From the IMG/VR virus record IMGVR_UViG_3300045988_051499: a stretch of DNA of 64,000 nt; one strand, 5' to 3'. The stretch comes from a virus. The notes under the pieces are model-generated. The model was not told the DNA's origin. It saw only the letters and a program-made list of their open reading frames with translations, and made no database searches. Made by a program: the position numbers and the translations under genes. Positions 1-64,000 of the stretch are shown here, piece by piece; positions within the stretch are counted from its first letter, which is position 1, and every line of letters starts with the position of its first letter.

Positions 1-25
1 ATACTATGTCTAATTAAAACAATAC

Positions 26-250
26 TTACAACTCGCTTACTAATTTAATTACTAATTCTTTAAGGTGTTGTAACAATTCTTTCTTAGATTTCTCAGTAAT
101 ACAAAGACCCATTACGTCAGCTCTGTCTTCTAAGCAATCAATAAAAGAATCTATCTTAAACTTCCCTTCGTCAAATTGGATGGATTCTCCAAATGCGCTT
201 AGAATCTCTTCATCTGTAATTAATTCTGTTGTTGTAAATTCTACATTCAT
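26..250 (-). CDS. hypothetical protein
   Basis: 74-aa acidic ORF at the start of the co-directional minus-strand gene array; no motif recognised. Confidence 0.3.
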   Translation of the reverse strand: MNVEFTTTELITDEEILSAFGESIQFDEGKFKIDSFIDCLEDRADVMGLCITEKSKKELLQHLKELVIKLVSEL

Positions 251-252
251 AA

Positions 253-531
253 TTACTTGACGTTTGGTTCAACAAAAGATACTGGCTCATATAATTCCCA
301 CCCAGTTAGCCATATTGGAATGACTATAGTTTCTACAGCAATAACATCCCAAACAATGTTACCAATACACGCTTCATAGGTTACTCCCTCAATCTTCTTA
401 GTTTGATAGTTTGCCCAACCATAAGGTTCAGCTACAAACTTAGTTCCATCAGCTCTCTCAAAAGTCTTGCTGTCTGCACAAGAACTTAAAGCAATAATTG
501 CTATTAACAATAAACCAAATAATTTTTTCAT
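253..531 (-). CDS. putative lipoprotein
   Basis: N-terminal signal peptide ending in a lipobox-like LSSC (MKKLFGLLLIAIIALSSC). Confidence 0.4.
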   Translation of the reverse strand: MKKLFGLLLIAIIALSSCADSKTFERADGTKFVAEPYGWANYQTKKIEGVTYEACIGNIVWDVIAVETIVIPIWLTGWELYEPVSFVEPNVK

Positions 532-656
532 ACACTACTATATTTAATTAAAAATGATGCCCTAACTGCGCTCTCAGCATTACGCCTTGGACTGTAGGCA
601 CTGTTAGTAGGCCAAGGGGGCTCAGGTTTGGCATCACTACTATAGCCCCTTATTCG

Positions 657-2846
657 TTAATGAATCCAATGATCTGATACAGTAACATCTGCACCTAAAA
701 ATACATTAGGACAGAATGGTTTCCCTCCATCTATCATACATTTAACTAATACCTTAGATACTTCATCGGCAATAGATTCTGGGCATTCTAGATTAAACTC
801 GTCATGGACTGGAACACACATCTTAACAATGTTAAGAAGCTTATGCTCCTTAATCCAATTAAATAGTTTAATAGAGGAAAGTTTAAAACACATTGCTCCC
901 CTGTTCTGAATACGATAATTGATAGACTGCTTTTCAGATGCTGCTTTTCTCTGAAAATATCTCTTAACGTCTTGGACGGTATCACAGCCAGGAGAATCTC
1001 TCTTCATTTCTCTGTAATAATCCCAGAACTCTGGGTCATTGAACTTCTTAGAAATCCGCCAGAGGTCATCAATATCATATATATGTGCTCTATGCTTAGT
1101 TATAGGATTTAACAAAATATAACCATCCCTCATTACCGCCATTCTACAATAATCTTGATACTGTTTTACTCCAGGGAAACCCTTCATAAAGTTATCATAG
1201 ATTTCTTGAGCTTCTGACAACGGTAGACCCTTGTTATTAGCTATAGTATTTGCATCGCCTCCATAATTGATGGCAAATTCAATACCTTTAGCATCCTGTC
1301 TTTGGGCATGATATAATTTAGCTATATCCTCTATAGGGCAGTCTCTAGGGATAATATTCGGATAAGACATTTTAGCTACTAGACTATGAACATCCCCACA
1401 GCCATGTTCAAATAGTTCAATCATAGCCTCGTCCTTAGATACAGAAGCAATGATTCTACTTTCTTGAGACTGATAATCCGCAGAAATCCACTTATTACCT
1501 TTCTCTGCAGTAAAACATGCTCTAGTTTCCTTGTCATGAGGTAAATTCTGTAGATTAAGTTTATATACTCCTCCTCCAGAACTTACTCTAGCTGTATCAG
1601 CTCCTAGTGAGTGAAAATCTACATGGATTCTTCCAGTCTTAGGGTTAATTGCCTTCAACCAGTTTTCCCCATAAGTAGAAACCACTTTTGCAGCTTCCTG
1701 ATATTTTAGATAGATAGGAATAATCGGGAAATCTTTAGCCTGTGGAGCTAGAAGCTTAGCTTCAACAGATTTCTTTTCCTTCTTAGTTTGCTTATCAAAT
1801 GTCTTGACTTTAATTCCTAATAATTCAAATAACTTGATAACTTGTTGAGAGCTACTCCAGTTAATTGTGCACTTAGGCTTGGTATCAAAGCCATTAAATA
1901 AATCACCTTGATTATCTACCTTAGTAAATTGACTTATTACTCTTTTTCTATAAGCTTTAACCTTTCCGTCTGGTGTTTCAAGGTCTTCCTGAGGGCATCG
2001 GACATATTTCTCTTTTAGCAGTCTAGCTACTTCATCCTCTATTTCCATAAGATTATAAAATTCCAGTTCTGGGTATTTAATATCCCATCCATCATGCTCA
2101 TGTCTCTTTTCAGAATCCCATTGAACTACCCAATCGTTTAGTTCTTGCTCAGCATCCTTCAGCTTAACAAGGTCTTTAGCCATCTTATTTCTCCATTTTA
2201 CGACATCTAGATGAACACCGCAATGCTTGAAATAAGCAAGACTCTTGATAAACTCACACTCAAGTTTCATAGCAAGATTTAATTCTTGCTTAGCAAGCTC
2301 TATTTCTTGTTTTTCTTTAATGTCTTCTAGCCACATTACGTCTCCTGCAGCATAGACTACTACATCTTCAGTAAGACCATCATTTATAATCTTACCTCGA
2401 ACAGATTTATCTAAGTCATAGTTTAGATAATTCCATGCAGCTGCTTTCAAACTCATTTCTCTTATATTAGCTGGATAGCCTAACCAAAGTAATTTCTCGG
2501 CAATCATACCATCCCAGATATAATTTGGCCAAATATCCTGCACATATAAAAACCCTAAGTCAAACATTAAATTCCATCCAAGAAATACTCTATCAGACTC
2601 AAAATAATTCTTTATCTCAGCTTTCTCTTCTGCTGACATAGTTGTCCAGTCAAAGACAACTTGATTTTCTTTGCAACCTAGTTGCACAGTTAGTAACTCC
2701 TTAGTATGCGCATCTAATCCCTTAGTTTCAGTATCAAATTGAACTAAAGAAAGAGGCAACAATATTTTCATTGCCTCCTCGAAACTTACTTCTTTGTATT
2801 TTGTAGACACAAATAAAGTTTTATTCCGACTTACTAAATAAATCAT
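657..2846 (-). CDS. polA: DNA polymerase I family A with 3'-5' exonuclease domain
   Basis: 729 aa; N-terminal exo motif FDTETKGLD; Pol A motif A (ISADYQSQESRI), motif B (RQDAKGIEFAINYGG), motif C (VHDEFNLE). Confidence 0.85.
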   Translation of the reverse strand: MIYLVSRNKTLFVSTKYKEVSFEEAMKILLPLSLVQFDTETKGLDAHTKELLTVQLGCKENQVVFDWTTMSAEEKAEIKNYFESDRVFLGWNLMFDLGFLYVQDIWPNYIWDGMIAEKLLWLGYPANIREMSLKAAAWNYLNYDLDKSVRGKIINDGLTEDVVVYAAGDVMWLEDIKEKQEIELAKQELNLAMKLECEFIKSLAYFKHCGVHLDVVKWRNKMAKDLVKLKDAEQELNDWVVQWDSEKRHEHDGWDIKYPELEFYNLMEIEDEVARLLKEKYVRCPQEDLETPDGKVKAYRKRVISQFTKVDNQGDLFNGFDTKPKCTINWSSSQQVIKLFELLGIKVKTFDKQTKKEKKSVEAKLLAPQAKDFPIIPIYLKYQEAAKVVSTYGENWLKAINPKTGRIHVDFHSLGADTARVSSGGGVYKLNLQNLPHDKETRACFTAEKGNKWISADYQSQESRIIASVSKDEAMIELFEHGCGDVHSLVAKMSYPNIIPRDCPIEDIAKLYHAQRQDAKGIEFAINYGGDANTIANNKGLPLSEAQEIYDNFMKGFPGVKQYQDYCRMAVMRDGYILLNPITKHRAHIYDIDDLWRISKKFNDPEFWDYYREMKRDSPGCDTVQDVKRYFQRKAASEKQSINYRIQNRGAMCFKLSSIKLFNWIKEHKLLNIVKMCVPVHDEFNLECPESIADEVSKVLVKCMIDGGKPFCPNVFLGADVTVSDHWIH

Positions 2847-3081
2847 GTTGATAGATTTCGATGTTATTTATTTCAACATCTTTGGATTTGAACCTATTAT
2901 AAATAGCTTCTTCAACTGCACCTTTAATATCATCTTCATCTATTACTTCTACATCTACGAATAACCCTAATTCAACTCCTACTTCTACCTTAACCTTAGT
3001 AGGTAGTGGTTCATTGTAAGGTGCTCTAGGGTCATTAGCTGCACCCATTGGATAGTTATCTAAAGTCGTCATATGGGTCAT
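2821..3081 (-). CDS. hypothetical protein
   Basis: 86-aa ORF overlapping polA stop by 26 nt, typical phage packing. Confidence 0.3.
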   Translation of the reverse strand: MTHMTTLDNYPMGAANDPRAPYNEPLPTKVKVEVGVELGLFVDVEVIDEDDIKGAVEEAIYNRFKSKDVEINNIEIYQHDLFSKSE

Positions 3082-3379
3082 AAGTTAAAGGATCAACTAC
3101 TTCCCAATCATCTGCGTTTATATCTTCACCATCAAAAGGATAGTAAGTACAAGTCCTATCAGAAAAGTCATACATGATAAACTGGTCATGGTATGTAATA
3201 CCTACACCGTAACTACACATAAGAGCTTTCATATCATCAGGGATAGAACGCATAGCAGGTATTCCATCTCCAGAAATCATTGCAGGTATCTGCATAAATA
3301 TCACCAGATTGCTCTGAAATACTTTCCTTCTTACTACTTTTCCCTCTTGTAACTTAGACAATATTTCTCCGAATTTCAT
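3056..3379 (-). CDS. hypothetical protein
   Basis: 107-aa ORF in array. Confidence 0.3.
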   Translation of the reverse strand: MKFGEILSKLQEGKVVRRKVFQSNLVIFMQIPAMISGDGIPAMRSIPDDMKALMCSYGVGITYHDQFIMYDFSDRTCTYYPFDGEDINADDWEVVDPLTYDPYDDFR

Positions 3380-4224
3380 TACATTAAATTTTTAAGTTGA
3401 TTAGAAAATCTACGTCTTAATTTAGCTAAAGCTCCCTCCTTCATCTGTCTTATTCTTTCTCCTCCAACACCGTACATATCAGCTATAATTTTAGGATTGA
3501 CCGGAGCCATTCCTATACCAAATAGCATACAGATTAAATCATGCTCTCTAATTGTTAATTTAGAAAGTAGATTCTCTAGCTCTTTAGTTACATAGCTTTT
3601 ATTTACTTGTTCGTCAAGGGGATCTTCACCATCTGGAATAATATCACAGACTTGACTGTTTTCTTCATCTCCTCCTATGAAATCGTCCACAGAAACTAAC
3701 TTATTAGAAAACTGTGCTAGATAGTCAATTTGCTCCCTAGGAATATCAGTCATTTCTGATATTTCTTCGGAACTTGGATTTCTATCATGCGATTGCAAGA
3801 ATTTATTAGTTGCATCGAGTATACTTATTACCAATAATTGCTGAGACATTGGAAGACGAATTTCTCGTGCTTGCCAATATATAGAATTATAGATACTTTG
3901 TCTAATCCACCATACAGCATATGACAAGAATGTAACTCCTCTTTCTGGGTCAAACTTATCAATAGCTTTCATTAATCCTTCATTTCCACTAGAGATTAAA
4001 TCCATTAAAGGGATACCTCTATTCTGAAATTGCTTGGCGATAGTCACAACAAACCTAAGATTTGATTTTATGACTTGTTCTCTAGCAACATCATCTCCTT
4101 TTTGAGCCTCACAAATGAGACGAGTTACCTCAGTACTATCTAAGATCTTATATTTAGATATATCCCTGAGATAACTCGTCAACAGTGAGTCAGAACGGTC
4201 TGTGAAAATGATTTTTTTACTCAC
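3379..4224 (-). CDS. sigma-70 family RNA polymerase sigma factor
   Basis: region 2-like VTIAKQFQNRGIPLMDLISSGNEGLMKAIDKFDPERGVTFLSYAVWWIRQSI and region 4-like HTH ...ADMYGVGGERIRQMKEGALAKLRR. Confidence 0.65.
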   Translation of the reverse strand: MSKKIIFTDRSDSLLTSYLRDISKYKILDSTEVTRLICEAQKGDDVAREQVIKSNLRFVVTIAKQFQNRGIPLMDLISSGNEGLMKAIDKFDPERGVTFLSYAVWWIRQSIYNSIYWQAREIRLPMSQQLLVISILDATNKFLQSHDRNPSSEEISEMTDIPREQIDYLAQFSNKLVSVDDFIGGDEENSQVCDIIPDGEDPLDEQVNKSYVTKELENLLSKLTIREHDLICMLFGIGMAPVNPKIIADMYGVGGERIRQMKEGALAKLRRRFSNQLKNLM

Positions 4225-4459
4225 CTTCTTTTACAACCTGGGCTTCTGAAATTTCATCTTTAGGAGCATTAAGACCAATACGAATAGATAGTACTGATAT
4301 ATATGCTTCCATTGCTTTTAGTTGGGCGACTAGTAAGTCTTTATTAAGGCTGTCAACCTCCTTGAACTTATCCCCTAGGATAAAATCTCTGAGCTTAACA
4401 GCACGTTCATTAACTTCGTTAAATTCTCCCAACATTCTTTGAAATACAGCTTGTTCCAT
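4217..4459 (-). CDS. hypothetical protein
   Basis: 80-aa ORF in array. Confidence 0.3.
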   Translation of the reverse strand: MEQAVFQRMLGEFNEVNERAVKLRDFILGDKFKEVDSLNKDLLVAQLKAMEAYISVLSIRIGLNAPKDEISEAQVVKEGE

Positions 4460-4470
4460 TTGATTAATTT

Positions 4471-4683
4471 TTAATATTTACAAATGAATCTAGACCCGTA
4501 GGTTTCAAGGAAGTCCTTTTCTTCCTGTATTATCTCATAAATTCCAACTGTTACTAATGACAATACTAATCCTCCAAATATATAGACCAGAATAGTATTA
4601 AATATCCAAATATAAAGGTTCATAATTAATATCGTAAGAGTCATCGAGAATAGATACATTGGCGGTCTTTGTCTCACCTGCAT
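4471..4683 (-). CDS. possible small membrane protein
   Basis: 70 aa with two hydrophobic helices but overlaps the next gene by 86 nt, so doubtful. Confidence 0.2.
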   Translation of the reverse strand: MQVRQRPPMYLFSMTLTILIMNLYIWIFNTILVYIFGGLVLSLVTVGIYEIIQEEKDFLETYGSRFICKY

Positions 4684-5293
4684 CTAGTAGCCAATGATTT
4701 CCTTCGTGGATATGTCCACAAAAAGCATACTTTGGTTTCTTATCTATAATAGCCTTAGCCAAGACCTCATTTCCTGCATTTATAGGAGTAGAACTCCACC
4801 TACCAGGCGGAATCATACCACAATCATTTAATGCGGGAGCATCATGACTAATCAATATATCGCAATTTCCTGGGATATGTGAATAGATTTCTTCTAGTTT
4901 CTCATCAGAATACATGAAAGCCCAATTACCAAATTCATGGCAGGCCGGAGTTCCATAAATTCTATATACCTTTCCTTCATCACTTAGATAGTCTAGATGA
5001 GAATTATCAAGAAATTCAGCTTTTCCTTCTGTAGGAAATTTAATCACAGAGTTATTCCAGAGAAAATCCCTATTTTCAAAAACAAAATCATGGTTTCCAG
5101 CTGTAAATATTACTTTCTTACACGGCAATGATTTAATCCAATCTGCAAATACAGTCTTCAACCACTTCTCACACTGTGGCTTGTTTCTCTGCATATAAAG
5201 AGGAACAATATCTCCACATATTAAAACAAGTTCACATGGCTCTATATAATCAATTAGAAATCCATGTAAATCACTTATTGCACATATTTTCAT
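4598..5293 (-). CDS. calcineurin-like metallophosphoesterase
   Basis: MKICAISDLHG ... GDIV ... GNHDF ... GHIHEG phosphoesterase motifs. Confidence 0.6.
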   Translation of the reverse strand: MKICAISDLHGFLIDYIEPCELVLICGDIVPLYMQRNKPQCEKWLKTVFADWIKSLPCKKVIFTAGNHDFVFENRDFLWNNSVIKFPTEGKAEFLDNSHLDYLSDEGKVYRIYGTPACHEFGNWAFMYSDEKLEEIYSHIPGNCDILISHDAPALNDCGMIPPGRWSSTPINAGNEVLAKAIIDKKPKYAFCGHIHEGNHWLLDAGETKTANVSILDDSYDINYEPLYLDI

Positions 5294-5586
5294 ATCTTAT
5301 GAGCTAATCCGTAAACATTTTTAGTCCATCCATTCATATGCCCTTTGTTATTTCCAATAAGGCATCCTTTGTTTGAGTCTATCGCGTATACTTTATGAGT
5401 AACGCAAGCTCCTCTAACTTTACAAAATACTACATCTCCAACATTACATTCTTGCCACCTTATAGGAGTGACAAGATGCTTTTCATTGCTCTTATACAGA
5501 GGGAGCATTGAATTTCCTGGCTCGCTTGTTATAAACGATTCACCAGCCTCCAATCTCTGTATCTTTCTCAGTGTGTTTGGATTCAT
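5290..5586 (-). CDS. S24/S26-like peptidase domain protein
   Basis: GNSMLP motif resembling the GDSMxP catalytic Ser motif of LexA/signal-peptidase fold; 98 aa. Confidence 0.35.
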   Translation of the reverse strand: MNPNTLRKIQRLEAGESFITSEPGNSMLPLYKSNEKHLVTPIRWQECNVGDVVFCKVRGACVTHKVYAIDSNKGCLIGNNKGHMNGWTKNVYGLAHKI

Positions 5587-6139
5587 CAGAATATTTATTT
5601 AGTCCTTCTCTAGTCATATTAGGTACTATACTAATATAAACCTTTTCACCATCACGGTCATACGACCATATATGATTGTCTACTACATAGCTTAGAGATT
5701 TATCATATCTAGTATAGTCTAGAATAGCTTCCCAAGTAGCCATGCTGCCAGTAATACTATCCTTTTTATGTTTAGTAGCCCAGTTAAATATCCATAATAA
5801 ATGCCAAGTTCTGAAAAATGTTATACAAATCATCGGGTCCCATTCGTGTCTGGGACTGTCCCATTTATCCTTCCATCCTAATGCATGAAATCCTATATCT
5901 ATCACTGGACTATAGTAGTCTCTTCTTATGGGAAGTCCAAATGTCCAAAAGTTCTTTCTAAATAGAAAGTGGGCCTTGGGACGTTTAAAGTATTTTCTGG
6001 CTTTCCACCAGTGATACCATGGATTACGATACTCGTTCCAGCCAGGAGAAAGGAAAGGAATCTTACTATGAAAAAAGTACGACAGCTTGTAACGCAAACT
6101 GCCATACTTTTTACTAGTTAAATATTCTTTAACATTCAT
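5540..6139 (-). CDS. hypothetical protein (Trp-rich)
   Basis: 199-aa ORF; no motif recognised. Confidence 0.35.
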   Translation of the reverse strand: MNVKEYLTSKKYGSLRYKLSYFFHSKIPFLSPGWNEYRNPWYHWWKARKYFKRPKAHFLFRKNFWTFGLPIRRDYYSPVIDIGFHALGWKDKWDSPRHEWDPMICITFFRTWHLLWIFNWATKHKKDSITGSMATWEAILDYTRYDKSLSYVVDNHIWSYDRDGEKVYISIVPNMTREGLNKYSDESKHTEKDTEIGGW

Positions 6140-6392
6140 ATCCTCGTTTTGCTAGCTCTTTCTCCATTTCGTCTAAAATATCATCAATGATACAGTCAGT
6201 TAGACAATCAGAGTCAGGAAAGCCTAAGTTCCGCAGATGATAATCTATGTTATCTCCTACTTCATTAAGTATCATCCAACCTTCGATTTTCTCCTCTCCA
6301 TCTCTTATAAGTGTGCATATCACTTGGTCGATTAACTTAGGGATATTCACATCGTAGTTCTTAACTACCTCTACATTATAACTTATTATCAT
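6129..6392 (-). CDS. hypothetical protein
   Basis: 87-aa acidic ORF. Confidence 0.3.
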   Translation of the reverse strand: MIISYNVEVVKNYDVNIPKLIDQVICTLIRDGEEKIEGWMILNEVGDNIDYHLRNLGFPDSDCLTDCIIDDILDEMEKELAKRGYEC

Positions 6393-7756
6393 GCTTCGTC
6401 TTCAATATTAGTTTCACCTTTGTCAAGTTCCTTTCCTTCCTTATCTAGGAATTTAAAACATTTAAGCTTAAATGCCTCAGATTTCATATTCTCAATCTTA
6501 ATAACTATTCCCTCATGAGGTACTTTGTTATCGCAAGATGGCGAAGTTCGCTCCATATAGAATCTAGCGTCGTTAGCTAATTTCTCCATGAAATTTTCGT
6601 TCCAGTGCTCAGCTTCGTTAAGTTCTGGATATAAGCTATTGGCAGTACCATAATACCACTCTTCTACTGGGATAAGACCTACCTTAGCACACCATTGTTG
6701 AACTTCCCTAGCACTAAATTCGTGAACTACACCATCAACATTAGTTAATGTTACACGATATATTCGCACTTTAAAGTGCTTTTCGTGAGTATACTGTTCT
6801 CCTTCTTTAGGAGGCATACAGCCATAGTCATAATTCTTTTGGATATAGCCACCATTAGGTAAGAAACCAACGATTTCATAATATGCAGTCATACCTTTAG
6901 ACAAGCAAGGTTTAACTATTTTATCAGCTTCCGCCCAAACGTCACACCCGTAGAATCCAGGAGTAACATTCTTATTATAGAACTGATTCTTTATTACCGT
7001 TCTAGAAGCATACAAATAGTCATACTTATTGAACTCTTCTCCAGTAAGCCATTTAGCGATTTTCTGTTTCCAGTTCAGGTCTTGTTTACAAAGCACATAA
7101 GCTGATATACCAGAAGTTCCGTGAATTTTCTCAGTAATACTGATTAAATCATTTGGATGAATTACATTAGGACATTTCTTAATAAGAGTTGTGTCGTAGT
7201 GGAATCTAAATTGTTCATCAATGACCTTGCTGATTCCTTTGACCTTCTTCGTTTGGTTGTTACGTGGTGTGCCACCTTGTCCTTGCTGTCTCTTGGGAAT
7301 GTACTTTTTGTTAATCCAAAATTCTTTGCCTTCATGTTCTACAATATCAAATTCAATACCTGCCTCAACTTCAATCTCCTTATTAGTTACAGACATTATA
7401 TAGTTCTGAAACTGGACTACCGGAAGAATAAAGCCTTCAGATAGCTCATTCTTTAATCTGATAGCTTTTACTCTACCATTATCCTCAAACATACCAGTTT
7501 GTTCTGGGTCATTGTTTAATTCTTTATGACGATAAAGATTACAATATCTCAGAAAATCTGGATTTATACAACAAGCTGTTGGAAAATATACATATAGTCC
7601 TGGCTGAGAATCAATCCCAGTAATGATATTGAAACCATCAATGGTACAACACTTAAGTCTAGTTACTTCTGGGTTACTGTGTTGTCTAAAATTCTTAATT
7701 TCTACAATCTTTGCCAAATAATTGACATTGGCTTTCTTACTTTTTGATAACTTCAT
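6389..7756 (-). CDS. RNA ligase (Rnl2-like nucleotidyltransferase)
   Basis: motif I EKIHGTS matches the T4 Rnl2 lysine-adenylate motif EKIHGTN; 455 aa with extra N-terminal domain. Confidence 0.55.
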   Translation of the reverse strand: MKLSKSKKANVNYLAKIVEIKNFRQHSNPEVTRLKCCTIDGFNIITGIDSQPGLYVYFPTACCINPDFLRYCNLYRHKELNNDPEQTGMFEDNGRVKAIRLKNELSEGFILPVVQFQNYIMSVTNKEIEVEAGIEFDIVEHEGKEFWINKKYIPKRQQGQGGTPRNNQTKKVKGISKVIDEQFRFHYDTTLIKKCPNVIHPNDLISITEKIHGTSGISAYVLCKQDLNWKQKIAKWLTGEEFNKYDYLYASRTVIKNQFYNKNVTPGFYGCDVWAEADKIVKPCLSKGMTAYYEIVGFLPNGGYIQKNYDYGCMPPKEGEQYTHEKHFKVRIYRVTLTNVDGVVHEFSAREVQQWCAKVGLIPVEEWYYGTANSLYPELNEAEHWNENFMEKLANDARFYMERTSPSCDNKVPHEGIVIKIENMKSEAFKLKCFKFLDKEGKELDKGETNIEDEA

Positions 7757-7767
7757 TTCTTATATTT

Positions 7768-8094
7768 TTAAAATGGTTCTTCAGTAGTTTCTATAAATTC
7801 ACACATAAAGTTAGCATATACTTGAGCCTGAATCTCATTAAATTCATTATTGTAATAGAACTGGAAAACATGAAACAGCTCATGATAAAATGTATTCCTA
7901 AGCTGTTCATCACTCATAGAGACGTTTCCTTCATATTCAGACTTTACTGTTCTCGCTAATTTAATAGTGTTAGTAGCATCACAGAAATAACCGTAATCGT
8001 TATTTGGAAGAGAATCTTCTATGATTACGGTTATTTCTTGATTAGCTATTTTAAACTTGTCTGGGAGCTTTCCTCCATTATTCAATTTCATCAT
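7768..8094 (-). CDS. hypothetical protein with HExxH motif
   Basis: HELFH possible zincin-like metallopeptidase motif; 108 aa. Confidence 0.3.
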   Translation of the reverse strand: MMKLNNGGKLPDKFKIANQEITVIIEDSLPNNDYGYFCDATNTIKLARTVKSEYEGNVSMSDEQLRNTFYHELFHVFQFYYNNEFNEIQAQVYANFMCEFIETTEEPF

Positions 8095-8569
8095 AATACA
8101 GTTTGTACAGACTATTTAAATAATCCACAAACTCCTGTTTGTTTTCAAAAAGATTATCTACATCAGGAAGCTCTACCTTATTCTTTCTTCCATCGTTGTC
8201 ATAATATTCTATACGTATCTGAGATACGCTATGGCACATGATATCACACATTCCAGCGAATATCAGAATATCATTTTCAGATAGATACTCCGACAACCAA
8301 GGAAAATCTTTGTTTTCATCTACATGGTGCCCATATCCTGCAGAGTTCCATCCTTTCTCAGAAAATCTTCCGGAATACTTACTAACATATGATAAAACCA
8401 ATAGGAGAAGTTCGTCTTCTTCAAACGATTCTTTATCAAATTCAATAGTATCTCTCATGTAATCACCATCGTTTGCATCGCACTCCACATATACTATATA
8501 CAATTCCCTATTATTCGGAATAATGGAGTATTTAGCTTTCTTCAAAATATCAAACTTTTTGTATTTCAT
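8078..8569 (-). CDS. hypothetical protein
   Basis: 163-aa ORF. Confidence 0.35.
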   Translation of the reverse strand: MKYKKFDILKKAKYSIIPNNRELYIVYVECDANDGDYMRDTIEFDKESFEEDELLLLVLSYVSKYSGRFSEKGWNSAGYGHHVDENKDFPWLSEYLSENDILIFAGMCDIMCHSVSQIRIEYYDNDGRKNKVELPDVDNLFENKQEFVDYLNSLYKLYYDEIE

Positions 8570-8784
8570 CGAGTATCAAGTACAATAAAATTATCACACA
8601 TTTTTATAACATTCACTCTTATTCCTCCTTTTAAAGCTCGTGTATCACACACTTCATACTTTTCTTCTAGGAGAGAGGCGTCTTCTTTAGTAATCTTTAC
8701 CCAATAGACACCATTTTTCTGTTTAGAACCATTCCATATCAGATGCTTTACTAGCCAGATATAGCGCTTCTCTACATCATTCAT
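8566..8784 (-). CDS. hypothetical protein
   Basis: 72-aa ORF. Confidence 0.3.
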   Translation of the reverse strand: MNDVEKRYIWLVKHLIWNGSKQKNGVYWVKITKEDASLLEEKYEVCDTRALKGGIRVNVIKMCDNFIVLDTR

Positions 8785-9430
8785 TGTTAATAATAGATTT
8801 ATAGATTTTCTCAGACTCCTTTAGGAACAACTCTGATATGTTTTCGTCAGTAGTAAATTCCTCCATAAAGATTCTTCCGAATTTTATATTGATAATATTC
8901 ATAGAAGCCATAGCTTCTCCATAAACCCAATCCTTGAAACATACATTACTAGCTTCTATTCCAGTATATGTAAGTTTCCTGAGCATACATATAGAGCATA
9001 TTTTCTTACACTCTTTTCCTATCTCTACTAATTCAGTTAATTCATCAGGACTAGCCTCTCCTATATCTCCAATCTTACTTAAATAGGCTGAAAATTTGGA
9101 TTCTGACTCTCTGTCCTTGTAATACACAACAGAGTATACCCCACTAAATCGTGGGGCAGATTCTATGTCTAGAACAGCTATTTCAGAATCAGTAATAAAT
9201 ACATCGTCTATGTAATTAAAATAGACATTTCCTAGAAGGGTAGAATCTTCAAACTCAGTTGGGCATAACATTGCATATGCCTTTGTCCAGGTTTCCTCTT
9301 CTATATCCTGAACCTTGTGAGACGTATTAATCATTCCTATTTCGTATAAACTACACTCATCTGGAACTTGTAATTCCATATCGGCATAGTTACCTCCATA
9401 GTAATACTGTCTGTAGTTAATCTTTTTCAT
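8777..9430 (-). CDS. hypothetical protein
   Basis: 217-aa ORF. Confidence 0.35.
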   Translation of the reverse strand: MKKINYRQYYYGGNYADMELQVPDECSLYEIGMINTSHKVQDIEEETWTKAYAMLCPTEFEDSTLLGNVYFNYIDDVFITDSEIAVLDIESAPRFSGVYSVVYYKDRESESKFSAYLSKIGDIGEASPDELTELVEIGKECKKICSICMLRKLTYTGIEASNVCFKDWVYGEAMASMNIINIKFGRIFMEEFTTDENISELFLKESEKIYKSIINNE

Positions 9431-9432
9431 TT

Positions 9433-10632
9433 TTACTCATAGTCACGAATACACTTTAGAACAGGCTGTAATGGTGTTCCTTCATCAGATAGATAGAAAT
9501 ACTTAACAGTAGCCATCTTTCCAATAAGCTCTTTAAGTCTTTCTCTATACTGCTGCTTAAGCTCTCTAGAACCCATCGGCTTAGCCTTAAATTCTATACC
9601 ATCTTCAGTTATTAACGTAAAACACATATCCTCTTCTCGAAGACCTTCTGATAAGCCAGTAATTTCAAACTCTGCATCTTTATAGAATTTAAATTTAAGC
9701 ATATCATTAGTACGTTTTCCGAAGCCATACTCCTTATCAGGATTTCTACACACTACACCTTCCCAACCTTCTGAAACATATTGGTTGTGCAGTTTCATAA
9801 TATTCTCGTACCCAGAGACCTTTTCCTGCGGGACTATTTGCAATTGTAACTCACCCTCTTCCCAATCTTTATCTGGATTAAATCCAAGATTAAGTTCTTT
9901 CTGAAGCTGCTTAAGAATTTCAAGCCTATCAGAGAACTTCATACTAGGAATCATTATATCGTAAACATAATATTCAAGCCAGTCACAGTCAACTGCGTTT
10001 TTCTCAAGACGAGCTGCTCCACTGATTTGTTGGAGACTTTTGCCATGTCTATACAACTCTCCATCAAGAATGTAAGTGGGATGATTCCTGAAGAACTCAA
10101 GCAATCTCTCATTGTTTCGGATATGGCTTGTTGAATAGTCATAATTTCCCCCACCTCTGGAAGCAGATAGAATCTCACCGTCCTTATAGTAGAAGGAACA
10201 CCTAACTCCATCAATTTTTCTGCTAGCATACCAATACTTAACCTTATTGATTGAGGATTCCTTAACTTTATCTGCAGATTTTGCAAGCATGTGCTTTGCA
10301 AATCCATTCTGGTCGGTTTTAATGTCTCCATAAAATTCTTCCAATTGAGTTTCGCTATAAGTTTCGGGATCGTTCTCTAGCTCCTTGTAACCCTTATCTA
10401 AATATTTCTTAAGCTCAGACTTAAACTGCAACTCAAGTTGTTCTCTATGCGTTCTACCAGCTTTTCCTTTAGTAATGACTATTTCTGGTTGCTCTGTCAT
10501 CTTTCCATGTAGCTGTCCTGTAACTCTATTAATTACAAATCCAGCTTTTTCTTCATCCCACTGTTCTGTAGTAGATAAATATACAACTCTAAATTTGCCA
10601 GTTGAGGCTTTGCTTAACAAATATTTAATCAT
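9433..10632 (-). CDS. ATP-dependent DNA ligase
   Basis: motif I KIDGVR, motif III LDGELY, motif IV EGVVCRNP, motif V LKFKF. Confidence 0.7.
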   Translation of the reverse strand: MIKYLLSKASTGKFRVVYLSTTEQWDEEKAGFVINRVTGQLHGKMTEQPEIVITKGKAGRTHREQLELQFKSELKKYLDKGYKELENDPETYSETQLEEFYGDIKTDQNGFAKHMLAKSADKVKESSINKVKYWYASRKIDGVRCSFYYKDGEILSASRGGGNYDYSTSHIRNNERLLEFFRNHPTYILDGELYRHGKSLQQISGAARLEKNAVDCDWLEYYVYDIMIPSMKFSDRLEILKQLQKELNLGFNPDKDWEEGELQLQIVPQEKVSGYENIMKLHNQYVSEGWEGVVCRNPDKEYGFGKRTNDMLKFKFYKDAEFEITGLSEGLREEDMCFTLITEDGIEFKAKPMGSRELKQQYRERLKELIGKMATVKYFYLSDEGTPLQPVLKCIRDYE

Positions 10633-10846
10633 GAATAGTTACCTTATAATCATCATAGTCTAATACATCATCTAGTCCACTGTAGTCATATTCATTCTCG
10701 ATTAAGGTTTTCAAAAGCTCTTCATCGCTAACGAACTCTTCCTCTATATATTTCTTTAGCCATTCTTCCTGTAAATCTTCTCCTAATACAATATTTTTGT
10801 GTACTGTAATAGTGACTACTTTCTTTTTAAGTTCTTCTAGTGTCAT
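10625..10846 (-). CDS. hypothetical protein
   Basis: 73-aa acidic ORF. Confidence 0.3.
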   Translation of the reverse strand: MTLEELKKKVVTITVHKNIVLGEDLQEEWLKKYIEEEFVSDEELLKTLIENEYDYSGLDDVLDYDDYKVTIHD

Positions 10847-11211
10847 TTCTGATAGTCCTTAACTAAGTTCCACAAATCATCTATAGTATCAGTAGGAATT
10901 ATATTTCCGTCTTCATCATAAGCTTCATTAGGAAGACTATTTTTGAATAGTCCAGGCTTCTCAAATAACCACCAATTAACCCAGTCCACTCCTTCATCAG
11001 AGAACAATTCCGGAAGTACCGTATTTAAGAATCCCCAACCTAGTTCGGATATAGGAAGTTCAAACAAATCAATTCCAAAATCAGACCATCTATCCAATTC
11101 CTTAGAATAGTTCTGAGCATTTTCAATAAGCTTTACAAATCCTTCTTTAGTCATAGTAGTAATTATTTTAATATTCTTTTTGTAATATCTGTCTTCCAAC
11201 CGCAATCGCAC
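10843..11211 (-). CDS. hypothetical protein
   Basis: 122-aa ORF. Confidence 0.3.
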   Translation of the reverse strand: MRLRLEDRYYKKNIKIITTMTKEGFVKLIENAQNYSKELDRWSDFGIDLFELPISELGWGFLNTVLPELFSDEGVDWVNWWLFEKPGLFKNSLPNEAYDEDGNIIPTDTIDDLWNLVKDYQK

Positions 11212-11483
11212 TCCTCGGCTGCTATCTTAAATGATTCCTCTAGGTCTCCACTTTCCATATACTCTGCAATTAATATATCAGTGTCTACATCGTATTTATC
11301 AACAATTCTTTCAGTGACTATTTTAACTGCAACACCTTCGAGTTCGTCATAGATAACATCTTCCAACTTACTCATTAATTCATCCCATTCATCACTTAGT
11401 TTAGCTGTGGTAGACTTGCTGTCTTCTTCTCTCATAGCTTCTTCGAGTTCTAATATTTTAGACCTCAATTCCTCTTTAGTCAT
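11163..11483 (-). CDS. hypothetical protein
   Basis: 106-aa acidic ORF. Confidence 0.3.
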   Translation of the reverse strand: MTKEELRSKILELEEAMREEDSKSTTAKLSDEWDELMSKLEDVIYDELEGVAVKIVTERIVDKYDVDTDILIAEYMESGDLEESFKIAAEECDCGWKTDITKRILK

Positions 11484-11725
11484 GGTACTTTTAATACATT
11501 TTTAACAACAATTTCCTTTTTCATCTTACCAAATTGCTTCTCGATTTCTTCTGGAATATTTACTCGTATATCCATTAGGGAAGTTAGATACTTGACTTTG
11601 TCTCTTATATCATCAATAAAGTGATAATTAGTTTTGATTTGATTACTAATGTCCTCAACTCTCCGCATGAGACAAAGTATTAGGGCTAAGTTACATAACC
11701 CCAATACCATTAATACCCATATCAT
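11480..11725 (-). CDS. hypothetical small membrane protein
   Basis: 81 aa, N-terminal TM helix. Confidence 0.3.
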
Positions 11726-12303
11726 ACTCCAGTATGTCCAAATCCTCCTTCTCCTCGTTCAGTAGAAGGTAATTCTTCAACAACTTCCCATTCTATAGTT
11801 TCATGCTTAGCAATAACTATTTGGGCAATTCTTTCTCCATCAGTAATTCTAACTGGGACATTAGAAGTGTTCACTAATACAACTCCAATCTCTCCTCTGT
11901 AGTCGGCGTCAATGGTTCCAGGTGAATTAAGGACAGTAAGTCCCAATTTTAGTGCAAGACCGCTTCGTGGTCGAACTTGCGCCTCGTAACCCTTAGGTAA
12001 GGCTATAAACAATCCAGTCGGAATCAAACATCTACCTCCGGGCTTTATTTCAATAGTAGAAGCAACGGGAATACTGGGAACTCTTCTATTAGTAGGATTT
12101 CCTTCCTTGTCTACCACAAATGGACCATTTGGATCTTCAATTTTACTAATAGCTACAACATCAGCATCGAAAAAGAATTTTTCAGGCTTATTGTCTACTA
12201 ACTTAATTCTACTAAAGTCTCCTCTAATATCCATACCTGCTGATAAGGGAGTTTCATACTGAGGAAGTTGATGTCTTGATTTATTAATTATGAGTACTTT
12301 CAT
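11722..12303 (-). CDS. dut: dUTP diphosphatase
   Basis: trimeric dUTPase motifs [29 protein letters not shown]. Confidence 0.8.
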
Positions 12304-12838
12304 GTAATAAAATAAATTCAGTTAAATAAAATCTTGCATCTATAACACACTTAGGAACTAGTCCTTCTAGGCTTAAATTAGATCTTAGGGCATCTCTTAC
12401 AACAGTAGCCGATATACCTTCTTCTACCTGTTCTCTTGCCATGAGAGTCATTGATATATAACCCTTCAGCATAAACTTTGGAAACCATGTTGTAATAATT
12501 TCGTATCCATCGCTATAGTAGATATTAAAATGGGACTCTTTTATAATACTAACTATGTTAGCATATAAATAGAATCCCCAATCCTGAGAGTTATCAGACT
12601 CATCAGTCAAATCATTAAGAGGCTGAATGATACATCTACTAAGTAAACCTTCGTCCTCTAAGGCAGTTTCTAGTAATTTTATCCTAACCTTTATAGGAAT
12701 AGGATTACGCTTGTTTACTTTATCAGCACTACCAACTAACAAAAGAACCTTATCGTTCTCTGAACAAGCTTTTTTAATTAAAGCTAGGTGCCCATTGTGA
12801 ATGGGCTGAAACCTAGCTAAAATAACTCCATATTTCAT
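12284..12838 (-). CDS. nicotinamide/nicotinate mononucleotide adenylyltransferase (NadM-type)
   Basis: [14 protein letters not shown], the (H/T)xGH nucleotidyltransferase motif in NadM-like GRFQPxHxGH context. Confidence 0.6.
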
Positions 12839-13140
12839 TTCTGATCTTTTGGTTTTATCTCTGTTGTTTTAATTATTTCCCTAAAGTCGAGCAATTTCCA
12901 GTTCTGCCTCTTATACTTCTTATGGTCTTGTGAAAAATCTTTTAAATCAGATTTGTTACAGAACAAAGCAAAGGCATAATCAACAATAATCTCAGAAATC
13001 TTTTCATAATTCTGTTCCTTGTTTGTAGTCAGGTTGAGAATTACATCATCAATCTCTAAGTCTGGACAATTATACTTAGCTGGAATATAATTTTTGTCGT
13101 TGTAATATACACAAACGATGTTAGTAAATTTTCTTATCAT
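12835..13140 (-). CDS. hypothetical protein
   Basis: 101-aa ORF. Confidence 0.3.
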   Translation of the reverse strand: MIRKFTNIVCVYYNDKNYIPAKYNCPDLEIDDVILNLTTNKEQNYEKISEIIVDYAFALFCNKSDLKDFSQDHKKYKRQNWKLLDFREIIKTTEIKPKDQK

Positions 13141-13478
13141 ACACTTAATTCGTAGAGTCTTATTGGAGTAAATTCAAATATAAACCACTCTCCATCTGCA
13201 TCCTGGAACATACTAGAGTCCCAATCTATCATGGTAATTCTCTGTATTATCTTAGTCGGCTCACTATCAATAATTAGAGGAAGCCCAACCTTAAACGCTC
13301 CAGTTATCCCTTCGTACACTTTACCAGCACCTGACCTATGACTAACTTTAATCATTCCGTGCTTGGAGTGCAAGAGATTTTCTTCTTCTTCAGTAAAGTC
13401 CTTGAAGATATTCTCTTCAAGTCCTTTTATCAGAAGTTTCTTCCTTTCAATAATATCTTTAACCTTCAATTCTACCAT
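13137..13478 (-). CDS. hypothetical protein
   Basis: 113-aa ORF. Confidence 0.3.
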   Translation of the reverse strand: MVELKVKDIIERKKLLIKGLEENIFKDFTEEEENLLHSKHGMIKVSHRSGAGKVYEGITGAFKVGLPLIIDSEPTKIIQRITMIDWDSSMFQDADGEWFIFEFTPIRLYELSV

Positions 13479-13764
13479 ACACTACAGGATTATTTAATGC
13501 TTTCATTATCTCTTCTATGGTACAAGTATTAGCTTCACTGTAGAATGCCATTACTGGAGCTGCATCATTATCAATTAATACAGCAAATGGAGTATGTCTA
13601 GCGCTAAAACCTCCCTTAAGCTTGAAGGCGTTTTTACGTTCCTTAAACAAGCCTTCATGGTAAGTTTGTAATTCTACTAAAGGATATTTAGAAAGAACCT
13701 TTTTTAATTCGTCAACCAGATGTTGACTGTTATCATCATATGCAACCTTAAGAATCATTTCCAA
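13459..13764 (-). CDS. hypothetical protein
   Basis: 101-aa ORF just upstream of nrdG. Confidence 0.3.
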   Translation of the reverse strand: MEMILKVAYDDNSQHLVDELKKVLSKYPLVELQTYHEGLFKERKNAFKLKGGFSARHTPFAVLIDNDAAPVMAFYSEANTCTIEEIMKALNNPVVYGRIEG

Positions 13765-14258
13765 AAACGTGATGTTATGTCTTTAACTATGGGTTTTCCA
13801 CAGCTATTATCTATATGAAGCATAACTTGATTAGTTGTCTTACTATTTAAAGGCCCGTTTTCTTCAATATATGGACCTAGCTTGATATAATCGAAATGCT
13901 TCATATTCACGTGCTCTGATAGTTCTTGTCTACCTGAGTACCATGCCACTTTTAAATTCGGATAATAATCTTTAACAAAACTAGCTAACACATTTACTAA
14001 GTGAGGGTCAGAATCCCCTCCCATAAATGCTATACACGAAATACCATCTGTAATTAGTTCGTCTAGATGAATAATGTAATCATCAGAGAACCCCTGCGGA
14101 TATTCAATTAATGGTTTACCTATATCTTCGGCTAGGTATTGACTATGACATCCTTTACAATGACAAGGACAGTTAGATATATTTATAGCTAATGTAATCT
14201 CATCCGGAATTTCCTGAAAGACTACTCTGGCATCAACATATTTAAGCATACTCCTCAA
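13755..14258 (-). CDS. nrdG: anaerobic ribonucleotide reductase activating protein
   Basis: radical-SAM Cys cluster NCPCHCKGC plus GGDSDP; sits 2 genes from nrdD. Confidence 0.6.
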   Translation of the reverse strand: MRSMLKYVDARVVFQEIPDEITLAINISNCPCHCKGCHSQYLAEDIGKPLIEYPQGFSDDYIIHLDELITDGISCIAFMGGDSDPHLVNVLASFVKDYYPNLKVAWYSGRQELSEHVNMKHFDYIKLGPYIEENGPLNSKTTNQVMLHIDNSCGKPIVKDITSRFWK

Positions 14259-14907
14259 TCTTTTTAGTTTCTGTATCTAATATAAAAGGTCTTCTTACGT
14301 CTAAGCAAGCAAACTTGTCAGTAATAATGGGTTCTGATTCCAATTGAGTATGTCCAAATATTTGATAATATGTAGACTCTCTATCTCCTTCTCTGACATC
14401 GCTCCATACCATACTGCCTGTATTAGACCACCCTCCTCTCATACGAGATACTTCCCATAGGAAGCCAACTAGAAAGTCCTCAGGCTTAGTAATTAGGTCA
14501 GTAATAGTAAAATCCATACTCTTTAACCAATCATTAGTAACTCCAGCATGAGTATATAGAATACCTTCCGAGAAGTATTTGAGTTGGAATAGAGACTTGA
14601 AATTCTCAAACATTTCCTTAATTAGCTCTGCATTAGCGTAATCATACCTAGAAGCACTTCCGAAATCATAGCAATAAGCACAGTCGTGATTTCCAAGGAG
14701 TAGTATTACCTTATCGGGATTATCAACTTTGAATTGGATAATCTCTTTAAACTCCTCTATCGCATTCTCTCTAGTAATACCTTCATAACCATATGGGTCG
14801 AGGTAGTCCCCTAAAAAGACTACCTTATCCACACTATTAATCTTCTCTTTTGCTTTTCTCCAGAATGGTCTACCGTGAACATCTGGAATAATTAAAACTT
14901 TACTCAT
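14242..14907 (-). CDS. Ser/Thr protein phosphatase (PPP family, lambda phosphatase-like)
   Basis: DVHG, GDYLDPYG, GNHD metallophosphatase signature. Confidence 0.65.
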   Translation of the reverse strand: MSKVLIIPDVHGRPFWRKAKEKINSVDKVVFLGDYLDPYGYEGITRENAIEEFKEIIQFKVDNPDKVILLLGNHDCAYCYDFGSASRYDYANAELIKEMFENFKSLFQLKYFSEGILYTHAGVTNDWLKSMDFTITDLITKPEDFLVGFLWEVSRMRGGWSNTGSMVWSDVREGDRESTYYQIFGHTQLESEPIITDKFACLDVRRPFILDTETKKIEEYA

Positions 14908-14909
14908 TT

Positions 14910-17054
14910 TTAATTTACTTCTTTAGAATATGTTCTTTTCTCAGCTTCTATTCTTCTATCTTTACCAAAAGCAGTGATAGGTCTTAGATAGCCAATAATT
15001 CTGGTATATTGAGTAATATGTTCACTCCCACATTTAGGACATACCTTAATGGGAGCTTTCACAATATGTTTACAATCCTCGCACTTACTATTAGGAATAT
15101 TGAACGTGAAGTAATTAGTTCCTTGCTGAATAGCAAAGTCTATAAGCTTCAAGTATTGCTCCTTAGATAGATGTTCCTCCAAGTTAATGTGGGCTGCACT
15201 ACCTCCATCTGTATACTGATAAGTCTGCCTTCCATGAAGTATAAACTTATCTAATACAGATGTGTCATCATGGGCATTATAGAAATAACTATTGTATAGA
15301 TTCCTATCTTCAGGAACTTTATACCCGTCCTCCTTATCCCATCTATAATTTTTACCACCAAGTCCCTCTGCTGGAACAACTTCAGAATTAAATAGGAAAG
15401 GTCTTTTCTTATCGTAGATGGAATGAATCTTATTCTGCTCCTTAATAGTTCCGAGGATTAGTTGCAAGAACTCGAAATACTCTGGATTATTAGATACTTT
15501 CAGTCCTAGGAACTCAGCAGCTTCATTCAAACCATTTAAACCAATAGTACTGTATAGGTCTTTAATATTGATATATCCACCATTAGAAGAAGCAAACATC
15601 TTCTTTTCTTCCCATTCATAGAGCATAGTCTTATAAGTAATGTGATACTTGTAGACTCTATCAAGTATACCTATTAACCACCCTTTAAATTGGTTAGCTA
15701 CATCCTTAGACCATATTTTATGATTATAACATTTATAATAATCTTGTATAATTCTATTGATATTGAGAGTTATCACATTACAGCTACCAGTTTTGACCCC
15801 AGTCATACCAGAGGTAGGACTAAATGTATTCTCCGCCAATTCATTACGAAGTCTACAACACGAAGCTAGACTATCCGCACTATCAGAAATATAAGTAAAG
15901 AAACTATGACCTTGTGCATACATTTCTGCACACAAATCTTTGTATTCCTTATCTATAATATCTTTTCCATCATGCACCATAGCGAAAGTTTCAACTGGAA
16001 AGGTTAGTACCTGTTTCAGACGCAGCTTGTTGAACCAAGACATAAATAGTCTTTGCAACGTATCAATCGCACTCCACTCCGGTTTCGTTCCATCTGGATA
16101 GTAAAATTCTCCAAATAGAGATTCAAAATAGGTCTTATCATAGTACGAAACATTAGTGAAGGGAGATTGATAACTTCTGTTTCCAGCAGGTTGATTAATT
16201 CCCCAAACAAACTGTTTAAAAGCTTTAAGGATAGAGTCTTCGATAGTTCTCTTAATAAGAGAATGTTCCGAAGTACATATACAGTCGAGCTTCTCGTACC
16301 ACTTTTCTCCGTATTCAGCAATAATATAATAGTTAAGTGCAATAAAATAGCTACCTACAGCAACTGCTCCTTTACATTGAGAGGACAATAGAAATACTAA
16401 GTTAGTAACTTGTCCACTGAATGACTGCAAATCATTAGGAGGGCCAGGAGTAACTCCATCAATATTACCTACTCCCTCTAACATTAGGGGGTATAACGAG
16501 ACTGCCATACAATACTGTTTAAGTACTGACGTAGAAGCCTCATCGTGGGTATAAATAATATGACTGTCTAGGTCTTTAGAATATTGAGAAGAGAGTTCGG
16601 GATAAAGAAGCTTTAATTTCTTCTTCATACGATAGCGCTGAATTTCTCTGTTCTCGCGCTTTCTATCTTCACTCTCTAATGTAGCAACGTTCTTAGATAC
16701 AACATTAGCATTTCCATCTGTTTCAGATGAAGTAGCTGCATTTTCGGAACTATTAATATAGTTATCTTGGTAACTAATCTTAGCTATGATTTCTCTAAGT
16801 CTAGATTGTTCACTTCTATACTGAGAATATGCTGAGGCTACATCGTCGTAACCATAGTCCCTCAAGGTTTCTATTACTACGTCTTGAATCTCTTCTATAG
16901 TAATGCCGTCCCATAAATGCATATCAGCCACCATAGCTGTAATGACTTCTTTATTTTCTTCAGGACAGCAAGCATTAAATGCTTTAGATATTGCTTCTAC
17001 TATCTTATTACCGTCAAATTCCTGTAAACTTCCGTCTCTCTTTACTACTTGCAT
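14910..17054 (-). CDS. nrdD: anaerobic ribonucleoside-triphosphate reductase
   Basis: 714 aa; N-terminal ATP-cone; C-terminal Zn ribbon CEDCKH...CPKCGS and glycyl-radical motif RIIGYLRPITAF. Confidence 0.85.
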   Translation of the reverse strand: MQVVKRDGSLQEFDGNKIVEAISKAFNACCPEENKEVITAMVADMHLWDGITIEEIQDVVIETLRDYGYDDVASAYSQYRSEQSRLREIIAKISYQDNYINSSENAATSSETDGNANVVSKNVATLESEDRKRENREIQRYRMKKKLKLLYPELSSQYSKDLDSHIIYTHDEASTSVLKQYCMAVSLYPLMLEGVGNIDGVTPGPPNDLQSFSGQVTNLVFLLSSQCKGAVAVGSYFIALNYYIIAEYGEKWYEKLDCICTSEHSLIKRTIEDSILKAFKQFVWGINQPAGNRSYQSPFTNVSYYDKTYFESLFGEFYYPDGTKPEWSAIDTLQRLFMSWFNKLRLKQVLTFPVETFAMVHDGKDIIDKEYKDLCAEMYAQGHSFFTYISDSADSLASCCRLRNELAENTFSPTSGMTGVKTGSCNVITLNINRIIQDYYKCYNHKIWSKDVANQFKGWLIGILDRVYKYHITYKTMLYEWEEKKMFASSNGGYINIKDLYSTIGLNGLNEAAEFLGLKVSNNPEYFEFLQLILGTIKEQNKIHSIYDKKRPFLFNSEVVPAEGLGGKNYRWDKEDGYKVPEDRNLYNSYFYNAHDDTSVLDKFILHGRQTYQYTDGGSAAHINLEEHLSKEQYLKLIDFAIQQGTNYFTFNIPNSKCEDCKHIVKAPIKVCPKCGSEHITQYTRIIGYLRPITAFGKDRRIEAEKRTYSKEVN

Positions 17055-17055
17055 A

Positions 17056-17823
17056 TTAAATACCCATTACGTCCTTAATTAACAATGTCTTCTCGAATTT
17101 ATTTACTAAGTCTCTCTTATCCTGAGTAATCAAGTCAGTAAATGCGTTATACACGGTAAATCCATCTACAACATTGTCTGTTGTATAATACTTAGATTTT
17201 TCATCATAAAACAAATCTTTATAAACATCAATCGGAGCAGATTCAGCTAATTTTACAGAACCAAATCCCATGTTGATTTTAGAATTGATGCAGTTGTCAA
17301 CCCAGTGACCTAGGTCAGCATATATATCATCTTTCTTATACTCCATCTCTGAAAGTTTCTTAAGCATTAAGTTGGTTTCATCTGTCATCGATATAGCATT
17401 TCTTAAGAAGCTATAGTTAATAGCAGATTCTGGCTCTAGCTCAGAAACATTTAACATTTCTGGATTAAATACACACAAGTTTAGACAAGCCATATTTAAA
17501 GCTCCTACATAGAACTTAACTAATGGTTTACGAGTATCAAGGGCATAAATCATACTAATTACTCTTTTATGATTATCCCAAGCATATTCATCCGGCAAAA
17601 CACCTTGAATCCAAACTCTATTGTATATTACATCATCAAAATTAATCTCCCCATCTTTAGTAAGCGATATTTGGTCAGCAGGCTTAGCATTAATGATAAA
17701 ATTATCAGTCATTTTAGATACTCTGTCTATAAACGGAGTTACATAGGCTTCAGTAGTAAAATACTCTTTATCCTTAATTCTAGTTGCTTTCCCTTGCATC
17801 AATTGTTCAATCGTCAATTCCAT
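17056..17823 (-). CDS. hypothetical protein
   Basis: 255-aa ORF. Confidence 0.4.
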   Translation of the reverse strand: MELTIEQLMQGKATRIKDKEYFTTEAYVTPFIDRVSKMTDNFIINAKPADQISLTKDGEINFDDVIYNRVWIQGVLPDEYAWDNHKRVISMIYALDTRKPLVKFYVGALNMACLNLCVFNPEMLNVSELEPESAINYSFLRNAISMTDETNLMLKKLSEMEYKKDDIYADLGHWVDNCINSKINMGFGSVKLAESAPIDVYKDLFYDEKSKYYTTDNVVDGFTVYNAFTDLITQDKRDLVNKFEKTLLIKDVMGI

Positions 17824-17825
17824 AT

Positions 17826-18416
17826 TTAAACATTATTATAGTAAATCTCCTTTAATAGGAGGTCTAATCTAAAGTGTTCATCCAATGCTTTAACCCTATG
17901 CCTTAGAGAATACATAGCTAATTCTGCAAAACTCTCTAATTCTGGTTCTTTGTATGCTTTGGAAGGTGAAACTCGAAAATATTTGCGCCATAAGGGTTCA
18001 AATTTTTCCATTAGAGTATCTATTTCTCTTCTCGGAATGTAGCAAAAATACCTTGCCGAATCGAGGAATACTCCATTGAAATTATCTACTCCTAAATGAG
18101 TACTAGTATCATAATATACGTTTCCTAAATACATCATAGCCTGTAATAAAGACCTATGTACGAAAACAGAGTTAATACCTATATCTCTTTTAGTTTCTTG
18201 AAGAATCCAGAACTTGACATTCCGGTTTTCATCATAGAACCTAACTATTCCATCTGTAGGTTTTCCCGCGATGGATTCTTTTCTTCCGATTATTAGAGGA
18301 TTAACTAAGCTAAAATAGTTATAGAAATGATTTTCTATTACATCTTCAAGCACACAACCTCTGTTTGTATAGAAATTAATTCTAATCTGAAGTCCTGTTA
18401 TAGGAGTAAATTCCAT
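17826..18416 (-). CDS. hypothetical protein
   Basis: 196-aa ORF. Confidence 0.4.
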   Translation of the reverse strand: MEFTPITGLQIRINFYTNRGCVLEDVIENHFYNYFSLVNPLIIGRKESIAGKPTDGIVRFYDENRNVKFWILQETKRDIGINSVFVHRSLLQAMMYLGNVYYDTSTHLGVDNFNGVFLDSARYFCYIPRREIDTLMEKFEPLWRKYFRVSPSKAYKEPELESFAELAMYSLRHRVKALDEHFRLDLLLKEIYYNNV

Positions 18417-18480
18417 TTAATTGTTAATTAGTTGTTACACTTCCATAATTAAATTACGTTTAATATCTATTAAATATTGC

Positions 18481-18528
18481 TTATCTCAAAATAAAAAAGG
18501 AAGACCACCCTTAGGCAATCTTCCTTTT
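18481..18528 (-). terminator. rho-independent terminator
   Basis: perfect 10-bp stem AAAAGGAAGA/TCTTCCTTTT followed on the minus strand by TTTTTTATTTT; just downstream of gene 18550..19107. Confidence 0.5.
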
Positions 18529-18549
18529 AAACGTATATCTTTCAAGAAA

Positions 18550-19107
18550 TTAGGCTTCGATACCGAAAGCTAACCAAGTACCATTCTTGGTATTCTTAGA
18601 AGGAGTATATTGTGCAGTTGCTACTACTGCTTGTCCTTCAACAACATCCTTAGTTTTCACCAACTCAGCATTTCCTTTATACTTACCGCTCTTATACAAT
18701 TCTTTGATTGCGTTCTTAGCGTCAGCTTTGTTAGTATCAACTTGGCAAACAACAGTCTTAGTTTCTTTGTCAATCCACTTGTAGAAAGTCTTAAACTTAC
18801 GCTTTCCATCACCTTTAACATCGTCAATCTTGTACGGACGCTCACGAGTGTCTGCAACAGACGATTCAATAGTAATCAGATAACCAGCACCGGGGCAGTT
18901 CTTGCCTTTCTTAGCGAGATATTCAAGCATAAACTCTTTTACATCACGCTCAGTAATACCCTTAGTCTGTTTAGCTTTCCAATTTTTGTAAGCCTGAGTT
19001 GCATCACCATTTACATGGAATAATGTGCTTTCAACTTGTGCGATTGCTGCTTCTTTGCTTTCTGCTACTACTTCTACTTTCTTAAAATTCAAAATCGTTG
19101 TACTCAT
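18550..19107 (-). CDS. hypothetical Lys-rich protein (candidate abundant early protein)
   Basis: 185 aa; has its own terminator and a long AT-rich upstream region. Confidence 0.45.
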   Translation of the reverse strand: MSTTILNFKKVEVVAESKEAAIAQVESTLFHVNGDATQAYKNWKAKQTKGITERDVKEFMLEYLAKKGKNCPGAGYLITIESSVADTRERPYKIDDVKGDGKRKFKTFYKWIDKETKTVVCQVDTNKADAKNAIKELYKSGKYKGNAELVKTKDVVEGQAVVATAQYTPSKNTKNGTWLAFGIEA

Positions 19108-19288
19108 AATAAATAAAATTTTTAAACATAAATCATTAACATATAATCTGAAATTATTTTTCCGTATCTAATCAGTATTGTTTCCCTTACTGATGTAATC
19201 AATTATACTACATCATACATAGAAACCCTAATCTTCAAATGTTAATTTTATGTTAAAGGACGTTAAAATCCTCTTAACTAAAAATCTC
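19108..19288 (-). promoter_or_regulatory. AT-rich putative promoter/leader region
   Basis: 180-nt ORF-free very AT-rich stretch upstream of 18550..19107; no consensus assigned. Confidence 0.25.
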
Positions 19289-19642
19289 TTAAAATGGTAC
19301 ATAATTGTCGAGCAAAATCTGGAGCTGTTTGGGCATATCTTTCGGCTTAATACCAAAGTCAAGAAAAGTGGTACACCCATACATTAAATCCTCACAGATA
19401 GCCCCTAAAGACTTCAGAAAGGTATTTTTTTCTCCCCCCCTAAAATCTTTTCCGACTTTCAATAAAACATCATAACACGTTACCTTTTGACCTTTTTTCT
19501 TTAACTCATTAGTTATATAACAAGTAAGAGCAATACAGGCTAGTTTATCACCCATATTGCTCCCTAGGTAGTTTAAGGTAAAGTATTTTGAGTAAATTGA
19601 TGACAATTGTTCAAAGCTGATATTTTGAAGGTCGTTCATCAA
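19289..19642 (-). CDS. hypothetical protein
   Basis: 117-aa ORF. Confidence 0.35.
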   Translation of the reverse strand: MMNDLQNISFEQLSSIYSKYFTLNYLGSNMGDKLACIALTCYITNELKKKGQKVTCYDVLLKVGKDFRGGEKNTFLKSLGAICEDLMYGCTTFLDFGIKPKDMPKQLQILLDNYVPF

Positions 19643-20660
19643 GAGAATAGTCTCTATAACCTATCTGATAGGCTACATACTTCAAAAGAGTCTTGAACTC
19701 ATGAAATCCTTGTCGCAATTCCAAATAAGTAACTGGCCTAACCTTACTATAAAAGTTCGGAATGGTAGAAACTACTAAGTAATTAGCTTGCAATTTTGGA
19801 TTCTCCAAGTTATAGAACTTTTCAGCACACAACTTCAGAAGGTATAAATACATCGCAAACTCCCTACTATAGTGATACTTATTGATATTGGTATCAATTT
19901 CACTAACGATTTTTCCAATCGTCTTAATATCATTCACTACAATAGTGTTAGTTTCTGTATCTATTGTATAATTATCTAGTTTGGACTTCAGGTGTAAGAT
20001 AAACTTTTTTCCATTAGGGCAGGTCGCCTCCACGTCCAATAAAATAGCTTGCTCATTTTCAGAAATAGGTGTTTTAGTTATCCCTTCAGGATGTAAAAGT
20101 TTCTGCACTTGCTTATTGCTATTTAATGCTGATACACAAGACTTTACGATTTCTAGTGATTTGTTGTCAAGATATATAATTTCCTTATCTTGTGTTAAAT
20201 CAAATTCTTTTAGCTGTCTATTCTTCCAATAGTTAGTAGAAGCTTCAATCACAGATTTAGCTAGTTCCTTGGTAAGCTTTCCCTTATAATATTCGACCTT
20301 GTCTGATGCTTTCTTTACATCGTCAAATGTCACTTCTCCTTTTAGAAAAACGGGATAGAGTTCATTAGCCATTGCTCCTAACTTTGCAGTAGGTTTACCA
20401 ATGTCTTCTGACAGTTCAAAACTATCTGGCTGTAGCACCAATTCGTGTACAGCACTTCCAAGTTCCAGAGCAGAAGAGAAAGTATTTTTAAACCCAGTAA
20501 AGAATTTATCTGGATTACCATCCTGCCGAGGATTAATTAATCCTAAACGGGAATTACTAACGTATCCACTGTACTGTTCAGAAAAATATACCTTATCACT
20601 TATCTTCTCCAATCTTAGTGTGTCTAGCAGCGGCCTAAGCTTGATATCTTTTAATTCCAT
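19611..20660 (-). CDS. hypothetical protein (possible nuclease)
   Basis: 349 aa; weak D...E.K-like pattern (LLDVEATC...KFILHLKSK) only. Confidence 0.35.
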   Translation of the reverse strand: MELKDIKLRPLLDTLRLEKISDKVYFSEQYSGYVSNSRLGLINPRQDGNPDKFFTGFKNTFSSALELGSAVHELVLQPDSFELSEDIGKPTAKLGAMANELYPVFLKGEVTFDDVKKASDKVEYYKGKLTKELAKSVIEASTNYWKNRQLKEFDLTQDKEIIYLDNKSLEIVKSCVSALNSNKQVQKLLHPEGITKTPISENEQAILLDVEATCPNGKKFILHLKSKLDNYTIDTETNTIVVNDIKTIGKIVSEIDTNINKYHYSREFAMYLYLLKLCAEKFYNLENPKLQANYLVVSTIPNFYSKVRPVTYLELRQGFHEFKTLLKYVAYQIGYRDYSLDERPSKYQL

Positions 20661-21169
20661 CCTAAAGTTGCTAATTCTAATTCATATGCAAATCTAATTT
20701 CGTCAATATCTAAACTATAAATGCGGAATAAAGAATCTCCATTCTGGTTATGTGGCCTATCTATTAGCAATGCTGGAAGTCCAGAGTTTATTGCCATAGT
20801 CACATTACTAATACTGTCGTCGATTAATACATCGCATTTGCCTTTTATCAAGTCAGCCTTGTTTCCGTGCTGATAATACATTTGATAAATAGGTCTTATG
20901 GGTAAATTGTATTTAGCTAGACAATTTCGAGTATAAGTTTTACTGTTAATTCTTTTAGTCGCATAAATATGCGGCTCGAAATTCGGCTTTTCTAGCAAGG
21001 GTAAATTTTCCCAAAACTCCTTGTTGTAGCGAAGACTTACTACGTTTCGTGTAATTACGTGCTCGACTAAATCTGATTCTCTAGGGAATAGTGTTTTATA
21101 TGCTCCCCAGAAATCGAAGATTGTGTCATCCAAGTCTAACGCTATCCTTAATGGATTACATAAATTCAT
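20651..21169 (-). CDS. HAD-family hydrolase, 5'(3')-deoxyribonucleotidase-like
   Basis: HAD motif I ALDLDDTIFDF (DxDxT). Confidence 0.5.
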   Translation of the reverse strand: MNLCNPLRIALDLDDTIFDFWGAYKTLFPRESDLVEHVITRNVVSLRYNKEFWENLPLLEKPNFEPHIYATKRINSKTYTRNCLAKYNLPIRPIYQMYYQHGNKADLIKGKCDVLIDDSISNVTMAINSGLPALLIDRPHNQNGDSLFRIYSLDIDEIRFAYELELATLGWN

Positions 21170-21377
21170 TTATCTCAGATACGTCTCCTAAATATATTCC
21201 ATGTTTTTCAGCAAGTTCTATACAGAAATCATCATAATCCAGAAGATCATCTAAATCGTCGTATTTATTTATATACATACTCTTTATCTTCTCTTCGCAA
21301 TCCTCATAGCTTCTTGCTACTACTTTGCTAATAGTACAGACTTCGTCTGTATGCCATGGAAATAAATATATGTTCAT
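21156..21377 (-). CDS. hypothetical protein
   Basis: 73-aa ORF. Confidence 0.3.
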   Translation of the reverse strand: MNIYLFPWHTDEVCTISKVVARSYEDCEEKIKSMYINKYDDLDDLLDYDDFCIELAEKHGIYLGDVSEINEFM

Positions 21378-21622
21378 AACTCGATTACTTCAATAACGTT
21401 CAATCGCTTCTTTATTAATAGCTCTAGGTCTTCTCTATCTACGTAGATGAAATGACTTTTCTTCAAATCAGATAAAGTGGAATCAAACTCAAGAGAGAAT
21501 GCTTCCATTGTTCTCCAATTCTTTTTAGCTGTCCTTAAATAAAGAGCATATTCATCATCAAAGTCATTAACTATACAATTTTTAATCGTAGGAACTGGAC
21601 CTTTAACTATTAACTTTTTCAT
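21374..21622 (-). CDS. hypothetical protein
   Basis: 82-aa ORF. Confidence 0.3.
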   Translation of the reverse strand: MKKLIVKGPVPTIKNCIVNDFDDEYALYLRTAKKNWRTMEAFSLEFDSTLSDLKKSHFIYVDREDLELLIKKRLNVIEVIEL

Positions 21623-22164
21623 TTCTTAAGCAATTCATAAAAATATTCTATAGGTATTACAGCTACTTGACCCACGCTAGGTGCCCCGTTCTTTCCTGCC
21701 TTCTTCCAACATATACAGAACGGTTTAGATTTATCACTACAAGCGTCCCTAATGTCAAAATAGTTTGGCATATTTTGGGTAAACTTGGCTTGGATATTAA
21801 CTGGAAGTTCATTGTTCATATCAACAATATCTATTTTGTCAGCATCAGCCAGTTTGTTCTGGCTTCTACTAGATACACATCCTTCATATCCAACATCTCT
21901 CAATTTATGAATTATTTCTAACTCATATTGAGAACCTTTTTGTTTACTTTTCTTCGCTTGCTTACTTCTTCTAACTGCAGGATCTGCCCATTCAAAGGTA
22001 ATTCCATCTTTCGATTTAGCTCCAGAGCCAGGTTTATTAGCCCTAGCTTTAATAGAGTTTATCTCTAAGCCAGTTACTTCTGAGGCTTCTTCTATAGTTT
22101 CGAAGGTTTTCTTTTCTCCATTTTTAAATGTAGCTGTAACACTTGTATTAGTCTACTTTTTCAT
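21619..22164 (-). CDS. putative DNA-binding nuclease-like protein with in-frame TAG at codon 4
   Basis: track ORF 21619..21903 starts at TTG, but the same frame stays open about 85 codons further upstream to ATG AAA AAG TAG (TAG at 22153..22155); C-terminal part has weak PD-(D/E)xK-like pattern DIVDMN..ELPVNIQAK. Confidence 0.4.
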
Positions 22165-22214
22165 TCCGTTTATTCTATTTATTTTTTCATTAACTTTACA
22201 TCTCTAGGGTTTCT

Positions 22215-22409
22215 CTAGTCAATAACGAGTTGCTCATTTATAAAGTCCAATAAGTCTTGTGTATTTACACACGCTCCGGCTGGAAGCTCACACCTATATA
22301 CTGTCTGTCTAGGAAATTTGGATATTAGTGCTTCTTCGTCTCCAGAAATAAAGTTTTCTCCAGTATCATTAATTACTACGTAAAATACCATTTCTTTTAA
22401 ATTTGTCAA
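22215..22409 (-). CDS. hypothetical protein
   Basis: 64-aa ORF. Confidence 0.3.
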   Translation of the reverse strand: MTNLKEMVFYVVINDTGENFISGDEEALISKFPRQTVYRCELPAGACVNTQDLLDFINEQLVID

Positions 22410-23388
22410 TAGTTAACTTAATCAACTCCTGAGTAGCTTTTCTTCCATAGTCCCTATAGTAATCACTTATATCCTTAGCTCCTGTGTTTCTGGGAATCAT
22501 TGATACGATTAATTCTGGATGTTGTTTCCTAATCTTATTAGTAAAACGAACTCCAGTTAGGTCATTATCATATAGCAACACAATGTATTTGAATCTCTGC
22601 TTTAATTCTTCTAAAACTTTGTCAGAAACAAACTGAGTCTCAGAGTTGGGAGCTATAGCTGGTATTCCTAAAGAATATAAACACATTACATCTTTCATAG
22701 ACTTAGTTATTACTACCAGTTTTCCAGTCTTAGCTAATTGTTTATAGCCTTGAATAGTCTTAGTAGAAACATTACCTATGAATCTAAACTCCTTTCGTTT
22801 TGGCATATAAATACGCCATTGCTCGATGTTCTCTTTCTTCCCAAAATAATATCCATAGATAGGACTATGTTGGGCAGACTGTGCATATATATTTCCATTT
22901 AAGAATACAGTACTACAACTGTATACCTTAAACCTATGTAGAATATCTTTAGTAATACCAAAGCTTCCCCACCACTTCAACTCAGGTTCTGAGAACTCCT
23001 TAGCTTCTATTTGGATGAAGGTTTGTTTTTCTTCCTCAAATTTCGGCTGGATTTTTACTGCAATCTTCTTTACAGGAGAATCCTTAGTATATCCAAAGTC
23101 CTTAGCTATAATCTTTAAAGCAGTGTGATAGTTACAATTATACTTTTCCATAACTACCCCTTCGAATGTCAAACATTTTCCGGAAGCAAAGTCCTTAAAA
23201 TATAAGTTTCCAGATTTTCCTCTAAAGAAACTGCAAGTGACATGACTGTCACTACGCAAAGGAGACTTAAACAATCCTTTCTTAACTGGGATGCCCAGAT
23301 AATAAGTCATGTAAGTCTCCTCATTGTTTTTAGATAGAAGAAATTCCTTAGTAATTTTTGGTTCAAAAGTATAATCAAACATGGTCAC
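22369..23388 (-). CDS. DNA primase (TOPRIM domain)
   Basis: TOPRIM-like IVLLYDNDLTG acidic motif; Cys/His-containing N-terminal region. Confidence 0.5.
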   Translation of the reverse strand: MTMFDYTFEPKITKEFLLSKNNEETYMTYYLGIPVKKGLFKSPLRSDSHVTCSFFRGKSGNLYFKDFASGKCLTFEGVVMEKYNCNYHTALKIIAKDFGYTKDSPVKKIAVKIQPKFEEEKQTFIQIEAKEFSEPELKWWGSFGITKDILHRFKVYSCSTVFLNGNIYAQSAQHSPIYGYYFGKKENIEQWRIYMPKRKEFRFIGNVSTKTIQGYKQLAKTGKLVVITKSMKDVMCLYSLGIPAIAPNSETQFVSDKVLEELKQRFKYIVLLYDNDLTGVRFTNKIRKQHPELIVSMIPRNTGAKDISDYYRDYGRKATQELIKLTIDKFKRNGILRSN

Positions 23389-23422
23389 TAAGGAATTTAT
23401 GAATTACTCTACTAACAAATCA

Positions 23423-24118
23423 TTAGAGTAAGTCAGTGATGTCCAAATCATCTGCTGGAGCTTGGTCTACTCCTGCTACATCTGCAATTGGATCTTCTGA
23501 CTTCATTTCAGTAGGCTTAGCCTTCAGATATTTCTGACGTTCTCCTTCCTCATAGTCAGAGAAGAACAGCTTATCGCCAATATAGTTATCAGAAATGAAC
23601 GACTCACCCTGTTTGTTAATACCAACAATACGCGGTATATCAGCAACTACCTTACCGTCACGGTTTCTACCAATCAACTTCAACTTAGTCTCTGTTCCCT
23701 TCACCTTCTCAGTGATTGTAATCAAAGCCTTAGCTACATCGTCGAAGCTCTTAAACTTAGAGCTAGCTGCTTGCATCTTTTCGAATCCTGCAGGGTTAAG
23801 AACCTGCGCAGTCTGTTTAACTACAGCCATCAAAGTTTCGAAGTTGGAGGGCATCACTACCTTTCCACCATTCTTACTATCAAATTCTCGTCTCTCATCA
23901 TCACCAGCTTTCGGGAAGAATTGAGTTACTGAGAAGTAACCATCTTCGTTCTCAAAATTGATAGACAAAACTTTATAGTGGGCTGTTGGGTCCTTCTTCC
24001 CATCAAATTCCTTGATTTCGCAACCCATGAATTTTACATCATGGATATTCCAAGGGGTTAAAGGACGACGTGTGTTTCTTACTGCTGAGTCTGCTGATAT
24101 ACCAAAATTAAATGCCAT
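23423..24118 (-). CDS. hypothetical protein (replication-module, possible ssDNA-binding)
   Basis: 231 aa, acidic C-terminal tail DDLDITDLL typical of SSB-like proteins; weak. Confidence 0.35.
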   Translation of the reverse strand: MAFNFGISADSAVRNTRRPLTPWNIHDVKFMGCEIKEFDGKKDPTAHYKVLSINFENEDGYFSVTQFFPKAGDDERREFDSKNGGKVVMPSNFETLMAVVKQTAQVLNPAGFEKMQAASSKFKSFDDVAKALITITEKVKGTETKLKLIGRNRDGKVVADIPRIVGINKQGESFISDNYIGDKLFFSDYEEGERQKYLKAKPTEMKSEDPIADVAGVDQAPADDLDITDLL

Positions 24119-24120
24119 AA

Positions 24121-24696
24121 TTAATTCAAATTAAAATCAAATTTTTCTAAGTTTTTGTCATCTTCGTCTATGTTTAAATTATCTAATGCTTCTATATCGA
24201 GTTCTTTTTCGATATCAATTATCTCTTCCGGCACAGGATTTGACTCCTGTACCTTGTCTCCTATCAGATAATAAATTCCTTTATCCTCTGTAGGTTCCAA
24301 CTTAAAGACAGTACCGTAAGCAGAAAGCTTTTCGTTAGCAGCTCCTCTATAACTTACAGTATTACTTTTAGTCAGCTTGTTTCCAGCCTTAGTACCGAAA
24401 GCAGCATCGGTTCCAATAATAGGAACTGCCTTCTTATCCTTTTTCTTATACTTGATGTCTACACGACAATCTGCACAGACTTGTAACAAGTCTACTGCCC
24501 CTTGGGTCAAAATCAACTTGTTAGAATCAAGCGTAATAATAGGTTCAGGATTTTCATCTACCTTAGCAGATGAAGATTTACTACTTGCAGCTTTCTTAGT
24601 AGCTACGGTGTCAACATGGATTTCTTCTTTACCAATATAGGTGATTTCACCCGTTTGCTCATTCACATCATAGTGAAACAGTATGTCTAATTTCAT
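24121..24696 (-). CDS. hypothetical protein
   Basis: 191-aa ORF. Confidence 0.35.
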   Translation of the reverse strand: MKLDILFHYDVNEQTGEITYIGKEEIHVDTVATKKAASSKSSSAKVDENPEPIITLDSNKLILTQGAVDLLQVCADCRVDIKYKKKDKKAVPIIGTDAAFGTKAGNKLTKSNTVSYRGAANEKLSAYGTVFKLEPTEDKGIYYLIGDKVQESNPVPEEIIDIEKELDIEALDNLNIDEDDKNLEKFDFNLN

Positions 24697-25391
24697 TATT
24701 CCCCTTCGTTATAAGCGTCAATAACTTTAATAATCTCATCCAAATCATTATCAATTTCTAAGTCTTCAAACATTCCCAAAGAAGTCTTTGCTACACAGCT
24801 ACCATCATTGTTAGTGATAAGCTTATACTCCATTCTACCGGAGTCTCCTTCGTTTACTTTAGTAAAGAAGATATATGTAAACAAACCTTCCAAGGTTACT
24901 TTTTCAGACAGCAACTTACCAACAGTCTTGATAACATACTTAGGATTAACGTTGTCTCCAACATTTTCTGAGTGAGTCAAGAAGATCATTTTGCAATCCT
25001 CTCTCATCTTTTCTGAATATCTCAGAATTTCCATAGCGTGTTGAGCTAATTCACTAAACTTAGTATAACCAACTTCAGTTGCTCTATCAACGAACTCATA
25101 AGAGAGAACATATTGGAAGTCATCAATGATTACCTGCTTAATGTGCGGCATCATCTTATCAATAATTTGAAGAATTTTCAGTATTTGGTCCCACTTTGAA
25201 CTTACATAGTAGTTACCACTCACGTTCTTTCCTTCGATTTTGATGGGAATATACTTCTTCTTCCATGCACGGAAGGGAAGGGGTTTACCCGTAGTACTTA
25301 TAATAAAAGTAGTTTCGGGATTAAGATTTCTTAAACTTGTACTTTTTCCAGTACCTGATTCACCTACGATAGCAATTGTTTCAGCAGCCAT
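24696..25391 (-). CDS. AAA_24 / Sak4-like RecA-fold ATPase
   Basis: Walker A IVGESGTGKST at N-terminus, size about 230 aa typical of phage Sak4-like proteins. Confidence 0.5.
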   Translation of the reverse strand: MAAETIAIVGESGTGKSTSLRNLNPETTFIISTTGKPLPFRAWKKKYIPIKIEGKNVSGNYYVSSKWDQILKILQIIDKMMPHIKQVIIDDFQYVLSYEFVDRATEVGYTKFSELAQHAMEILRYSEKMREDCKMIFLTHSENVGDNVNPKYVIKTVGKLLSEKVTLEGLFTYIFFTKVNEGDSGRMEYKLITNNDGSCVAKTSLGMFEDLEIDNDLDEIIKVIDAYNEGE

Positions 25392-26485
25392 TATTCTAAT
25401 GCAAAATTAAAATTCGAATTTGAATTATCTAATTCTGTAATATCATCTAGCTCCTGTTCTACAATAGAACTATTATCTTCTAATATATAGTTTGGACTTG
25501 TATATCTCTCATAATCATAAATTTCATCGGGCTTCGGCAGCTCGTAGAACATATTAATCCATCCAAAGAAGTTTACTCCAACCTCAACATCGCAATCCCC
25601 GTATCGGTTCTTAAGTACCATAATACTCCTATAATAAGAGCCTAGATACTCAATATTGTAATGTTTATAAGTCTTCAATCCATCTCTGTGAGGATTATAC
25701 AATGCAATCATGATATTACAATCTTGCACAGTATTACCTGAATCCTTAGCATCGTGAATAGTAAACGCACTTTTGCCTTGTTTAAACCTCTCAATATTTC
25801 CTTGCTCTCTATTAGCTTGCTGTATTACTACAGGACTAATAAAACACTTATCTCTAAGAAAAAGAAGATAGCTAGACAACAAATCAATATCAGGCTTTGT
25901 ACCAACAAGACCAATATGGTCTACGACTACATTATAAATAAGATTAGGATTATTTGGAGTATAGACGAGGCGGGTTTCACTTTCAGAAAAGGTTCCCATT
26001 TCCTCCAACCTAGTTTTCAAGATGGCATATACCTTCTTCGGAGTTACCTTCTTGTCATAGATTTCTAACTTCTTACTAATCTTATCTATCCAAGGCATAC
26101 ATTGCTTAACTAAGTCATAATGCTCATCAGATAAAATATATTCTTTTTCTCTTGACAATATCTTCTTAAAAGATAGTTGGATTCCATAGGTCTCAAATAT
26201 ATATATGGATAACAGCTTAATATACAAAGCTACTTCTCCCATTTCAAGACTGAAATACAATACCTTAAAATCATCATCATCAAGATGTTCCATTAGTGGT
26301 CGATATACATAAGCATATAAGGCAAACGAAGTCTTACCTGCACCAGAGTTTGATAGAATTAAAGTATAGGTTTCCCTAGTAACTCCATCAATAATACTCT
26401 CTAGCTTAGGAAGTTTCATAGAAATACCATGATTTAGTCCCTGTCTACCTCTATCAATTTCATTGAGAAGTTTATCAGAAATCAT
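25391..26485 (-). CDS. DnaB-like replicative helicase (C-terminal RecA-like domain)
   Basis: Walker A SNSGAGKTSFAL, DnaB-like H4 motif IQQANRE, Walker B VVDHIGLV. Confidence 0.55.
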   Translation of the reverse strand: MISDKLLNEIDRGRQGLNHGISMKLPKLESIIDGVTRETYTLILSNSGAGKTSFALYAYVYRPLMEHLDDDDFKVLYFSLEMGEVALYIKLLSIYIFETYGIQLSFKKILSREKEYILSDEHYDLVKQCMPWIDKISKKLEIYDKKVTPKKVYAILKTRLEEMGTFSESETRLVYTPNNPNLIYNVVVDHIGLVGTKPDIDLLSSYLLFLRDKCFISPVVIQQANREQGNIERFKQGKSAFTIHDAKDSGNTVQDCNIMIALYNPHRDGLKTYKHYNIEYLGSYYRSIMVLKNRYGDCDVEVGVNFFGWINMFYELPKPDEIYDYERYTSPNYILEDNSSIVEQELDDITELDNSNSNFNFALE

Positions 26486-27087
26486 AGTAATCTCATAGAA
26501 TCGTAATTAACTCCGCCTTCATTCTTTAATGCCTCTAGTTCTTCCCACTTATGGTCTATTACAAAATTAGCTATTGTGGTACACAATATATTGTGTTCAT
26601 TAGCCCACTTAACTAACTCTATAATATGGTTATGAGTTTCTGGCTTCCATCTGATAGTTTTACCATAAAACCTATAGAAGTCTTCAATTGTATCAAATTT
26701 CTTAGATACGCTTTTCAGACCCACTTGTGTATTATTAACTATTCCAAATAATGGATAAGTATCCCACAATTCCTTACCTAAGTCGAATGAACACTTATAA
26801 AAGTCTTTCACAACTAACTTATTTAGAGGAACATCTAGTGGGTTAAATACAGACCCTTTCTCAGGAATCTTATAGGATTTATGAATAACTCCAGCATCGC
26901 GAAGTCCAGTTAACAGTTCTATTGTAAAACCACGAGCGCATACTCTAGAAGAGAAATACTCGTGGACAATTTCGGGTTCATCACCCTCTTGGGCGATAAG
27001 AAGAATTTCTAACAACAACAGCTCACTTGGGTTTATGCTATATTTTTCACAAAACAAAAGTTGCTGTTTCAGTTCAAGATTTTTCAC
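26482..27087 (-). CDS. hypothetical protein
   Basis: 201-aa ORF. Confidence 0.35.
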   Translation of the reverse strand: MKNLELKQQLLFCEKYSINPSELLLLEILLIAQEGDEPEIVHEYFSSRVCARGFTIELLTGLRDAGVIHKSYKIPEKGSVFNPLDVPLNKLVVKDFYKCSFDLGKELWDTYPLFGIVNNTQVGLKSVSKKFDTIEDFYRFYGKTIRWKPETHNHIIELVKWANEHNILCTTIANFVIDHKWEELEALKNEGGVNYDSMRLL

Positions 27088-27174
27088 GTGTACAAATTAA
27101 TAGATTTTCTACTAATCTATACACCAAGTCTAGTTTACTTGTTAAAGCGTTAAAACTTGGTTACGTGATAAACT

Positions 27175-27393
27175 TTAGTCCTCAACTTTTTCGCTGGCAG
27201 TTTCAAGAAGTACTGCATAGTCCTTCTTTAATTCCTTCAATTCAGCAGTAAGCTTACTAACTTTAGTTTCCAATGCTTTGCACTTCTTAGTCAAAGCAGA
27301 CTTCATCTCATTAAACTCTTTTTTAGTGTAATAAGTTTCCATAATTAAAAACGATAGGTAAAATTCTGCAATTTTTTCTTGTAAGGTTCCCAA
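27175..27393 (-). CDS. hypothetical coiled-coil protein
   Basis: 72 aa, heptad-like K/E-rich. Confidence 0.3.
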   Translation of the reverse strand: MGTLQEKIAEFYLSFLIMETYYTKKEFNEMKSALTKKCKALETKVSKLTAELKELKKDYAVLLETASEKVED

Positions 27394-28622
27394 GGCTCTC
27401 CATTAAGTAACTTTCGTAAGTTATCTACATCAATAGTAACATACTCGCTCTTTTGATGAGACTTCTTAAACCATTCTTGTTCAACGGTATCTTCTAGCAC
27501 CAATGTGAATATTTCAGAGTATTTAGAACCTTCTTTTCTAATGACCCTACCAGCGGCTTGAGTGCTTTTTGTGCTACTAGAGTCAACTCCAAGCATTATC
27601 CCGACCGATAGACCGGGACAATCAAAACCTTCAATAGCCAATTTACAGCTATTAATCACGCCCTTGTCTAGTAGGGCGAACTCCTCAAGTGTAATTCTGT
27701 TTTGTTTTTTACTTTCTTTGCCAGTGTAAACATATCCTACTCCTATCTTCTCTGCCATTGCAGTGTTAGCAGAGAATGTAATAATTTTCTTGTCTGCTCT
27801 GTGAGCAATAATCTCCCTAGCCACTTCTAATTTAGCCGGATGATTATGGATAAACTTTTTTCTAGCTTGTAAAGCTCTCATAAAAGCCGTAGAATGAAAG
27901 GTAATCTGCTTCAAAGCATTAGACAGCTCAGCTTTATCCGAACTACTACAAATCTGATTTCTGTAATTAAGCCTATTTCTGAGGCCGTCTTTACCAACCA
28001 TACTCATTGCGAGTCCAAAATCAAAGTTAAAGAATTCAAAATGTCTTATAAATTCCCTATTTTGCTCTCGATAGCTTTCGATGTCTTCTGCTGTGATAAT
28101 TACTTGATATTCAGTAAAATCAGATACCCAACCATTGGCTTTGGCTACTTCAATAGTTACGCTATCAACTACAGGGCAATATTTCTCGACTATAGTATGT
28201 CTACCGTCAAGTCTTTCCAGAGTAGCAGTTAGTCCAAGAATTAACTTGTATTTAACCTTACTAAATACAAATTGTAAAGTCTCAGCAGCAGTTCTATGGA
28301 TTTCATCAATGATTAAAAAGTCACATTCGTATCCATTCTTTGCTGTAGTATTTACAACTTGCACCTCTGTATTTAACCCTAGACCTTCCTTATCTAATAT
28401 ATCTATCCACTGATTCTTTAAAAGTTCCGTGGGGACTACTACCAATGCTCTAATAGTAGGATATTTAGATAGAACAGCCTTTAAACAATTAATAGCACAT
28501 CGTGTTTTACCAAAGCCTGTACAGGCTTCTATGGTGCCTCTTCCTTTATGTAATAACCAGGCTCTCTTACATTGCTCCTGTCGCTCATCACGAGTAACAG
28601 GAGTAAAGAGGTCTTTCATCAA
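27345..28622 (-). CDS. SF2 DEAD/DEAH-box helicase
   Basis: Walker A CTGFGKTR and DEAH box LIIDEIHR. Confidence 0.6.
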   Translation of the reverse strand: MMKDLFTPVTRDERQEQCKRAWLLHKGRGTIEACTGFGKTRCAINCLKAVLSKYPTIRALVVVPTELLKNQWIDILDKEGLGLNTEVQVVNTTAKNGYECDFLIIDEIHRTAAETLQFVFSKVKYKLILGLTATLERLDGRHTIVEKYCPVVDSVTIEVAKANGWVSDFTEYQVIITAEDIESYREQNREFIRHFEFFNFDFGLAMSMVGKDGLRNRLNYRNQICSSSDKAELSNALKQITFHSTAFMRALQARKKFIHNHPAKLEVAREIIAHRADKKIITFSANTAMAEKIGVGYVYTGKESKKQNRITLEEFALLDKGVINSCKLAIEGFDCPGLSVGIMLGVDSSSTKSTQAAGRVIRKEGSKYSEIFTLVLEDTVEQEWFKKSHQKSEYVTIDVDNLRKLLNGEPWEPYKKKLQNFTYRF

Positions 28623-29482
28623 TCTATATTCCTAGTGATGTCCCATCCTTTAAGTTCTGCAACTTTCTTGATTTCTTCCATCTTATCCTTCCATTGTTTA
28701 GCCTGGTTCTCGCATTGATTTTGGAAGCGATAAAGAACTTTGTTTGATAGCAGTCTGAGCTGATCACTAGTTAAGTTAGCATATTTATCTCGTTTCAATC
28801 TACACATAGATCTAAACTCAGCATAACTTAATCCAGTATCACAGATTTTCAGAGCTATAGAAGGATTCAAACGAAGTTCCTTACTTACTACTAACAGTCT
28901 GTTAACAGCTTTACCTGTCACTGGGTCTTTACGATACAAGTCTTTCTGCATTTCTTGCTGTGTAAACCACAGTCCCATTTTTACAATGAAGTTAAGCGTC
29001 AAATGAGAGTTGTCAAACAATCCCAAGGAATCTAAACAAGCATCCATAACTAAACTTACTGGTACTTCTCTAAACTCTACAGGGATTCCATTAAGAATTT
29101 CTCCAATTGGATAGACCTTAATAGCCTCATTAGTTAACACTTCCTTATTGTTTTTGATAACAGCTTTCAAGTCTTCCAAACAACGTGTGTTTGTGTATTG
29201 CTTTTCAGCTCTAAGCCATCTAATAAGAAGCTCTGCACGACATCTTTGTATTTGGTCGGACACAATTCCGAGTAATGTTACACGACCCGGATTCTTGGTA
29301 TCAGAGTTGTACAACATTTGTTCACAATGATTGTAGAATCGTCTCAGCTGGTCATAACCTGCGTCTACCAATTTAATTTCCTCCTGGACCCCATTTACCT
29401 TAGGTCCTTTCCATACATAGCTATTAACGTCGTTTGCTTTATCGCTCAAAGCCTCTCTCAGCTTATCTCCTAATACAGTCAT
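28619..29482 (-). CDS. hypothetical protein
   Basis: 287-aa ORF. Confidence 0.4.
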   Translation of the reverse strand: MTVLGDKLREALSDKANDVNSYVWKGPKVNGVQEEIKLVDAGYDQLRRFYNHCEQMLYNSDTKNPGRVTLLGIVSDQIQRCRAELLIRWLRAEKQYTNTRCLEDLKAVIKNNKEVLTNEAIKVYPIGEILNGIPVEFREVPVSLVMDACLDSLGLFDNSHLTLNFIVKMGLWFTQQEMQKDLYRKDPVTGKAVNRLLVVSKELRLNPSIALKICDTGLSYAEFRSMCRLKRDKYANLTSDQLRLLSNKVLYRFQNQCENQAKQWKDKMEEIKKVAELKGWDITRNID

Positions 29483-29527
29483 AAATTATTCTTTAAAAAT
29501 ACTTCATAGTTTATCTCCTTTTTAATG

Positions 29528-29851
29528 TTAATCTAATAATATTTGTCCATCTTCAATGATAGGCTTTTCATGAATAAATTTCAAGAAAATTATATTACTA
29601 TCCTTGTATGGAACAAAATCTTTACCATCGTACCATTTATCGATGCCTTCTTCTACGTATCTTAGTGAAACATAGCCGACATCTCCTAATTTCATAGAAC
29701 ACTGGTTCCAATTCGGGAATCGAACACACATTATATCCTTGTAATCTAGATTATCATATTCTAGCCTTTCAAAGACATAATTAGCGTATCCCATCCCGTC
29801 CTCACATTCAGCAACAAATTTGACATGGTAAGTTACTTCTTTGGTTTCCAC
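29528..29851 (-). CDS. hypothetical protein
   Basis: 107-aa ORF. Confidence 0.35.
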   Translation of the reverse strand: METKEVTYHVKFVAECEDGMGYANYVFERLEYDNLDYKDIMCVRFPNWNQCSMKLGDVGYVSLRYVEEGIDKWYDGKDFVPYKDSNIIFLKFIHEKPIIEDGQILLD

Positions 29852-30042
29852 ACTTCAAATGTATTAATATCCTCGAACTTCCTACAACCATAAGAAGCGA
29901 AGTCTCCTTGCAGCTTATCCATGTTAGGCAAGCAAGGGTAATTCTTACACCTAGTGCAGCTACGTTCAGGATGTTTGTAGTGAAAACCATCTTTGTCCTT
30001 AAACATTACTTCAGTAATAGGCATAATAATATTAATACACAT
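29833..30042 (-). CDS. hypothetical Cys-containing small protein
   Basis: 69 aa, CTRCKNYPC. Confidence 0.3.
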   Translation of the reverse strand: MCINIIMPITEVMFKDKDGFHYKHPERSCTRCKNYPCLPNMDKLQGDFASYGCRKFEDINTFEVWKPKK

Positions 30043-30380
30043 GAACCAGCAGTGCCATATTTAATGACATTCTGCTTCTTTTTTAAAGACTTATTAAGAC
30101 CTTCAATAGATCTATTTTTATCTTCAATTATGTTTCCATAATACAGTAACTGAACTCTACGAAGAGAATCCGTTTTTTCCCAACTCTTATTTATTAGTTC
30201 TAGATTAGTTATTCGCTTATTCAATAACGGAACAGTTTCAGACAACTTCTGATGCTCAGCAAATATCAGATTAGTTGTTTTTAGTTGCTCGCTGGTTATT
30301 GTAACGGTCGATGTATTCTGAGAAAAAGCACAAATTGATGCTATCAGAACTAGACATAATAGTAGATACTTTCTCATCAT
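30006..30380 (-). CDS. putative secreted/lipoprotein
   Basis: signal peptide MMRKYLLLCLVLIASICAFS. Confidence 0.35.
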   Translation of the reverse strand: MMRKYLLLCLVLIASICAFSQNTSTVTITSEQLKTTNLIFAEHQKLSETVPLLNKRITNLELINKSWEKTDSLRRVQLLYYGNIIEDKNRSIEGLNKSLKKKQNVIKYGTAGSCVLILLCLLLK

Positions 30381-30576
30381 ACTCTTTGTCTATATACTTA
30401 ATTTTCTCCACGATGGAATCGTTAACTATATAGATGCTATCTCTAATTATAGAATCCCTTACTATTTCCTGCACATTAGGTGGAGAAACTGTGGTTTCCT
30501 TCTTAGGTATTAGCAAATAAATAATTAACAATCCCATCAAGGCTATTAAGATATAGCAAAACTTAGTCCTGTTCAT
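30271..30576 (-). CDS. hypothetical membrane-anchored protein
   Basis: N-terminal TM helix. Confidence 0.3.
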   Translation of the reverse strand: MNRTKFCYILIALMGLLIIYLLIPKKETTVSPPNVQEIVRDSIIRDSIYIVNDSIVEKIKYIDKEYDEKVSTIMSSSDSINLCFFSEYIDRYNNQRATKNN

Positions 30577-31147
30577 TCAGATCAACGCCTATTGCCTTGG
30601 CTTTAGTTACCAGTTCAGCGCATTTAACTACATCTATACCTTCTTTAGCTAGATTCAAAGCTTGCTTCTCTTTATCAGAGAGATTTTTGATTTCATTTTT
30701 GAGGGCTTCTTTTCTTTCAAACCGAGCTTTCATTTGGTTATATCCCTTAATGATACGCTCTGGATTTTCTTTCAAGAAAGTAAGCTCCTGTTCCAAGAAT
30801 GCTTTTACCAGCACTTTACCTGCTACACCTCTAGATGTAGTATAAATAGCTGGACACTTTGGATCATGAAGAGCCTTATCGTAAGCCTTCTTCTGTCCCT
30901 TAGCCAAATCGAAGGTATCACTAGGATTACATACTGCAATACCAACGGTTACTACTCTACAGATTCTAGCATAGTCCGGATCATTTGTGCATATGTATTC
31001 ATCGGGAGCCACCCAACCTACTGCTAAGACACAATCATCCTCACTTACTTCAGCAGCCTGACTTAAAGCACAAGCTACAATTTTACGTTCTTCACCCTTA
31101 AAGTCTACAAATGAGTCTACCATGTACTCAATCACATCCTGTTTCAT
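30563..31147 (-). CDS. hypothetical protein
   Basis: 194-aa ORF. Confidence 0.4.
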   Translation of the reverse strand: MKQDVIEYMVDSFVDFKGEERKIVACALSQAAEVSEDDCVLAVGWVAPDEYICTNDPDYARICRVVTVGIAVCNPSDTFDLAKGQKKAYDKALHDPKCPAIYTTSRGVAGKVLVKAFLEQELTFLKENPERIIKGYNQMKARFERKEALKNEIKNLSDKEKQALNLAKEGIDVVKCAELVTKAKAIGVDLNEQD

Positions 31148-31412
31148 TTTCTACAATTTTAAAACCGTTATTAATTAAATATTCTTCGGGAGCAAATTGT
31201 AATTCAAAGAATCTATGCAAAGAGTACTTCTTCCTCTTACAACATAGTTGATTCTTTTTCAATACAATAGGTTTATTAGAAGAGTAGTATTTTTCTTCCA
31301 TTAGAGCAGCTCCCCAGCTCCATATTTGATATACTGAACTACAGTAGATAAACTTATCGTGCGTATGCACAATTTGTTTATCCTTCTCGTAAGTCCTCCG
31401 TGAGGTCGTCAT
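31128..31412 (-). CDS. hypothetical protein
   Basis: 94-aa ORF. Confidence 0.3.
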   Translation of the reverse strand: MTTSRRTYEKDKQIVHTHDKFIYCSSVYQIWSWGAALMEEKYYSSNKPIVLKKNQLCCKRKKYSLHRFFELQFAPEEYLINNGFKIVENETGCD

Positions 31413-31851
31413 AAAACACCTTTATAGTCTTAAAAATGAATTGATTCTTTTGAGTATTATAACAGTCATTCCAGCTACATTTCTGATAGTGAGATAGTAG
31501 TTCGGAAGCTTTTACGCCAGTATACACATTTCTGCAAAAGCTATCGTCATCATCACAATCTGCTGCGTTTATGGTGTACTTTCCAATAGAAATCGCATAA
31601 TGATAATGACTTCTCGCTACTTCGCTAAACTTTTCTTCTAGTTCATAATCCTCGTAAATAATGACTTTGAACTTGAATTTATCTCTACTTAGTAGCCTAG
31701 CTAGACAGTATGCTATATAGCAACACCCTCCACAATTAACGTCATATTCCTCATCTAAGAATCTACAAAGCTTATTCAGCCTCTCCGCTAGAATCTCCTG
31801 AATCTCCTGAGACTTCGAGTTTAATTTCCTCCTTTGCTTTTTTAAACTCAT
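31378..31851 (-). CDS. hypothetical protein
   Basis: 157-aa ORF. Confidence 0.35.
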   Translation of the reverse strand: MSLKKQRRKLNSKSQEIQEILAERLNKLCRFLDEEYDVNCGGCCYIAYCLARLLSRDKFKFKVIIYEDYELEEKFSEVARSHYHYAISIGKYTINAADCDDDDSFCRNVYTGVKASELLSHYQKCSWNDCYNTQKNQFIFKTIKVFYDDLTEDLREG

Positions 31852-32074
31852 CTAAGTACCTACCTAAAGTTATAACTTCATCTTTTCCGAACTTTTTTCT
31901 TACTGCATAATGGCGACATCGCTCTATAGCAGCTTCTAGGGGATAGCCATAGCCTTCCACTTTAAATTCTTTTCTCGGATTTTTCCCACCAATATCATAC
32001 AACAATTCCAAGTCAAACCTCGGAGAAGATTCACTAATGGGAGTAAGTCTGTAAAAAGGACCTTCAATTACCAT
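31772..32074 (-). CDS. hypothetical protein
   Basis: 100-aa ORF. Confidence 0.3.
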   Translation of the reverse strand: MVIEGPFYRLTPISESSPRFDLELLYDIGGKNPRKEFKVEGYGYPLEAAIERCRHYAVRKKFGKDEVITLGRYLDEFKKAKEEIKLEVSGDSGDSSGEAE

Positions 32075-32084
32075 TTTTATTTTG

Positions 32085-32894
32085 TTATTTACAAACGTCT
32101 ATTACAGTTAAGTTCTCGTTGCTGGGACGATAATTAATATCCCTATGAGAATTAGATACAATAACCTGGTCAAAATTATTACACATATTAATCAGACCTT
32201 TATCATTAACTGCGTGACATACGATTATGATAAACTTGCTATTTGGATATCTCTCTTTGAGAACCTTAAGCTCTCCTAGGAAAGTTCCTCCGGCATCACA
32301 CAAGTCATCAATGAACACAAATGTAGAATAGTAGCAATTCTTAGACTCCTCTATTTCAAAGGACTCAATTCTTCCAGTCTCTAGATTTCTTTCCTTTTTG
32401 AAGACTAAATAACCATAGTGAGAATAGTTACTTCCATATCTGTCCTTCGCCCCATGGTCTGGGAACACGATATTACTTTGGGCTGGAATCCAAGAGTGGT
32501 GTCCAAATTCCCAAGGTAAACATCTGTCACCAAGAAGATGAAAAGTTCTACTAGAATGTGCCTCAAGAACATATATGTTTCTATAGCCTAAGCTATTTAA
32601 CATATTACATACTACTTTCAAGGAGAATGGACGATTAAAACTCATTACTCTATCCATACGCATAGACATTAAATAAGTAATGTGTAAATCCCATTCTACT
32701 TCTTGTCTATCTAAAATATCTCCTACTTGCACTAAGAGGAATAAATCCTCAGTATTAGATATTCTACAAATGACATCAATAGATTCCTTTCTGTTTAATT
32801 CCTCAGTAAGGAAAAACTGAGGCTCTCCATCAGGAAATCTAGTAACATCGTACTTAATTTCACTGATTTCCTTGTTGATTAAGTTTAATTTCAT
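32085..32894 (-). CDS. ribose-phosphate pyrophosphokinase (Prs)-family protein
   Basis: VFPDHGAKDR (cf. Prs VSPDAGGAKR) and PRPP/phosphoribosyl-binding loop FIDDLCDAGGTF (cf. LVDDMADTCGT). Confidence 0.6.
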   Translation of the reverse strand: MKLNLINKEISEIKYDVTRFPDGEPQFFLTEELNRKESIDVICRISNTEDLFLLVQVGDILDRQEVEWDLHITYLMSMRMDRVMSFNRPFSLKVVCNMLNSLGYRNIYVLEAHSSRTFHLLGDRCLPWEFGHHSWIPAQSNIVFPDHGAKDRYGSNYSHYGYLVFKKERNLETGRIESFEIEESKNCYYSTFVFIDDLCDAGGTFLGELKVLKERYPNSKFIIIVCHAVNDKGLINMCNNFDQVIVSNSHRDINYRPSNENLTVIDVCK

Positions 32895-33324
32895 CTACTA
32901 CATATTTTAAGATTTCATAACTTTCTTCCAGACCTGCCCTATCATCTAGGAGGATATTGTAATAAGGTTTCTTAGATTTAGAGAATATAGAACTACTAAT
33001 GTTTGGAGCAGATAAAGTATTAGAAGTAATATTTGCTATTCCTAATCGCATACAAATTGTCTGCTTTGCCATAATTTTATAATCATCTTCATCAGTGGTG
33101 AATAAAATCATTTCAAAACCTAGAAGTGAGCATTCTTTAAGTAGTTCTATAACGCAACTATAATCTCCGCCAGTATTATGGTAATCGAAAATAGTATTAT
33201 CAAAATCGAAAGCGACTATTAGCTTTCCGTATTTATGATACTCTTCTAATAGTCGTTTCTTGCAAGCTTCTTTCCCAAAAGGATGATTAAAGTCCATGGT
33301 CAATTCTTTGTCTGATTTCTTCAA
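32860..33324 (-). CDS. HAD-family phosphatase
   Basis: HAD motif I VAFDFDNTIFDY. Confidence 0.45.
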   Translation of the reverse strand: MKKSDKELTMDFNHPFGKEACKKRLLEEYHKYGKLIVAFDFDNTIFDYHNTGGDYSCVIELLKECSLLGFEMILFTTDEDDYKIMAKQTICMRLGIANITSNTLSAPNISSSIFSKSKKPYYNILLDDRAGLEESYEILKYVVDEIKLNQQGNQ

Positions 33325-34837
33325 GAGAATATTCTTTCTTCAAGATACCATCTTCAAAGACAGTCTCTAAGCATCCCTCTTTTTCCTCCTCGATTGAGAC
33401 CTGGTCGGTAGCAGTATACTTCCCATCCAGACATTTATAGACAGCAATCAAACCTTTCAAAGAGTTCTTAGTACCATCATCAGTTTTAGGATGTTTGAAG
33501 ATTTCTTTCAATTCGCCATTTACTACGCAAGCAGTAGCCTTAATAGCAAACCCAAGACTATCTCTACTTGCATACTGATAGGAATATGAACCTACTCCCA
33601 GAACGAGATTACAAGCCGCCATATGAGCGTTTTCTAATCTCAAGTAGATTTGCTTTTGACGTTCTAGAGTAATAGAATCTCCATAAAGCAGACCAACCTT
33701 AGTGCTAGGATAACGGTAATCCTTTGAAGTAGTATTCCATCCGAAGATTTTACCAAGCATATAATATGCCCCATAATATTGACCTTCGGACACTTCAACA
33801 TACTCTGCATCGTCGTTAAACGGAGCATAGCAGCAATAATACTTACCTTCTTTCATTCTGGTATTGAAGTGAGGATTAGTTCTCAACCCGCAGATTATAT
33901 CTACTGGGTCTCCACTATCAGGACGGATTACTACTCTACCATCACGAGCCATAATGTCTTTCTTCAGCTTGGGCAAGAAATTTTCAATTACATTCCAGAA
34001 ATCCCAAGTATCAGATACAATAGAAACAAACCCAGAAGGATACAAATCATTAATTAGACGTTTGAAAGTGCCCAGCTCATCTTCCTCCCCTCCAGCACAC
34101 ATTACAGAGTGTTCTGTTGCTGGAACTGTAGCAGCAATCAATTCCTCGTCTGAATTAGCTCCATAATATTCTTCCAAAGCAGCAATAGCTGGAATAGTTT
34201 CACTTCCCACAAAAGAAGTCATATGCGCCATACCAGATATAATTGCGGCTTCCATTCCCGCCATACCTCGCATTGAGAAATCATGACAACAAAAACCAAG
34301 ATTTACATCTGTTGGAAAACCAGTCTTGCAAGCATGACGATGTAGCTCTTTCTTATAAAGCCTAGCTCTAGTAGCAGATGTGCATGGCATCCACAAGGTA
34401 CAGCTGATAATAGTCTCTAAGTAGTTAGTTAACCAAAAGAACTCGGGTAGAGTATTTGTAATGGTCATCATGGGAACCCGAATAGGGCACACAGAACCTT
34501 CAGGAAGAGCCTTTATGCGAATTGGTAGATACCCAAGGTCATATAAAGCTTCAATATGTCTGTACCCAACGGATTCAATACCAACAAAGTTGTTTACTCT
34601 ACGATAGAACATCTCCACAGCTTCCTTCTTTGGTAGATTAAAGAAGTTTTTCTCAAACTGTTTAATGAGATATTCTTTGATTAGGTATTGAATACCAAAT
34701 ACTACTGAACCTTCGGTTGCTTCTGGGAAGTATTTATTACTTCTAGGAGTCCAGTTACTATAAACTTGTTCAGTACCTTCGGGGTACATTCTGTGATGGC
34801 CCAACTTGTAACCATCTGTAGCATTAATTATTTCCAT
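33287..34837 (-). CDS. nicotinamide phosphoribosyltransferase (NAMPT/NadV-like)
   Basis: 516 aa; NATDGYKLGHH N-terminus, IRPDSGDP, VSDTWDFWN and EHSVMC regions co-linear with NAMPT. Confidence 0.8.
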   Translation of the reverse strand: MEIINATDGYKLGHHRMYPEGTEQVYSNWTPRSNKYFPEATEGSVVFGIQYLIKEYLIKQFEKNFFNLPKKEAVEMFYRRVNNFVGIESVGYRHIEALYDLGYLPIRIKALPEGSVCPIRVPMMTITNTLPEFFWLTNYLETIISCTLWMPCTSATRARLYKKELHRHACKTGFPTDVNLGFCCHDFSMRGMAGMEAAIISGMAHMTSFVGSETIPAIAALEEYYGANSDEELIAATVPATEHSVMCAGGEEDELGTFKRLINDLYPSGFVSIVSDTWDFWNVIENFLPKLKKDIMARDGRVVIRPDSGDPVDIICGLRTNPHFNTRMKEGKYYCCYAPFNDDAEYVEVSEGQYYGAYYMLGKIFGWNTTSKDYRYPSTKVGLLYGDSITLERQKQIYLRLENAHMAACNLVLGVGSYSYQYASRDSLGFAIKATACVVNGELKEIFKHPKTDDGTKNSLKGLIAVYKCLDGKYTATDQVSIEEEKEGCLETVFEDGILKKEYSLEEIRQRIDHGL

Positions 34838-34850
34838 TCTAAAAATTATT

Positions 34851-35375
34851 TTAATAACTAATTGTTAATAAACTTTTCATGCCTTTACCACTAGCTAAAT
34901 TCTTAAAACACTGAGTGATAAATTCCTTCGTTTCTGGATGGATAGCCCTAGGAGAATTTATATACTTAATCCACCAGTTATATTCTCCTTGAAAACTATT
35001 ACCGTTGTATACTTTACCAGCAGCCAGATAATCGCATACCAATTCTAGAGCATACTCTTTAGGCATCTTCACTGGAACACCGCCAATGTCTAGCTTAGTT
35101 ACCCAGTATTCATAATGGTGTGGATTTCTTCCTCTGTGATGTAAATAAGACCTAGAATATCCTAGAATTTCTTTTTCCTTGTTTAAGGGAGATGTGTCAT
35201 CATCGTAAAATTTTACAGAACGAGAGAACTCATACCATCCGAATTTAGATAAGTCGTGCAAGATGCCCTGTTTGTATAAACCTAACTGAAAACAGTAATA
35301 AGCTACCCAAAACTTATGTCTAAGTATTCGCCTAAGATGTTTCAGTGTTATACACATACATTTAAGAATTTCCAT
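34851..35375 (-). CDS. hypothetical protein (His-rich, possible metal-dependent hydrolase)
   Basis: 174 aa; HDLSKF...HHRGRNPHHYEYW. Confidence 0.3.
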   Translation of the reverse strand: MEILKCMCITLKHLRRILRHKFWVAYYCFQLGLYKQGILHDLSKFGWYEFSRSVKFYDDDTSPLNKEKEILGYSRSYLHHRGRNPHHYEYWVTKLDIGGVPVKMPKEYALELVCDYLAAGKVYNGNSFQGEYNWWIKYINSPRAIHPETKEFITQCFKNLASGKGMKSLLTISY

Positions 35376-35695
35376 ATCTTCTTCACTATTCTAGTTAGAA
35401 AATTATTTCCTCTTAGATTGAACTTATGTGTATATCCAGACAACTTATCTGGATTCCACACAGCATGAACTATATAGAATAAATATCCTACTGTGTATAG
35501 CATAATGTTCAGTACTGGGATAAATCCTAGGATTAGTATTACTAAAACTAGCCACACTGGAACTTTAAGGTCATAGTCTTCTTCTATAAGTGCCACACTT
35601 CTGCTATACCCATTGTAATAAACGGTTACATGGGTATCTTTCAAGATAAGCACCGTGATGATTACCATCACAGTGCATATTACTAGATACATCAT
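35348..35695 (-). CDS. hypothetical membrane protein
   Basis: 115 aa, 3 predicted TM helices. Confidence 0.35.
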   Translation of the reverse strand: MMYLVICTVMVIITVLILKDTHVTVYYNGYSRSVALIEEDYDLKVPVWLVLVILILGFIPVLNIMLYTVGYLFYIVHAVWNPDKLSGYTHKFNLRGNNFLTRIVKKIWKFLNVCV

Positions 35696-36519
35696 TTGTT
35701 ATTAGCTACATCTTTAAATAAGGTGGGAACCTGACCATAAGTAGGAAGTTTTCCATCCCACTTCTTAATCATATCCTGCTGAACTATGAGAACTGACAAA
35801 GATGCTGAAATCTTTCTATTATATTCAGCTTCTGCATCACCCTTAATCTTAAGAGCTTCTGCCTCTCCTTGTGCAGCTGCTACTTTCTTTTTAGCTTCTG
35901 CCTCAATAGTCTTAACTTCATTCTCTGCCTTCAAAGCCTGTTGAATTGCAGCATTCTTAGCATCAATAGAATTGACTAGCGTCTGTGGATATTGAAGACC
36001 AGAAGTCATTTGTTCAAGCTGAAAATTCTCAGCCAAGAGTTCCTTTGACAGTCTATCTTCTATAGACTTCTCAAACTCCTCACGTTTACTTACTAGTTCA
36101 TCAGTAGTATAGTTATTCAGCTGAATGCGAAAAGCATTCTTTACGTAATTATACAAAGTAGTGTTAATTACCTCTACAATATCTTCCTTTCTATACTTCT
36201 TAAATACTTCTGGTGATTTCCCGTCAACAATCTTCAAAGAAATTGTAGGGTCTACAGTAAATGATGATCCATCTTTAGCATTAATACTGAAAGGAGGATA
36301 GTCCACAGTCTGTACGAATGTAGGATATTCATATACAGCCGTAGTAACAGGATTGTACCATACCGCACCAGTAACAAGAGACACATCGTCTACTCCTTTA
36401 CCATCTCCGTATAGATTTACCTTGATGCCTTCATAACCAGCATCAATTCTCTCATAGCCACAACTAGATAAGCCAAACACTAAAGTTAATACGCACAAAA
36501 TCTTAATAATTGTCTTCAT
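35692..36519 (-). CDS. SPFH/band-7 domain lipoprotein
   Basis: signal peptide plus lipobox LSSCGY; C-terminal Ala/Glu-rich prohibitin-like segment QALKAENEVKTIEAEAKKKVAAAQGEAEALKIKGDAEAE. Confidence 0.5.
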   Translation of the reverse strand: MKTIIKILCVLTLVFGLSSCGYERIDAGYEGIKVNLYGDGKGVDDVSLVTGAVWYNPVTTAVYEYPTFVQTVDYPPFSINAKDGSSFTVDPTISLKIVDGKSPEVFKKYRKEDIVEVINTTLYNYVKNAFRIQLNNYTTDELVSKREEFEKSIEDRLSKELLAENFQLEQMTSGLQYPQTLVNSIDAKNAAIQQALKAENEVKTIEAEAKKKVAAAQGEAEALKIKGDAEAEYNRKISASLSVLIVQQDMIKKWDGKLPTYGQVPTLFKDVANNK

Positions 36520-36715
36520 TTTCCTTATTTAAGTAATGTTTCTTAATATATTTGAATATCCTATAAACTAAACTTGGGATTGCCACTAGTAATAGTAACA
36601 ACCCCAAGATATTTGCAGCATACAATGATTCGGATAATAACCATAAGCTGATGTTGTAAATTACAACGATTAATAGAACGGCAACAAATGCCTTAATTAA
36701 GTTTTTCTCGACCAT
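36503..36715 (-). CDS. hypothetical small membrane protein
   Basis: 70 aa, two TM helices. Confidence 0.3.
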   Translation of the reverse strand: MVEKNLIKAFVAVLLIVVIYNISLWLLSESLYAANILGLLLLLVAIPSLVYRIFKYIKKHYLNKENEDNY

Positions 36716-36956
36716 AGAATAATATATTCTCTATTGCCGCTTTTATTATACCATAGTAGTACATTATCCTCTGTAATATCTACATACGGGTCATAATAAA
36801 TATACGCGGCAAACATTATGCACACAATTATAAACGCAATCATGATTTATCGAGTTTTAATAGACCCAGGTCTGGTAGTTGCAGCCTGAAAGTCTTTTCC
36901 TTGTTTATCCCACCATGCTTGCTTTGCTTTTAACCAAGCTACTTTTTTCTTATACT

Positions 36957-37973
36957 TCATTGTTCGGAAATTATTACGATACGATTAAATTCATTATCTC
37001 CAAATTCAGTGGTAATTCCACATCCCTTAACAACCAATTTATCCTCTGGAGCACCATAGCTAATCAGAGCCTTCTTCATAGATTCTGCCCTAGCTACAGC
37101 AAGGTTATTATTAAACTCTTCTGGACCTTCTTCCGAAGCATATCCCTCAATCACATAAGTTTTTCCACTATTAGAAATATAGGAAGCTAGTTCTGAGACA
37201 GCCACATTGGAAGTTTTAGAAATCTCTGAAGAATTTTGAAGGAATTGAATTTTTGGAGTCAAAAGCTCTACTTTAGTAATTTCGATTGTGTCCGTCTTAA
37301 CAATTTCTATTGGTTTACGAGCCATAAGTTCCTCATTCTTGGCTCTCAACTCATTAATAGAAGCGTTTAGGCTTTCAACCTCGGCATCACTATACAACTT
37401 CATAATTGGAAAGTCCCCCTTGCTAGACTTAAAGCGATAGGTAGCACCAATATAGACGTTAAACTCATGATTCAGAGGAGAAGTCTTGGGAAGTAACATA
37501 TACTCAGGAGTAACATTTAATGCCCATCTATTAGAGATATTAAAGTTACATCTAACGGCTCCACGGGCGGATACATTATTATAGACATCTCCATAAGTAT
37601 GATACCAACCAGCACCAACGATTAGTATAGGCTCAAACAGACGCCTATCTCCGTTATATCCACATATCAGGTTAGTAAGATTGGTAGTAACGTTAGCTGT
37701 CAAATTATGTGAATCAAAGAATGTTTTATTTCCTTGGTTCATTCCAGCCATCATGTCTAACTCCAAGCCAAAGATAGGAGTAATCTCCTTACCAATAGCA
37801 ATGTTTACTAGTACATCATTTGGTTCAGCCCAACTTCTTGAGTTGTCCCAAGTTGTGGTACCTACATTACCAGAAACATACCAGTTATCTTTCAAACTTC
37901 CAGTTTCAACAACTTGTGCGCTAGCAAACACGCACATTAAACACAAACAAATAATACTAAAAATTTTCTTCAT
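36957..37973 (-). CDS. OmpA-like outer-membrane protein
   Basis: signal peptide; beta-rich N-domain; C-terminal OmpA peptidoglycan-binding signature NNNLAVARAESMKKAL. Confidence 0.6.
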   Translation of the reverse strand: MKKIFSIICLCLMCVFASAQVVETGSLKDNWYVSGNVGTTTWDNSRSWAEPNDVLVNIAIGKEITPIFGLELDMMAGMNQGNKTFFDSHNLTANVTTNLTNLICGYNGDRRLFEPILIVGAGWYHTYGDVYNNVSARGAVRCNFNISNRWALNVTPEYMLLPKTSPLNHEFNVYIGATYRFKSSKGDFPIMKLYSDAEVESLNASINELRAKNEELMARKPIEIVKTDTIEITKVELLTPKIQFLQNSSEISKTSNVAVSELASYISNSGKTYVIEGYASEEGPEEFNNNLAVARAESMKKALISYGAPEDKLVVKGCGITTEFGDNEFNRIVIISEQ

Positions 37974-37989
37974 AATTCTATTAATTAAA

Positions 37990-38424
37990 TTAATCCCACC
38001 AAGACCTCATACGTTCAAACTTTAGTTTGTTGTATAAGTACCAGGCTTTTTCTCTTCTCAGATAATCTTTAAGGATTGGAGTATTCCAATCGAGATCAGC
38101 AGCCTTAGGGTGGAATCGATTCCAATTTTTAGTATTTATGTGTCTATCTACAAATCCCTTTGACCCAGGTCTAAAGTCATGGTGATACGCAGAATCTATT
38201 TCTAGCACAATATCTAATAGCTTTAGTGCTAGATTTAGCTCTTTTTCGACACGTTCATTGCCTTCCGCAATTCTAGATACCTTAAAGTATTCATACATTC
38301 TAATTAGGGCTTGTTTCTCTAAAGAGAGAACAAATCCATAATCGAATGGATAAAACTTCATAGCTTCTTTGATAAGTTTCTTATTCTTATTCTTTCTTAG
38401 TTTCATATTCCTGACTTGCTTCAA
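37990..38424 (-). CDS. hypothetical protein
   Basis: 144-aa ORF. Confidence 0.35.
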   Translation of the reverse strand: MKQVRNMKLRKNKNKKLIKEAMKFYPFDYGFVLSLEKQALIRMYEYFKVSRIAEGNERVEKELNLALKLLDIVLEIDSAYHHDFRPGSKGFVDRHINTKNWNRFHPKAADLDWNTPILKDYLRREKAWYLYNKLKFERMRSWWD

Positions 38425-38830
38425 CTGCTAATTTATCTGCGAGATTATTCATCTGAGAAAAGAAGTCTGAACTTGAAGTATGTCCTTTCACCCAACAAAA
38501 ATCTATATTAGGACAAAATTGCTTTGCCTTATTTAAGACCTTGTCGTATAAATTCCATAACTCTACGTTCTTCTTTCTTTTCCATCCTTTAGTAGCACAT
38601 CCTATGACGTACTGAGAATCTGAGTAAATAGTCAGAGATTCGATTTTACGACTTACTGCATTTAGAGCATAAATTACTGCTAACAACTCACATTTATTAT
38701 TAGTAGTATTAGGAATCATCTTACTAAATTCATAGGCTTTTTCCCCATCAATTACGAATACAACTCCTACTCCTCCTGTGTCTCTAGACGAGCTAAAAGC
38801 TCCATCAGTGAACACTTCTAGCCTGCTCAT
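38387..38830 (-). CDS. rnhA: ribonuclease H
   Basis: VFTDGAF (Asp), ELLAV (Glu), IYSDSQYV (Asp), WVKGHTS...N.AD RNase HI catalytic pattern. Confidence 0.7.
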   Translation of the reverse strand: MSRLEVFTDGAFSSSRDTGGVGVVFVIDGEKAYEFSKMIPNTTNNKCELLAVIYALNAVSRKIESLTIYSDSQYVIGCATKGWKRKKNVELWNLYDKVLNKAKQFCPNIDFCWVKGHTSSSDFFSQMNNLADKLAVEASQEYETKKE

Positions 38831-39218
38831 CAGCAGTATTTACTCTCATGTTAGTTCCGAGTAATATTGCTATCTTTAGCAAATCGTCTTGATTGTCACA
38901 AAATATATTATCTAAAATATAGTTTGCATAATCAACAATTCTAACTCTCTTTCCTATAGCACCATATTTTTCGTTAAGCCATTTAAGCTGAGGAGCAAAA
39001 TCTTCTAGGTCGTCCCCTAAATGCCGTAAAGCCTTCCTAATAGGAACAGGAAACCACATTTTCTCCTTTATCCAGTCTAAATGACAATAACCAAACGCAA
39101 ATGCTCTACTTAAATCCTTCTGAATAAACTCGTCTAACTCGAAATTTCTCTCATGCCTACCAGCTTCCTCGAAATCATCTTTCAAATCCTCACAAAAAAT
39201 CTGATTAAATTCAATCAT
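38805..39218 (-). CDS. hypothetical protein
   Basis: 137-aa ORF. Confidence 0.35.
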   Translation of the reverse strand: MIEFNQIFCEDLKDDFEEAGRHERNFELDEFIQKDLSRAFAFGYCHLDWIKEKMWFPVPIRKALRHLGDDLEDFAPQLKWLNEKYGAIGKRVRIVDYANYILDNIFCDNQDDLLKIAILLGTNMRVNTADEQARSVH

Positions 39219-39609
39219 AACTCCAAGTTTCTAGGCAAGCTATAAGTTCCAGCATCCCATATCTGCAAATAACCTTGAATGGTCCAGTAGCTATAGAAAG
39301 ATAAGGACTTTTGTTGTCATTGTACAGCTTCATTACTTCTCTTAGTAGTACGCTAGCATTTCTGGATAGTTCGTAAAGAGTGGGAACTCTGTGTTCGTTC
39401 GGACCTACATACATTTTCCATGTACTTTTGCCTATACAGCGACCCTCGTCATCATATTCTCTATGACTCTTGTCCCACTGCATATACTCCAGAACCTTAT
39501 CAAAATCAAAGTTCTCCATAATGCTTTTGTATTGTTCCTCCAATGGGGGACAATCATCCCTTGTCAGGACTGTTCTCTTTGTTTTGCTCATTTTTGTAAC
39601 AATTAACAA
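39211..39609 (-). CDS. hypothetical protein
   Basis: 132-aa ORF. Confidence 0.35.
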   Translation of the reverse strand: MLIVTKMSKTKRTVLTRDDCPPLEEQYKSIMENFDFDKVLEYMQWDKSHREYDDEGRCIGKSTWKMYVGPNEHRVPTLYELSRNASVLLREVMKLYNDNKSPYLSIATGPFKVICRYGMLELIACLETWSYD

Positions 39610-39895
39610 GATTCTGTAAGTTGGACAACTTATCAGTTCTTACACTGACCAGTAGCCCACCCTTACGTAAGTTGTAACTAAGTTTAATTCCGCAATGATT
39701 TAGAATTTCGATAAACTCTCTCAATGCGCTTCCCTTTAACACATTTCTGTAGACTAGTTTCTGACCATCTTGATATCCTGCTCGATAGTATTCATTCGCA
39801 ACATCAGAAATAAGCCATCGCTTAATAGGAGATACCCTACTTAAGAGTTCATTGACTCTGGTTGCGATAAAATCCATATTACTGAATACTATCAA
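39554..39895 (-). CDS. hypothetical protein
   Basis: 113-aa ORF. Confidence 0.35.
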   Translation of the reverse strand: MIVFSNMDFIATRVNELLSRVSPIKRWLISDVANEYYRAGYQDGQKLVYRNVLKGSALREFIEILNHCGIKLSYNLRKGGLLVSVRTDKLSNLQNLVNCYKNEQNKENSPDKG

Positions 39896-40052
39896 TTACA
39901 AGACTATCCACACCTAGAGTGTCTACACTCATTGTGTCAGCAACTTCTTTAACGATTGCGATAGAATCGTTTTCTGGAGCCTGAGTCTTTGTATTACCTG
40001 CACAAGCAGACATCAGTGCAACCATTCCGAAAAGCAATAGTACTTTCTTCAT
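39879..40052 (-). CDS. small lipoprotein
   Basis: 57-aa ORF below the track threshold: MKKVLLLFGMVALMSACAGN... signal peptide plus lipobox Cys. Confidence 0.4.
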   Translation of the reverse strand: MKKVLLLFGMVALMSACAGNTKTQAPENDSIAIVKEVADTMSVDTLGVDSLVIDSIQ

Positions 40053-40089
40053 TTTTCTTAATTTAAATTAGTTAATAATCATTTTATCT

Positions 40090-40146
40090 ATCAAAAAAAA
40101 AGAGTGGTTCCAGTATCTGTGCTTCACCAGATACTTTCCCCACTCC
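40090..40146 (-). terminator. rho-independent terminator
   Basis: hairpin GAGTGG-TTCC-AGTATCTG...CAGATACT-TTCC-CCACTC followed on the minus strand by a T9 run (plus A9 at 40093..40101). Confidence 0.5.
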
Positions 40147-40527
40147 TATCACTCCGAAGAGCTTGTACCATTATTAGGTTGGTCAACCTCCCTCTTCATC
40201 TTGTTGAGAATTTGGGATAATAGTCACCAAGTTTAAAGATTACTTGTAACTGAAGCAAAAGGCTAGAATCCCGAAGGGATTCCGTAACTCCTTCAACACG
40301 TGGTTGACGAGCTATGTAGGAAGCTAACGCGCAGGCAAAGATGAAGCCGTAGTCAAAGACCTAGCTACACTAACAAAGACTAAGACAAAGACTCTCAATT
40401 AGAGAGTAGGTTGTAAATTTTTGTGTAGCCAGCGAATAAAGATTAAATCCATGCGGATTTAAGAATATACTGTTCATAATTATTCCTGTTAAGTATGTTA
40501 TGTTAGCTTCCTACGGAAGTCCTCTAA
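40147..40527 (-). other. structured ORF-free region (candidate ncRNA / 3' UTR / ori-like iterons)
   Basis: 380 nt without ORFs and GC-richer than surroundings; GNRA hairpin GAATCCC-GAAG-GGGATTC; palindrome GGTTGGTCAACC; four CAAAGA(C/T) direct repeats at 40339..40400; hairpins CCTCTA..TAGAGG and CTTCC-TAC-GGAAG. Confidence 0.3.
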
Positions 40528-41439
40528 TTACTTAGAGGAAGAGTCGCCTTGTCTCCTAATCTCTTCGAAAATATCTAAAAGATTCTTAGGCAAAGCGATT
40601 TTTAGTTTGGAAATACGTTCCATTTCAGAAGTTTTCCAACTATTGAAACGACTTCTCAACTCTCCTAATTCGGAGGTATATTTGTCGTATTTTGCTTTAA
40701 ATTCAGCCATTTTCTCACGATACTCTTGTTCTTGAGTGTTAGAAAGTTTATTAACCTCCTCCTTAAGCTCAGCTTTAAGAGCATTTAACTCCTTCTCGTA
40801 AGAACGATAGGTGTCTTGAAGAGACATGAACATATTGTCCACTTTTTCTACTTCGATGGTAGGGTCTTGGTAGTAGAGAATTAAATCTCTTCCAGAGCCT
40901 TCCTTATAGATAGGACAATTCTCAGCTGCATGAACTTCTTTTCGTGCTTTACTAAAGGCTCCTTTTGGATGAATATACTTTCCATAGGTAGAAGCAAACG
41001 CCTCTAATCTTAGGAATTTATTTCTCTTGTTAATATCCCACGACTTTATGATAGTCTCTTCAGTCGGAGAAGGTAGAGCTTCTGGATACTTAGGCTGCTC
41101 TGGCAGTCCTATTCCCTGACTTTCTGCCCAATCATCAAGCATAGTAGCAGATACTTTGCCAATCATTCCTTCTTTCTCTTTAATAGCTTCTCGTACCCAA
41201 GCACAAAAACTATTCATGGCAGCGACCTTTTCCAAATCATCTTTTATAAAGTCAAGGGACTTTTGTCCTACTGTCATTAACTGCTTTTCTCCTCCACCGA
41301 TAGAGGCTACAGATACTTGAAAGAATTTCACATTATTCAAGCGTTCCTGTGCTGCTTGAATCATTTCTTGTGCGATGTTCGCATAGAAGTTTGCTGACGT
41401 AGAAGTCAACCCTTCATTTCCAAAAAATACACTGTTCAT
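40528..41439 (-). CDS. hypothetical coiled-coil protein
   Basis: 303-aa ORF. Confidence 0.4.
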   Translation of the reverse strand: MNSVFFGNEGLTSTSANFYANIAQEMIQAAQERLNNVKFFQVSVASIGGGEKQLMTVGQKSLDFIKDDLEKVAAMNSFCAWVREAIKEKEGMIGKVSATMLDDWAESQGIGLPEQPKYPEALPSPTEETIIKSWDINKRNKFLRLEAFASTYGKYIHPKGAFSKARKEVHAAENCPIYKEGSGRDLILYYQDPTIEVEKVDNMFMSLQDTYRSYEKELNALKAELKEEVNKLSNTQEQEYREKMAEFKAKYDKYTSELGELRSRFNSWKTSEMERISKLKIALPKNLLDIFEEIRRQGDSSSK

Positions 41440-41630
41440 ATTAGTTACGTTTTGTTAGTTTATCCACAACATTAATTATTGATTCTTCTCCTGCTATAAA
41501 TCCATCACGATGAACATTTCTAAGTAAACTCTTCAGAGATTCTAATTCTTCATCTGACTTTAGAGTATTTTTTCTATATATTTCAATAAGTTCTTCTATA
41601 TATCTTTCCATATTATTGATATTAAATTAG

Positions 41631-41716
41631 TACCCGAAGTGGGACTCGAACCCACACGCCCATTACTGGGCATCAGAGCTTAAATCTGACGTGTCTACCA
41701 ATTCCACCATTCGGGC
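41631..41716 (-). tRNA. tRNA-Leu(TAA)
   Basis: hand-folded cloverleaf: acceptor GCCCGAA/TTCGGGT, anticodon arm TCAGA-TTTAAGC-TCTGA, long variable arm, T arm GTGGG-TTCGAGT-CCCAC, A73. Confidence 0.8.
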
Positions 41717-41802
41717 ATAGTAATTAGCTATACTCACGTACCGCTAATCAACTTACTATAATAACAGTACAAGTGTTAAATTCAAAGTTAAAAACCGTTA
41801 AC

Positions 41803-42117
41803 TTATTTAAACTGCAAACAAATGTTAATAAATTTATCGACATCAGTTCCGCAATCTACATAATTCGGAGTGTTAGCTTCGAAGTATTTGAGAACGGCCT
41901 CTGTTCCAAAAAGTCCTATCTCTTCGAAGTCATACCCCTCACCGTGAATATCCGATGTAGGCATATTTGGTCTGAATACTAACCAGGCTGTACCAGGAAA
42001 TTCACAACACGTACAAACAGTCAATCCACTTTCTCTTAGTTTATCTAAGATTTGTGGACTAACTGTTTTCAATACGACACAATTATCCGAGTTCTGCAAG
42101 TCGTTGTCTGATTTCAT
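41803..42117 (-). CDS. hypothetical protein
   Basis: 104-aa ORF. Confidence 0.35.
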   Translation of the reverse strand: MKSDNDLQNSDNCVVLKTVSPQILDKLRESGLTVCTCCEFPGTAWLVFRPNMPTSDIHGEGYDFEEIGLFGTEAVLKYFEANTPNYVDCGTDVDKFINICLQFK

Positions 42118-42457
42118 CTTCGGACATACTTTCCATTTTCTCGGACTGTTTCTTAGCCAGCAGTTCAGTCAGGCGTGCCTTCTCAGCTGCCTTATCTTTA
42201 GCTGCTTCTCTAGCGGCCTTGTCTTTCAGCTTATCAGTGATAACATCTTTCACAATATTGAACTTTAACTCCAGTTCGCTATTGCTAGGAGTATCATTAG
42301 TTATGAAAGATTTTCTAGGACTCTTGGCTAATTCCTCGTCATAGGACACTGCCAGTCTGTCCAATGCAGGCAGACTTAAGTCCCACAAATCTTCCACACT
42401 CAAATTACCTTTACTAGTTGCAAAGCGCAACTTCATTTTAGACGCTTGTTTGTACAT
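42083..42457 (-). CDS. hypothetical Lys/Ala-rich protein
   Basis: 124-aa ORF. Confidence 0.35.
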   Translation of the reverse strand: MYKQASKMKLRFATSKGNLSVEDLWDLSLPALDRLAVSYDEELAKSPRKSFITNDTPSNSELELKFNIVKDVITDKLKDKAAREAAKDKAAEKARLTELLAKKQSEKMESMSEDEIRQRLAELG

Positions 42458-42459
42458 AA

Positions 42460-44475
42460 TTAGAATTTAATTTTAAATGGTTTATTATCGACTTTAACTA
42501 CAACCTCGTCGTGAGACGTACTAGAGAATCCTAGTCCACTCAACTGGTTATCGTTGTATTCTGCTTTAGCTCTAGAGCCAATAGCTTCGAATACTCTCTT
42601 ATGATCTTTTTCGAGATCGGGTCTCAGATATTCATTGAAGAATCCTCGAACTGGGTCAGGATTTTTACATCCATCAATCATGAAGAATAGGTGCTTGTTT
42701 CCTATTTCATTACCTTCCCAATAATTTGGAGAATACATGATGCAAGAAACAGTTTGGAAACGCATAGTATCAATGCCCCACTCGTTCATAGACTTATATG
42801 AGGTTGCACCTTCGGCAATTACCGGACTTAGGGTTATATTACCAATAGAATCTACCTTGATAGTTGCTACCGTAATATATTTTCTGTCTGGCACCATCTT
42901 ATCATAGTTGAACTTATGAAGCTCTCCATTGATTTCGATTTCTACCTCGAATCCAAAGTCTATATGCTCTCTTTTGCAGAAGTTATGCACTCTCACTACA
43001 TATTGACCTGCTCTGAGTCTAGATTGGTCAGTCCAGATAATATTCTCAACTGCATCTCTGGTTTTACCAGAACCAGCGTTCATATCTACATCTAGTGTAC
43101 CACCAGTTAATCCTCTCTTGTGTCCGTAATAGATTTCATTACCACCAGGTTCTGTTACATGGAGGTCAAGGTCATCATAGTTAAACCAGTGTAGAGAACA
43201 CCTTAGGAATCCATTTACGTTACCACCTGCTGCTTTCACTTTCTCCTTAAATGAATCCGCCATAGAGCCATTATACACCCAAGCGAAGTTATTCTTCCAT
43301 TTGAACAGCTGACCTGCATCAGGGTTCTCTGGAGCAGTTAGGGTAACAAAATTAGGAATATGCTTATTCTCAACAAGAATTTGCACATCCTTAGAGTGCG
43401 GCAATACATTAGTTACAAACTCCGAAATTGAGATTTCAGTAGCTTTGGTATACTCTTTAGGATTAACCATTGAGGTCTCTTTTAAAGAGTCAAATATACC
43501 TCCTTTCATACGTGAACGAGTATCTCTATTTACGAACAGAACGTCGTTTACAGAAATATCTTCTACACGAGCATGACGGCGAGGAAGGGCATCAGTTAAC
43601 CCAAGTTCTTCAACCTTCTTCTGAGCAGCCTCAATTTGTTTCTTAGTAATAAGAGCAGTAGGTCTCTTATAGTTAGATGGAGCCATAATGTTCTCATAAG
43701 ACTTAACAGCTCTTTCCAGGTCCACACCATTACTTAAGTCAATCAGTAGAGTTCCCATAGCTGTATTTCTAATCTTAGCTATTGGAGATTTGAAGTTAAA
43801 CCAACAATAGTTAGTGCGAACCTCTGGTGAGAGATTATCGGCCTCAAGCATAGTTCTTCTGAACTCTTGCAGAGTCTTTAGGAACTCCTCTCCGCGATAG
43901 AGATTATTATCCTCTATCAACTCAATTACGGTTTCTACCGCACTTAGTTTAAGCTCGGAAAGAGAGCGTTCAAAGACACCAGCTCTAGCTCTAACATCTC
44001 CGCGATAACCTGCGGCAGAATCGAAATGATGTACTCTCTTGTTGAATTTAAACTTGTTAGGAATAGTCACGTACAAGTGAGTCCAAGTTCTAGTAGTTCC
44101 ATCAGGAAGAAGTTGCACATTATGGTCACAACCGTGAAACTCATTAACATCCTGAATGAATATATCTCCTATTCCAGCTTCCTTAACGAGCTTAGCTAAA
44201 TCAGATGCGGTCTTTTCATAGCCAGGAGTGTGAACATCATCCCAGAAGGTTTTCACCTTGTAGGTTTGAGGGTCTATAGCGACTACCTTACCATAGTGAC
44301 GTATGAAAGACTTACAAGCATTACAATTGTGATCTTGCCGAATTGTTTCGTCCTCAAAGGAGAGAAGATAACTCATCCACAAAAGGTCTTTGTCTACATT
44401 AACTACAAATAAATTATCTGCAATCATAGCATTGAAAGCAGACTCTACATCTTTCTTGAAATCTTTAAAATTCAT
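42460..44475 (-). CDS. large conserved-looking hypothetical protein
   Basis: 671 aa; no catalytic motif recognised by eye. Confidence 0.45.
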   Translation of the reverse strand: MNFKDFKKDVESAFNAMIADNLFVVNVDKDLLWMSYLLSFEDETIRQDHNCNACKSFIRHYGKVVAIDPQTYKVKTFWDDVHTPGYEKTASDLAKLVKEAGIGDIFIQDVNEFHGCDHNVQLLPDGTTRTWTHLYVTIPNKFKFNKRVHHFDSAAGYRGDVRARAGVFERSLSELKLSAVETVIELIEDNNLYRGEEFLKTLQEFRRTMLEADNLSPEVRTNYCWFNFKSPIAKIRNTAMGTLLIDLSNGVDLERAVKSYENIMAPSNYKRPTALITKKQIEAAQKKVEELGLTDALPRRHARVEDISVNDVLFVNRDTRSRMKGGIFDSLKETSMVNPKEYTKATEISISEFVTNVLPHSKDVQILVENKHIPNFVTLTAPENPDAGQLFKWKNNFAWVYNGSMADSFKEKVKAAGGNVNGFLRCSLHWFNYDDLDLHVTEPGGNEIYYGHKRGLTGGTLDVDMNAGSGKTRDAVENIIWTDQSRLRAGQYVVRVHNFCKREHIDFGFEVEIEINGELHKFNYDKMVPDRKYITVATIKVDSIGNITLSPVIAEGATSYKSMNEWGIDTMRFQTVSCIMYSPNYWEGNEIGNKHLFFMIDGCKNPDPVRGFFNEYLRPDLEKDHKRVFEAIGSRAKAEYNDNQLSGLGFSSTSHDEVVVKVDNKPFKIKF

Positions 44476-44556
44476 AATCTTTATTCGTTAAATATTTGAT
44501 TGCATAATATAATAGTTAGACCAGTCATAACTGCGGTCTCAAAACCCATTACTTCC

Positions 44557-44823
44557 CTAGTTACTAATAGTATTGTTCCCATCAGAACTATTACTAGTAA
44601 TCTTACTAATTCCTTTTTCCACCATTTCATGCTCTAGCTTCTTCAAAGTTTCTACACTCTCCTCATTGAACTTATCCACTCCCAGCTCACTAATCTTATA
44701 TATCATAAGAATTTGGTGAAATCTTAGATAAGGATATTGGTCAATGATTTGACTCAATCTAGTTAATATCTTGAAATTAGCTTTCTTTCTAAATTTGATA
44801 GCTTCTTCAATTTGAGCTTCCAT
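44557..44823 (-). CDS. hypothetical protein
   Basis: 88-aa ORF. Confidence 0.3.
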   Translation of the reverse strand: MEAQIEEAIKFRKKANFKILTRLSQIIDQYPYLRFHQILMIYKISELGVDKFNEESVETLKKLEHEMVEKGISKITSNSSDGNNTISN

Positions 44824-45301
44824 ATTTATTAAGTATATCTAATTCCAATTCCTTAACTTTACTTTCATACAAGGAATCCTCAGCGTAGCCAATTCTGTCT
44901 AGGAATTTGTAATAATCCTCTTCTGGGTTATACTTACTAAGGATAAATTGCTTATAAGCGAACACACAGCTTATCCAACTATCGAACTTGAAGTAAGACA
45001 TTGTTCTGGAGTTATACAACCCGAACAGATTGTTATTGTCCTTACAAAGTTTCGATTTAAAATTGCCAGATTCCAGAACAGCCTGAGCTGTTATAATTGC
45101 TGGATTTGGAAAATCGTAATGCTTCAAAGTATTGTACAATACTTCTTCGTTTACTTCATCCAATAAGTAGAATGGATGCTCTGGCAGCAATACCATTTCC
45201 TCCTGTTTCTGATTGAAATGTATCAGATGATGCAAAGAATAACCAGTTGCAAATCCGAATACAATACTAATCATAAGGATAATTAAAACTTTCTTTTTCA
45301 T
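44807..45301 (-). CDS. membrane-anchored peptidoglycan hydrolase (glucosaminidase/FlgJ-type domain)
   Basis: N-terminal TM; AQAVLESGNFKSKLCKDNNNLFGLY matches the glucosaminidase family core (A..ESGWG...NNLFGI). Confidence 0.6.
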   Translation of the reverse strand: MKKKVLIILMISIVFGFATGYSLHHLIHFNQKQEEMVLLPEHPFYLLDEVNEEVLYNTLKHYDFPNPAIITAQAVLESGNFKSKLCKDNNNLFGLYNSRTMSYFKFDSWISCVFAYKQFILSKYNPEEDYYKFLDRIGYAEDSLYESKVKELELDILNKYGSSN

Positions 45302-45455
45302 AAAACTTCTTCTTCTATTAATCTAATATCCCAGTAATTTTGAGTTACCGCCCATTCTATAGCGTCTTTCTTCTCTAGAAAAAGAGGAGAGATCTTCTCA
45401 TAGTTTATAGGGACTTGCCCGTCATATGCCGTGGGAATTGAAATATAATATACTT

Positions 45456-45758
45456 TCATATCTCAATTGAATTAATAAATCTCGCATCATTAGCTAATTG
45501 ATATACAGTAGTATTTAGCTCTGGCACATAGACTATATAGTAGTAATCAAAGAATTGATTATTATCCTCAAATCCTATGATTACTCCTTTTCGTCCTCCA
45601 TCTACAATGCAGTCTCTATACATATATTTTGCAATATCTTGACGGATTCCGTCATGATTTATTACAGCCTGCAATGCAGAAAGTCCGTAGTAAGATGTAT
45701 TTACACCCCTTATCTCATGTCCAAGCAAATCTTTATCAAAAGGAGAACTTACTATCAT
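45456..45758 (-). CDS. hypothetical protein
   Basis: 100-aa ORF. Confidence 0.3.
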   Translation of the reverse strand: MIVSSPFDKDLLGHEIRGVNTSYYGLSALQAVINHDGIRQDIAKYMYRDCIVDGGRKGVIIGFEDNNQFFDYYYIVYVPELNTTVYQLANDARFINSIEI

Positions 45759-46078
45759 AACAATACTTTAGTTAGGTCCTCTACAGTTAGATTAGCTATC
45801 TTCGATAATTCACAGATTTGGTTTGAGAAATCTAGCCTTGTTTTAAGTTCTAAATCCCTCCATTGCCGTACCTCCTCTCGACTCTTTCTAAGTTCTTCTT
45901 GTAAGTAGGATATAGCCGCCCTTGCTGACTTTAATTGCTCTGTAGAACAAACGACAAAGTGCTTAGCTCCCTTCTTATTTGTAGAAGGAAGAGCGGCCTC
46001 AGCCTCTTCAATACTATCGAACTGTCCTAAGATAAAAGGAATATTATTACATTCCTTAATTAAATAGTACTTACTCAT
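45755..46078 (-). CDS. hypothetical protein
   Basis: 107-aa ORF. Confidence 0.3.
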   Translation of the reverse strand: MSKYYLIKECNNIPFILGQFDSIEEAEAALPSTNKKGAKHFVVCSTEQLKSARAAISYLQEELRKSREEVRQWRDLELKTRLDFSNQICELSKIANLTVEDLTKVLL

Positions 46079-46295
46079 CTTTAATTCCTAGATAATCCTT
46101 TAATAATTGAATGTTTCCTTCTCTCAAATGCCGAATAAAAGCCTCCCTTTCTCTCTCAAATAGCAGAATTTTACTCTCTAACAGGTCTATTCGTCTTTGT
46201 TGATTTTCCTCGTATTCTTCAATAGCGTCAGAAATTGCTTTAAGTATAGAAGATTCCTTCATAGCGCTACTCATTGTAGAACTCTTCGTCCCCAT
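46071..46295 (-). CDS. hypothetical protein
   Basis: 74-aa ORF. Confidence 0.3.
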   Translation of the reverse strand: MGTKSSTMSSAMKESSILKAISDAIEEYEENQQRRIDLLESKILLFEREREAFIRHLREGNIQLLKDYLGIKDE

Positions 46296-46692
46296 TATCG
46301 TCGCCTATAGGATTCTCCCATCCGTACTTTACAGCAGTAGCCTTAAACAAAGGCAACCCATACATAGCATAATTCTCTTCAGGATAATTCTCTAAGCCCT
46401 CTTCTAGAACTTGATTCCATCTTAGTACCACGTAGAACATTAGGCTAGCTGAAATGCCTCTCTGGTCTAGAGCCTTCTCAAAACCAAACTCTACGTCAGA
46501 CTTAAGTTGCTCTAGGATATTCCCTCTAGTCCATTCCTTAGGCTCTGGATAAGGCTCATCACCATCGTACTTGAAGCCTATTTTTTCTAACTGCTCTTCT
46601 GTTAAAAACTTTGCTAATCTAGAACCGAAACGGTCATCGAGAACTACGGCATAGTCTTTGTAATTGTCTAAAATCTCATTTAACGTTTTCAT
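46267..46692 (-). CDS. hypothetical protein
   Basis: 141-aa acidic ORF. Confidence 0.35.
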   Translation of the reverse strand: MKTLNEILDNYKDYAVVLDDRFGSRLAKFLTEEQLEKIGFKYDGDEPYPEPKEWTRGNILEQLKSDVEFGFEKALDQRGISASLMFYVVLRWNQVLEEGLENYPEENYAMYGLPLFKATAVKYGWENPIGDDNGDEEFYNE

Positions 46693-46695
46693 TTT

Positions 46696-47016
46696 TTACA
46701 TATCTTTTAGGTAAATATTTTGAGGATATTCCCCGAATACTGATAGAGTTACAGCACAAATCCATACCCTGTCATTGTAATTCTTACTTTTGCATAAGTA
46801 AGTTGCTCCACATTCATCCTCCTCAATTTTAGACAACGTTATCTTAGCTGCAGCTGGGTCAACCATCTGCAATCTAACAAACTTATTATCTAGAGAATCA
46901 AGAAGTTCATCTGCACCACCAACCATTGCTAGTTCCTCTGGTGTTCCGTCGTAATCTGGCCACCAATAGAACCAGACTCCTCCAACCTTTACAAACTCAA
47001 ATGTTTTTCTCATCAA
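46696..47016 (-). CDS. hypothetical protein
   Basis: 106-aa ORF, TTG start. Confidence 0.3.
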   Translation of the reverse strand: MMRKTFEFVKVGGVWFYWWPDYDGTPEELAMVGGADELLDSLDNKFVRLQMVDPAAAKITLSKIEEDECGATYLCKSKNYNDRVWICAVTLSVFGEYPQNIYLKDM

Positions 47017-47030
47017 TTATTAATTATATT

Positions 47031-47066
47031 AAACAAAAAATACCCCAACAACTTCCGCTGCTGGGG
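47031..47066 (-). terminator. putative rho-independent terminator
   Basis: imperfect hairpin CCCCAGCAGCGGAAGTTGTTGGGG followed on the minus strand by TATTTTTTGTTT, directly after tRNA-Glu. Confidence 0.4.
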
Positions 47067-47073
47067 TACATAG

Positions 47074-47145
47074 TAACGCCAACGGGATTCGAACCCGTAT
47101 GGCAGGCGTGAAAAGCCTGAATCCTAACCATTAGATGATGGCGCT
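47074..47145 (-). tRNA. tRNA-Glu(TTC)
   Basis: acceptor AGCGCCA/TGGCGTT, 3-bp D stem as in E. coli tRNA-Glu, anticodon arm CAGGC-TTTTCAC-GCCTG, T arm ACGGG-TTCGAAT-CCCGT. Confidence 0.7.
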
Positions 47146-47148
47146 ATC

Positions 47149-47823
47149 CTACTGCACAATCAAGCTATAAGCTTCTTGCAACAGTTTAATAGTTGGAACC
47201 ATACGGTTATCAACAACTATTATTTTATAAATGTTCAGAATTTCTTTGTAGGTTAAAGATGTACAAGTTAGAAATATCTGCACATCTTCGTTTACAGAAC
47301 CATTTGACAATCCCAAATCTACTTTAATCATACTGGGTAATGTTCCAATCTGAGAAATGTCCCAAGTAGATTTAGTTCTCCTGAAAACTTCCCGCTGTTT
47401 GGAAGTAAGTTGCTTTTCTTTCAATCTAGACTCAATAATAGTACCATCAAACGTTAACGAACCTCCATCGGTATTACTATTATTTAATGCTAGCTGAATC
47501 TTCTGAACTGCAGAGTCTTTAGGTTTTGGCTTAAGTTGCACTCCTTCCTTCAAGCCCTTAATAATCTGCAATGAAGGAATAAAGTCTTTTATTTGAGTTG
47601 CATTCCACACAAGAAATTTTCCAGGACTATCTTTAACAGTAACTATATACTTAGTCCCTCCGTTCAATGGAATAATCACTTGTAAGTCTGCATCACTCAT
47701 TTTACTTAAATGGTCTGATACTCTAACTTTGACGTTTCCAATGACAAAGTAGCGAGAAACAGTTGTTTCCGCTTCGATAATCTCAGTAGCAGTTGCTACT
47801 AAATACTTTTCCAATCTAGTCAT
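47149..47823 (-). CDS. hypothetical protein
   Basis: 224-aa ORF between tRNA-Glu and tRNA-Thr. Confidence 0.4.
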   Translation of the reverse strand: MTRLEKYLVATATEIIEAETTVSRYFVIGNVKVRVSDHLSKMSDADLQVIIPLNGGTKYIVTVKDSPGKFLVWNATQIKDFIPSLQIIKGLKEGVQLKPKPKDSAVQKIQLALNNSNTDGGSLTFDGTIIESRLKEKQLTSKQREVFRRTKSTWDISQIGTLPSMIKVDLGLSNGSVNEDVQIFLTCTSLTYKEILNIYKIIVVDNRMVPTIKLLQEAYSLIVQ

Positions 47824-47850
47824 AAAAATTAATCTAATTTAATGGTTAAG

Positions 47851-47923
47851 ATCCCCCACTCGGATTCGAACCGAGGTCTCGAGATTACAAATCACGTGTT
47901 CTAACCAACTAAACTACAGGGGA
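47851..47923 (-). tRNA. tRNA-Thr(TGT)
   Basis: acceptor TCCCCTG/TGGGGGA (two G-U pairs), anticodon loop TTTGTAA (one U-U in stem), T arm CTCGG-TTCGAAT-CCGAG. Confidence 0.65.
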
Positions 47924-47930
47924 ATAAATG

Positions 47931-47967
47931 CCGAGACTGGGGGATTCGAACCCCAACCTTCACAGTG
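47931..47967 (-). other. tRNA 3'-half-like fragment
   Basis: minus strand CACTGTGAAGG-TTGGGG-TTCGAAT-CCCCA-GTCTCGG-CA: variable, T arm and acceptor 3' strand with no 5' half; abuts tRNA-Asp. Confidence 0.4.
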
Positions 47968-48039
47968 CCGAGAGTACCAGACTCGAACTGGTGACCTTCG
48001 CATAGACAGTGCACTATTCTACCACTGAACTAACCCTCG
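47968..48039 (-). tRNA. tRNA-Asp(GTC)
   Basis: acceptor CGAGGGT/ACTCTCG; D arm TAGTTCAGTGGTAGAATA nearly identical to E. coli tRNA-Asp; anticodon loop CTGTCTA has unusual T37 and a G-A mismatch closing the stem; T arm ACCAG-TTCGAGT-CTGGT. Confidence 0.6.
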
Positions 48040-48050
48040 GTGTAACTGGA

Positions 48051-48602
48051 TTACTCCAGACTAATTAAACCCTTCTCTAACATAATATGGTGATTCGGAC
48101 ATAACCATACTAAATTATTCTCGTTGTTAATCTCCTTAATAAGAGTGTCTTCGTCAAATTCTAATATTCCTTTAAGATGATGTACTTCAAGTATTGCATC
48201 AAATTCATGATTATGACAATATTGACATACTTTCTCACGTTCGGAACTTTCTAATACTCTACGAGCATTAGTCCTTATTTCTTGACATTTAGATGATAAG
48301 TACTTCTGCCCAGATGTATAATAACCTAATGTTTTGTTACCAATTCCATTAAGTTCTTCCCAGCAACTACGACACATTTCTGAATCTTTATGCTTAGGTT
48401 TACCACATCTAGGACATATCTTGTTTTCATCGTGCTTTATCCTACCTCTATTATTGTAAGAAGCAGCACACGAATGACTACAAAACTGTTTCTTCCTCAC
48501 ATCTGCGACCCTCTGATTATCTAGTACTTCGATTACCTTACCACATTCCTTACAGTGGTTAGGATTCTCATAATACAATTTAAGAGATTGTTCTCGATTC
48601 AC
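48051..48602 (-). CDS. HNH homing endonuclease
   Basis: Zn-ribbon Cys pairs and C-terminal HNH motif EVHHLKG...CPNHHIMLEKG; embedded in tRNA cluster. Confidence 0.65.
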   Translation of the reverse strand: MNREQSLKLYYENPNHCKECGKVIEVLDNQRVADVRKKQFCSHSCAASYNNRGRIKHDENKICPRCGKPKHKDSEMCRSCWEELNGIGNKTLGYYTSGQKYLSSKCQEIRTNARRVLESSEREKVCQYCHNHEFDAILEVHHLKGILEFDEDTLIKEINNENNLVWLCPNHHIMLEKGLISLE

Positions 48603-48751
48603 AGATAAGTTTAATTAATTTTAATGACAGTGTGATATGCAAGCCATTACACCACAGCCTCGATATTTAATCCCAGTACCATATTTCTCTGAGGATTTTT
48701 ACTTGTTGTTTGATTTGTTCAGAAATTTTCTACATATTATTTACAGTGTTA

Positions 48752-48824
48752 GTTGGGAAGGGCAGAGTTGAACTGCCGTCTAGAAATTATCAGTTTCTTG
48801 TTCTAACCGTTAAACTACATCCCA
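48752..48824 (-). tRNA. tRNA-Ile(GAT)
   Basis: acceptor TGGGATG/CTTCCCA (one mismatch), anticodon arm AGAAA-CTGATAA-TTTCT, T arm GGCAG-TTCAACT-CTGCC. Confidence 0.65.
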
Positions 48825-48849
48825 ATCGGTTGAGCTATAGCCCTGTCAT

Positions 48850-49411
48850 GTGGACCTAACGGGAGTCGAACCCGTGTCCAAACAACCCTTATTACAAGGA
48901 TAACGTGCGTCTCATTTTTATTACATCAGCTAGTGAGTTCTAGCATTTAGATAGTTTTATTAGAAGAGCTGGATTCTTTACAGTAGAGGTGAACCAGCAG
49001 TCCTCCTACTAACTAATTTACAAACTACCAAACTGGGGGGCTGACTAGAAGTCATTCTTCCACCACTCCATTTACGTTGGAGAACGTCTATTTGTAGCCC
49101 ATAGATAGGCAGTGGAGATTTCAGCTCTACTAACCTTTGGCTTTCAAGTTAATGCATCTAAGCTTCACTGTAACCTGTAGGTACTATGATTCTTCCCTGA
49201 AGGTCTCGTTATAACACTTAGATACAAACCTCTTCTGTTTCTAGGTCTCTCCAGTAACCCGACTTGATTAATAGTGTCTATTAATAAGCCAGCAGCTTAG
49301 GCTGCCATTCTTACAGGTGCAATTTCTGCAGTTATTTGTTTTCTTCGTTTAAAGAGATTGCGCTCTACACGTCCTTATAATTCGTAATCGCCTGTCAAAT
49401 CCAAGTAGGCC
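48850..49411 (-). ncRNA. ssrA: tmRNA (ssrA), one-piece, unusually long
   Basis: 5' GGGCCTACTTGGATTTGACAGGCG (cf. E. coli GGGGCUGAUUCUGGAUUCGACGGG); 3' TTTGGAC-ACGGG-TTCGACT-CCCGT-TAGGTCC-A (cf. E. coli UUUCGGAC-GCGGG-UUCAACU-CCCGC-CAGCUCC-A-CCA); acceptor 7 bp with G3-U70; tag ORF GCA GAA ATT GCA CCT GTA AGA ATG GCA GCC TAA (AEIAPVRMAA) at 49296..49328 with resume codon 84 nt from the 5' end, out-of-frame TAA 2 nt upstream as in E. coli, and stop codon in a hairpin loop GCAGC-CTAA-GCTGC. Confidence 0.7.
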
Positions 49412-49454
49412 CATGTTCCAGTTTATCTCTGATTAGAAAACTGGAGAAAAGAAA

Positions 49455-49712
49455 TTATAGCATTATAGTTGAGCCAGGAGGCAAAATTGTGACCTTACAA
49501 GTAAGCAAACGACGCGTATCCTCAACAGTAAACAGCTTAGGATAGCATAGACCGCTACGCCCACCAATGATAATTAAAGCATCTCCGTACCTCTGAACTA
49601 TAGTTCCAGGCTCCATTTCCTCGTCACAGAACCAATTTACAATCTCAGCTACATCTCCATCTTTCATATTTGTAAGATGTGTTGTGATTGTCTTATTAAT
49701 TACTTTTGCCAT
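49455..49712 (-). CDS. hypothetical protein
   Basis: 85-aa ORF. Confidence 0.35.
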   Translation of the reverse strand: MAKVINKTITTHLTNMKDGDVAEIVNWFCDEEMEPGTIVQRYGDALIIIGGRSGLCYPKLFTVEDTRRLLTCKVTILPPGSTIML

Positions 49713-50274
49713 GTAAACACTGTTTTAATATTTCCTTAGTAACTACTCTATCAGCTTCTCTAGATAGCTTATCCAACTTTTCTAAGTCAAACTCGCTAGA
49801 CTGGAACTTAAATTGAATCCAAGTTGGTTCACTAGGTCTATAGTCTAAATAAGTCTCACACTTATCAGTTCCCAAAACCTCATGCACCATAGCTAATATA
49901 CGTTCACCAGCAGCTTTAGTTTTTACGAATCCAGATAAATCATATCCAACACCTCTAGAACTCCAGTATTCTCCTTCCTCTGGACGAATGTCTTTTGGTT
50001 CCCAATGCCAGGCAGAAACACCGGACCTAGGATGAGCAATACGATGAGCATACTCCATTACGGATTCCGAATTTGGATCAGAAGGATTCTCTGGATGAGA
50101 GCCATATTGCACTATGCCTTTTCCGTTATCACTTCTTATTTCGAATGTTAGTTTACAATGTCTGCAAGTTCCAGAGGTAACTCCTCCGCAAGAGAAACAA
50201 CCACTGGTCACAGAATCACATCCACAATTAGGACAACCCCATTCCTTAAATTCTGAGAATAATATAGATAACAT
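49696..50274 (-). CDS. hypothetical Cys-rich protein
   Basis: 192 aa; N-terminal CPNCGC...CFSCGG...CRHC cluster. Confidence 0.35.
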   Translation of the reverse strand: MLSILFSEFKEWGCPNCGCDSVTSGCFSCGGVTSGTCRHCKLTFEIRSDNGKGIVQYGSHPENPSDPNSESVMEYAHRIAHPRSGVSAWHWEPKDIRPEEGEYWSSRGVGYDLSGFVKTKAAGERILAMVHEVLGTDKCETYLDYRPSEPTWIQFKFQSSEFDLEKLDKLSREADRVVTKEILKQCLHGKSN

Positions 50275-50567
50275 TAGTAATTAGGTTTAAATTCTACTTC
50301 CTTTAATACAACATACATCTTACCATCCTTCTGTTCTATACAACCATTGGCCTGTAGAAAATTAATTATAAAGTCCATAGGAATGTGGTAATTGTCAGTT
50401 ACAAGCATACTGCCATCAATATGATAGCGTTCTTTTCTCTCTAATCTAGTGGGATTACCATTTATAGTAATCTCACCAGAACATTCATTATCCTTATCTG
50501 GTTTAATTCCCTTTATGTAAATAGAATAACCAGCTTCAGCTAAATAAACTTGTTGTATTACACTCAT
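50274..50567 (-). CDS. hypothetical protein
   Basis: 97-aa ORF. Confidence 0.3.
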   Translation of the reverse strand: MSVIQQVYLAEAGYSIYIKGIKPDKDNECSGEITINGNPTRLERKERYHIDGSMLVTDNYHIPMDFIINFLQANGCIEQKDGKMYVVLKEVEFKPNY

Positions 50568-50989
50568 AGTTTTGGAACATCAGAACGGTTATCATGATAG
50601 CCCTCGTCCCCAACAAGTTGGGCTAAACAACCGTGCATATAAGGAACAAGTTCGGGTTTCTCCTTATAACACCTGTATAGCATCCAACTCATGCTCATAG
50701 AGTTTCCACTATGACCATTATCAAAGTACGGAAGTTTGTCTTTGATAGCCTCAATCAGCTCAAATAAGCTAGGATATTTCTCATAGAAGGCTTTACATTC
50801 CTCTAGACTCATTTCTTTGAAAAACTCAGAGAATGATAGGGCTTGCTTTATACAAGCCATTTCATAACCAAATAGGTCATTTTCTTCAAATGTACCATCA
50901 CCAGCTTCAACGAACAAACGATTGAAACGTTCGATTCTCTCCTGAAATTCTTTCGGAAGAGATTCCTTTGTAAGATTCTTGAAATCCAT
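50564..50989 (-). CDS. hypothetical protein
   Basis: 141-aa ORF. Confidence 0.35.
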   Translation of the reverse strand: MDFKNLTKESLPKEFQERIERFNRLFVEAGDGTFEENDLFGYEMACIKQALSFSEFFKEMSLEECKAFYEKYPSLFELIEAIKDKLPYFDNGHSGNSMSMSWMLYRCYKEKPELVPYMHGCLAQLVGDEGYHDNRSDVPKL

Positions 50990-51020
50990 AATCTAATTTT
51001 AATTGTTAAAAATAACTTAG

Positions 51021-51093
51021 TAACGGGAGTCGGATTCGAACCGACGACCTTCAGGTTATGAGCCTGACTAGCTACCTCTGCTATCATCCCGCG
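51021..51093 (-). tRNA. tRNA-Met(CAT), elongator or Ile2-type
   Basis: anticodon arm TCAGG-CTCATAA-CCTGA perfect; T arm GTCGG-TTCGAAT-CCGAC; acceptor CGCGGGA/TCCCGTT with C1-U72 mismatch; D arm offset by 1 nt. Confidence 0.6.
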
Positions 51094-51096
51094 ATA

Positions 51097-51282
51097 TTAC
51101 AAATGCTTTTTAATTAGTTTACAATGATTATACTCTCCTCCCCAGCTAATAGGAAACTCTTTTTCCTTAGCCTCTTTATACTTCTCTGCCTGTTTCTTGT
51201 CTAAGAAGATTTGGCAATCAGTTTCATAATTTTGAGGAGCATTAGCTGGGTGATAATTTACTACAACTACATATACTTTCAT
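51097..51282 (-). CDS. hypothetical protein
   Basis: 61-aa ORF. Confidence 0.3.
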   Translation of the reverse strand: MKVYVVVVNYHPANAPQNYETDCQIFLDKKQAEKYKEAKEKEFPISWGGEYNHCKLIKKHL

Positions 51283-51302
51283 AATTTTTTAAATAAAGTT
51301 TG

Positions 51303-51375
51303 TGGACACGCAGGGACTCGAACCCTATCTTCCGGTGTGCAAAACCAGCGCTCTAGCCATTTGAGCTAACGGCCC
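51303..51375 (-). tRNA. tRNA-Ala(TGC), atypical acceptor
   Basis: D arm GCTC-AAATGGCTA-GAGC, anticodon arm CTGGT-TTTGCAC-ACCGG, T arm TAGGG-TTCGAGT-CCCTG, G3-U70 present, but acceptor pairs 5-7 are mismatched; 3' end GTCCACA. Confidence 0.5.
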
Positions 51376-51904
51376 ATTTTTGGGATTTTCTTTTTAATTG
51401 GTGACATACCCATAAATTTCCACTGTTAAGATTCCACAACTTAACAACACCAGATAAGTTTTTTTTGTTTGAATCATGTTCTAGTAGCATAAGTCCGCAA
51501 CCATGCTACTCTCTCAGTTCATCGACTATCGTATCAGAAAAGGTCTTTATGATTCCGCAGGGACTGGCTTCAACTTAAACCCCGAATGGATTTTTACCTT
51601 GCCAGGTCAGGATATTATTACGTTTCTAGCACTCTGAATTGATTTAGCCTGTTTAATCTTATAATCACGAACTACTTCTTTCATATAAGAGTTAAATTCC
51701 TTCATGTCTTTCCATGAAATCTCATTAGCTAGTTTTGGAGTTTGAAACATTTTGTACTTTTCTAATAGGTCTTTCATTTCTCTCTTTAGTTTTCAAAGCA
51801 TTTTCACACGCTTGTTTCTTCATTACATATGGACAATCACAATTTCCACTGTAGTACCAACAACAATAATCACACTGATGCATAATCTAATATAAGGTCA
51901 ATAG

Positions 51905-51976
51905 CTGGGGCACATGGACTCGAACCATGATTCTTTGATTAACAGTCAAAAGTTCTGACCTTTGAACTATACCCCA
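51905..51976 (-). tRNA. tRNA-Asn(GTT)
   Basis: acceptor TGGGGTA/TGCCCCA, D arm GTTC..GAAC, anticodon arm TTTGA-CTGTTAA-TCAAA, T arm CATGG-TTCGAGT-CCATG. Confidence 0.8.
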
Positions 51977-52220
51977 ATAGTTAATTTTCTCCACGGGTGT
52001 AGATAAGTACCCCTTTGGTACTTACCTTTTAGTAGTATCTTTACTCTAGACCTCTATAAGGAGGCGGAATAGTTCCAGAAACTAACCATGTATAGCTCTT
52101 AGAACTCTGTTCAAAATACCACTTAGCAGCTTTCTTCACAACATTAATTACTTTCTTCATAACATCAAAGTTTAAAATTGTTAATAATTAATCTAATTCA
52201 GAGCCACAAAAGGAGTTTCG

Positions 52221-52299
52221 TTGCGGAGGTAGGATTCGAACCGTTTATGACGATTTCTAGGTTATGAGCCTAGCGAGATGACCACTTCTCTACTCCACG
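52221..52299 (-). tRNA. tRNA-like, CAT anticodon, initiator-like C1-A72 but disrupted T arm (possible pseudo-tRNA)
   Basis: acceptor CGTGGAG/CTCCGCA with C1-A72 mismatch; D arm GAGA-AGTGGTCA-TCTC; perfect anticodon arm CTAGG-CTCATAA-CCTAG; T-loop TTCGAAT present but flanks AACGG/CCTAC do not pair and about 6 extra nt sit before it. Confidence 0.35.
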
Positions 52300-52724
52300 A
52301 TATTGGCAGCTACTTTACATCCGCTACCCAGGGATGCCTCTATCACCAGTGAGGCACGGACTATTCTAACCGTATAGCACGACTGGTTGGTAACGTCTCC
52401 AGACACGGCATTTAGACTGAAAATGTCGAAACAGTGATTTAAAGATTAAATAGGCTCTGGAAGATATTTCCAAATGTAGCCATACTATGATTTGGTTTTA
52501 TTCTTACAGCATCCTATAATATGACTCTATGCAGATTTATTGTCAGTAATTCCGTTATTAATTAACCATTCCTAAGCTTCTCTGGAACCAAAGAATACCT
52601 GTATAAAATTACCTGCTAAGTCATACTAAGCAATTAACTTTGCGTTACTTTTTCTAATTTTTATATTATTTGCCTTCAAAACTTTGTAAATAGTGTCTTT
52701 ACAGCACCCTATTTTTTCTTGTAT

Positions 52725-53081
52725 CTAAGAACTAGTATATCCCAATCTAGCTAATTCTACAATTTCACTATGATTGTATAGAATAGTGCCATCTCCTCCT
52801 TTAGAGGCATTGTACCCATTAGAACCATAAGTTCCTAGCTCTTTTATCCAATAGATTTCTCTTTCAGATAATTCAGAGTTACTATCTACATATTCCAATT
52901 CCTCTATCATAAAGTTCTCAACACCATACTTATTCATGGCATCATATAAAGGTCTTTTGTTGCATCTTTCTTTCTAAAAGTCATAACAATGTTCCTTCCA
53001 GCGCTCTTCTATAGAAGTAGTAGTTTTTCCTACGTATCGCTTGCTATTAATTAAATTTGTAATGCAATAAATATATGCCAT
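52725..53081 (-). CDS. GIY-YIG homing endonuclease with in-frame TAG
   Basis: MAYIYCITNLINSKRYVGKTTTSIEERWKEHCYDF-TAG-KERCNKRPLYDAMNKYGVENFMIEELEY...EIYWIKELGTYGSNGYN is co-linear with the I-TevI catalytic domain; single in-frame TAG at 52974..52976 with no frameshift. Track splits it into 52974..53237 and 52725..52937; the first ORF's N-terminus is spurious translation of the adjacent tRNA. Confidence 0.5.
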
Positions 53082-53101
53082 ATTTTTAAATTTAAAATTA
53101 G

Positions 53102-53186
53102 AATCCGTGGAGGGATTCGAACCCTCATTAAAGATTTCTCTTTTCAGTTTTGCAGACTGATGGCTAAACCATTCACCCACACGGAT
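53102..53186 (-). tRNA. atypical tRNA, GCA (Cys) anticodon with class-II long variable arm
   Basis: 85 nt; perfect acceptor ATCCGTG/CACGGAT, U73, anticodon arm TCAGT-CTGCAAA-ACTGA, 17-nt variable arm with stem AAAGA/TCTTT, T arm GAGGG-TTCGAAT-CCCTC. Confidence 0.5.
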
Positions 53187-53187
53187 A

Positions 53188-53490
53188 TTAAGATTTAAAG
53201 TACTTCTCTCTAAATGGGATATTAAATAATGAATCATTAATATCCTTATCAGTTATTTCCCTACCTAGAGCCTTCTCCGCACATTCGCTACAGATAAACA
53301 CATGGTGGTCTGGATAATAATCTTTACCTCCCCCTTTGTAATAAGAGGAGAATTTCTTTGCAGCTTCTTTTTCAAAATTGGTTAGCTTAAAGTAATTTAT
53401 TATCTTGTTCCAAACCTCATCAATAAACATTGGAGAGTTATGGTCTCCATAATAAAATTCTTTATTACATACTGTACACTTTATTTTCAT
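53188..53490 (-). CDS. hypothetical zinc-ribbon protein
   Basis: 100 aa; CTVCNK...CSEC. Confidence 0.35.
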   Translation of the reverse strand: MKIKCTVCNKEFYYGDHNSPMFIDEVWNKIINYFKLTNFEKEAAKKFSSYYKGGGKDYYPDHHVFICSECAEKALGREITDKDINDSLFNIPFREKYFKS

Positions 53491-53505
53491 AAAACTTAAA
53501 TTTTG

Positions 53506-53577
53506 AGTAGGTAATGAGAATCGAACTCACATCCTCGGCATGGCAAGCCGATGCACTAACCGTTGTGCTATACCTAC
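53506..53577 (-). tRNA. tRNA-Gly(GCC)
   Basis: perfect acceptor GTAGGTA/TACCTAC, D arm GCAC..GTGC, anticodon arm TCGGC-TTGCCAT-GCCGA, T arm GTGAG-TTCGATT-CTCAT. Confidence 0.85.
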
Positions 53578-53582
53578 AAATG

Positions 53583-53657
53583 TGCAGATAGAGAGACTCG
53601 AACTCTCCCCTTCAGATTGGAAGTCTGACGTGCTCAAACCATTAACACCACATCTGC
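53583..53657 (-). tRNA. tRNA-Gly(TCC)
   Basis: acceptor GCAGATG/TATCTGC, anticodon arm TCAGA-CTTCCAA-TCTGA, T arm GAGAG-TTCGAGT-CTCTC. Confidence 0.75.
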
Positions 53658-53694
53658 ATAAGGAGAGTTATACGATACTCTCCTAAACGCTATC

Positions 53695-54036
53695 TTAAGA
53701 TAGTAATTCCTGTGCCTCAATCTCGCCGATTATTTTAGTAACCGCAATCTTGAACGGATTTCCCTTAGTCTTGTCAAACAGATGTACATCACGTACCTCG
53801 TCAACCTTGTCAGGAACATTCACCTTTCTTTTCCCTCTCTCTATGGTCTTCCAAGTGATGACTTCGCACCGTTTCACGTCATAAACGCTATCGTTGCGGT
53901 CTACATAGACCCTGAAGAAGTTCTTCTTATGCTTCACAATCTCAACTCTTTTAAAGTTTTTGATGTTAGCATGAAATTTCAAATCGCATTTTCCGTTAGG
54001 TAAGAAAATCAATTCTGCCATAATGATACTCCGCAT
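53695..54036 (-). CDS. hypothetical protein
   Basis: 113-aa ORF. Confidence 0.35.
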   Translation of the reverse strand: MRSIIMAELIFLPNGKCDLKFHANIKNFKRVEIVKHKKNFFRVYVDRNDSVYDVKRCEVITWKTIERGKRKVNVPDKVDEVRDVHLFDKTKGNPFKIAVTKIIGEIEAQELLS

Positions 54037-54157
54037 AGTCGGAGATTCAAAGTTAAACTATGTTAATTCCAGTCTTTCGTCTGGCACTCCACCTCGTTTT
54101 AACCAATAGCTACTGTTCTTCACTACTTGAGCTAAGCTCTAAACTGGGATAAAGGTA

Positions 54158-54541
54158 TTATTCTATATAAATAAATGGTTTTCCAAATTCTTGCCTGAAA
54201 GACTCAAGCCAGCCTTCCATTTCCTCATCACTATCAAAATAGATAGACTCATCATGTCTCTCAGAGAACTCTAGAATAATATGCGGCTTCTGGTATACTA
54301 TTCCATCCTTGTAGAAGGACGTTCTCTTACTAATTGATTCGAGCATCCCTTTCTCAGAGTAAGTCCCAAAGCATGGGTCTAGAAGATACCAATAATCAAT
54401 ATGCCTTTTCCAGAATAAAAATTTGGTATCCGCTATTCTATGCTTCCATTCTGGATGTTTTCTAGTTTTAAAAACTAGTATCCTCTTTATTAAATTTCCA
54501 TTAATATATTTATCCATAATTAATCCCAATATTCTGGACAA
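54158..54541 (-). CDS. hypothetical protein
   Basis: 127-aa ORF. Confidence 0.35.
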   Translation of the reverse strand: MSRILGLIMDKYINGNLIKRILVFKTRKHPEWKHRIADTKFLFWKRHIDYWYLLDPCFGTYSEKGMLESISKRTSFYKDGIVYQKPHIILEFSERHDESIYFDSDEEMEGWLESFRQEFGKPFIYIE

Positions 54542-54936
54542 TCATCTGTCGTTAATAATCCTTTCTCGCATAGACCTCCATCATAGAATATACATGATGA
54601 GCATGAAAGATTGTCCCTGGACTCATATTCCTGAATACCTTCCTGGATATCTTTCTTAGCCTTATATCTATCTTTTCTATTCTCTTTCTTATATTCGTAC
54701 TGCATCATCTTACTTCTGTAGGGAGAAGTGCAATTCTTAAGCATTTTGGCATACTTGGAATCATTAAGAAAATCCGTAATTGATTCACAAACTCTAACCG
54801 AACCGAAAGTAAATCGTGTTCTATAATCCTTAATTCCTTTTATTGGAACATAAAATTCCTTATAAGAATTGTAGATTTTTTTAGCTCTAGAAATCCACTT
54901 TCTTTTAGAAAGCTCTCTTCTCAATTCTCTATCCAT
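54520..54936 (-). CDS. hypothetical Cys-rich protein
   Basis: track ORF 54520..55083 trimmed to internal ATG (MDRELRR...) because its first 49 codons are spurious translation of tRNA-Cys (..FVGSNPTL..); C-terminal CSSCIFYDGGLCEKG...DCPEYW. Confidence 0.35.
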   Translation of the reverse strand: MDRELRRELSKRKWISRAKKIYNSYKEFYVPIKGIKDYRTRFTFGSVRVCESITDFLNDSKYAKMLKNCTSPYRSKMMQYEYKKENRKDRYKAKKDIQEGIQEYESRDNLSCSSCIFYDGGLCEKGLLTTDDCPEYWD

Positions 54937-54956
54937 AAGCAATAAGATTAGTGTAG

Positions 54957-55030
54957 AATCTAGAGTGGGATTCGAACCCACGAAACACGGTTTTGCAGAC
55001 CGTTCCCTTAGACCGCTCGGGCATCTAGAC
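54957..55030 (-). tRNA. tRNA-Cys(GCA)
   Basis: acceptor GTCTAGA/TCTAGAT, U73, anticodon arm ACGGT-CTGCAAA-ACCGT, T arm GTGGG-TTCGAAT-CCCAC. Confidence 0.8.
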
Positions 55031-55057
55031 ATAAAGGGGAGACTAGCTCCCCAAGTT

Positions 55058-56470
55058 TTATAGTACCAAAGAGTTGTAAGCACCTCTACGATACAGAGAC
55101 GGTTTACTATTTGGATCTTTAATCCAGTAGTAATTAATTTCGTTGCCGTCTTTAGTAACTACGATTCCTAGTTTCTTGTCAATCGCAATAATTTCGTCAT
55201 CATAGAAGTCATCTCCAACTGCCAGATTTGCGAACTTAATATCCGAAGATACATAGTAATATGACAGATTGTGGAAATTGTGGCGGCGATATTCATAATA
55301 CTCGTTAAGAGCTTTTCTTTCCTCAACAGTACAGTTATCCTCATCGTCTACAATGGGCTTTGGCATCGGATTGTTGAATCTCTCAACAGCTTTGGAGAAC
55401 TCTTCAATAGAGAATTTATTCTTATCAGCAGAAATCTCACCAGCATATGCATAACCTCTAATGCAGGAATAGTCATACTCATTAGTTACTACGTTGAAGA
55501 AGCCTTTAGCTCTTCTCAATCCTTCTATACCGTGAATATTGACCTCATTAACTATAGTTTTGAGAATATCAATAGTAGATATAGTCAAAGAATCAATGAA
55601 ATCAAGCAAATCTTGACGAGCTTCCGGCACTTGAAGTGCGTCGTCCAGATATTCGTTCACAACCTTCAAATCCAAGTTGCCAAATTCCTTGACATAACGG
55701 ATTCTAGACGGACGTCCTACCATATTCTCATTGATGGTCATAGCATTAGTAGTAAGCAGGAAAACCCTGCGATACTTAGAGTTGTAAACACCGTCCATGA
55801 TTTGCAAGATAGTAGAATCCGATTCACTGAAATTCTTTTCAAATTCATCCAAGAACAGAATGCAATCTCCTTCAATACCAGAAAGGAACTCAATCATAGA
55901 TTGATTATGGTCTCCCATATCCTTTACGATAATGATGGGCAGATTTAGCTTGTTAGCCAGTTCCTTAGCAGTAACAGTCTTTCCAGTGCCCTTTGTACCA
56001 GTAAGCATAATTCCGAGATTGCCTTCTGTAGCGTGATACGTCTTAATTACATGGTCAATAAACTCGTTCTGCAAACCATACATTTTGTACGGGAATACAA
56101 ACTTATCCGCATATCTGTCTAGGTGATAACCTGTCATTGTCAGACAAATACTGTAGATTCCAACTGGGAGAGACTGCTCAACGCTATAGCCTGAGCTTAC
56201 CTGGGTATATGTAGACCCAGAACACATCCAAACTTTGTTCATTTTTTCTTTTTCTAAGTTACTTAAAACAGATGCCTGTTTGAGACATCCTACTAATTGA
56301 TTAGCTATAGAATCTATAGCTTCTTTGTTATCAGTTTCCTCTGAGAGTCTTTTTACAAACCACTCTTTAGAACGGGCAACTATTTGCTCATCAGTCTCAT
56401 TTTCAGAGATTGTTTCAGCAAATTCATGGTAGATACTAGTCAGCTTACCTTCTAATTCTTCTACGGTCAT
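55058..56470 (-). CDS. AAA+ ATPase
   Basis: Walker A GIMLTGTKGTGKTVTAKELANKL, Walker B ILFLDEFE. Confidence 0.6.
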   Translation of the reverse strand: MTVEELEGKLTSIYHEFAETISENETDEQIVARSKEWFVKRLSEETDNKEAIDSIANQLVGCLKQASVLSNLEKEKMNKVWMCSGSTYTQVSSGYSVEQSLPVGIYSICLTMTGYHLDRYADKFVFPYKMYGLQNEFIDHVIKTYHATEGNLGIMLTGTKGTGKTVTAKELANKLNLPIIIVKDMGDHNQSMIEFLSGIEGDCILFLDEFEKNFSESDSTILQIMDGVYNSKYRRVFLLTTNAMTINENMVGRPSRIRYVKEFGNLDLKVVNEYLDDALQVPEARQDLLDFIDSLTISTIDILKTIVNEVNIHGIEGLRRAKGFFNVVTNEYDYSCIRGYAYAGEISADKNKFSIEEFSKAVERFNNPMPKPIVDDEDNCTVEERKALNEYYEYRRHNFHNLSYYYVSSDIKFANLAVGDDFYDDEIIAIDKKLGIVVTKDGNEINYYWIKDPNSKPSLYRRGAYNSLVL

Positions 56471-56472
56471 TA

Positions 56473-56637
56473 GTAATCCTCCTCGTTATGTTCATTAGTT
56501 ATGAGAGAACGAGCCTTTTCCATACCAGATTCGTAAGCCTCTGTAACAAACACCATGGCAGTTTTTAGGTCCATTTGACCCATGGAATTGCCATTGTCTA
56601 CCATTTCCTGAATAATTTCACTTAACTCTTTCATATT
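56473..56637 (-). CDS. hypothetical small protein
   Basis: 54-aa ORF (MKELSEIIQEMVDNGNSMG...) below the track threshold; immediately upstream of the AAA+ ATPase gene. Confidence 0.25.
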
Positions 56638-56656
56638 ATTTAATAAATAAAAGTTG

Positions 56657-56738
56657 TAGGGTAGGAGGGACTCGAACCCTCACGCCTTGCGGCACTAGAT
56701 CCTAAGTCTAGCGCGTCTACCAATTCCGCCACTACCCC
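56657..56738 (-). tRNA. tRNA-Leu(TAG)
   Basis: near-identical D region to E. coli tRNA-Leu (GTGGCGGAATTGGTAGACGCGCTAG), anticodon arm CTAGA-CTTAGGA-TCTAG, long variable arm, T arm GAGGG-TTCGAGT-CCCTC, A73. Confidence 0.85.
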
Positions 56739-56743
56739 AACTG

Positions 56744-57205
56744 TTAGGTTGCTTTTATTTCTTTAGCAACCTTAACCATTTCGTTATATTTCTCTACTAC
56801 CTTATTAAAGTCTTCCTCAGATATTTGAAAAACTTTGTGAGAGTTTCCATACCACTCTTCTTGACCAGGAAGCCACGTTATATTAATATATCTCTTCTTT
56901 TCTAATTCCATATGTACCTTAGATGAATCAATATAAACTGAATAGGCATCCTCTTCGATTCTACTACTTCGTGGATCTGTTGGGTCGGATGTAAGTCTGA
57001 AAAACATTGTTGACATACCATTAAAGTCTATCTTGAAACACTTTCCTATATAGCTTTTAAGTAGTGCTTTATGTCTATTGTCGCTGTCTACCTTCTCTTG
57101 GTGTCTCTTCAGTTCTTCTTCCTTAACATATTCATTATACTCTCTTAGAGTGCTGTCTGGATGCTTATCCAGATATTCTTCTATAGGACTCTTTCTTCCC
57201 CACAT
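56744..57205 (-). CDS. hypothetical protein
   Basis: 153-aa ORF. Confidence 0.35.
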   Translation of the reverse strand: MWGRKSPIEEYLDKHPDSTLREYNEYVKEEELKRHQEKVDSDNRHKALLKSYIGKCFKIDFNGMSTMFFRLTSDPTDPRSSRIEEDAYSVYIDSSKVHMELEKKRYINITWLPGQEEWYGNSHKVFQISEEDFNKVVEKYNEMVKVAKEIKAT

Positions 57206-57206
57206 A

Positions 57207-57623
57207 TTATACTACTTTAAGATGGCAATAAATACTAAATTCTGGAATTGGAATCCAAGTTGCAATACCATTGCTATCTACTGGTTTACCCTTGTTGATT
57301 GTACAAATAGTGATATGAGGTTTAGCATTTGCACAAGGCAGATATTGGTCTCCCAATTCTACTCCAAAAGCTATTGCTTTCTCAGAAATCCCTATTTTGT
57401 TTACAATTAATCGAAAATTACCATCTATACGATATTGTAGGTCATTAGCCATCTTTTCTTCATGTTGATTTTTATGGAGAAGAGTGCAATGATCTAAATA
57501 AATAGTACTTCCTCTTTGGAACACCAGATTGCAAATGATGGGATTTCCAATGATAACTTGCATAAGTTTGTTTCTAGTTGGTTCATCTAAGAACAATCCA
57601 AAATACTGATAATTCATACTCAA
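57207..57623 (-). CDS. hypothetical protein
   Basis: 138-aa ORF, TTG start. Confidence 0.35.
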   Translation of the reverse strand: MSMNYQYFGLFLDEPTRNKLMQVIIGNPIICNLVFQRGSTIYLDHCTLLHKNQHEEKMANDLQYRIDGNFRLIVNKIGISEKAIAFGVELGDQYLPCANAKPHITICTINKGKPVDSNGIATWIPIPEFSIYCHLKVV

Positions 57624-57638
57624 AAATTTAAATATTTG

Positions 57639-57711
57639 TTGGGAGTGCCAGATTCGAACTGACGACCTCTGGGCTATGCACCCAGCGAGCTGACCACTGC
57701 TCTAACTCCCA
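57639..57711 (-). tRNA. tRNA-Met/Ile(CAT) with unusual anticodon loop
   Basis: perfect acceptor TGGGAGT/ACTCCCA, D arm GAGC-AGTGGTCA-GCTC, anticodon stem CTGGG/CCCAG (three G-C pairs as in initiators but 1-72 is paired), loop TGCATAG has G at position 33. Confidence 0.55.
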
Positions 57712-57771
57712 TAGATTAATACATTGTCCTAGGCTATACCAATCTATACTATCTATCTTCCGATAAACAGA

Positions 57772-57815
57772 TGTGGACCTAGAGGGCTTTGAACCCCCGA
57801 CCTTCTGATTATGAG
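57772..57815 (-). other. tRNA 3'-half-like element (anticodon loop CTCATAA to acceptor 3' strand)
   Basis: minus strand CTCATAA-TCAGA-AGGTC-GGGGG-TTCAAAG-CCCTC-TAGGTCC-A-CA; overlaps the stop codon of the HNH gene; last 10 nt identical to the tmRNA 3' end. Confidence 0.45.
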
Positions 57816-58357
57816 TCTTTCTTTCTTATTCCTTGAATAATTCTACGAGTTAATCCAAAATGTTGCGCAACTTTCTCCCAATTCTTAAGTATTTCATACT
57901 GCTCATTTACTTCTTCTAGAGAGGGGTAATGTTTATCAGCATCTCTGCATTCCTTAGAACAGTATATCTTACCCTTAGATTTAGGAAATCTTTTGCCGCA
58001 TACTGGGCATACAGACCCAGTCATATTTTCAAAAGACGTTTTATCTTTAGCTTCAGTATTAACTAAATCCTCTACTTCGTCCATTCCCAAGTGAGGATTA
58101 TGTACTTCTCTATGACAATTAGCGCATAGAAGTTGACATTTATCTACTTCCTCTTTAAGCCTTTCTAGACTTGTATTAGATAAATGTCTCATATCTAACT
58201 GAAACTCTTTCTCATCTGGATTGATATGGTGAAATTCTAGAACAGCTATGTTTCTATCATAGCCACATAGTTCACATTTACCACCACGAGATTTTATTAG
58301 CTCTAATTTGCGCTTTAAACCTCTTAACTTTTGTGTATTATAATCATTGTAATTCAT
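57809..58357 (-). CDS. HNH homing endonuclease
   Basis: CELCGYDRNIAVLEFHHINP...CANCHREVHN HNH motif; track ORF (57809..58465, TTG) trimmed to first ATG (MNYNDYNTQK) because the upstream part overlaps a tRNA-like structure. Confidence 0.6.
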   Translation of the reverse strand: MNYNDYNTQKLRGLKRKLELIKSRGGKCELCGYDRNIAVLEFHHINPDEKEFQLDMRHLSNTSLERLKEEVDKCQLLCANCHREVHNPHLGMDEVEDLVNTEAKDKTSFENMTGSVCPVCGKRFPKSKGKIYCSKECRDADKHYPSLEEVNEQYEILKNWEKVAQHFGLTRRIIQGIRKKDS

Positions 58358-58430
58358 ATACAAATATATATGAAAATAATCATAATACCAAATGTTTTGG
58401 TGCAAAATTAAAAATTCAATCCAGAAGTTG

Positions 58431-58507
58431 TAGGGACGGTGGGGTTTGAACCCACGTGCGACCAACTACCCTTTCTACAAGGTATAAGCTTGAGGGGATA
58501 CGTCCCT
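58431..58507 (-). other. tRNA-like element lacking a D arm (acceptor plus T arm minihelix with internal hairpin)
   Basis: perfect 7-bp acceptor AGGGACG/CGTCCCT, T arm GTGGG-TTCAAAC-CCCAC, A73; internal hairpin CCCT-CAAG-CTTATAC-CTTG-..-AGGG with a 7-nt anticodon-like loop; no D stem can be formed. Confidence 0.35.
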
Positions 58508-58525
58508 ATCTGACTCATAATTAGT

Positions 58526-58553
58526 TGCTCTGACCTGGCTGAGCTATAGGTCC
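58526..58553 (-). other. tRNA 5'-half-like element (acceptor 5' strand plus D arm)
   Basis: GGACCTA-TA-GCTC-AGCCAGGTCA-GAGC-A; acceptor strand perfectly complementary over 7 nt to TAGGTCC of the 3'-half element at 57775..57781, about 720 nt away on the other side of the HNH gene. Confidence 0.4.
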
Positions 58554-58631
58554 GATTTAGTCTCACTATCGTAGGACTATAAGCTCCCAACGTCCGACTG
58601 GCTACGGAAGGTTATTTACCGGTCTAATAAC

Positions 58632-58904
58632 CTATTCTACTGTTAGTTCCTGTTCGCAGACATATTCAACTAGCAATTCATCATTACCAAATACCATAAT
58701 CTGCAATACCACAATTTCCGGCCCATCCTTACTTAGTCTTGGTCTACTAGAGAATGCATATTCTGACATAGGAGACCTAGAATGAAATCTTACGAATTTA
58801 CTTCTAGGATGAGACCTCTGGATTATTCCGCTACTGGGAGTATTTAGAGATACTTTACTAGTTATCTCCCCAATATTGAAAGAAGTTACGTTAAGCATAA
58901 GCAC
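58632..58904 (-). CDS. hypothetical protein
   Basis: 90-aa ORF. Confidence 0.3.
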   Translation of the reverse strand: MLMLNVTSFNIGEITSKVSLNTPSSGIIQRSHPRSKFVRFHSRSPMSEYAFSSRPRLSKDGPEIVVLQIMVFGNDELLVEYVCEQELTVE

Positions 58905-59100
58905 TTATTGATTGACATTTAAATATTATAGTTTTACCAATAATATCATCAGGCTTTATATTAAACTTAGAAAACTCCTCAACCAGCTCATTCATATCTT
59001 CTACAGAATATGTCTCTCCAATAACTCTCATATTATCTAGAGAAGTTTGGAAATTCTTTAGTAGTTCTGTAAGTAAACAGCTATTAATTATCACTTTCAT
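58891..59100 (-). CDS. hypothetical protein
   Basis: 69-aa ORF. Confidence 0.3.
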   Translation of the reverse strand: MKVIINSCLLTELLKNFQTSLDNMRVIGETYSVEDMNELVEEFSKFNIKPDDIIGKTIIFKCQSISAYA

Positions 59101-59101
59101 T

Positions 59102-59260
59102 TTACTATGATTTGCTCTTCAGGTTTTAACTTAGCTGGAGCATCAGAGTGTAATTTACCACATCTTACACACCAACAAACTCCAAATGAATTTTCTCTCA
59201 CTTTACATCTGCCTTTCTCACAGATTTTAACTACTTTTCTGTAATTCTCCTTATCCATAA
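59102..59260 (-). CDS. hypothetical Cys-rich small protein
   Basis: 52-aa ORF below the track threshold; Cys-rich zinc-ribbon-like sequence (CEKGRCKV...CWCVRCGKLH). Confidence 0.25.
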
Positions 59261-59419
59261 TTATATAATTTAGAAATACAGCCTTACTACCCCTATGTTC
59301 CTAGTTATTCTTTAGCTAGCTTTAGATTATTACTAGGTAATACCGCAACGGATTTATTCAGCTGACTTTACCGCCTCTTGGTATGCAAGGCTAGGTCTCC
59401 CTAGCGAAGCTGTATTTAG

Positions 59420-59491
59420 TTGGGCTACCAGGACTCGAACCTGGACTCTCAGAACCAAAATCTGATGTGACTACCATTACACCATAGCCCA
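59420..59491 (-). tRNA. tRNA-Gln(TTG)
   Basis: perfect acceptor TGGGCTA/TAGCCCA, anticodon arm TCAGA-TTTTGGT-TCTGA, T arm CCAGG-TTCGAGT-CCTGG. Confidence 0.8.
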
Positions 59492-59554
59492 GTTTAGCTT
59501 AACTATTCTCTCGAACCGTTAAGCCCATATTTACCATGAAAAACACACAATGCG

Positions 59555-59631
59555 TGGGACGAGGCAGGATCGAACTGCCGCTATCGTCCTGGATTTTCAG
59601 TCCAGCGCTCTACCTACTGAGCTATCGTCCC
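59555..59631 (-). tRNA. tRNA-Phe(GAA)
   Basis: perfect acceptor GGGACGA/TCGTCCC, D arm GCTC-AGTAGGTA-GAGC, anticodon arm CTGGA-CTGAAAA-TCCAG, 9-nt variable region, T arm GGCAG-TTCGATC-CTGCC. Confidence 0.8.
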
Positions 59632-59637
59632 ATGTAA

Positions 59638-59877
59638 TTAGATACTCAAATCTAATACTTTTTTGTTCCACCAGTTAGTTAAATCTTGTAAAGAAAACTT
59701 AAATTCTTCCTCAAATTTTTCTACCGGAACAGTTTCATCTCCTAATTCTATTGCCCATCTCCAGCAAGCTTCTGTTTCAGCTACGTCAATAGGCTCTTCC
59801 ATTAACCAAGTATCATCCATAAGCATATCAAGAAATGACTTATGAAGAGACTTAAAGATTTCAATTCTTTCTTCCAT
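59638..59877 (-). CDS. hypothetical protein
   Basis: 79-aa acidic ORF. Confidence 0.35.
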   Translation of the reverse strand: MEERIEIFKSLHKSFLDMLMDDTWLMEEPIDVAETEACWRWAIELGDETVPVEKFEEEFKFSLQDLTNWWNKKVLDLSI

Positions 59878-59893
59878 AACAAATTTTATTAAG

Positions 59894-59978
59894 CGGAGGT
59901 AGCTGGATTCGAACCAGCGGGACCCGAAGGCCCTCCGTCTTAGCAGGACGGTGGTTTAAGCCACTCACCCATACCTCC
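59894..59978 (-). tRNA. tRNA-Ser(GCT)
   Basis: perfect acceptor GGAGGTA/TACCTCC, G73, anticodon arm CCGTC-CTGCTAA-GACGG, long variable arm AGGGCCTTCGGGTCCC, T arm GCTGG-TTCGAAT-CCAGC. Confidence 0.85.
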
Positions 59979-60040
59979 AAATTGCGAAGGGGCTTTTGTT
60001 ATACTTTACTATTGAAATTGTAAAGCCCCTTCGCTGTGAA

Positions 60041-62014
60041 TTACTTCACTTCTTCAAACTCAGTTGTTTCAGCTTTCTTCTCCTCCAACTCTTTCTTGCC
60101 GAGAACACTTTTCAGTGTATCAGCGAAAGGTATAGAGCGAAGCAAGTCGAACGCAGGATTCAAGTTCTCAGCAGTTTTAGCCATGAAGTTACCAGCGGTA
60201 TTCTCGTTACCATAAACAGTAACCTGTCCAAGGTGAACGTGTTCAAACATCTGAGCAGATGCTTCTGCAATACCTGTCAACTGGTCAACTGTCTTGTACT
60301 GAACCACCATTTCAGGAGTCAAGCCAGATTCAATCATCTTCTGGACTGCCAGAGCAGGAGCCATTTCAATAGCCTGGACTTTATCAGCCTCAGCCATCAA
60401 AGATGCTCTCTTACCCTCAGCTTCAGCAAGCAGTTTCTTTCTTGTACCTTCAGCTTCGGCTTCTAGCTGCAACTTTGTAGCATTCGCTTTAGCTTCTGCT
60501 TCTTTCAGAATTTCAGCAGCCTTAGCTTCTGCTTCAAGTACAGCTTTCTGCTTAACAGCTTCTGCTTCAATCGTGATACGTTCCTTCTCCTTTTGAGCAG
60601 GAACAATCGTCTCAGCATGAAGCTTAGCTTCCATAGCCAATGCAGCTGCTTCGTTTACTTCCAGTTGCTTTTCTTGCTTAGTTTTCTCGATAGTCATTTG
60701 AGCTTCTACCTTAGAAGTTCCTGCTACCTTTTCAGCTTCAGCCTTAGCTTTCTCGGCCTCTCCCTTAGCTTTAGAGACTTCAATTGTGGCATTTTGTTCT
60801 GCCACTCCTGCAATCTTATCAGCTTCAGCTGCCTTTACACGCTTGTCTGACTCATACTTAGCAACTGCAGCTTCCTGTTCGTTAATTGCCTTTTGCGTCT
60901 CAGCTTCCTGTTTTTGTTTAGCCTGAGCAATACGAGTTTGTTTCTCTGCTTCTGCTTCTGCTTTCTTAGAGTCAGCTTCTGCTTTAGCCTTAGCTACATT
61001 AGCCTCAGCCAGTGATTCAGACTCTGCTCTGTTAGAATCGGCTTCTGCTTGAGCTTTAGCTATAGCTGAAATTTTCTCAGCTTCTGCTTTAGCTTTCTCT
61101 GATTCCGCTGCAGTATTAGCTTTAGCAATATTGGCAGCTTGTTCAGCTTTCTGATTAGCAATACCTGATTGCTTATTCTTCTCAGCTTCTGCAAGTTTGA
61201 TTTCCTTCTCCTGGTTAATCTCTGCCACACGAACCTCTTGCTCTTGTCTAGTCTGAGCAACAGTAGTTTCACGCTCTTTCTCAGCGTCTGCTACAGCAAT
61301 TTCACGTTGCTTGTTGGTTTCTGCAATCTGAATATCTCCTTTCTTTTTCTCTTCTGCAATGTCAGCCTGTGCCTGAGCAAGAGCTTTAGTTGCAGCTTTC
61401 TGACCTAGATTCTTGATATAGTTTGCATCATCCGAAATATCGGCATTGTTAATGTTGATAATACTGAAACCTACCTTATTCAACTCGGTCTCAATATTCT
61501 CCTTAGCTTTGCCGATAAACTTGATTCTGTCAGCGTTAATTTCCTCAATCGTCATCGTAGCCATCAAGCTTCTCACTTCACCAATGAGAATATCCTTGAT
61601 TTGGTCTGAGATTTCAGAAGTTTTAGCTGTTAAGAATCTACTTGCAGCGTTTTGCATTAATGTTTGAGTAGTTCCAATACCAGTGGTCAATGTTACAGGA
61701 ATAGTTACCTTAATCATTTGACTGGAAACACCAGTAACATTTACTTGAATTTGGATAGGTTTCAAGGACATTTTAGCCCAGTCTTGAATGACAGGCATTA
61801 CGAATGTACCTCCGCCGTGGATGATTTTAGACGGCAGTATAACTTCCTCCGTTTTACCAGTCTTCTCGTTAACTACCTTCTTCTTTCCTGCCTTACCAAA
61901 TACTACCAGGATTTCATCACTAGCACACTTACGATACCGAGACAAAAGTCCGATAAAAGTTACAACTACTAAGAGTACAATAACACCCGCTACAATAAGA
62001 GTTTCTGTTGTCAT
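60041..62014 (-). CDS. SPFH/band-7 (flotillin/YqiK-like) membrane protein with long Ala/Glu/Lys coiled-coil
   Basis: N-terminal TM helix, SPFH domain, then about 350 aa of EAEAKA-type repeats. Confidence 0.65.
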   Translation of the reverse strand: MTTETLIVAGVIVLLVVVTFIGLLSRYRKCASDEILVVFGKAGKKKVVNEKTGKTEEVILPSKIIHGGGTFVMPVIQDWAKMSLKPIQIQVNVTGVSSQMIKVTIPVTLTTGIGTTQTLMQNAASRFLTAKTSEISDQIKDILIGEVRSLMATMTIEEINADRIKFIGKAKENIETELNKVGFSIININNADISDDANYIKNLGQKAATKALAQAQADIAEEKKKGDIQIAETNKQREIAVADAEKERETTVAQTRQEQEVRVAEINQEKEIKLAEAEKNKQSGIANQKAEQAANIAKANTAAESEKAKAEAEKISAIAKAQAEADSNRAESESLAEANVAKAKAEADSKKAEAEAEKQTRIAQAKQKQEAETQKAINEQEAAVAKYESDKRVKAAEADKIAGVAEQNATIEVSKAKGEAEKAKAEAEKVAGTSKVEAQMTIEKTKQEKQLEVNEAAALAMEAKLHAETIVPAQKEKERITIEAEAVKQKAVLEAEAKAAEILKEAEAKANATKLQLEAEAEGTRKKLLAEAEGKRASLMAEADKVQAIEMAPALAVQKMIESGLTPEMVVQYKTVDQLTGIAEASAQMFEHVHLGQVTVYGNENTAGNFMAKTAENLNPAFDLLRSIPFADTLKSVLGKKELEEKKAETTEFEEVK

Positions 62015-62029
62015 CTTTAAAAATTCTTT

Positions 62030-62557
62030 TTAGTTAAAATAATACTTTCCATTCTCAAATTTTGAAATTCTCACTTTGTCCCCGTTTTTATACGTCTTAT
62101 GCTCTTCTTCAGCATAAGCTGACAATTCTTGAAGCATTCCATTTATCTCAACTAAGATAACAGAACTACCACCAGAAATATCATTAGGGATAGTGATTGT
62201 TCCAATTCTCCCAACTAAGGCTTCACCCTTTTCAGGAATAACTTGATGTTGGAGTTTTAAACAAAGTTTATATAAGTAGTAAAGTATAACCACAAAAAGA
62301 ATACCGCATATTAATGCGATTAAATAATCGTACCATTCTATAGAATGAGAAACGGAATGCTTAATACAAAGCCATCCACTTGCTCCCATTACAAAATGTA
62401 CTAGTCCTTTAAAAGAGACAATATCACTCACATCCATGTCCAATTCTCCATCTAAATCTACATCTAAGTCAGTGTCGCCACCAAACCAAGAGAGTATGAA
62501 CTGAACAATAAAAATGCCATACGAAATGGCTGCTAAGAGATAATAAGTTTCGCTCAT
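62030..62557 (-). CDS. NfeD-like membrane protein (SPFH partner)
   Basis: three TM helices then C-terminal OB-fold-like beta segment GTITIPNDISGGSSVILVEINGMLQELSAY; adjacent to SPFH gene, the usual NfeD arrangement. Confidence 0.45.
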   Translation of the reverse strand: MSETYYLLAAISYGIFIVQFILSWFGGDTDLDVDLDGELDMDVSDIVSFKGLVHFVMGASGWLCIKHSVSHSIEWYDYLIALICGILFVVILYYLYKLCLKLQHQVIPEKGEALVGRIGTITIPNDISGGSSVILVEINGMLQELSAYAEEEHKTYKNGDKVRISKFENGKYYFN

Positions 62558-62772
62558 TGTAATTTACATAACCCTCCTTGAGTCGTATTATGAAGTACGT
62601 AATACACTCTCCCAGGAACGGAGACTCTATAGACATTCATGTGACTATTAGGGTCGGTATATACCTTTATAACCGAAAAATGATTTCGGTCTTCCCTAGA
62701 AGTAAACGAACAACAGACTGCCGTAACTATTGCTACAACAGCCATCATACAAATTAATCTAATTCTCTTCAT
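62554..62772 (-). CDS. hypothetical small secreted/membrane protein
   Basis: 72 aa with N-terminal hydrophobic segment. Confidence 0.3.
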   Translation of the reverse strand: MKRIRLICMMAVVAIVTAVCCSFTSREDRNHFSVIKVYTDPNSHMNVYRVSVPGRVYYVLHNTTQGGLCKLQ

Positions 62773-62795
62773 AAGTTTTTAGTTATTGATATTTG

Positions 62796-62868
62796 CATAG
62801 GATAAAGGATTCGAACCCTTACCTTCGGTTTTGGAGACCGACGTGCTAACCGTTAACACCAATCCTAT
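62796..62868 (-). tRNA. tRNA-Trp(CCA)
   Basis: perfect acceptor ATAGGAT/ATCCTAT, anticodon arm TCGGT-CTCCAAA-ACCGA, T arm AAGGG-TTCGAAT-CCTTT. Confidence 0.8.
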
Positions 62869-62877
62869 AGTTAATTG

Positions 62878-62966
62878 CGGAAGGACAGGGATTCGAACCC
62901 TGGGGACGTTTTACCGCCCGACGGTTTTCAAGACCGTTGCATTAAACCTGACTCTGCCACCCTTCC
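62878..62966 (-). tRNA. tRNA-Ser(TGA)
   Basis: acceptor GGAAGGG/TCCTTCC, G73, anticodon arm ACGGT-CTTGAAA-ACCGT, long variable arm CGGGCGGTAAAACGTCCC, T arm CAGGG-TTCGAAT-CCCTG. Confidence 0.85.
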
Positions 62967-63062
62967 AAAGGGCTAACCAATTAGTTAGCCTAACATACAT
63001 CCAAGAAGCAATAATACACAGAATATAGCTAGAATACACCAGCCTATAGCCTGGACTGCTCC

Positions 63063-63542
63063 TCAGCCAAATACACAAATCATAGAAGAAATAAAGAATA
63101 CTGCGCCACCGACTACACTTATCCATCCGCCAGCATCTTCATCGTCTTTAGATAGTTTTCCTCTTCCAGTTATTAGTAAAAATAGAGATATTCCTAGCAG
63201 TAGTATACCTATTACGACTCCAGCTATCTCCTTATATAGTAATTTCCATACTACAATAGTTATCGCTGTTTGTCCTAGATTAGATTCAGATATTCTTATA
63301 GCCGAATCTTCAACTGCTTTTAGTGTCTCATTTACTGCAACTCCAATCTCCTTTCCGAGACTTGCATATTCAGATACTTCTTTGATTTCTCCTTTTATAG
63401 CCTTCTCGGTAGTTATTTTCTCGATTTGGGTTCTCGTCTCTCCAGGCAACCTATCATAATCTTCTTGAGATATGGTTATTTGAGAGAATGAGGCTACACT
63501 CATAAAGAGCATAGCCACAATAAGCATTAAAAATTTCTTCAT
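63063..63542 (-). CDS. hypothetical membrane/secreted protein
   Basis: signal peptide and C-terminal TM helices. Confidence 0.35.
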   Translation of the reverse strand: MKKFLMLIVAMLFMSVASFSQITISQEDYDRLPGETRTQIEKITTEKAIKGEIKEVSEYASLGKEIGVAVNETLKAVEDSAIRISESNLGQTAITIVVWKLLYKEIAGVVIGILLLGISLFLLITGRGKLSKDDEDAGGWISVVGGAVFFISSMICVFG

Positions 63543-63799
63543 TTGTTTAGTACTCTTCTTTTAACTATTCCTGTTCCATTGCACATACTACATGATTCGG
63601 TATCACAAAGAGCACCTGGACCTAGTGTAAGGATGCCTAATACAACTCTAGACCCAGCTGACATCTTTACTTGACCAATTCCATCACAATTTGGGCAATA
63701 TATCTCTTCATACTTTATGGTATCAGTTTGATTGTGATTTACTACCTTATCGTGTGTGCATGAGGCAAGCAATAGTAGAATTACAATTAGTCTAGCCAT
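63539..63799 (-). CDS. putative Cys-rich lipoprotein
   Basis: MARLIVILLLLASC lipobox; CPNCDG...CSMCNG. Confidence 0.35.
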   Translation of the reverse strand: MARLIVILLLLASCTHDKVVNHNQTDTIKYEEIYCPNCDGIGQVKMSAGSRVVLGILTLGPGALCDTESCSMCNGTGIVKRRVLNK

Positions 63800-63999
63800 T
63801 CAAATTCTCCTACATTGAAGTGTCTGGCAAAACAAGCTTCGAATACGAGTTTGCCAAACTGAGTTGATACATATTTGGCAATCTCCTCAGATTTGCACGC
63901 AAGCAACCCGACAGCGGAACCGGCCGCGCCGACGCCATAGCCAGAACCGAAACAGCCGAGACCCGCAATGCCGCCACTAACCGCGCGGCCGCCCACCAA
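63787..63999 (-). CDS. glycine-zipper protein (partial; N-terminus may lie beyond the window)
   Basis: Gly/Ala-rich GxxxG repeats; GC-rich codons explain the local GC jump. Confidence 0.3.
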   Translation of the reverse strand: MVGGRAVSGGIAGLGCFGSGYGVGAAGSAVGLLACKSEEIAKYVSTQFGKLVFEACFARHFNVGEFEWLD

Positions 64000-64000
64000 C

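Follow-up and report, generated by a model that had tools for sequence, protein, structure and literature searches.

The stretch of DNA considered in this report, to which we refer as the window, comprises 64,000 nucleotides of the IMG/VR virus record IMGVR_UViG_3300045988_051499. All of its genes are oriented on the minus strand and are largely those of replication and nucleotide metabolism, among them PolA, NrdD, RNA and DNA ligases, helicases, a primase, a sigma factor, NAMPT and Prs. At the DNA level the window is matched only by unannotated contigs from human faeces that are filed as "Bacteriophage sp.". The closest genomes measure 152-189 kb (the best proxy being 185 kb), and other IMG/VR relatives reach 193 kb. 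PolA shares 45-52% identity with its counterparts in crAss-like phages, and the terminase of the closest genome shares 27-29% identity with crAss-like terminases. The phage is probably a large crAss-like gut phage of the Zeta group, a group described as having genomes of 145-192 kb, many mobile endonucleases and reassignment of TAG or TGA mostly in late genes (Yutin et al. 2021, PMC7886860). Exact protein and exact DNA pattern searches of IMG/VR and the JGI metagenomes yielded nothing that extends the window's own genome, and the closest contig, of 185 kb, was covered over 66.5-106.7 kb.

Between two tRNA genes of the window lies a GIY-YIG endonuclease gene (Table 1) with six in-frame TAG triplets in its 211 codons; translation of the minus strand reveals no TAA, TGA or frameshift within the frame. 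A preliminary description of this DNA had placed a GIY-YIG reading frame at 52725-53081 and considered it to be interrupted only by the TAG at 52974..52976. The continuity of the frame across that triplet is confirmed (..EERWKEHCYDF-TAG-KERCNKRPLYDAMNKYGVENF.. on the minus strand), and position 53081 is the start of the ATG, but the other boundary coincides with the second of the six TAGs rather than with the end of the gene, 92 more codons with four further TAGs being traversed before the TAA is reached; the strand had been left unstated. The resemblance of both flanks of the first TAG to the I-TevI type of catalytic domain, also put forward at that stage, is borne out by a match to Pfam family PF01541 that runs unbroken through residues 1-91 (48.7 bits; cut-off, 22.6) and by the alignment of residues 4-93 with the I-TevI structures 1LN0 and 1MK0 (E about 1e-9). 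The catalytic residues Y5, Y16, R27, H31, E75 and N91 are kept, are invariant in 21 homologues and align with I-TevI, whose Y6, Y17, R27, E75 and N90 all have equivalents in the window's enzyme. Matches of the region that follows to the families HTH_28 and HTH_23 fall below the Pfam cut-offs (E = 0.036-0.048), and the C-terminal half of the protein, conserved across homologues, has been exchanged as a unit in L011 and P0017. Taken by its sequence, the gene product is an intact homing endonuclease of the I-TevI/Seg type, in which a GIY-YIG domain with the same catalytic residues is joined to a modular, putatively DNA-binding C-terminal part, although its likeness to I-TevI itself amounts to about 30% identity and is confined to the catalytic domain.

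Table 1. Features of the endonuclease locus (window coordinates) and the suppressor tRNA genes of a close relative (L084 coordinates)
Feature	Position	Strand	Remarks
GIY-YIG endonuclease CDS	52446..53081	-	211 codons, ATG at 53081, TAA at 52446-52448; from translation
GIY-YIG catalytic domain, codons 1-91	52809..53081	-	Pfam PF01541; I-TevI alignment
Putative helix-turn-helix segment, codons 106-138	52668..52766	-	Weak Pfam HTH_28, HTH_23
C-terminal putative DNA-binding domain, codons 139-211	52449..52667	-	Replaced by another in L011 and P0017
In-frame TAG 1, codon 36	52974..52976	-	Q, R or TAG in close homologues
In-frame TAG 2, codon 119	52725..52727	-	L004 has Q (CAR codon), L005 TAG, others K
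In-frame TAG 3, codon 152	52626..52628	-	Gln column, invariant in alignment A1
In-frame TAG 4, codon 170	52572..52574	-	L005 has TAG as well; other homologues A, S, V or Q
In-frame TAG 5, codon 185	52527..52529	-	Variable region
In-frame TAG 6, codon 199	52485..52487	-	A or C in most homologues
tRNA-Cys(GCA), 86 nt, long extra arm	53101..53186	-	ARAGORN/Rfam; 20 nt upstream of endonuclease ATG
tRNA-Met(CAT), 80 nt	52220..52299	-	ARAGORN/Rfam; downstream of endonuclease
Insertion/deletion cassette, 1,135 nt	52364..53498	-	blastn boundaries
tRNA(CUA)	L084 6752-6822	+	Rfam, 57.2 bits
tRNA(CUA)	L084 c4311-4383	opposite strand	Rfam, 66.5 bits

No intron family was found in the 64-kb window by an Rfam scan at the gathering threshold. 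Given this result and the position of the gene between the tRNA-Cys and tRNA-Met genes, the endonuclease gene is considered to be free-standing; the alternative of an intron-encoded enzyme was rejected on the strength of the same scan and of the completeness of both flanking tRNAs.

When the gene is read in the standard code, its longest open piece is 87 amino acids, and homing endonucleases often decay once they have become fixed. Such a gene might have been killed by nonsense mutations and be on its way to being lost, and yet the signs of decay are missing from it. Each of its stops is a TAG, with no TAA, TGA or indel; by our own estimate, the chance that six random nonsense mutations would all be TAG is about (1/3)^6 = 0.0014. 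The catalytic residues are intact, and all six TAGs are preserved in three independent assemblies, namely a faecal contig from Mexico (L001, 100% identity over 1 kb), a 146-kb Logan contig (L002, three nucleotide differences in the gene) and a 185-kb IMG/VR contig (L003, 97% identity in the gene). The protein collection holds 985 homologues; hundreds are full-length, at 209-214 amino acids, and many of these are 60-75% identical to the window's enzyme. Close full-length homologues in IMG/VR (at least 15) bear 2-6 in-frame TAGs at differing columns, and distant full-length homologues from other phages, the DNA of which was examined, bear none. Comparison of the window's gene with homologues that have their TAGs elsewhere gave dN of 0.24-0.58 with dS > 1.3, and dN was far below dS also in the segment after the first TAG and in the segment after the second, each taken separately, which indicates that selection acts on the full-length protein. 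Together with the suppressor tRNAs and the recoded essential genes of the closest genomes, to which we turn below, these observations make a pseudogene extremely improbable and agree with the earlier judgement that the gene is neither frameshifted nor decayed. We consider it highly probable that the gene is functional and that its TAGs are read as sense codons.

A means of reading them is encoded nearby in the relatives. The window was said at the outset to have 20 or more tRNA genes but none with a CTA anticodon; the absence of that anticodon holds for all of the 19 tRNAs called by ARAGORN and for the 21 tRNA matches plus a tmRNA from Rfam. It had been suggested that a suppressor for TAG to Gln recoding would lie elsewhere, and in the closest contig (IMGVR_UViG_3300045988_050967) two tRNA(CUA) genes are indeed located ~6.5 and ~9 kb past the right end of the window. 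Both are kept in five of the five closest genomes (L083-L086 and L088), save that one copy in L088 has the anticodon TTA. The tRNA(CUA) on the opposite strand lies close to where a block of divergent transcription begins, and it matches the tRNA-Gln(UUG) of the same phage at 79% identity; the one on the plus strand heads the tRNA array, in the same orientation as the array, and is at most 67% identical to any isoacceptor. The divergent block continues, 10 kb further on, into late genes in which TAG is abundant within frames (L151): the terminase large subunit has 20 in 787 codons, the portal 28 in 723 codons, and other ORFs 4-12 each. From the tRNA(CUA) genes and the heavily recoded terminase and portal genes we conclude that the lineage uses code 15, with the proviso that the suppressor tRNAs and recoded late genes belong to mosaic relatives (85-98% identical) and not to the window's own genome. 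A call of a tRNA(CTA) in L005 had a poor anticodon stem and was dropped as evidence.

Recoding of TAG to Gln with phage-borne suppressor tRNAs is established in crAss-like phages, including those of the Zeta group (Yutin et al. 2021, PMC7886860), and has been described in crAss-like gut phages by others as well (Borges et al. 2021, bioRxiv 10.1101/2021.08.26.457843). In their tRNA(CUA) genes, in the TAGs of the terminase and portal genes and in a replication block that is free of TAG, the relatives and the window together resemble these code-15 phages, as they do in genome size (152-193 kb for the related genomes), in the number of their tRNAs and in the number of their mobile endonucleases.

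We infer that Gln is the amino acid inserted at the TAGs of the endonuclease, as in code 15. Among the homologues no residue is enriched opposite TAG as strongly as Gln (3.4-fold), although several TAGs align with other residues, and the third TAG of the window's gene falls on column 171 of another alignment, where Q occurs in 17 sequences and M in 9; L004-L007 have CAA or CAG there. Close homologues favour Gln at three of the six TAG positions, but the other three align with A, C, K or S, so that the assignment rests partly on the tRNA evidence. Decoding of TAG, at least in part, as some residue other than Gln, for example by the second tRNA(CUA), would accommodate these three positions and the lack of any close isoacceptor for the plus-strand tRNA. 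It would also accommodate a distant homologue (L048 10001-10651) in which TAG occupies two Tyr columns, one of them invariant (31/31), and which might be either a decaying copy or an indication that TAG is read otherwise in that phage. We think such decoding quite unlikely here, in view of the clear resemblance of the other suppressor to tRNA-Gln, the Gln enrichment and the TAG on an invariant Gln column, and of metaproteomic evidence that TAG specifies Gln in crAss-like phages (Peters et al. 2022, PMC9523058).

The rest of the window was surveyed as 89 non-overlapping minus-strand ORFs of at least 80 amino acids (about 18,000 codons, excluding the endonuclease). These contain 517 CAA or CAG codons and no in-frame TAG, as against six TAGs and two CAA/CAG codons in the endonuclease (Fisher P = 1e-12). 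TAG did not behave as an ordinary terminator either: the 89 ORFs end with TAA in 57 cases, with TGA in 28 and with TAG in four, and in the three TAG-ended genes that were examined (47149-47151, 46267-46269 and 44557-44559, minus strand) a back-up TAA or TGA lies 5-8 codons downstream. With a suppressor present, those three genes would gain only a short tail. Since in-frame TAG is absent and TAG stops are rare and backed up, the block of 89 ORFs reads correctly in either code, and since these ORFs all lack in-frame TAG, no gene of the 64-kb window other than the endonuclease depends on amber decoding. The relatives repeat the pattern, their tRNA-region GIY-YIG homologues carrying TAGs and the neighbouring genes none. 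Two ORFs of the tRNA region with weak HNH endonuclease signatures (48051-48602 and 57809-58465, minus strand) are TAG-free, from which it follows that recoding is not general to the mobile nucleases of this phage.

The endonuclease gene belongs to a cassette that is itself present or absent at an otherwise conserved site, as expected of a mobile element. Besides the endonuclease gene, the cassette includes the 86-nt tRNA-Cys and a 100-amino-acid zinc-ribbon ORF (53188-53490). L006 has 132 nt in its place and L004, over a slightly different interval (window 52408-53504), a different 281 nt, with conserved flanks (85-95% identity) in both. A second GIY-YIG paralogue, with three in-frame TAGs, is found in L001 (3389-4106 on the minus strand of that contig), inserted at the point corresponding to window ~52222-52237, right after the tRNA-Met; L011 carries a chimera of the two paralogues and lacks that tRNA-Met, and P0017 combines the N-terminal half of the window's enzyme with another C-terminal half. 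Further copies occur between tRNA genes at other sites in L004 and L003 (14933-15589). This record of gain, loss, domain swapping and dispersal among the tRNA genes could mean that the cassette arrived recently, whether out of another code-15 phage or out of a recoded late region, and that its TAGs reflect its source rather than an adaptation to the present site. Such an origin is possible but on the whole unlikely as the explanation of the TAGs, homologues keeping their TAGs wherever they are sited in the tRNA region; it is compatible with the explanation that we favour and does not exclude it.

The explanation that we favour is that the six TAGs are sense codons read by a phage amber suppressor derived from tRNA-Gln. 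As the sequence itself makes plain, translation in the standard code of the host would stop at the first TAG, giving a product of 35 residues that ends before the catalytic residues Glu75 and Asn91. Inasmuch as the TAGs need a phage-encoded amber suppressor, the full enzyme of 211 residues would be made only when tRNA(CUA) is present, and the amber codons might serve as a translational lock by which the nuclease is delayed or limited until the suppressor has accumulated. The enzyme would then cut tRNA-region alleles without the endonuclease in co-infecting relatives. That target is a likely one by analogy with SegB, which sits in the tRNA gene cluster of phage T4 and cuts endonuclease-less alleles in the T4 tRNA region, the T4 enzymes being encoded in the standard code. 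The window's gene further resembles the Seg genes of T4 in being free-standing between tRNA genes and in being present in some related phages and absent from others.

A regulatory role for the amber codons is a proposal in which we have somewhat more doubt than confidence. The placement of the TAGs is in its favour: all 15 of the homologues with TAGs have the first of them no later than codon 44 (P = 0.00035 if placement were random, shared ancestry being ignored), and the ratio of TAG to CAR codons is 20:11 in the first 40 codons and 39:63 in the rest (P = 0.013, again ignoring shared ancestry). A wider generalization, according to which the GIY-YIG homologues of code-15 crAss-like phages have evolved an N-terminal amber lock, in which at least one TAG among the first ~40 codons precedes most of the catalytic residues, appears to us doubtful at present. 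The plus-strand tRNA(CUA) complicates the matter, since its orientation along the tRNA array makes co-expression with the endonuclease possible; any role in timing would be the weaker for that, as this tRNA could supply suppression early.

The same tRNA enters into the case for neutral codon drift, under which the gene would be recoded and functional and its TAGs without regulatory role. In a phage in which TAG stands for Gln at every translation of the gene, TAG and CAG or CAA would interchange freely, and an endonuclease that evolves fast and moves horizontally would accumulate TAGs. In keeping with this, TAG positions turn over rapidly among the homologues, and the TAG share of Gln codons in the endonuclease (6/8) is similar to that in the terminase (20/36) and portal (28/57). 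Drift is a real possibility, if one that we think falls short of probable: it does not by itself predict the enrichment of TAG in the first 40 codons, and the 89 neighbouring ORFs, exposed to the same mutational regime, have not one TAG among their 517 Gln codons, so that something must set the endonuclease apart.

Published descriptions of code 15 in crAss-like phages stress the late structural and lysis genes, and the present case differs from them in that the recoded gene lies inside a block compatible with the standard code, as the sole one of its kind in 64 kb. Its nearest parallel is in the Agate phages, where a group I intron endonuclease residing in an early gene prefers the recoded stop codon TGA, and where it was proposed that the recoded stop withholds the enzyme until late in infection (Borges et al. 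2021, bioRxiv 10.1101/2021.08.26.457843). In both instances a homing endonuclease among early genes prefers the reassigned stop. The Agate enzyme is intron-encoded, belongs to another clade of phages and depends on TGA to Trp reassignment, whereas that of the window is free-standing between tRNA genes and depends on TAG to Gln; the window's endonuclease is thus the TAG-based, free-standing, crAss-like counterpart of the Agate TGA endonuclease. Recoding as a means of regulating mobile elements has therefore been raised once before, for TGA, and what may be new here is modest, namely that a single gene depends on amber decoding in a block that either code can read, and that its homologues may have an N-terminal amber bias.

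A 2025 study of Zeta phages reported idle-looking suppressors, rare TAG stops with back-up stops and variable endonucleases; the stop-codon content of the endonuclease genes was not reported there (PMC12386605). The present phages agree with those in having TAG as a rare terminator with a back-up stop, a tRNA-Sup-CTA and endonucleases that differ between close genomes, but differ from them in that suppression is clearly in use, in the terminase, the portal and the endonuclease. If the amber lock exists, a selfish and potentially harmful nuclease would be tied to the phage's own suppressor tRNA and the element would be confined to recoded phages. The code switch would then be exploited, and in part maintained, by mobile elements in addition to the late structural and lysis genes, and this might have to do with the retention of seemingly idle suppressor tRNAs in some Zeta phages. 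Likewise, if the N-terminal bias holds, recoding would be a regulatory resource for mobile elements besides late genes. As no other gene of its dual-code block of 64 kb is amber-dependent, the endonuclease might also serve as a natural reporter of the timing of the code switch during infection.

The gene has consequences for annotation as well. The standard code splits it or causes it to be called a pseudogene, and the public code-15 gene call (P0001, 263 amino acids), in which the product is already translated with Q at TAG, overextends it across a tRNA. Other candidates from code-15 calling were rejected as presumed artefacts, their sequences not being protein-like in appearance: a TAG-containing public-pipeline call of 203 amino acids upstream of 53695-54036, and 5' extensions at 57809-58615, 54520-55485, 56744-57400 and 57207-57884. 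An ORF of 192 amino acids (window 49696-50274, minus strand) has TGG at codon 89 where the otherwise identical gene of L002 (12963-13541) has TAG, a difference of one base that is uninformative on Gln.

Several additional features of the tRNA region and its surroundings deserve mention. The long extra arm of the tRNA-Cys that adjoins the endonuclease is unusual for a tRNA-Cys, and the window has a second tRNA-Cys(GCA) at 54956-55030 (minus strand). A tRNA-like element at 58431-58507 (minus strand; Rfam tRNA, 31.7 bits) shares its sequence in part with the 5' end of the HNH ORF at 57809-58465. Its acceptor and T arms are good, but its anticodon loop has 6 nt; it probably represents a tRNA that has degenerated, and it was rejected as a suppressor on account of that loop and the lack of a CTA anticodon. 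The tmRNA of the window (48848-49412, minus strand; RF00023, 70.4 bits) spans 565 nt as compared with the 374 positions of the model, and so has extra sequence inside; it was not called by ARAGORN, which did call a tmRNA in the relative L010 (1492-2006). The final stretch of the window, at 63900-64000, is strongly G+C-rich in a genome of 36% G+C, and a related ORF in L003 (3320-3880) has a segment rich in Gly, Asp and Ala.

In the relatives, a RAGATH-14 RNA (RF03145), a motif for which we know of no function, is found at L084 6549-6720 (plus strand; 173 bits, gathering score 149), directly upstream of the plus-strand tRNA(CUA) and ~6.6 kb past the right end of the window. The recoded terminase (L151 11982-14345) has four of its 20 TAGs inside the first 35 codons, and several other late ORFs of L151 have a TAG within the first 15-60 codons, in an echo of the N-terminal bias among the endonuclease homologues. 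The L088 tRNA with the TTA anticodon (5902-5972, plus strand), which takes the place of the plus-strand tRNA(CUA) and has one base of the anticodon different, is a potential ochre (TAA) suppressor.

Follow-up and report, generated by a model that had tools for sequence, protein, structure and literature searches.

In the textbook description a long variable arm is tied to the tRNAs for Leu, Ser, bacterial Tyr and Sec. The nematode nev-tRNAs, reportedly described by Hamashima et al. in 2012, are said to be class II tRNAs that have Gly or Ile anticodons and are charged with Leu; they keep their Leu identity and therefore mistranslate, whereas in the long-arm tRNA-Cys described here the identity marks match its own anticodon. 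The type I tRNA-Leu of Streptomyces coelicolor represents a class switch in the opposite direction, by loss of the arm (PMC6614811). These two cases document that tRNA class and isotype are separable in nature. The nearest published relatives of the long-arm tRNA-Cys are the selC* tRNA-Cys (PMC5389517; PMC7609411), which share with it U73, a GCA (or UCA) anticodon and a long paired variable arm; a CysRS variant has been shown to charge one of them with cysteine (PMC5389517). The selC* body, however, is Sec-like, with a bulged 8/4 acceptor/T branch and lengthened acceptor and anticodon stems, and these genes are found in anaerobic bacteria with Sec machinery, whereas the class described here is phage-borne. 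The allo-tRNAs (Mukai et al. 2017) are also long-arm tRNAs with class I amino-acid anticodons, and some of them lie in phage tRNA clusters; their branch is 8/4 or 9/3, their D arm is Sec-like, and the majority, with G73 or U73, are predicted to accept Ser. The ordinary bacterial class II tRNAs (Ser, Tyr, Leu) have the same overall architecture as the long-arm tRNA-Cys, but differ from it in the anticodon, in the discriminator (G73 or A73 instead of U73) and in the acceptor determinants.

Phage tRNAs that evade host defences offer a further comparison. The T5 tRNA-Tyr evades Retron-Eco7/Septu PtuAB, anticodon-loop variants evade PrrC-type nucleases, and in the tRNA-Tyr case the variable loop is both the cleaved element and the source of resistance (PMC13096335, PMC11555353, PMC10264068). 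Like the long-arm tRNA-Cys, these are isoacceptors that keep their aminoacylation identity and have a structure unlike that of the host's tRNA, and GIY-YIG endonuclease genes occur in their tRNA clusters as they do at the present locus; their changes are nevertheless small ones within a tRNA class, whereas here a whole arm has been added to a class I isotype. A full-text literature search, with incomplete coverage so that an earlier description is possible, returned no published description of a phage 7/5 long-arm tRNA-Cys.

The DNA analysed here, called the window, is a stretch of 64,000 nt from a human-gut phage with a genome of ~186 kb. A sequence-only reading of it had noticed an 85-nt tRNA with a perfect acceptor stem, U73, a perfect anticodon arm and a 17-nt paired variable arm, and had proposed ARAGORN as a check of its isotype. 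ARAGORN called tRNA-Cys(gca) at 53101-53186(-), and Rfam RF00005 matched 53102-53186(-) over model positions 1-71 of 71 with 56.3 bits (E = 6.7e-10; gathering score, 29 bits), a score typical for the good tRNAs of the window. The tRNA is thus real and lies on the minus strand. Its parts and its neighbours are listed in Table 1, in which the window coordinate of tRNA nucleotide i is 53187 - i.

Table 1. Long-arm tRNA-Cys gene, its structural elements and adjacent features of the window.
Feature	Coordinates	Strand	Evidence or remark
Long-arm tRNA-Cys(GCA), 85 nt, without encoded CCA	53102..53186	(-)	ARAGORN, Rfam RF00005, sequence reading
Acceptor stem 5' strand AUCCGUG (nt 1-7), pairs with 53103-53109	53180..53186	(-)	sequence reading
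Acceptor stem 3' strand CACGGAU (53103-53109) and discriminator U73 (53102, nt 85)	53102..53109	(-)	sequence reading
D arm (nt 10-25), loop with GG	53162..53177	(-)	sequence reading
Anticodon arm UCAGU-CUGCAAA-ACUGA (nt 27-43); anticodon GCA at 53151-53153	53144..53160	(-)	ARAGORN, sequence reading
Variable arm, 17 nt (nt 44-60), AAAGA-GAAA-UCUUU-AAU	53127..53143	(-)	sequence reading, RNAfold
T arm GAGGG-UUCGAAU-CCCUC (nt 61-77), 5-bp stem	53110..53126	(-)	sequence reading, Rfam
Co-resident ordinary tRNA-Cys(GCA), 74 nt	54957..55030	(-)	ARAGORN; Rfam 59.1 bits
Free-standing GIY-YIG homing-endonuclease gene, 211 codons, stop TAA	52446..53081	(-)	context only
Zinc-ribbon-like ORF, 100 aa, upstream of the tRNA	53188..53490	(-)	stop codon abuts tRNA 5' end

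All seven acceptor pairs, from A1-U72 to G7-C66, read as Watson-Crick (7/7). The D stem has 3 bp (G10-C25, G11-C24 and U12.G23), with G13 and A22 mismatched and unpaired; A15 forms the Levitt pair with U48, the anticodon stem has 5 bp and the acceptor/T branch is an ordinary 7/5. In the variable arm, a 5-bp stem (AAAGA/UCUUU) carries a GAAA (GNRA) tetraloop and is followed by a 3-nt 3' spacer, AAU, the final U of which is position 48, and the same extra hairpin was predicted independently by RNAfold (-26.7 kcal/mol, z = -2.59). A variable region of more than 10 nt with a stem-loop, together with the retained 15:48 pair, gives the molecule a class II architecture. The commonest first pair in tRNA-Cys is G1:C72, which is read by the CP1 domain; the long-arm tRNA has A1:U72 instead, G1:C72 being typical but not strictly defining for tRNA-Cys. 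Both Cys identity marks, U73 and G34-C35-A36, are present, so that the combination of Cys identity with a class-II-type arm, the core of the earlier observation, was borne out. U73 and GCA are the major tRNA-Cys determinants, and U73 alone is enough for minihelices (PMC9976931).

The body of the molecule separates it from the closest described systems. Some selC* members have A1:U72, like the window tRNA; it lacks, however, the bulged branch and the lengthened stems of selC*, and together with the phage class to which it belongs it is characterized by a 7/5 branch, a 5-bp anticodon stem, a 3-bp D stem and a large GG-bearing loop. Two likely selC* examples (L133 and L178), when folded, showed an acceptor stem of 8 bp, a D stem of 5 bp closing a 3-nt loop, and an arm of 6 bp. 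From the allo-tRNAs the window tRNA differs in its 7/5 branch and in having no Ser acceptor determinants.

The long-arm tRNA-Cys of this phage is no one-off. A stem-independent scan, restricted by a loop-sequence signature, identified 68 distinct long-arm tRNA-Cys(GCA) genes in viral contigs, and the long form was present in 19 of 119 (~16%) sampled phage tRNA-Cys contigs with the loop signature. Among cellular genomes 10 of 120 pattern matches were real, at least 5 of those 10 lying in phage-like tRNA arrays. The class is large, widespread, essentially phage-specific and almost absent from cellular genomes. We define it by the GCA anticodon, U73, a 7/5 branch, R15:Y48, a variable arm made of a stem, a tetraloop and ~3 unpaired 3' nt, and location in a phage genome. 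The window gene has all of these features and aligns readily with 33 other members, although it is a divergent one: it is AU-rich, begins with A1:U72, lacks a 5' spacer, and has a D region of 19 nt and an arm of 5 bp. In the class as a whole, U73 is found in 65/68 genes, a 7-bp acceptor stem in 66/68 and G1:C72 in 61/68, while A1:U72 occurs in 2/68; as for the Levitt pair, 57 members have G15:C48 and 5, among them the window gene, have A15:U48. Rhizobium phage B1VFA, a cultured phage, carries an 84-nt member (MT770738, 344-427) annotated as plain tRNA-Cys-GCA. Cultured-phage tRNA-Ser genes that matched by BLAST were considered as mislabelled long-arm Cys and rejected, ARAGORN giving real Ser with anticodons UGA, GCU and ACU; their cores are similar. 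Long arms were also seen in other phage class I isotypes (Thr, Asn, Ile, Met, Val, Lys, Gln and Asp), Cys being the most frequent, and those of the other isotypes are concentrated in the same genomes (9.4% vs 2.3%, p about 2e-7). The statement that otherwise only the tRNAs for Leu, Ser, Tyr and Sec have a long variable arm, from which the sequence-only reading had started, therefore does not hold in phage genomes.

In the close relatives of the phage, the long-arm gene, arm included, was present and identical in 16 of 16 related contigs; GenBank relatives of the window amounted to two fragments, both unannotated. The tRNA was invariant across 10 distinct flank haplotypes, but 100-170 nt on either side were equally invariant, so that conservation within the family is uninformative by itself; we dropped it as proof of selection and relied on covariation at the level of the class. 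In an alignment of 34 diverse class members, the window gene included, 96.2% of cells were paired against 34-46% in slid controls, 22 of 24 pairs varied on both sides, and none of 500 shuffles matched the observed covariation score. All three arm pairs covary, and the Levitt pair forms in 97% of the aligned sequences, alternating between G:C and A:U. Compensatory change in the arm helix across very diverse members places the arm under structural selection at least, and the arm is kept by selection across the class. The same holds for the elements used in translation, namely the 12-bp 7/5 acceptor branch, the T loop, G18G19, the Levitt pair and the anticodon loop, which are intact and selected. 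It had been suggested that the arm could be a small or recent nonfunctional insert, to be recognised by its absence from all related genomes; its identity in all 16 contigs and the covarying helix led us to reject this. A tRNA-Cys or tRNA-Ser disabled by a variable-loop insertion or an anticodon mutation is likewise an extremely improbable origin of the gene. Degenerate tRNAs do occur in phage clusters, the window itself having several weak or irregular ones (51303-51375, 52221-52299 and 58431-58507), and A1:U72 is atypical; against this, the four helices and the arm are perfect or near-perfect with a 56-bit Rfam score, the tertiary A15:U48 pair is kept, the gene is identical in 16 contigs, and its class, of at least 68 sequences, covaries.

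The long arm raises the question of amino acid identity, as the earlier reading had proposed that SerRS could mischarge the tRNA via this arm and place Ser at some UGU/UGC codons. SerRS depends on the long arm and ignores the anticodon (PMC7609411), the scaffold may come from tRNA-Ser, and U73 is no absolute bar, since it is found in 9/71 phage tRNA-Ser and is treated, like G73, as Ser-compatible by Mukai et al. (PMC5389517). At the same loci, the prevailing discriminators were G73 in Ser (57/71), A73 in Leu (96/98) and Tyr (37/40) and U73 in short Cys (14/16); with U73 and C35, the window tRNA departs from Leu (A73) as well as from Tyr (A73 and U35). The acceptor stem argues against Ser: G2:C71 and A3:U70, present in 95% and 84% of phage tRNA-Ser, are present in 19% and 22% of long-arm Cys, and the window tRNA has U2:A71 and C3:G70. 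The arm has a different geometry too, with 5-7 bp (range 4-7) followed by 1 unpaired nt in phage Ser and 3-4 bp followed by 3 nt in long-arm Cys. By stem length alone the 5-bp arm of the window tRNA is borderline, within the phage tRNA-Ser range, but its 3-nt 3' spacer and U73 are not those of tRNA-Ser, and the spacer fixes the orientation of the arm. With U73 and GCA the tRNA should moreover be a strong substrate for CysRS, in competition with SerRS. A Pfam scan of the 20 largest ORFs of the window (64 kb of the genome) found no SelA, SepCysS or PSTK-type conversion enzyme and no domain of the Sec machinery with which selC* is associated (selA, selB, selD, or selB*/cysS*). The long form is the sole tRNA-Cys in 75 of 84 phage loci outside the family of the window, including arrays of 29 tRNAs and 20 isotypes, so that Ser charging would corrupt every phage cysteine, those of zinc ribbons too. 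Since the tRNA-Ser determinants have been lost, we regard mischarging by SerRS as very improbable.

The neighbourhood agrees with its first description. The normal 74-nt tRNA-Cys(GCA) reported beside the long-arm gene was recovered; it has G1.U72, U73 and a 20-nt D region of Ser/Cys type, and among the relatives it occurs as several alleles with compensatory changes. One relative (L015) lacks it and retains the long-arm tRNA-Cys. Descent of the long-arm gene from a recent intragenomic duplication was discarded, the closest intragenomic match being only ~75% identical. The tRNA is probably co-transcribed with the upstream zinc-ribbon-like ORF. On the other side it adjoins, as had been noted, a TAG-containing GIY-YIG gene, the ATG of which, at 53081, is 20 nt downstream of the tRNA. 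This gene holds six in-frame TAG codons. No functional link between it and the long-arm tRNA was found, and a GCA anticodon cannot read UAG. No suppressor tRNA is present in the 64-kb window; the tRNA-like element at 58431-58507 was considered and set aside, its anticodon being UAU. An association between long-arm Cys and amber-suppressor tRNAs was not significant either (7/84 vs 2/95 loci, p = 0.085).

Taken together, the gene is likely to encode a functional phage Cys tRNA on a class-II-shaped scaffold, with a 7/5 body and a paired variable arm, a reading better supported than any of the three that were first put forward. We infer that it is charged by CysRS, is used in translation and gains from its arm. 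According to this model, the tRNA would be transcribed inside the phage tRNA cluster and trimmed by host RNases, and CCA, since none is encoded, would be added by the host. Host CysRS would then recognise U73 and G34-C35-A36 and attach cysteine, and EF-Tu would deliver the charged tRNA to the ribosome, where UGU and UGC would be read as Cys. Monomeric class I synthetases such as CysRS bind the tRNA on its D-arm/minor-groove side, with the variable region pointing into solvent, so the extra arm should be tolerated. Mukai et al. reported that an A1:U72 selC* tRNA-Cys requires a specialised CysRS (PMC5389517); as the window tRNA has this pair, rare in its class, it cannot be taken for granted that an ordinary host CysRS would charge it.

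The sequence-only reading had also offered a decoy, that is a non-translational sponge that soaks up a host nuclease, a toxin or a regulator such as a T-box. Phage tRNAs can serve as decoys or supplements against tRNA-cleaving defences (PMC13096335), irregular tRNAs that are charged yet unused in translation were found by Mukai et al. (PMC5389517), and the phage family of the window also has a normal tRNA-Cys, so that the long one could be spare. A decoy appears quite improbable, however, as the long form is usually the sole Cys tRNA of phage sets (75/84 loci), L015 keeps it without the normal gene, and everything that translation requires of the molecule is intact and selected.

For a translating Cys tRNA, the benefit of the arm may lie in its shape. 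A shape unlike that of the host class I tRNA-Cys could shield the phage copy from tRNA-targeting nucleases or toxins, which we propose tentatively as the leading idea and hold to be possible rather than probable. We know of no tRNA-Cys-specific defence nuclease for the host of this phage. A broader proposal is that phages have evolved, and widely share, class-II-shaped class I tRNAs as an immune-evasion or orthogonality device, in which identity is kept while the molecule becomes unrecognisable to host nucleases and toxins or is selectively recognised by phage factors; at present this seems somewhat unlikely. The long arms of the other isotypes fit either a general evasion strategy or lineage-specific drift.

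The main alternative to evasion is a retained legacy. Here too the product would be a functional Cys tRNA, but the arm would be non-adaptive, a tolerated and perhaps stabilising remnant of a tRNA-Ser-type scaffold remolded to Cys when its anticodon, discriminator and acceptor stem changed, and later passed on by descent and by exchange between phages; we judge this whole scenario rather doubtful. The resemblances to Ser are several. In one long-arm Cys (L053), the D arm (19/20 nt), the anticodon stem and the T arm match those of a cyanophage tRNA-Ser(UGA), while the two have different acceptor stems, discriminators, anticodons and arm bases. In the window, the D arm resembles that of the phage's own tRNA-Ser(GCU), the anticodon loops of the two are 1 base apart, and the best combined D+T core match of the tRNA is a tRNA-Ser(GCU). 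The class has GNRA arm tips in common with Ser and Leu, and the clustering of long arms in the same genomes (9.4% vs 2.3%) fits lineage-level reuse of a scaffold. D-arm likeness was nevertheless rejected as a guide to origin, as the D-region consensus of the class is that of both phage Ser and short Cys, and the window D arm is about equally close to three types, short Cys, a long tRNA-Ile and Ser(GCU). A Tyr origin was rejected as well: the arm base of phage tRNA-Tyr (1 nt, 3-4 bp, tetraloop, 3 nt) is that of long-arm Cys, but the GAAA or GNRA tips that are frequent in Cys, Ser and Leu are never seen on Tyr arms. Three observations weigh against a passive legacy. The arm helix is held by compensatory change; its geometry (3-4 bp and a 3-nt spacer) is unlike that of Ser, so the arm has been remodelled and not merely inherited; and a class that accounts for ~16% of the phage tRNA-Cys sampled but hardly occurs in cells is difficult to reconcile with neutrality alone.

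The long-arm exceptions known so far, the selC* tRNA-Cys and the allo-tRNAs, are rare and Sec-like. Here, by contrast, an ordinary 7/5 tRNA-Cys carries a selected arm, about one in six of the phage tRNA-Cys genes sampled has the long form, and the same genomes also carry long-arm versions of other class I isotypes. In annotation these genes are at present labelled plain tRNA-Cys, as in Rhizobium phage B1VFA. If the long-arm tRNA is charged with Cys, as the favoured reading of a functional phage Cys tRNA would have it, then CysRS, and probably other synthetases too, would tolerate a natural class switch, and wholesale remolding of identity on a class II scaffold would be possible. Natural arm-bearing Cys tRNAs could in that case serve synthetic biology as orthogonal or taggable scaffolds. 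Cys charging would likewise extend the divergence between phage and host tRNAs, a central theme in tRNA-targeting immunity, to the addition of whole arms, and if the arm does act as an evasion device, tRNA class itself would be contested in the conflict between phage and host.

The 85-nt tRNA-Cys(GCA) was called by ARAGORN at 53101-53186(-) as one of 19 tRNAs in the window, and the Rfam tRNA model, whose gathering score is 29, matched it with 56.3 bits (E = 6.7e-10), in the usual range for the window's good tRNAs. The extra hairpin read in the sequence was also predicted by RNAfold in an unguided fold, and CCA is not gene-encoded. The gene is filed as a tRNA-Cys of class II architecture. The sequence-only reading, which had reported this tRNA beside an ordinary one of 74 nt, was therefore right in its observation, the second gene being confirmed by both ARAGORN and Rfam, while the mechanisms that it offered are mostly without support.

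Positions of the features discussed and anatomy of the long-arm tRNA-Cys
Feature	Position	Strand	Description
Weak RNA-ligase-like ORF	6389-7756	-	
NAMPT (nicotinamide phosphoribosyltransferase)	33287-34837	-	
OmpA-like beta-barrel protein	36957-37973	-	
tmRNA, phage-encoded	48848-49412	-	Rfam RF00023, 70.4 bits, full length; within the tRNA region
tRNA, UGC (Ala) anticodon	51303-51375	-	Rfam only, 39.5 bits; imperfect acceptor stem; not called by ARAGORN
tRNA-Met(CAU)	52221-52299	-	80 nt, 39 bits, kept in relatives; C1/A72 mismatch like initiator tRNAs; variable region enlarged (~12-14 nt); T stem pairs poorly
Free-standing GIY-YIG homing-endonuclease gene	52446-53081	-	Starts 20 nt downstream of the long-arm tRNA
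Long-arm tRNA-Cys(GCA)	53102-53186	-	85 nt
Its acceptor stem			A1-U72 to G7-C66, perfect 7 bp, then U73 (sequence reading)
Its D stem			3 bp (G10-C25, G11-C24, U12.G23); loop with GG
Its anticodon arm			UCAGU-CUGCAAA-ACUGA, perfect
Its variable region			17 nt, AAAGA-GAAA-UCUUU-AAU: 5 bp, GNRA loop, 3 unpaired nt
Its T arm			GAGGG-UUCGAAU-CCCUC, canonical
Ordinary tRNA-Cys(GCA)	54957-55030	-	74 nt
Irregular tRNA-like gene, UAU anticodon	58431-58507	-	Rfam only, 31.7 bits; good acceptor stem and T arm; D arm nearly missing; 18-nt insertion in variable region
tRNA-Phe(GAA)	59555-59631	-	9-nt variable loop GACGAUAGC (usually 5 nt)

Viral contigs were scanned for the fixed anticodon loop CTGCAAA and the T loop GGTTCGAATCC separated by a long gap, a pattern otherwise independent of stems. 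Matches were found in more than 118 contigs (a lower bound), in which ARAGORN called at least 68 distinct tRNA-Cys(GCA) genes of 81-93 nt. The anatomy of this class is uniform: among the matches listed, U73 is present in 65/68, G1:C72 in 61/68, a 7-bp acceptor stem in 66/68 and a D region of 20 nt in 56/67, and the variable regions span 11-22 nt. In the commonest arm a single unpaired nt precedes a stem of 3-4 bp, which is capped by a tetraloop (GAAA in 20 of 55) and followed by 3 unpaired nt. Within the class the window's gene is divergent and AU-rich: its first pair is A1:U72, its D region has 19 nt, and its 5-bp arm lacks a 5′ spacer. A second scan, admitting both short and long variable regions, matched 119 contigs; 19 were already known for the long-arm gene and the other 100 were new loci with Cys tRNAs all of 69-78 nt, so that about 16% of the phage tRNA-Cys with the same loop signature carry the long arm. 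In cellular genomes (596 Gb) the long-gap pattern gave mostly chance matches, 10 of 120 being true long-arm tRNA-Cys; at least five of these lie in dense phage-like tRNA arrays, among them one that is identical to the window's gene. The cultured Rhizobium phage B1VFA carries an 84-nt class member with U73 and CCA, labelled just "tRNA-Cys-GCA". We found no account of a phage long-arm tRNA-Cys class with a 7/5 body in the literature, our coverage of which was incomplete, and an earlier description is possible.

Selection on the fold was assessed in an alignment of 34 diverse class members including the window's gene, counting the pairs of the cloverleaf, the arm helix and the 15:48 Levitt pair. 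Paired cells amounted to 96.2%, compared to 34-46% when the partners were slid by 1-3 columns, both sides had changed at 22 of the 24 pairs, and the observed covariation score was matched by none of 500 shuffles. All three arm pairs covary, each with 11-15 sequences altered on both sides. The class fold, extra arm included, is under selection. The Levitt pair is mostly G15:C48; five members, the window's gene among them, have A15:U48.

As for the amino-acid identity, the dominant CysRS determinants are U73 and the GCA anticodon, U73 alone being enough in minihelices (PMC9976931). In the phage loci shared with the class the discriminator tracks the isotype, with G73 in Ser (57/71), A73 in Leu (96/98) and Tyr (37/40), and U73 in short Cys (14/16) as in the long form (65/67). 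Moreover, the long form is the sole Cys tRNA in 75 of the 84 loci outside the window's phage family, some with near-complete sets (29 tRNAs, 20 isotypes). It had been proposed that SerRS might charge the long-arm tRNA with serine, and U73 by itself would be no bar to this, as it occurs in 9 of 71 phage tRNA-Ser (cf. Mukai et al., PMC5389517). However, the pairs G2:C71 and A3:U70, present in 95 and 84% of phage tRNA-Ser, occur in 19 and 22% of the long-arm Cys tRNAs, with U2:A71 and C3:G70 standing at these Ser acceptor-determinant positions in the window's gene. The geometry of the arm differs too: Ser arms have 5-7 bp and 1 unpaired 3′ nt, whereas Cys arms have 3-4 bp (5 bp in the window) and 3 unpaired 3′ nt. 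On these sequence features, charging by SerRS is unlikely. The marks of Tyr and Leu are missing too, the window's gene being without A73 and, for Tyr, also without U35. Its A1:U72 pair may weaken recognition by an ordinary CysRS; the ordinary tRNA-Cys starts with a G1.U72 wobble, so neither Cys tRNA of this phage has G1:C72. Overall, the best explanation, which we consider probable, is that the window's gene would encode a working Cys tRNA and belongs to a long-arm class that is widespread among phages and specific to them.

The closest published relatives are the selC* tRNA-Cys and the allo-tRNAs (PMC5389517; PMC7609411), which share the long arm with the window's tRNA, and selC* also U73 and GCA; what defines both groups is a Sec-like body (8/4 or 9/3), which the window's tRNA does not have. 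Two further genes among the 10 long-arm cellular ones, those of contigs L133 and L178, are 92-nt tRNA-Cys(GCA) whose acceptor stem has 8 bp, whose D stem has 5 bp below a 3-nt loop and whose variable arm has 6 bp; they are probably selC*-type tRNAs in a bacterium and an Actinomycetes MAG. The irregular tRNA-like gene at 58431-58507 recalls, in turn, the irregular UAU tRNAs of Mukai et al. (PMC5389517).

The D-region consensus of the class, UGgC.GAGUGGuuGAA.Gcg, is that of both phage short Cys and phage Ser; the arm base is Tyr-like and the arm tips are Ser- and Leu-like. The long-arm tRNA-Cys of L053, a 527-kb viral contig, has nearly the same D arm (19/20 nt) as the tRNA-Ser-UGA of the cyanophage Synechococcus phage RB11-B (L355) and shares its anticodon stem and T arm, but departs from it in acceptor stem, discriminator, anticodon and arm base, suggesting that in L053 the identity may have been remolded wholesale on a Ser-type scaffold. 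The D arm of the window's gene resembles that of the window's own tRNA-Ser(GCU), their anticodon loops being one base apart, and is just as close to a short-Cys type and to a long tRNA-Ile. A recent intragenomic duplication was ruled out as the source of the window's gene, whose best in-genome match is ~75% identical.

The window (G+C 36%) codes for PolA, NrdD, ligases, primase/helicase, a sigma factor, NAMPT, an OmpA-like protein and HNH endonucleases, with about 22 tRNA or tRNA-like genes and one tmRNA; neither an aminoacyl-tRNA synthetase nor a tRNA-dependent amino-acid conversion enzyme was found among its 20 largest ORFs. The host may be diderm, to judge by the OmpA-like outer-membrane beta-barrel. 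Among phages, NAD salvage and RNA repair are frequent counter-defence functions. GenBank holds only two human-faecal fragments of this phage, both without annotation, and IMG/VR holds syntenic genomes of ~185-190 kb. Sixteen further contigs carry the long-arm gene with 100% identity, so that it is neither unique to the window nor a recent insertion; this invariance is not proof of selection, because the family is too close and the 100-170 nt on either side are invariant too. One of the 16 is L154 (CALEBD010000406.1, 153 kb), where the exact copy lies with 10 tRNAs in 8 kb and which is assigned to an 'uncultured Clostridium sp.' MAG; this is almost certainly the genome of the window's phage binned into a bacterial MAG, so its host label is unreliable. 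Several alleles of the ordinary tRNA-Cys occur (window, relatives L002, L003 and L018), differing by compensatory changes in the acceptor and D stems, and another relative, L015, has the long-arm gene without it.

The adjoining GIY-YIG gene does contain TAG, as the sequence-only reading had stated: six lie in frame (codons 35, 118, 151, 169, 184 and 198) before the TAA terminator at codon 211, with no in-frame TAA or TGA ahead of it. Divergent alleles in relatives have TAGs elsewhere (L003 and L015, codons 35, 60 and 191; L006, codon 14), and in the allele alignment one TAG position is Gln in another allele. The Pfam GIY-YIG domain runs across the first TAG; later TAGs are followed by weak matches to HTH and NUMOD1. 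Minus-strand window ORFs of at least 120 codons end in TAA (43), TGA (18) or TAG (2), so that TAG is strongly avoided as a stop; no in-frame TAG was found in other window genes, and no CUA-anticodon tRNA in the window by ARAGORN or among the tRNA-like elements checked. This suggests either that this phage reads TAG as sense, though seldom using it in the early region, or that the endonuclease gene was acquired from a TAG-recoded phage. With its GCA anticodon, the long-arm tRNA cannot decode UAG, and the association of amber suppressors with long-arm Cys loci was not significant.

Long-arm Thr, Asn, Ile, Met, Val, Lys, Gln, Asp, Pro, Glu and Arg tRNAs also occur in phage arrays (IMG/VR loci L019-L129); L036, for instance, combines a long Cys with a long Thr-UGU (85 nt) and a long Asn-GUU (87 nt). 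The long-arm share of class I tRNAs is 9.4% in long-Cys loci vs. 2.3% in short-Cys control loci (p ~2e-7), and long-arm versions of other class I isotypes are present in 39/84 and 10/95 of these loci, respectively, which indicates that the trait works at the genome level. Phage tRNA clusters also house GIY-YIG endonucleases (PMC13096335), and loop changes let phage tRNAs escape anticodon nucleases (PMC10264068). The addition of an arm with CysRS identity kept would fit a move in a tRNA-targeting arms race; about equally likely, the arm would be left over from scaffold reuse, as a neutral or a stabilising feature.

Follow-up and report, generated by a model that had tools for sequence, protein, structure and literature searches.

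The minus strand of a 64,000-nt stretch of DNA from a gut phage (IMG/VR record IMGVR_UViG_3300045988_051499; the whole stretch is called the window here) carries a tRNA(CAU) gene in two halves, with a 705-nt mobile cassette between them at 57818..58522. The cassette lies in the anticodon stem, between T29 and G30, and contains a short segment complementary to the anticodon loop (the anti-loop), a 77-nt non-canonical tRNA-Ile(UAU), and a gene for a 182-aa HNH endonuclease. It looks like selfish gene replacement rather than a self-splicing intron: the favored reading, with a probability of roughly 0.58, is an unspliced selfish homing cassette that disables a probable tRNA-Ile2(CAU) gene and supplies a replacement for it.

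Both halves were delimited from the sequence and from intact alleles. The 5' half (nt 1–29; 58523..58553, minus strand) reads GGACCTA-TA-GCTC-AGCCAGGTCA-GAGC-A over 58553–58526, i.e., the 5' acceptor strand, TA, a D arm, and A26, just as an earlier preliminary description of the locus had it. Directly after the D arm come A27-C28-T29 of the anticodon stem, at 58525–58523, and the half as a whole is identical to the 5' part of the intact alleles in L265, L307, L231, L235, and L248. The 3' half (nt 30–73; 57774..57817, minus strand) opens with G30-A31 at 57817–57816, directly ahead of the anticodon loop, and continues over 57815–57774 as CTCATAA-TCAGA-AGGTC-GGGGG-TTCAAAG-CCCTC-TAGGTCC-A: the loop, the 3' stem strand, AGGTC, the three blocks of the T arm, the 3' acceptor strand, and the discriminator A at 57774. 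The preliminary description gave the same sequence but ended it at 57772, counting an extra CA. The acceptor strands pair at 7/7 positions (GGACCTA/TAGGTCC), the perfect stem it had pointed out. It reported the 5' strand of the anticodon stem as missing, whereas that strand is split, with three bases in one half and two in the other; it was missed because the insert lies inside the stem. A separate upstream segment for this strand was considered and dropped, since the empty allele shows the stem itself to be split. When the halves are joined at nt 29/30 (...GAGCAACU-GACUCAUAAUCAGA...; in longer form GGTCAGAGCAACTGACTCATAATCAGAAGG), ARAGORN calls a clean tRNA(CAT); the unspliced exon/insert junctions read GAGCAACTAATTATGAGTC and AGAAAGAAAGACTCATAATC. 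The match of the halves to one tRNA exceeds chance by far. Split in this way, the tRNA(CAU) escapes standard annotation.

The insert boundaries (ACT|GA in the anticodon stem) were set by comparison with empty-site alleles, L001:2383–2458 and L265/L307. In the latter two the left flank is identical to the window at 176 of 178 positions and then runs on into GACTCATAATCAG... without an insert, while MT838061 has an uninterrupted tRNA at the same locus, its 100% match beginning exactly at window position 57817. Empty and filled alleles co-occur in four genomic contexts: L001 vs. L004/L006, L265/L307 vs. the window, L231/235/248 vs. L009/L143, and L278 vs. L008. The same insert, with HNH genes at least 97% identical, recurs at this nucleotide position in several tRNA(CAU) genes and in several contexts, and the target motif is frequent in phage tRNA(CAU) genes (at least 120 IMG/VR matches). 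At the level of sequence comparison, this coexistence of empty and filled alleles is a homing pattern. It also supports the preliminary proposal that one tRNA(CAT) gene carries an intervening sequence with an endonuclease gene, which the empty-site alleles and the ARAGORN call on the joined halves uphold; the intact tRNA(CAT) for which a check in related phages had been suggested is present in all four contexts, and the halves are not unrelated fragments, as related phage contigs have the joined sequence as one unbroken gene. An assembly error or a chance meeting of tRNA fragments has a negligible probability. Chimeric assembly is possible for tRNA arrays in metagenomes, and some loci have odd features, such as an extra GGGG in L005, but the same junctions were obtained independently from the window, from eleven IMG/VR contigs (three IMG source datasets; prefixes 3300045988, 7000000069, and 3300029391), and from a human-gut assembly in ENA (L143), and the halves equal intact alleles base for base. 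Because the junctions recur, this reading is already refuted.

The HNH homing-endonuclease gene (57809..58357, minus strand, 182 codons plus stop) was assigned by Pfam, PHROG, and motif content. It matches PF01844 at 21.6 bits (cut-off 21.4) and PHROG 2255, “HNH endonuclease,” with E = 3.6e-26, and has a CxxC...HH...CxxCH motif together with a conserved, Zn-ribbon-like CPxCG; C28xxC31, H43H44, N61, and C78xxC81H82 are invariant in five homologs. A conserved C-terminal segment can be read as a putative DNA-binding helix-turn-helix. A PDB sequence search for a solved relative gave marginal matches only. The homologs begin at the same ATG (58357). At the other end, the stop codon is the TAA of the anticodon loop (57811–57809), as previously noted; the last three codons, GAC TCA TAA, are tRNA nt 30–38, and the ORF crosses the 3' junction. 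The ORF does lie between the halves, as had been described, but it is not all that lies there, since a second tRNA-like gene occupies 58431–58507. Between this inner tRNA and the HNH start codon is an AT-rich spacer (58358..58430, minus strand) with promoter-like hexamers (TTTGCA-16-TATGAT); an imperfect 25-nt palindrome over the start codon (inverted repeat I1, 58335–58359 with 58364–58388) has one of its arms here. A consensus scan found 8 promoter-like sites where 4.9 ± 1.7 were expected, so the evidence for a promoter is weak, and the promoter/terminator scan found no minus-strand terminator.

The inner tRNA-Ile (58431..58507, minus strand; anticodon TAT at 58484–58486) came out of the search with tRNA models that the preliminary description had suggested, at 31.7 bits with the Rfam tRNA model; ARAGORN makes no call on it. 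Its acceptor stem is 7 bp long, its T arm ends in a TTCRA loop, and its discriminator is A, but there is no D hairpin at nt 10–25: a 2-bp hairpin with a UGGUNNC loop replaces the D arm, and a 3-bp helix closes the anticodon arm. At least 118 IMG/VR matches belong to the same family. In counts taken on 32 sequences of the family, 96.7% of cells are paired vs. 72.6% in shuffles, and 14 of 21 pairs have changed on both sides; the helix 11–13/37–39 is 100% paired, with two of its three pairs covarying, and the hairpin 42–43/51–52 has A-U in 19 and G-C in 13. Against the R1 model, members of the family score 78–99 bits and ordinary tRNAs do not exceed 32 bits. The anticodon is UAU or GAU without exception, in 7-nt loops (CTTATAC, CTTATAA, CTTATAT, or CTGATAA) with U33 and a purine at 37, and A73 is found in 54 of 54 members. 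The family is present, though unannotated, in 77 Streptomyces phage records and in a Bacteroides crAss-like phage; the odd tRNA is carried by a Kehishuvirus isolate that grows on Bacteroides. By these comparisons it is phage-specific and mostly unannotated, with a fold supported by covariation. We infer that the inner tRNA reads AUA as a tRNA-Ile and would need no lysidine modification. A tmRNA-like domain or decoy was also considered and set aside: the tmRNA match (23.8 bits) spans the acceptor and T arm only, and a decoding tRNA is the simpler reading because the anticodon arm covaries and an Ile anticodon is always present. The absence of a canonical D arm, with acceptor, anticodon, and T arms kept, recalls the D-armless mitochondrial and other non-canonical tRNAs. 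Unlike those, however, it is phage-encoded and full length (77 nt), its anticodon arm is closed by pairing of nt 11–13 with the post-anticodon strand, and its 2-bp hairpin, with a GG-containing loop, sits at the position of the variable region. A review of D-armless and non-canonical tRNAs mentions no phage case (PMC7609411).

The interrupted gene is probably one for tRNA-Ile2(CAU), the lysidine-dependent AUA decoder, to judge from its identity elements. It has A37, A38, A73, and the acceptor pairs C4:G69 and C5:G68, which are base pairs used by E. coli TilS (PMC11947777), and no other CAU tRNA in the window is of C4C5 type, the remaining three having G4 with G5 or A5. Its best full-length match in E. 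coli genomes (76%) is a CAU tRNA annotated as tRNA-Ile. It also matches ileZ of Stx phages, and phage records label similar genes Ile or Met. Just 1 of 120 intact-target loci also holds the odd tRNA, and 2 of about 110 odd-tRNA loci also hold a C4C5 CAU tRNA; as these counts are for loci of about 9 kb rather than whole genomes, they suggest a local near-exclusivity of the two.

Relatives of the HNH gene with at least 56% identity all have a tRNA of AUA-decoding type immediately upstream. This is the odd tRNA-Ile(UAU) in the window, L144, L146, L016, L088, and L015; a canonical tRNA-Ile(UAU) in L012, L013, L147, and L145; and a tRNA(CAU) with C4 and C5 and a different anticodon stem in L011 and L148. 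In L011, L016, L088, L144, and L146 the tRNA abuts the HNH start codon. In relatives of the cassette the outer halves are often mismatched, truncated, or deleted, with the inner tRNA kept. The anticodon stem of L010 pairs at one position of five; L146 and L011 have matching acceptor strands, with a 5' GGAC unable to pair with the 3' TCAGG; L144 has two acceptor mismatches; the L088 loop lacks T36, and its ORF reads through the 3' half; and L017 has a T-arm deletion. Only the 3' half is left in L012 and L013 and neither half in L016, while L142 and L059 have kept the 5' half and inner tRNA and lost the HNH gene and 3' half. Some of the defective halves could be assembly errors of metagenomes. 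Chimeric exons, the mark of co-conversion, were found in L010, L005, L144, L146, and L011: the bases nearest the cassette, ACT...GACTCATAATCAG, have moved together with it into tRNAs that differ in their distal parts. A transposon, an idea that came from L088 (ACTGA...GACTCA), was rejected: its ends would be inverted repeats of 9 bp (TTATGAGTC...GACTCATAA) and GA would be the 2-bp target duplication, but there is no transposase. The terminal repeats and GA are possibly a trace of an original illegitimate insertion into a staggered cut; a transposon is not needed for the later spread because homing explains it.

As a homing cassette, the element would work as follows. The 182-aa HNH enzyme would cut intact tRNA(CAU) genes of co-infecting phages that have the anticodon arm xCTGA-CTCATAA-TCAGx, and the break would be repaired from the cassette-bearing genome, with short stretches of homology provided by conserved parts of the D arm and T arm; repair would copy the cassette in and co-convert nearby exon bases. 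Since there is no ribozyme, the split tRNA most likely stays broken and would be a pseudogene from insertion on, and because the cassette brings its own AUA decoder, the cost of the lost tRNA would be offset. In short, the element would “cut the resident AUA tRNA, install mine.” A tRNA gene destroyed by endonuclease insertion was among the alternatives in the preliminary description, and is the one that fits best.

The left end of the insert, AATTATGAGTCAGAT (58508..58522, minus strand), carries the anti-loop, ATTATGAGTC (58512–58521), which is the exact reverse complement of G30–T39, the start of the 3' half; together with the next AG it is complementary to C28–T39 of the intact tRNA (10–12 nt in all). 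The occurrence of ATCTGACTCATAA here on the opposite strand only (plus strand, 58508–58520) had already been noticed, but not that it pairs with the anticodon loop and that this pairing is conserved. The exact 12-mer of the anti-loop occurs once in the window, and as an inverted-repeat pair (I2) the two segments span 13 nt, are 92% complementary, and lie 694 nt apart. The MFE fold of the 782-nt precursor has the outer acceptor stem, the D arm, the T arm, and C28-U29 plus a 10-bp anti-loop helix. All 5 of the 5 substitutions seen in the pairing region keep the pairing: two G.U-compatible transitions in L004, a change of A.C to G-C in L007, and a double change in L144, where loop C32 has become T and the anti-loop G has become A. 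The split arrangement and the anti-loop are kept in two cassette lineages with HNH proteins only 73% identical, while L088, L146, and L011 are without an anti-loop; an IMG/VR scan for further variants gave copies of known type only. These pairing-preserving changes point to selection on an RNA helix joining the halves, and a dead-pseudogene model has no need for such a helix. By analogy, the helix resembles the intron-anticodon pairing of archaeal and eukaryal pre-tRNAs. In the predicted fold of the transcript, a tRNA-shaped scaffold made of the two halves and the 10-bp helix surrounds the cassette, and a guess would be that the scaffold helps to process or stabilize the endonuclease mRNA. An alternative hairpin formed locally within the left end (ACTAA-TTATGAG-TCAGA, a kind of “inverted anticodon arm”) fits the window, L004, and L007 but is absent in L144; the long-range helix is preferred because in L144 only the pairing with the 3' half survives. 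A switch by DNA inversion between the 10-bp inverted copies was worked through on paper as well: inversion rebuilds a full anticodon arm beside the 3' half but leaves nt 1–26 detached, and therefore cannot restore the gene.

A self-splicing group I intron with an HNH homing-endonuclease ORF, as in bacterial tRNA genes, is a rival reading, and a group I intron in the anticodon loop was the initial suggestion. The 5' exon does end in U, and the insert begins with bases that pair with the 3' exon in the manner of a P10 guide, with the next AG able to pair with C28-U29. The insert, however, lies in the stem at 29/30, and its 3' end, as fixed by the empty alleles, is ...AAGAAAGAAA, with A as last base before G30, whereas a terminal G (omega-G) is universal in group I introns; moving the 3' site past G30 would leave a 16-nt anticodon arm that is unable to form. 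No P1 with U.G was found: U29 would pair with A, not G, its partners being A58511 (AG against C28-U29, 2 bp) or a 3-bp ACU/AGU stem, for a P1 of just 2–3 bp. RF00028, suggested previously as a check, is silent at E ≤ 10 on both strands; a cmscan of 57500–58800 (both strands, E ≤ 10) found no intron or ribozyme families, the window has no intron families at the Rfam gathering threshold, and Rfam at E ≤ 10 plus a manual search for P1, omega-G, and core found no group I, group II, or small ribozyme in the insert. The ORF also runs past the 3' junction, and the sole structured 5' RNA is a tRNA, in whose place relatives have an ordinary tRNA; where the tRNA abuts the start codon, there is no room for a ribozyme core. 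Group I introns in bacterial tRNA genes are similar in being endonuclease-encoding inserts in the anticodon arm of a CAU tRNA gene, polymorphic for presence and absence, with a 5' end complementary to the adjacent exon, and those bearing homing-endonuclease genes include ones in tRNA-fMet(CAU) (PMC13011429; PMC3984707). All 333 of 333 surveyed bacterial tRNA group I introns, however, are in the anticodon loop (PMC13011429), while the present cassette has a phage host and a whole tRNA gene aboard; as of a 2014 review, all phage introns then known were in protein-coding genes and none in a tRNA gene (PMC3984707). Taken together, a group I intron here is very improbable.

A protein-dependent tRNA intron or a two-piece tRNA is distinctly unlikely, if less easily dismissed. 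The anti-loop helix and acceptor stem would shape the precursor, RNase P and Z of host or phage would act on the inner tRNA, and another endonuclease and an RNA ligase would rejoin nt 29 to nt 30, the insertion being phenotypically silent as with classical mobile introns. The window halves are flawless and when joined equal a living allele, so splicing would yield a good tRNA, which counts against an unspliced cassette. The precursor fold, the pairing kept in L004, L007, and L144, and the persistence of split and anti-loop across two lineages would also fit. Against this, there is no bulge-helix-bulge: the junctions are at opposite ends of an 11–12 bp helix with one 1x1 A.C mismatch, and the archaeal-type motif (two 3-nt bulges, 4-bp helix) cannot be drawn. 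We know of no bacterial tRNA-splicing endonuclease. The joined halves of L010, L146, L011, and L088 could not give a functional tRNA, three of these four lack the anti-loop, and in the derivatives the 3' half is gone while the inner tRNA persists. Intron positions in the anticodon stem do occur in archaea. In archaeal and eukaryal tRNA introns, too, the intervening sequence base-pairs with the anticodon loop and lengthens the helix of the anticodon arm, non-canonical intron positions are reported for archaeal tRNAs, and split tRNAs of the Nanoarchaeum type have halves held by complementary RNA (PMC4090602); the cassette differs in its bacterial/phage setting and in that its complementary segment pairs with mature tRNA nucleotides. 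That the cassette is a ribozyme-free mobile phage tRNA intron removed by protein enzymes, or that its halves make a two-piece tRNA, is improbable. A further reading, itself unlikely, takes the element as a weapon or exclusion device: disabling a competitor’s tRNA(CAU) would be the selected effect and the inner tRNA a hitch-hiker from the array. Distant HNH relatives (<55% identity) do adjoin various tRNA genes (Arg-TCT, Met) in phage tRNA arrays, and the gene for T4 SegB lies in the T4 tRNA region. Such free-standing homing endonucleases of phage tRNA regions are known (PMC13096335). The link with AUA-type tRNAs in all ten close lineages, involving three tRNA types, is nonetheless hard to obtain by hitch-hiking alone, and the deletion derivatives retain the inner tRNA.

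Mobile endonuclease genes are known in self-splicing introns, in inteins, and free-standing between genes. The reading of break and replacement shares features with the last of these, the intronless homing of the T4 SegB type, in which a phage endonuclease gene beside tRNA genes targets the tRNA region of related phages and neighboring markers spread along with it (PMC13096335); HNH relatives in L015, L016, L145, and L148 are in such a free-standing state. Unlike SegB, the cassette is inside a tRNA gene at a fixed nucleotide, flanked by two halves, and the marker it carries would be a functional substitute for the broken gene. In “fractured genes,” too, a homing endonuclease gene splits a host gene into two collinear halves, but there the protein product is restored by trans protein splicing via split inteins (PMC2677866), whereas the cassette has no evident means of restoring the product and brings a replacement gene instead.

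An endonuclease gene inside a phage tRNA gene without a splicing element is a new arrangement. The cassette appears to pay for the damage by bringing a stand-in tRNA that would read the same codon (AUA) and bypass the host’s essential lysidine enzyme, and the odd tRNA family allows a direct test of how so unusual a shape is accepted by IleRS, EF-Tu, and the ribosome. The anti-loop pairing could reveal either an mRNA-stabilizing tRNA scaffold or a new splicing route; if protein-dependent splicing or split-tRNA assembly were to prove true, it would be the first in the bacterial world. If confirmed, break and replace would be a distinct selfish-element strategy and a mechanism of rapid turnover of phage tRNA arrays.

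The split tRNA, the inner tRNA and the HNH gene are all on the minus strand, as are the 19-21 ordinary tRNAs and one tmRNA identified in the window by ARAGORN and Rfam. The 5' half of the tRNA(CAU) gene (58553-58523) reads GGACCTA-TA-GCTC-AGCCAGGTCA-GAGC-A-ACT (acceptor 5' strand, D arm, nt 26 and anticodon-stem bases 1-3), and the 3' half (57817-57774) reads GA-CTCATAA-TCAGA-AGGTC-GGGGG-TTCAAAG-CCCTC-TAGGTCC-A, in order the two remaining bases of that stem strand, the CAU loop, the 3' stem strand, variable loop, T arm, acceptor 3' strand and discriminator. No ARAGORN or Rfam call spanned the halves in the window scan; joined in silico, they give a normal tRNA(CAT) by ARAGORN, with 7/7 acceptor pairs and an anticodon stem of 4 bp and one mismatch, A27.A43. 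The preliminary description had the sequence of both halves right, apart from a 3' end overrun by two bases; the 5' anticodon-stem strand that it could not find is there, split as ACT|GA.

The intact tRNA(CAT) that it proposed seeking at the empty site of related phages was also found. MT838061, a 5.8 kb human-faecal phage contig with 96% identity over 36% of window 54000-64000, has an uninterrupted gene at the same place (...GAGCA-GCTGA-CTCATAA-TCAGA...), and its 100% match to the window begins exactly at 57817. Scanning with the intact anticodon arm as query gave at least 120 phage loci. Two of these (L265, L307) have 176/178 bases in common with the window's left flank and 5' half, then run straight into GACTCATAATCAGG...; the window's joined tRNA sequence is present exactly, save A/G at nt 43, in both and in L231, L235, L248 and L304. 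MT838061, these two loci and the other intact alleles therefore place the 705-nt insert at 57818-58522, where it separates T29 from G30 in the anticodon stem, and with the joined halves they confirm the observation of a split tRNA around an HNH gene.

A search with the HNH protein (gene at 57809-58357) found the cassette, with protein at least 97% identical, inserted at an identical nucleotide position in tRNA(CAU) genes that differ in sequence and flanks, with acceptor strands GGACCTA, GGGCCTG, GGGCCTC or GGGCCTA. Empty and filled alleles occur in four contexts (L001 vs. L004/L006, L265/L307 vs. the window, L231/L235/L248 vs. L009/L143, and L278 vs. L008, all related phage loci), in sequence terms a homing signature. 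The protein scores at threshold against Pfam HNH and matches PHROG 2255 (E=3.6e-26); CxxC...HH...N...CxxCH is invariant, there is also a Zn-ribbon-like CPxCG, and a conserved C-terminal segment is read as a putative DNA-binding helix-turn-helix. A 25-nt imperfect palindrome (58335-58388, 76% complementary, 4-nt spacer) covers the HNH start codon (58357-58355) and could be an occluder of translation initiation or an operator. At L015, L111, L150 and L151, a short helix-turn-helix-like reading frame precedes HNH relatives 3' of the odd tRNA described below; in-frame TAG codons break reading frames there (e.g. ...CCAAAATAGAAATAGAGAGG...), marking either pseudogenes or TAG-reassigning phages.

The group I intron reading preferred in the preliminary description is rejected, and superseded by a homing cassette; no group I features were found in the insert. 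Rfam has no intron or ribozyme families in 57500-58800 at E<=10, the last base of the insert is A, and no G is available to pair with U29. The insertion site is in the anticodon stem, not the loop, which was the location in every one of 333 bacterial tRNA group I introns surveyed (PMC13011429). The final three ORF codons, GAC TCA TAA, are tRNA nt 30-38, so 3' non-coding intron sequence is absent, and the only structured RNA 5' of the HNH ORF is a tRNA. This upstream tRNA directly abuts the HNH start codon in L016, L088, L144 and L146, and an ordinary tRNA takes the inner tRNA's place in L011, L012 and L013. Restoration of the split tRNA by a protein-dependent splicing route, which the window's own halves and anti-loop (58512-58521, at the left end of the insert) would suit too, is improbable. 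A bulge-helix-bulge motif could not be drawn for the insert junctions, and the halves are decayed in relatives: the anticodon stem is paired at 1/5 positions in L010 and incompatible in L146 and L011, though their acceptor strands match; the L144 acceptor has two mismatches; the L088 loop is without T36, so the ORF continues through the 3' half; part of the T arm is gone from the 3' half of L017; the 3' half is the sole remnant in L012 and L013; both halves are gone in L016; and L142 and L059 have the HNH gene and 3' half deleted, retaining the 5' half, anti-loop and inner tRNA. What selection maintains therefore seems to be the inner tRNA and mobility rather than an outer tRNA that could be spliced.

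Compared with window 56470-58357, the sister genomes L014, L094, L142 and L059 have deletions that start in or just past the cassette and extend to the gene at 56470-56634, taking out the 3' half, the adjacent initiator-like tRNA(CAT) (57638-57711), two ORFs and a tRNA-Leu; the cassette surroundings are a deletion hotspot. Just 5' of the split tRNA (58554-58632, minus strand), and also in L243, L278 and L313, is a conserved 79-nt non-coding stretch with three hairpins and no Rfam match. When the window is compared with L243/L313, three base pairs have both members substituted (GGTTATT..AATAACC vs. GGTTGTC..GGCAACC; AGTC..GACT vs. AGCC..GGCT); the stretch is a candidate small structured RNA or processing signal. 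The phage tmRNA gene (48848-49412, minus strand) is 565 nt long against a 374-position model (70.4 bits, no ARAGORN call), with 157-nt and 42-nt insertions within pseudoknot hairpin loops. Two further tRNA genes on the minus strand are unusual: the tRNA(CAT) at 52220-52299 is 80 nt long, its variable and T region being extended and poorly paired (Rfam 39.2 bits), and the 73-nt tRNA at 51303-51375 was found by Rfam only (39.5 bits), not ARAGORN.

The insert begins AATTATGAGTCAGAT. At its bases 2-11 it is exactly complementary to G30-T39, where the 3' half starts, and counting the following AG extends the complementarity to C28-T39 of the uninterrupted gene. In its predicted fold, the 782-nt precursor forms the anti-loop helix along with the D arm, the T arm and the outer acceptor stem (z=-6.1, 20 shuffles), a predicted tRNA-shaped scaffold with the cassette replacing the anticodon loop. 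Among five pairing changes in variant copies, none is disruptive: in L004, A to G and C to T are each compatible with G.U pairing; L007 has G-C in place of the A.C mismatch; and in L144, from a lineage with HNH only 73% identical, loop C32 to T (synonymous in the ORF) goes with anti-loop G to A. These changes, few as they are, suggest RNA-level constraint on the pairing; L088, L146 and L011 are without the anti-loop. Hypotheses for its role are a tRNA-like 3' structure for HNH mRNA stability or processing, an operator-like copy of the target site, or a guide for splicing. The dinucleotide ahead of TTATGAG is AA or GG, and L088 reads ACTGA...GACTCA, which hints at a founding insertion into a 2-nt staggered cut at G30-A31.

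The inner tRNA-like element (58431-58507, minus strand), missed by ARAGORN and scoring 31.7 bits with the Rfam tRNA model, appears from its relatives to be a real, unusual tRNA-Ile. With a pattern built from it and a homolog in a Streptomyces phage, at least 118 phage loci in IMG/VR were recovered, with 54 distinct sequences; besides the window, the family is at L022-L142, L149, L151, L186 and L218. In the fold read from covariation, an acceptor stem of 7 bp is followed by U8-A9 and by a 3-bp helix (11-13 with 37-39) that closes the anticodon arm, whose 4-bp stem carries a canonical loop of 7 nt; a 2-bp hairpin (42-43 with 51-52, UGGUNNC loop) precedes the T arm, position 73 is A, and there is no D arm. 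Sequence covariation strongly supports it: 96.7% of paired cells are complementary vs. 72.6% when shuffled (the observed value was reached in 0/500 shuffles), 14 of 21 pairs are changed on both sides, and slid controls give 33-49%. A covariance model scores the family at 78-99 bits vs. at most 32 bits for ordinary tRNAs, and picks up members beyond the search pattern with helix 2 as CGG/CCG or CTC/GAG. The anticodon is invariably UAU or GAU, so isoleucine in all. With only six matches among 185,579 species genomes of bacteria and archaea, every one on MAG contigs, the family appears essentially phage-only. Eighty GenBank phage records carry it, nearly all unannotated, including 77 of Streptomyces phages and one of a Bacteroides crAss-like Kehishuvirus; a 2020 review mentions no phage case of non-canonical tRNA (PMC7609411). 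An HNH gene is just 3' at about a third of family loci. The odd tRNAs of L080, L081 (IMG/VR) and L225 are chimeric or truncated; in the first two, the tRNA-Ile runs from its T loop into CGGGACC-A, the acceptor 3' strand known from the L011-type split tRNA, indicating that tRNA genes recombine at conserved T-loop sequence.

By sequence, the interrupted tRNA looks like a tRNA-Ile2. It carries C4:G69 and C5:G68, the acceptor pairs by which E. coli TilS separates tRNA-Ile2(CAU) from tRNA-Met (PMC11947777), the tRNA that matches it best over full length in 5,426 E. coli genomes has a CAU anticodon and is annotated tRNA-Ile, and C4 and C5 are absent from the window's other three CAU tRNAs. HNH relatives of at least 56% identity are each directly 3' of an AUA-decoding-type tRNA; those 5' of close relatives are the odd tRNA-Ile(UAU), a canonical tRNA-Ile(UAU), or a tRNA(CAU) with C4 and C5 and a non-target anticodon stem. 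In local counts, the odd tRNA is also present at one of 120 intact-target loci, among matches listed, and a CAU tRNA with C4 and C5 at two of about 110 odd-tRNA loci, so that intact target and odd tRNA appear almost mutually exclusive locally. Cassette and target are probably linked in function. We put at roughly 60% the reading that a homing cassette, consisting of a non-canonical tRNA-Ile(UAU) and an HNH gene, interrupts the anticodon stem of what is probably a tRNA-Ile2(CAU) gene, and that it most likely inactivates this gene yet would supply a substitute for its function. The inner tRNA family is of interest in its own right.
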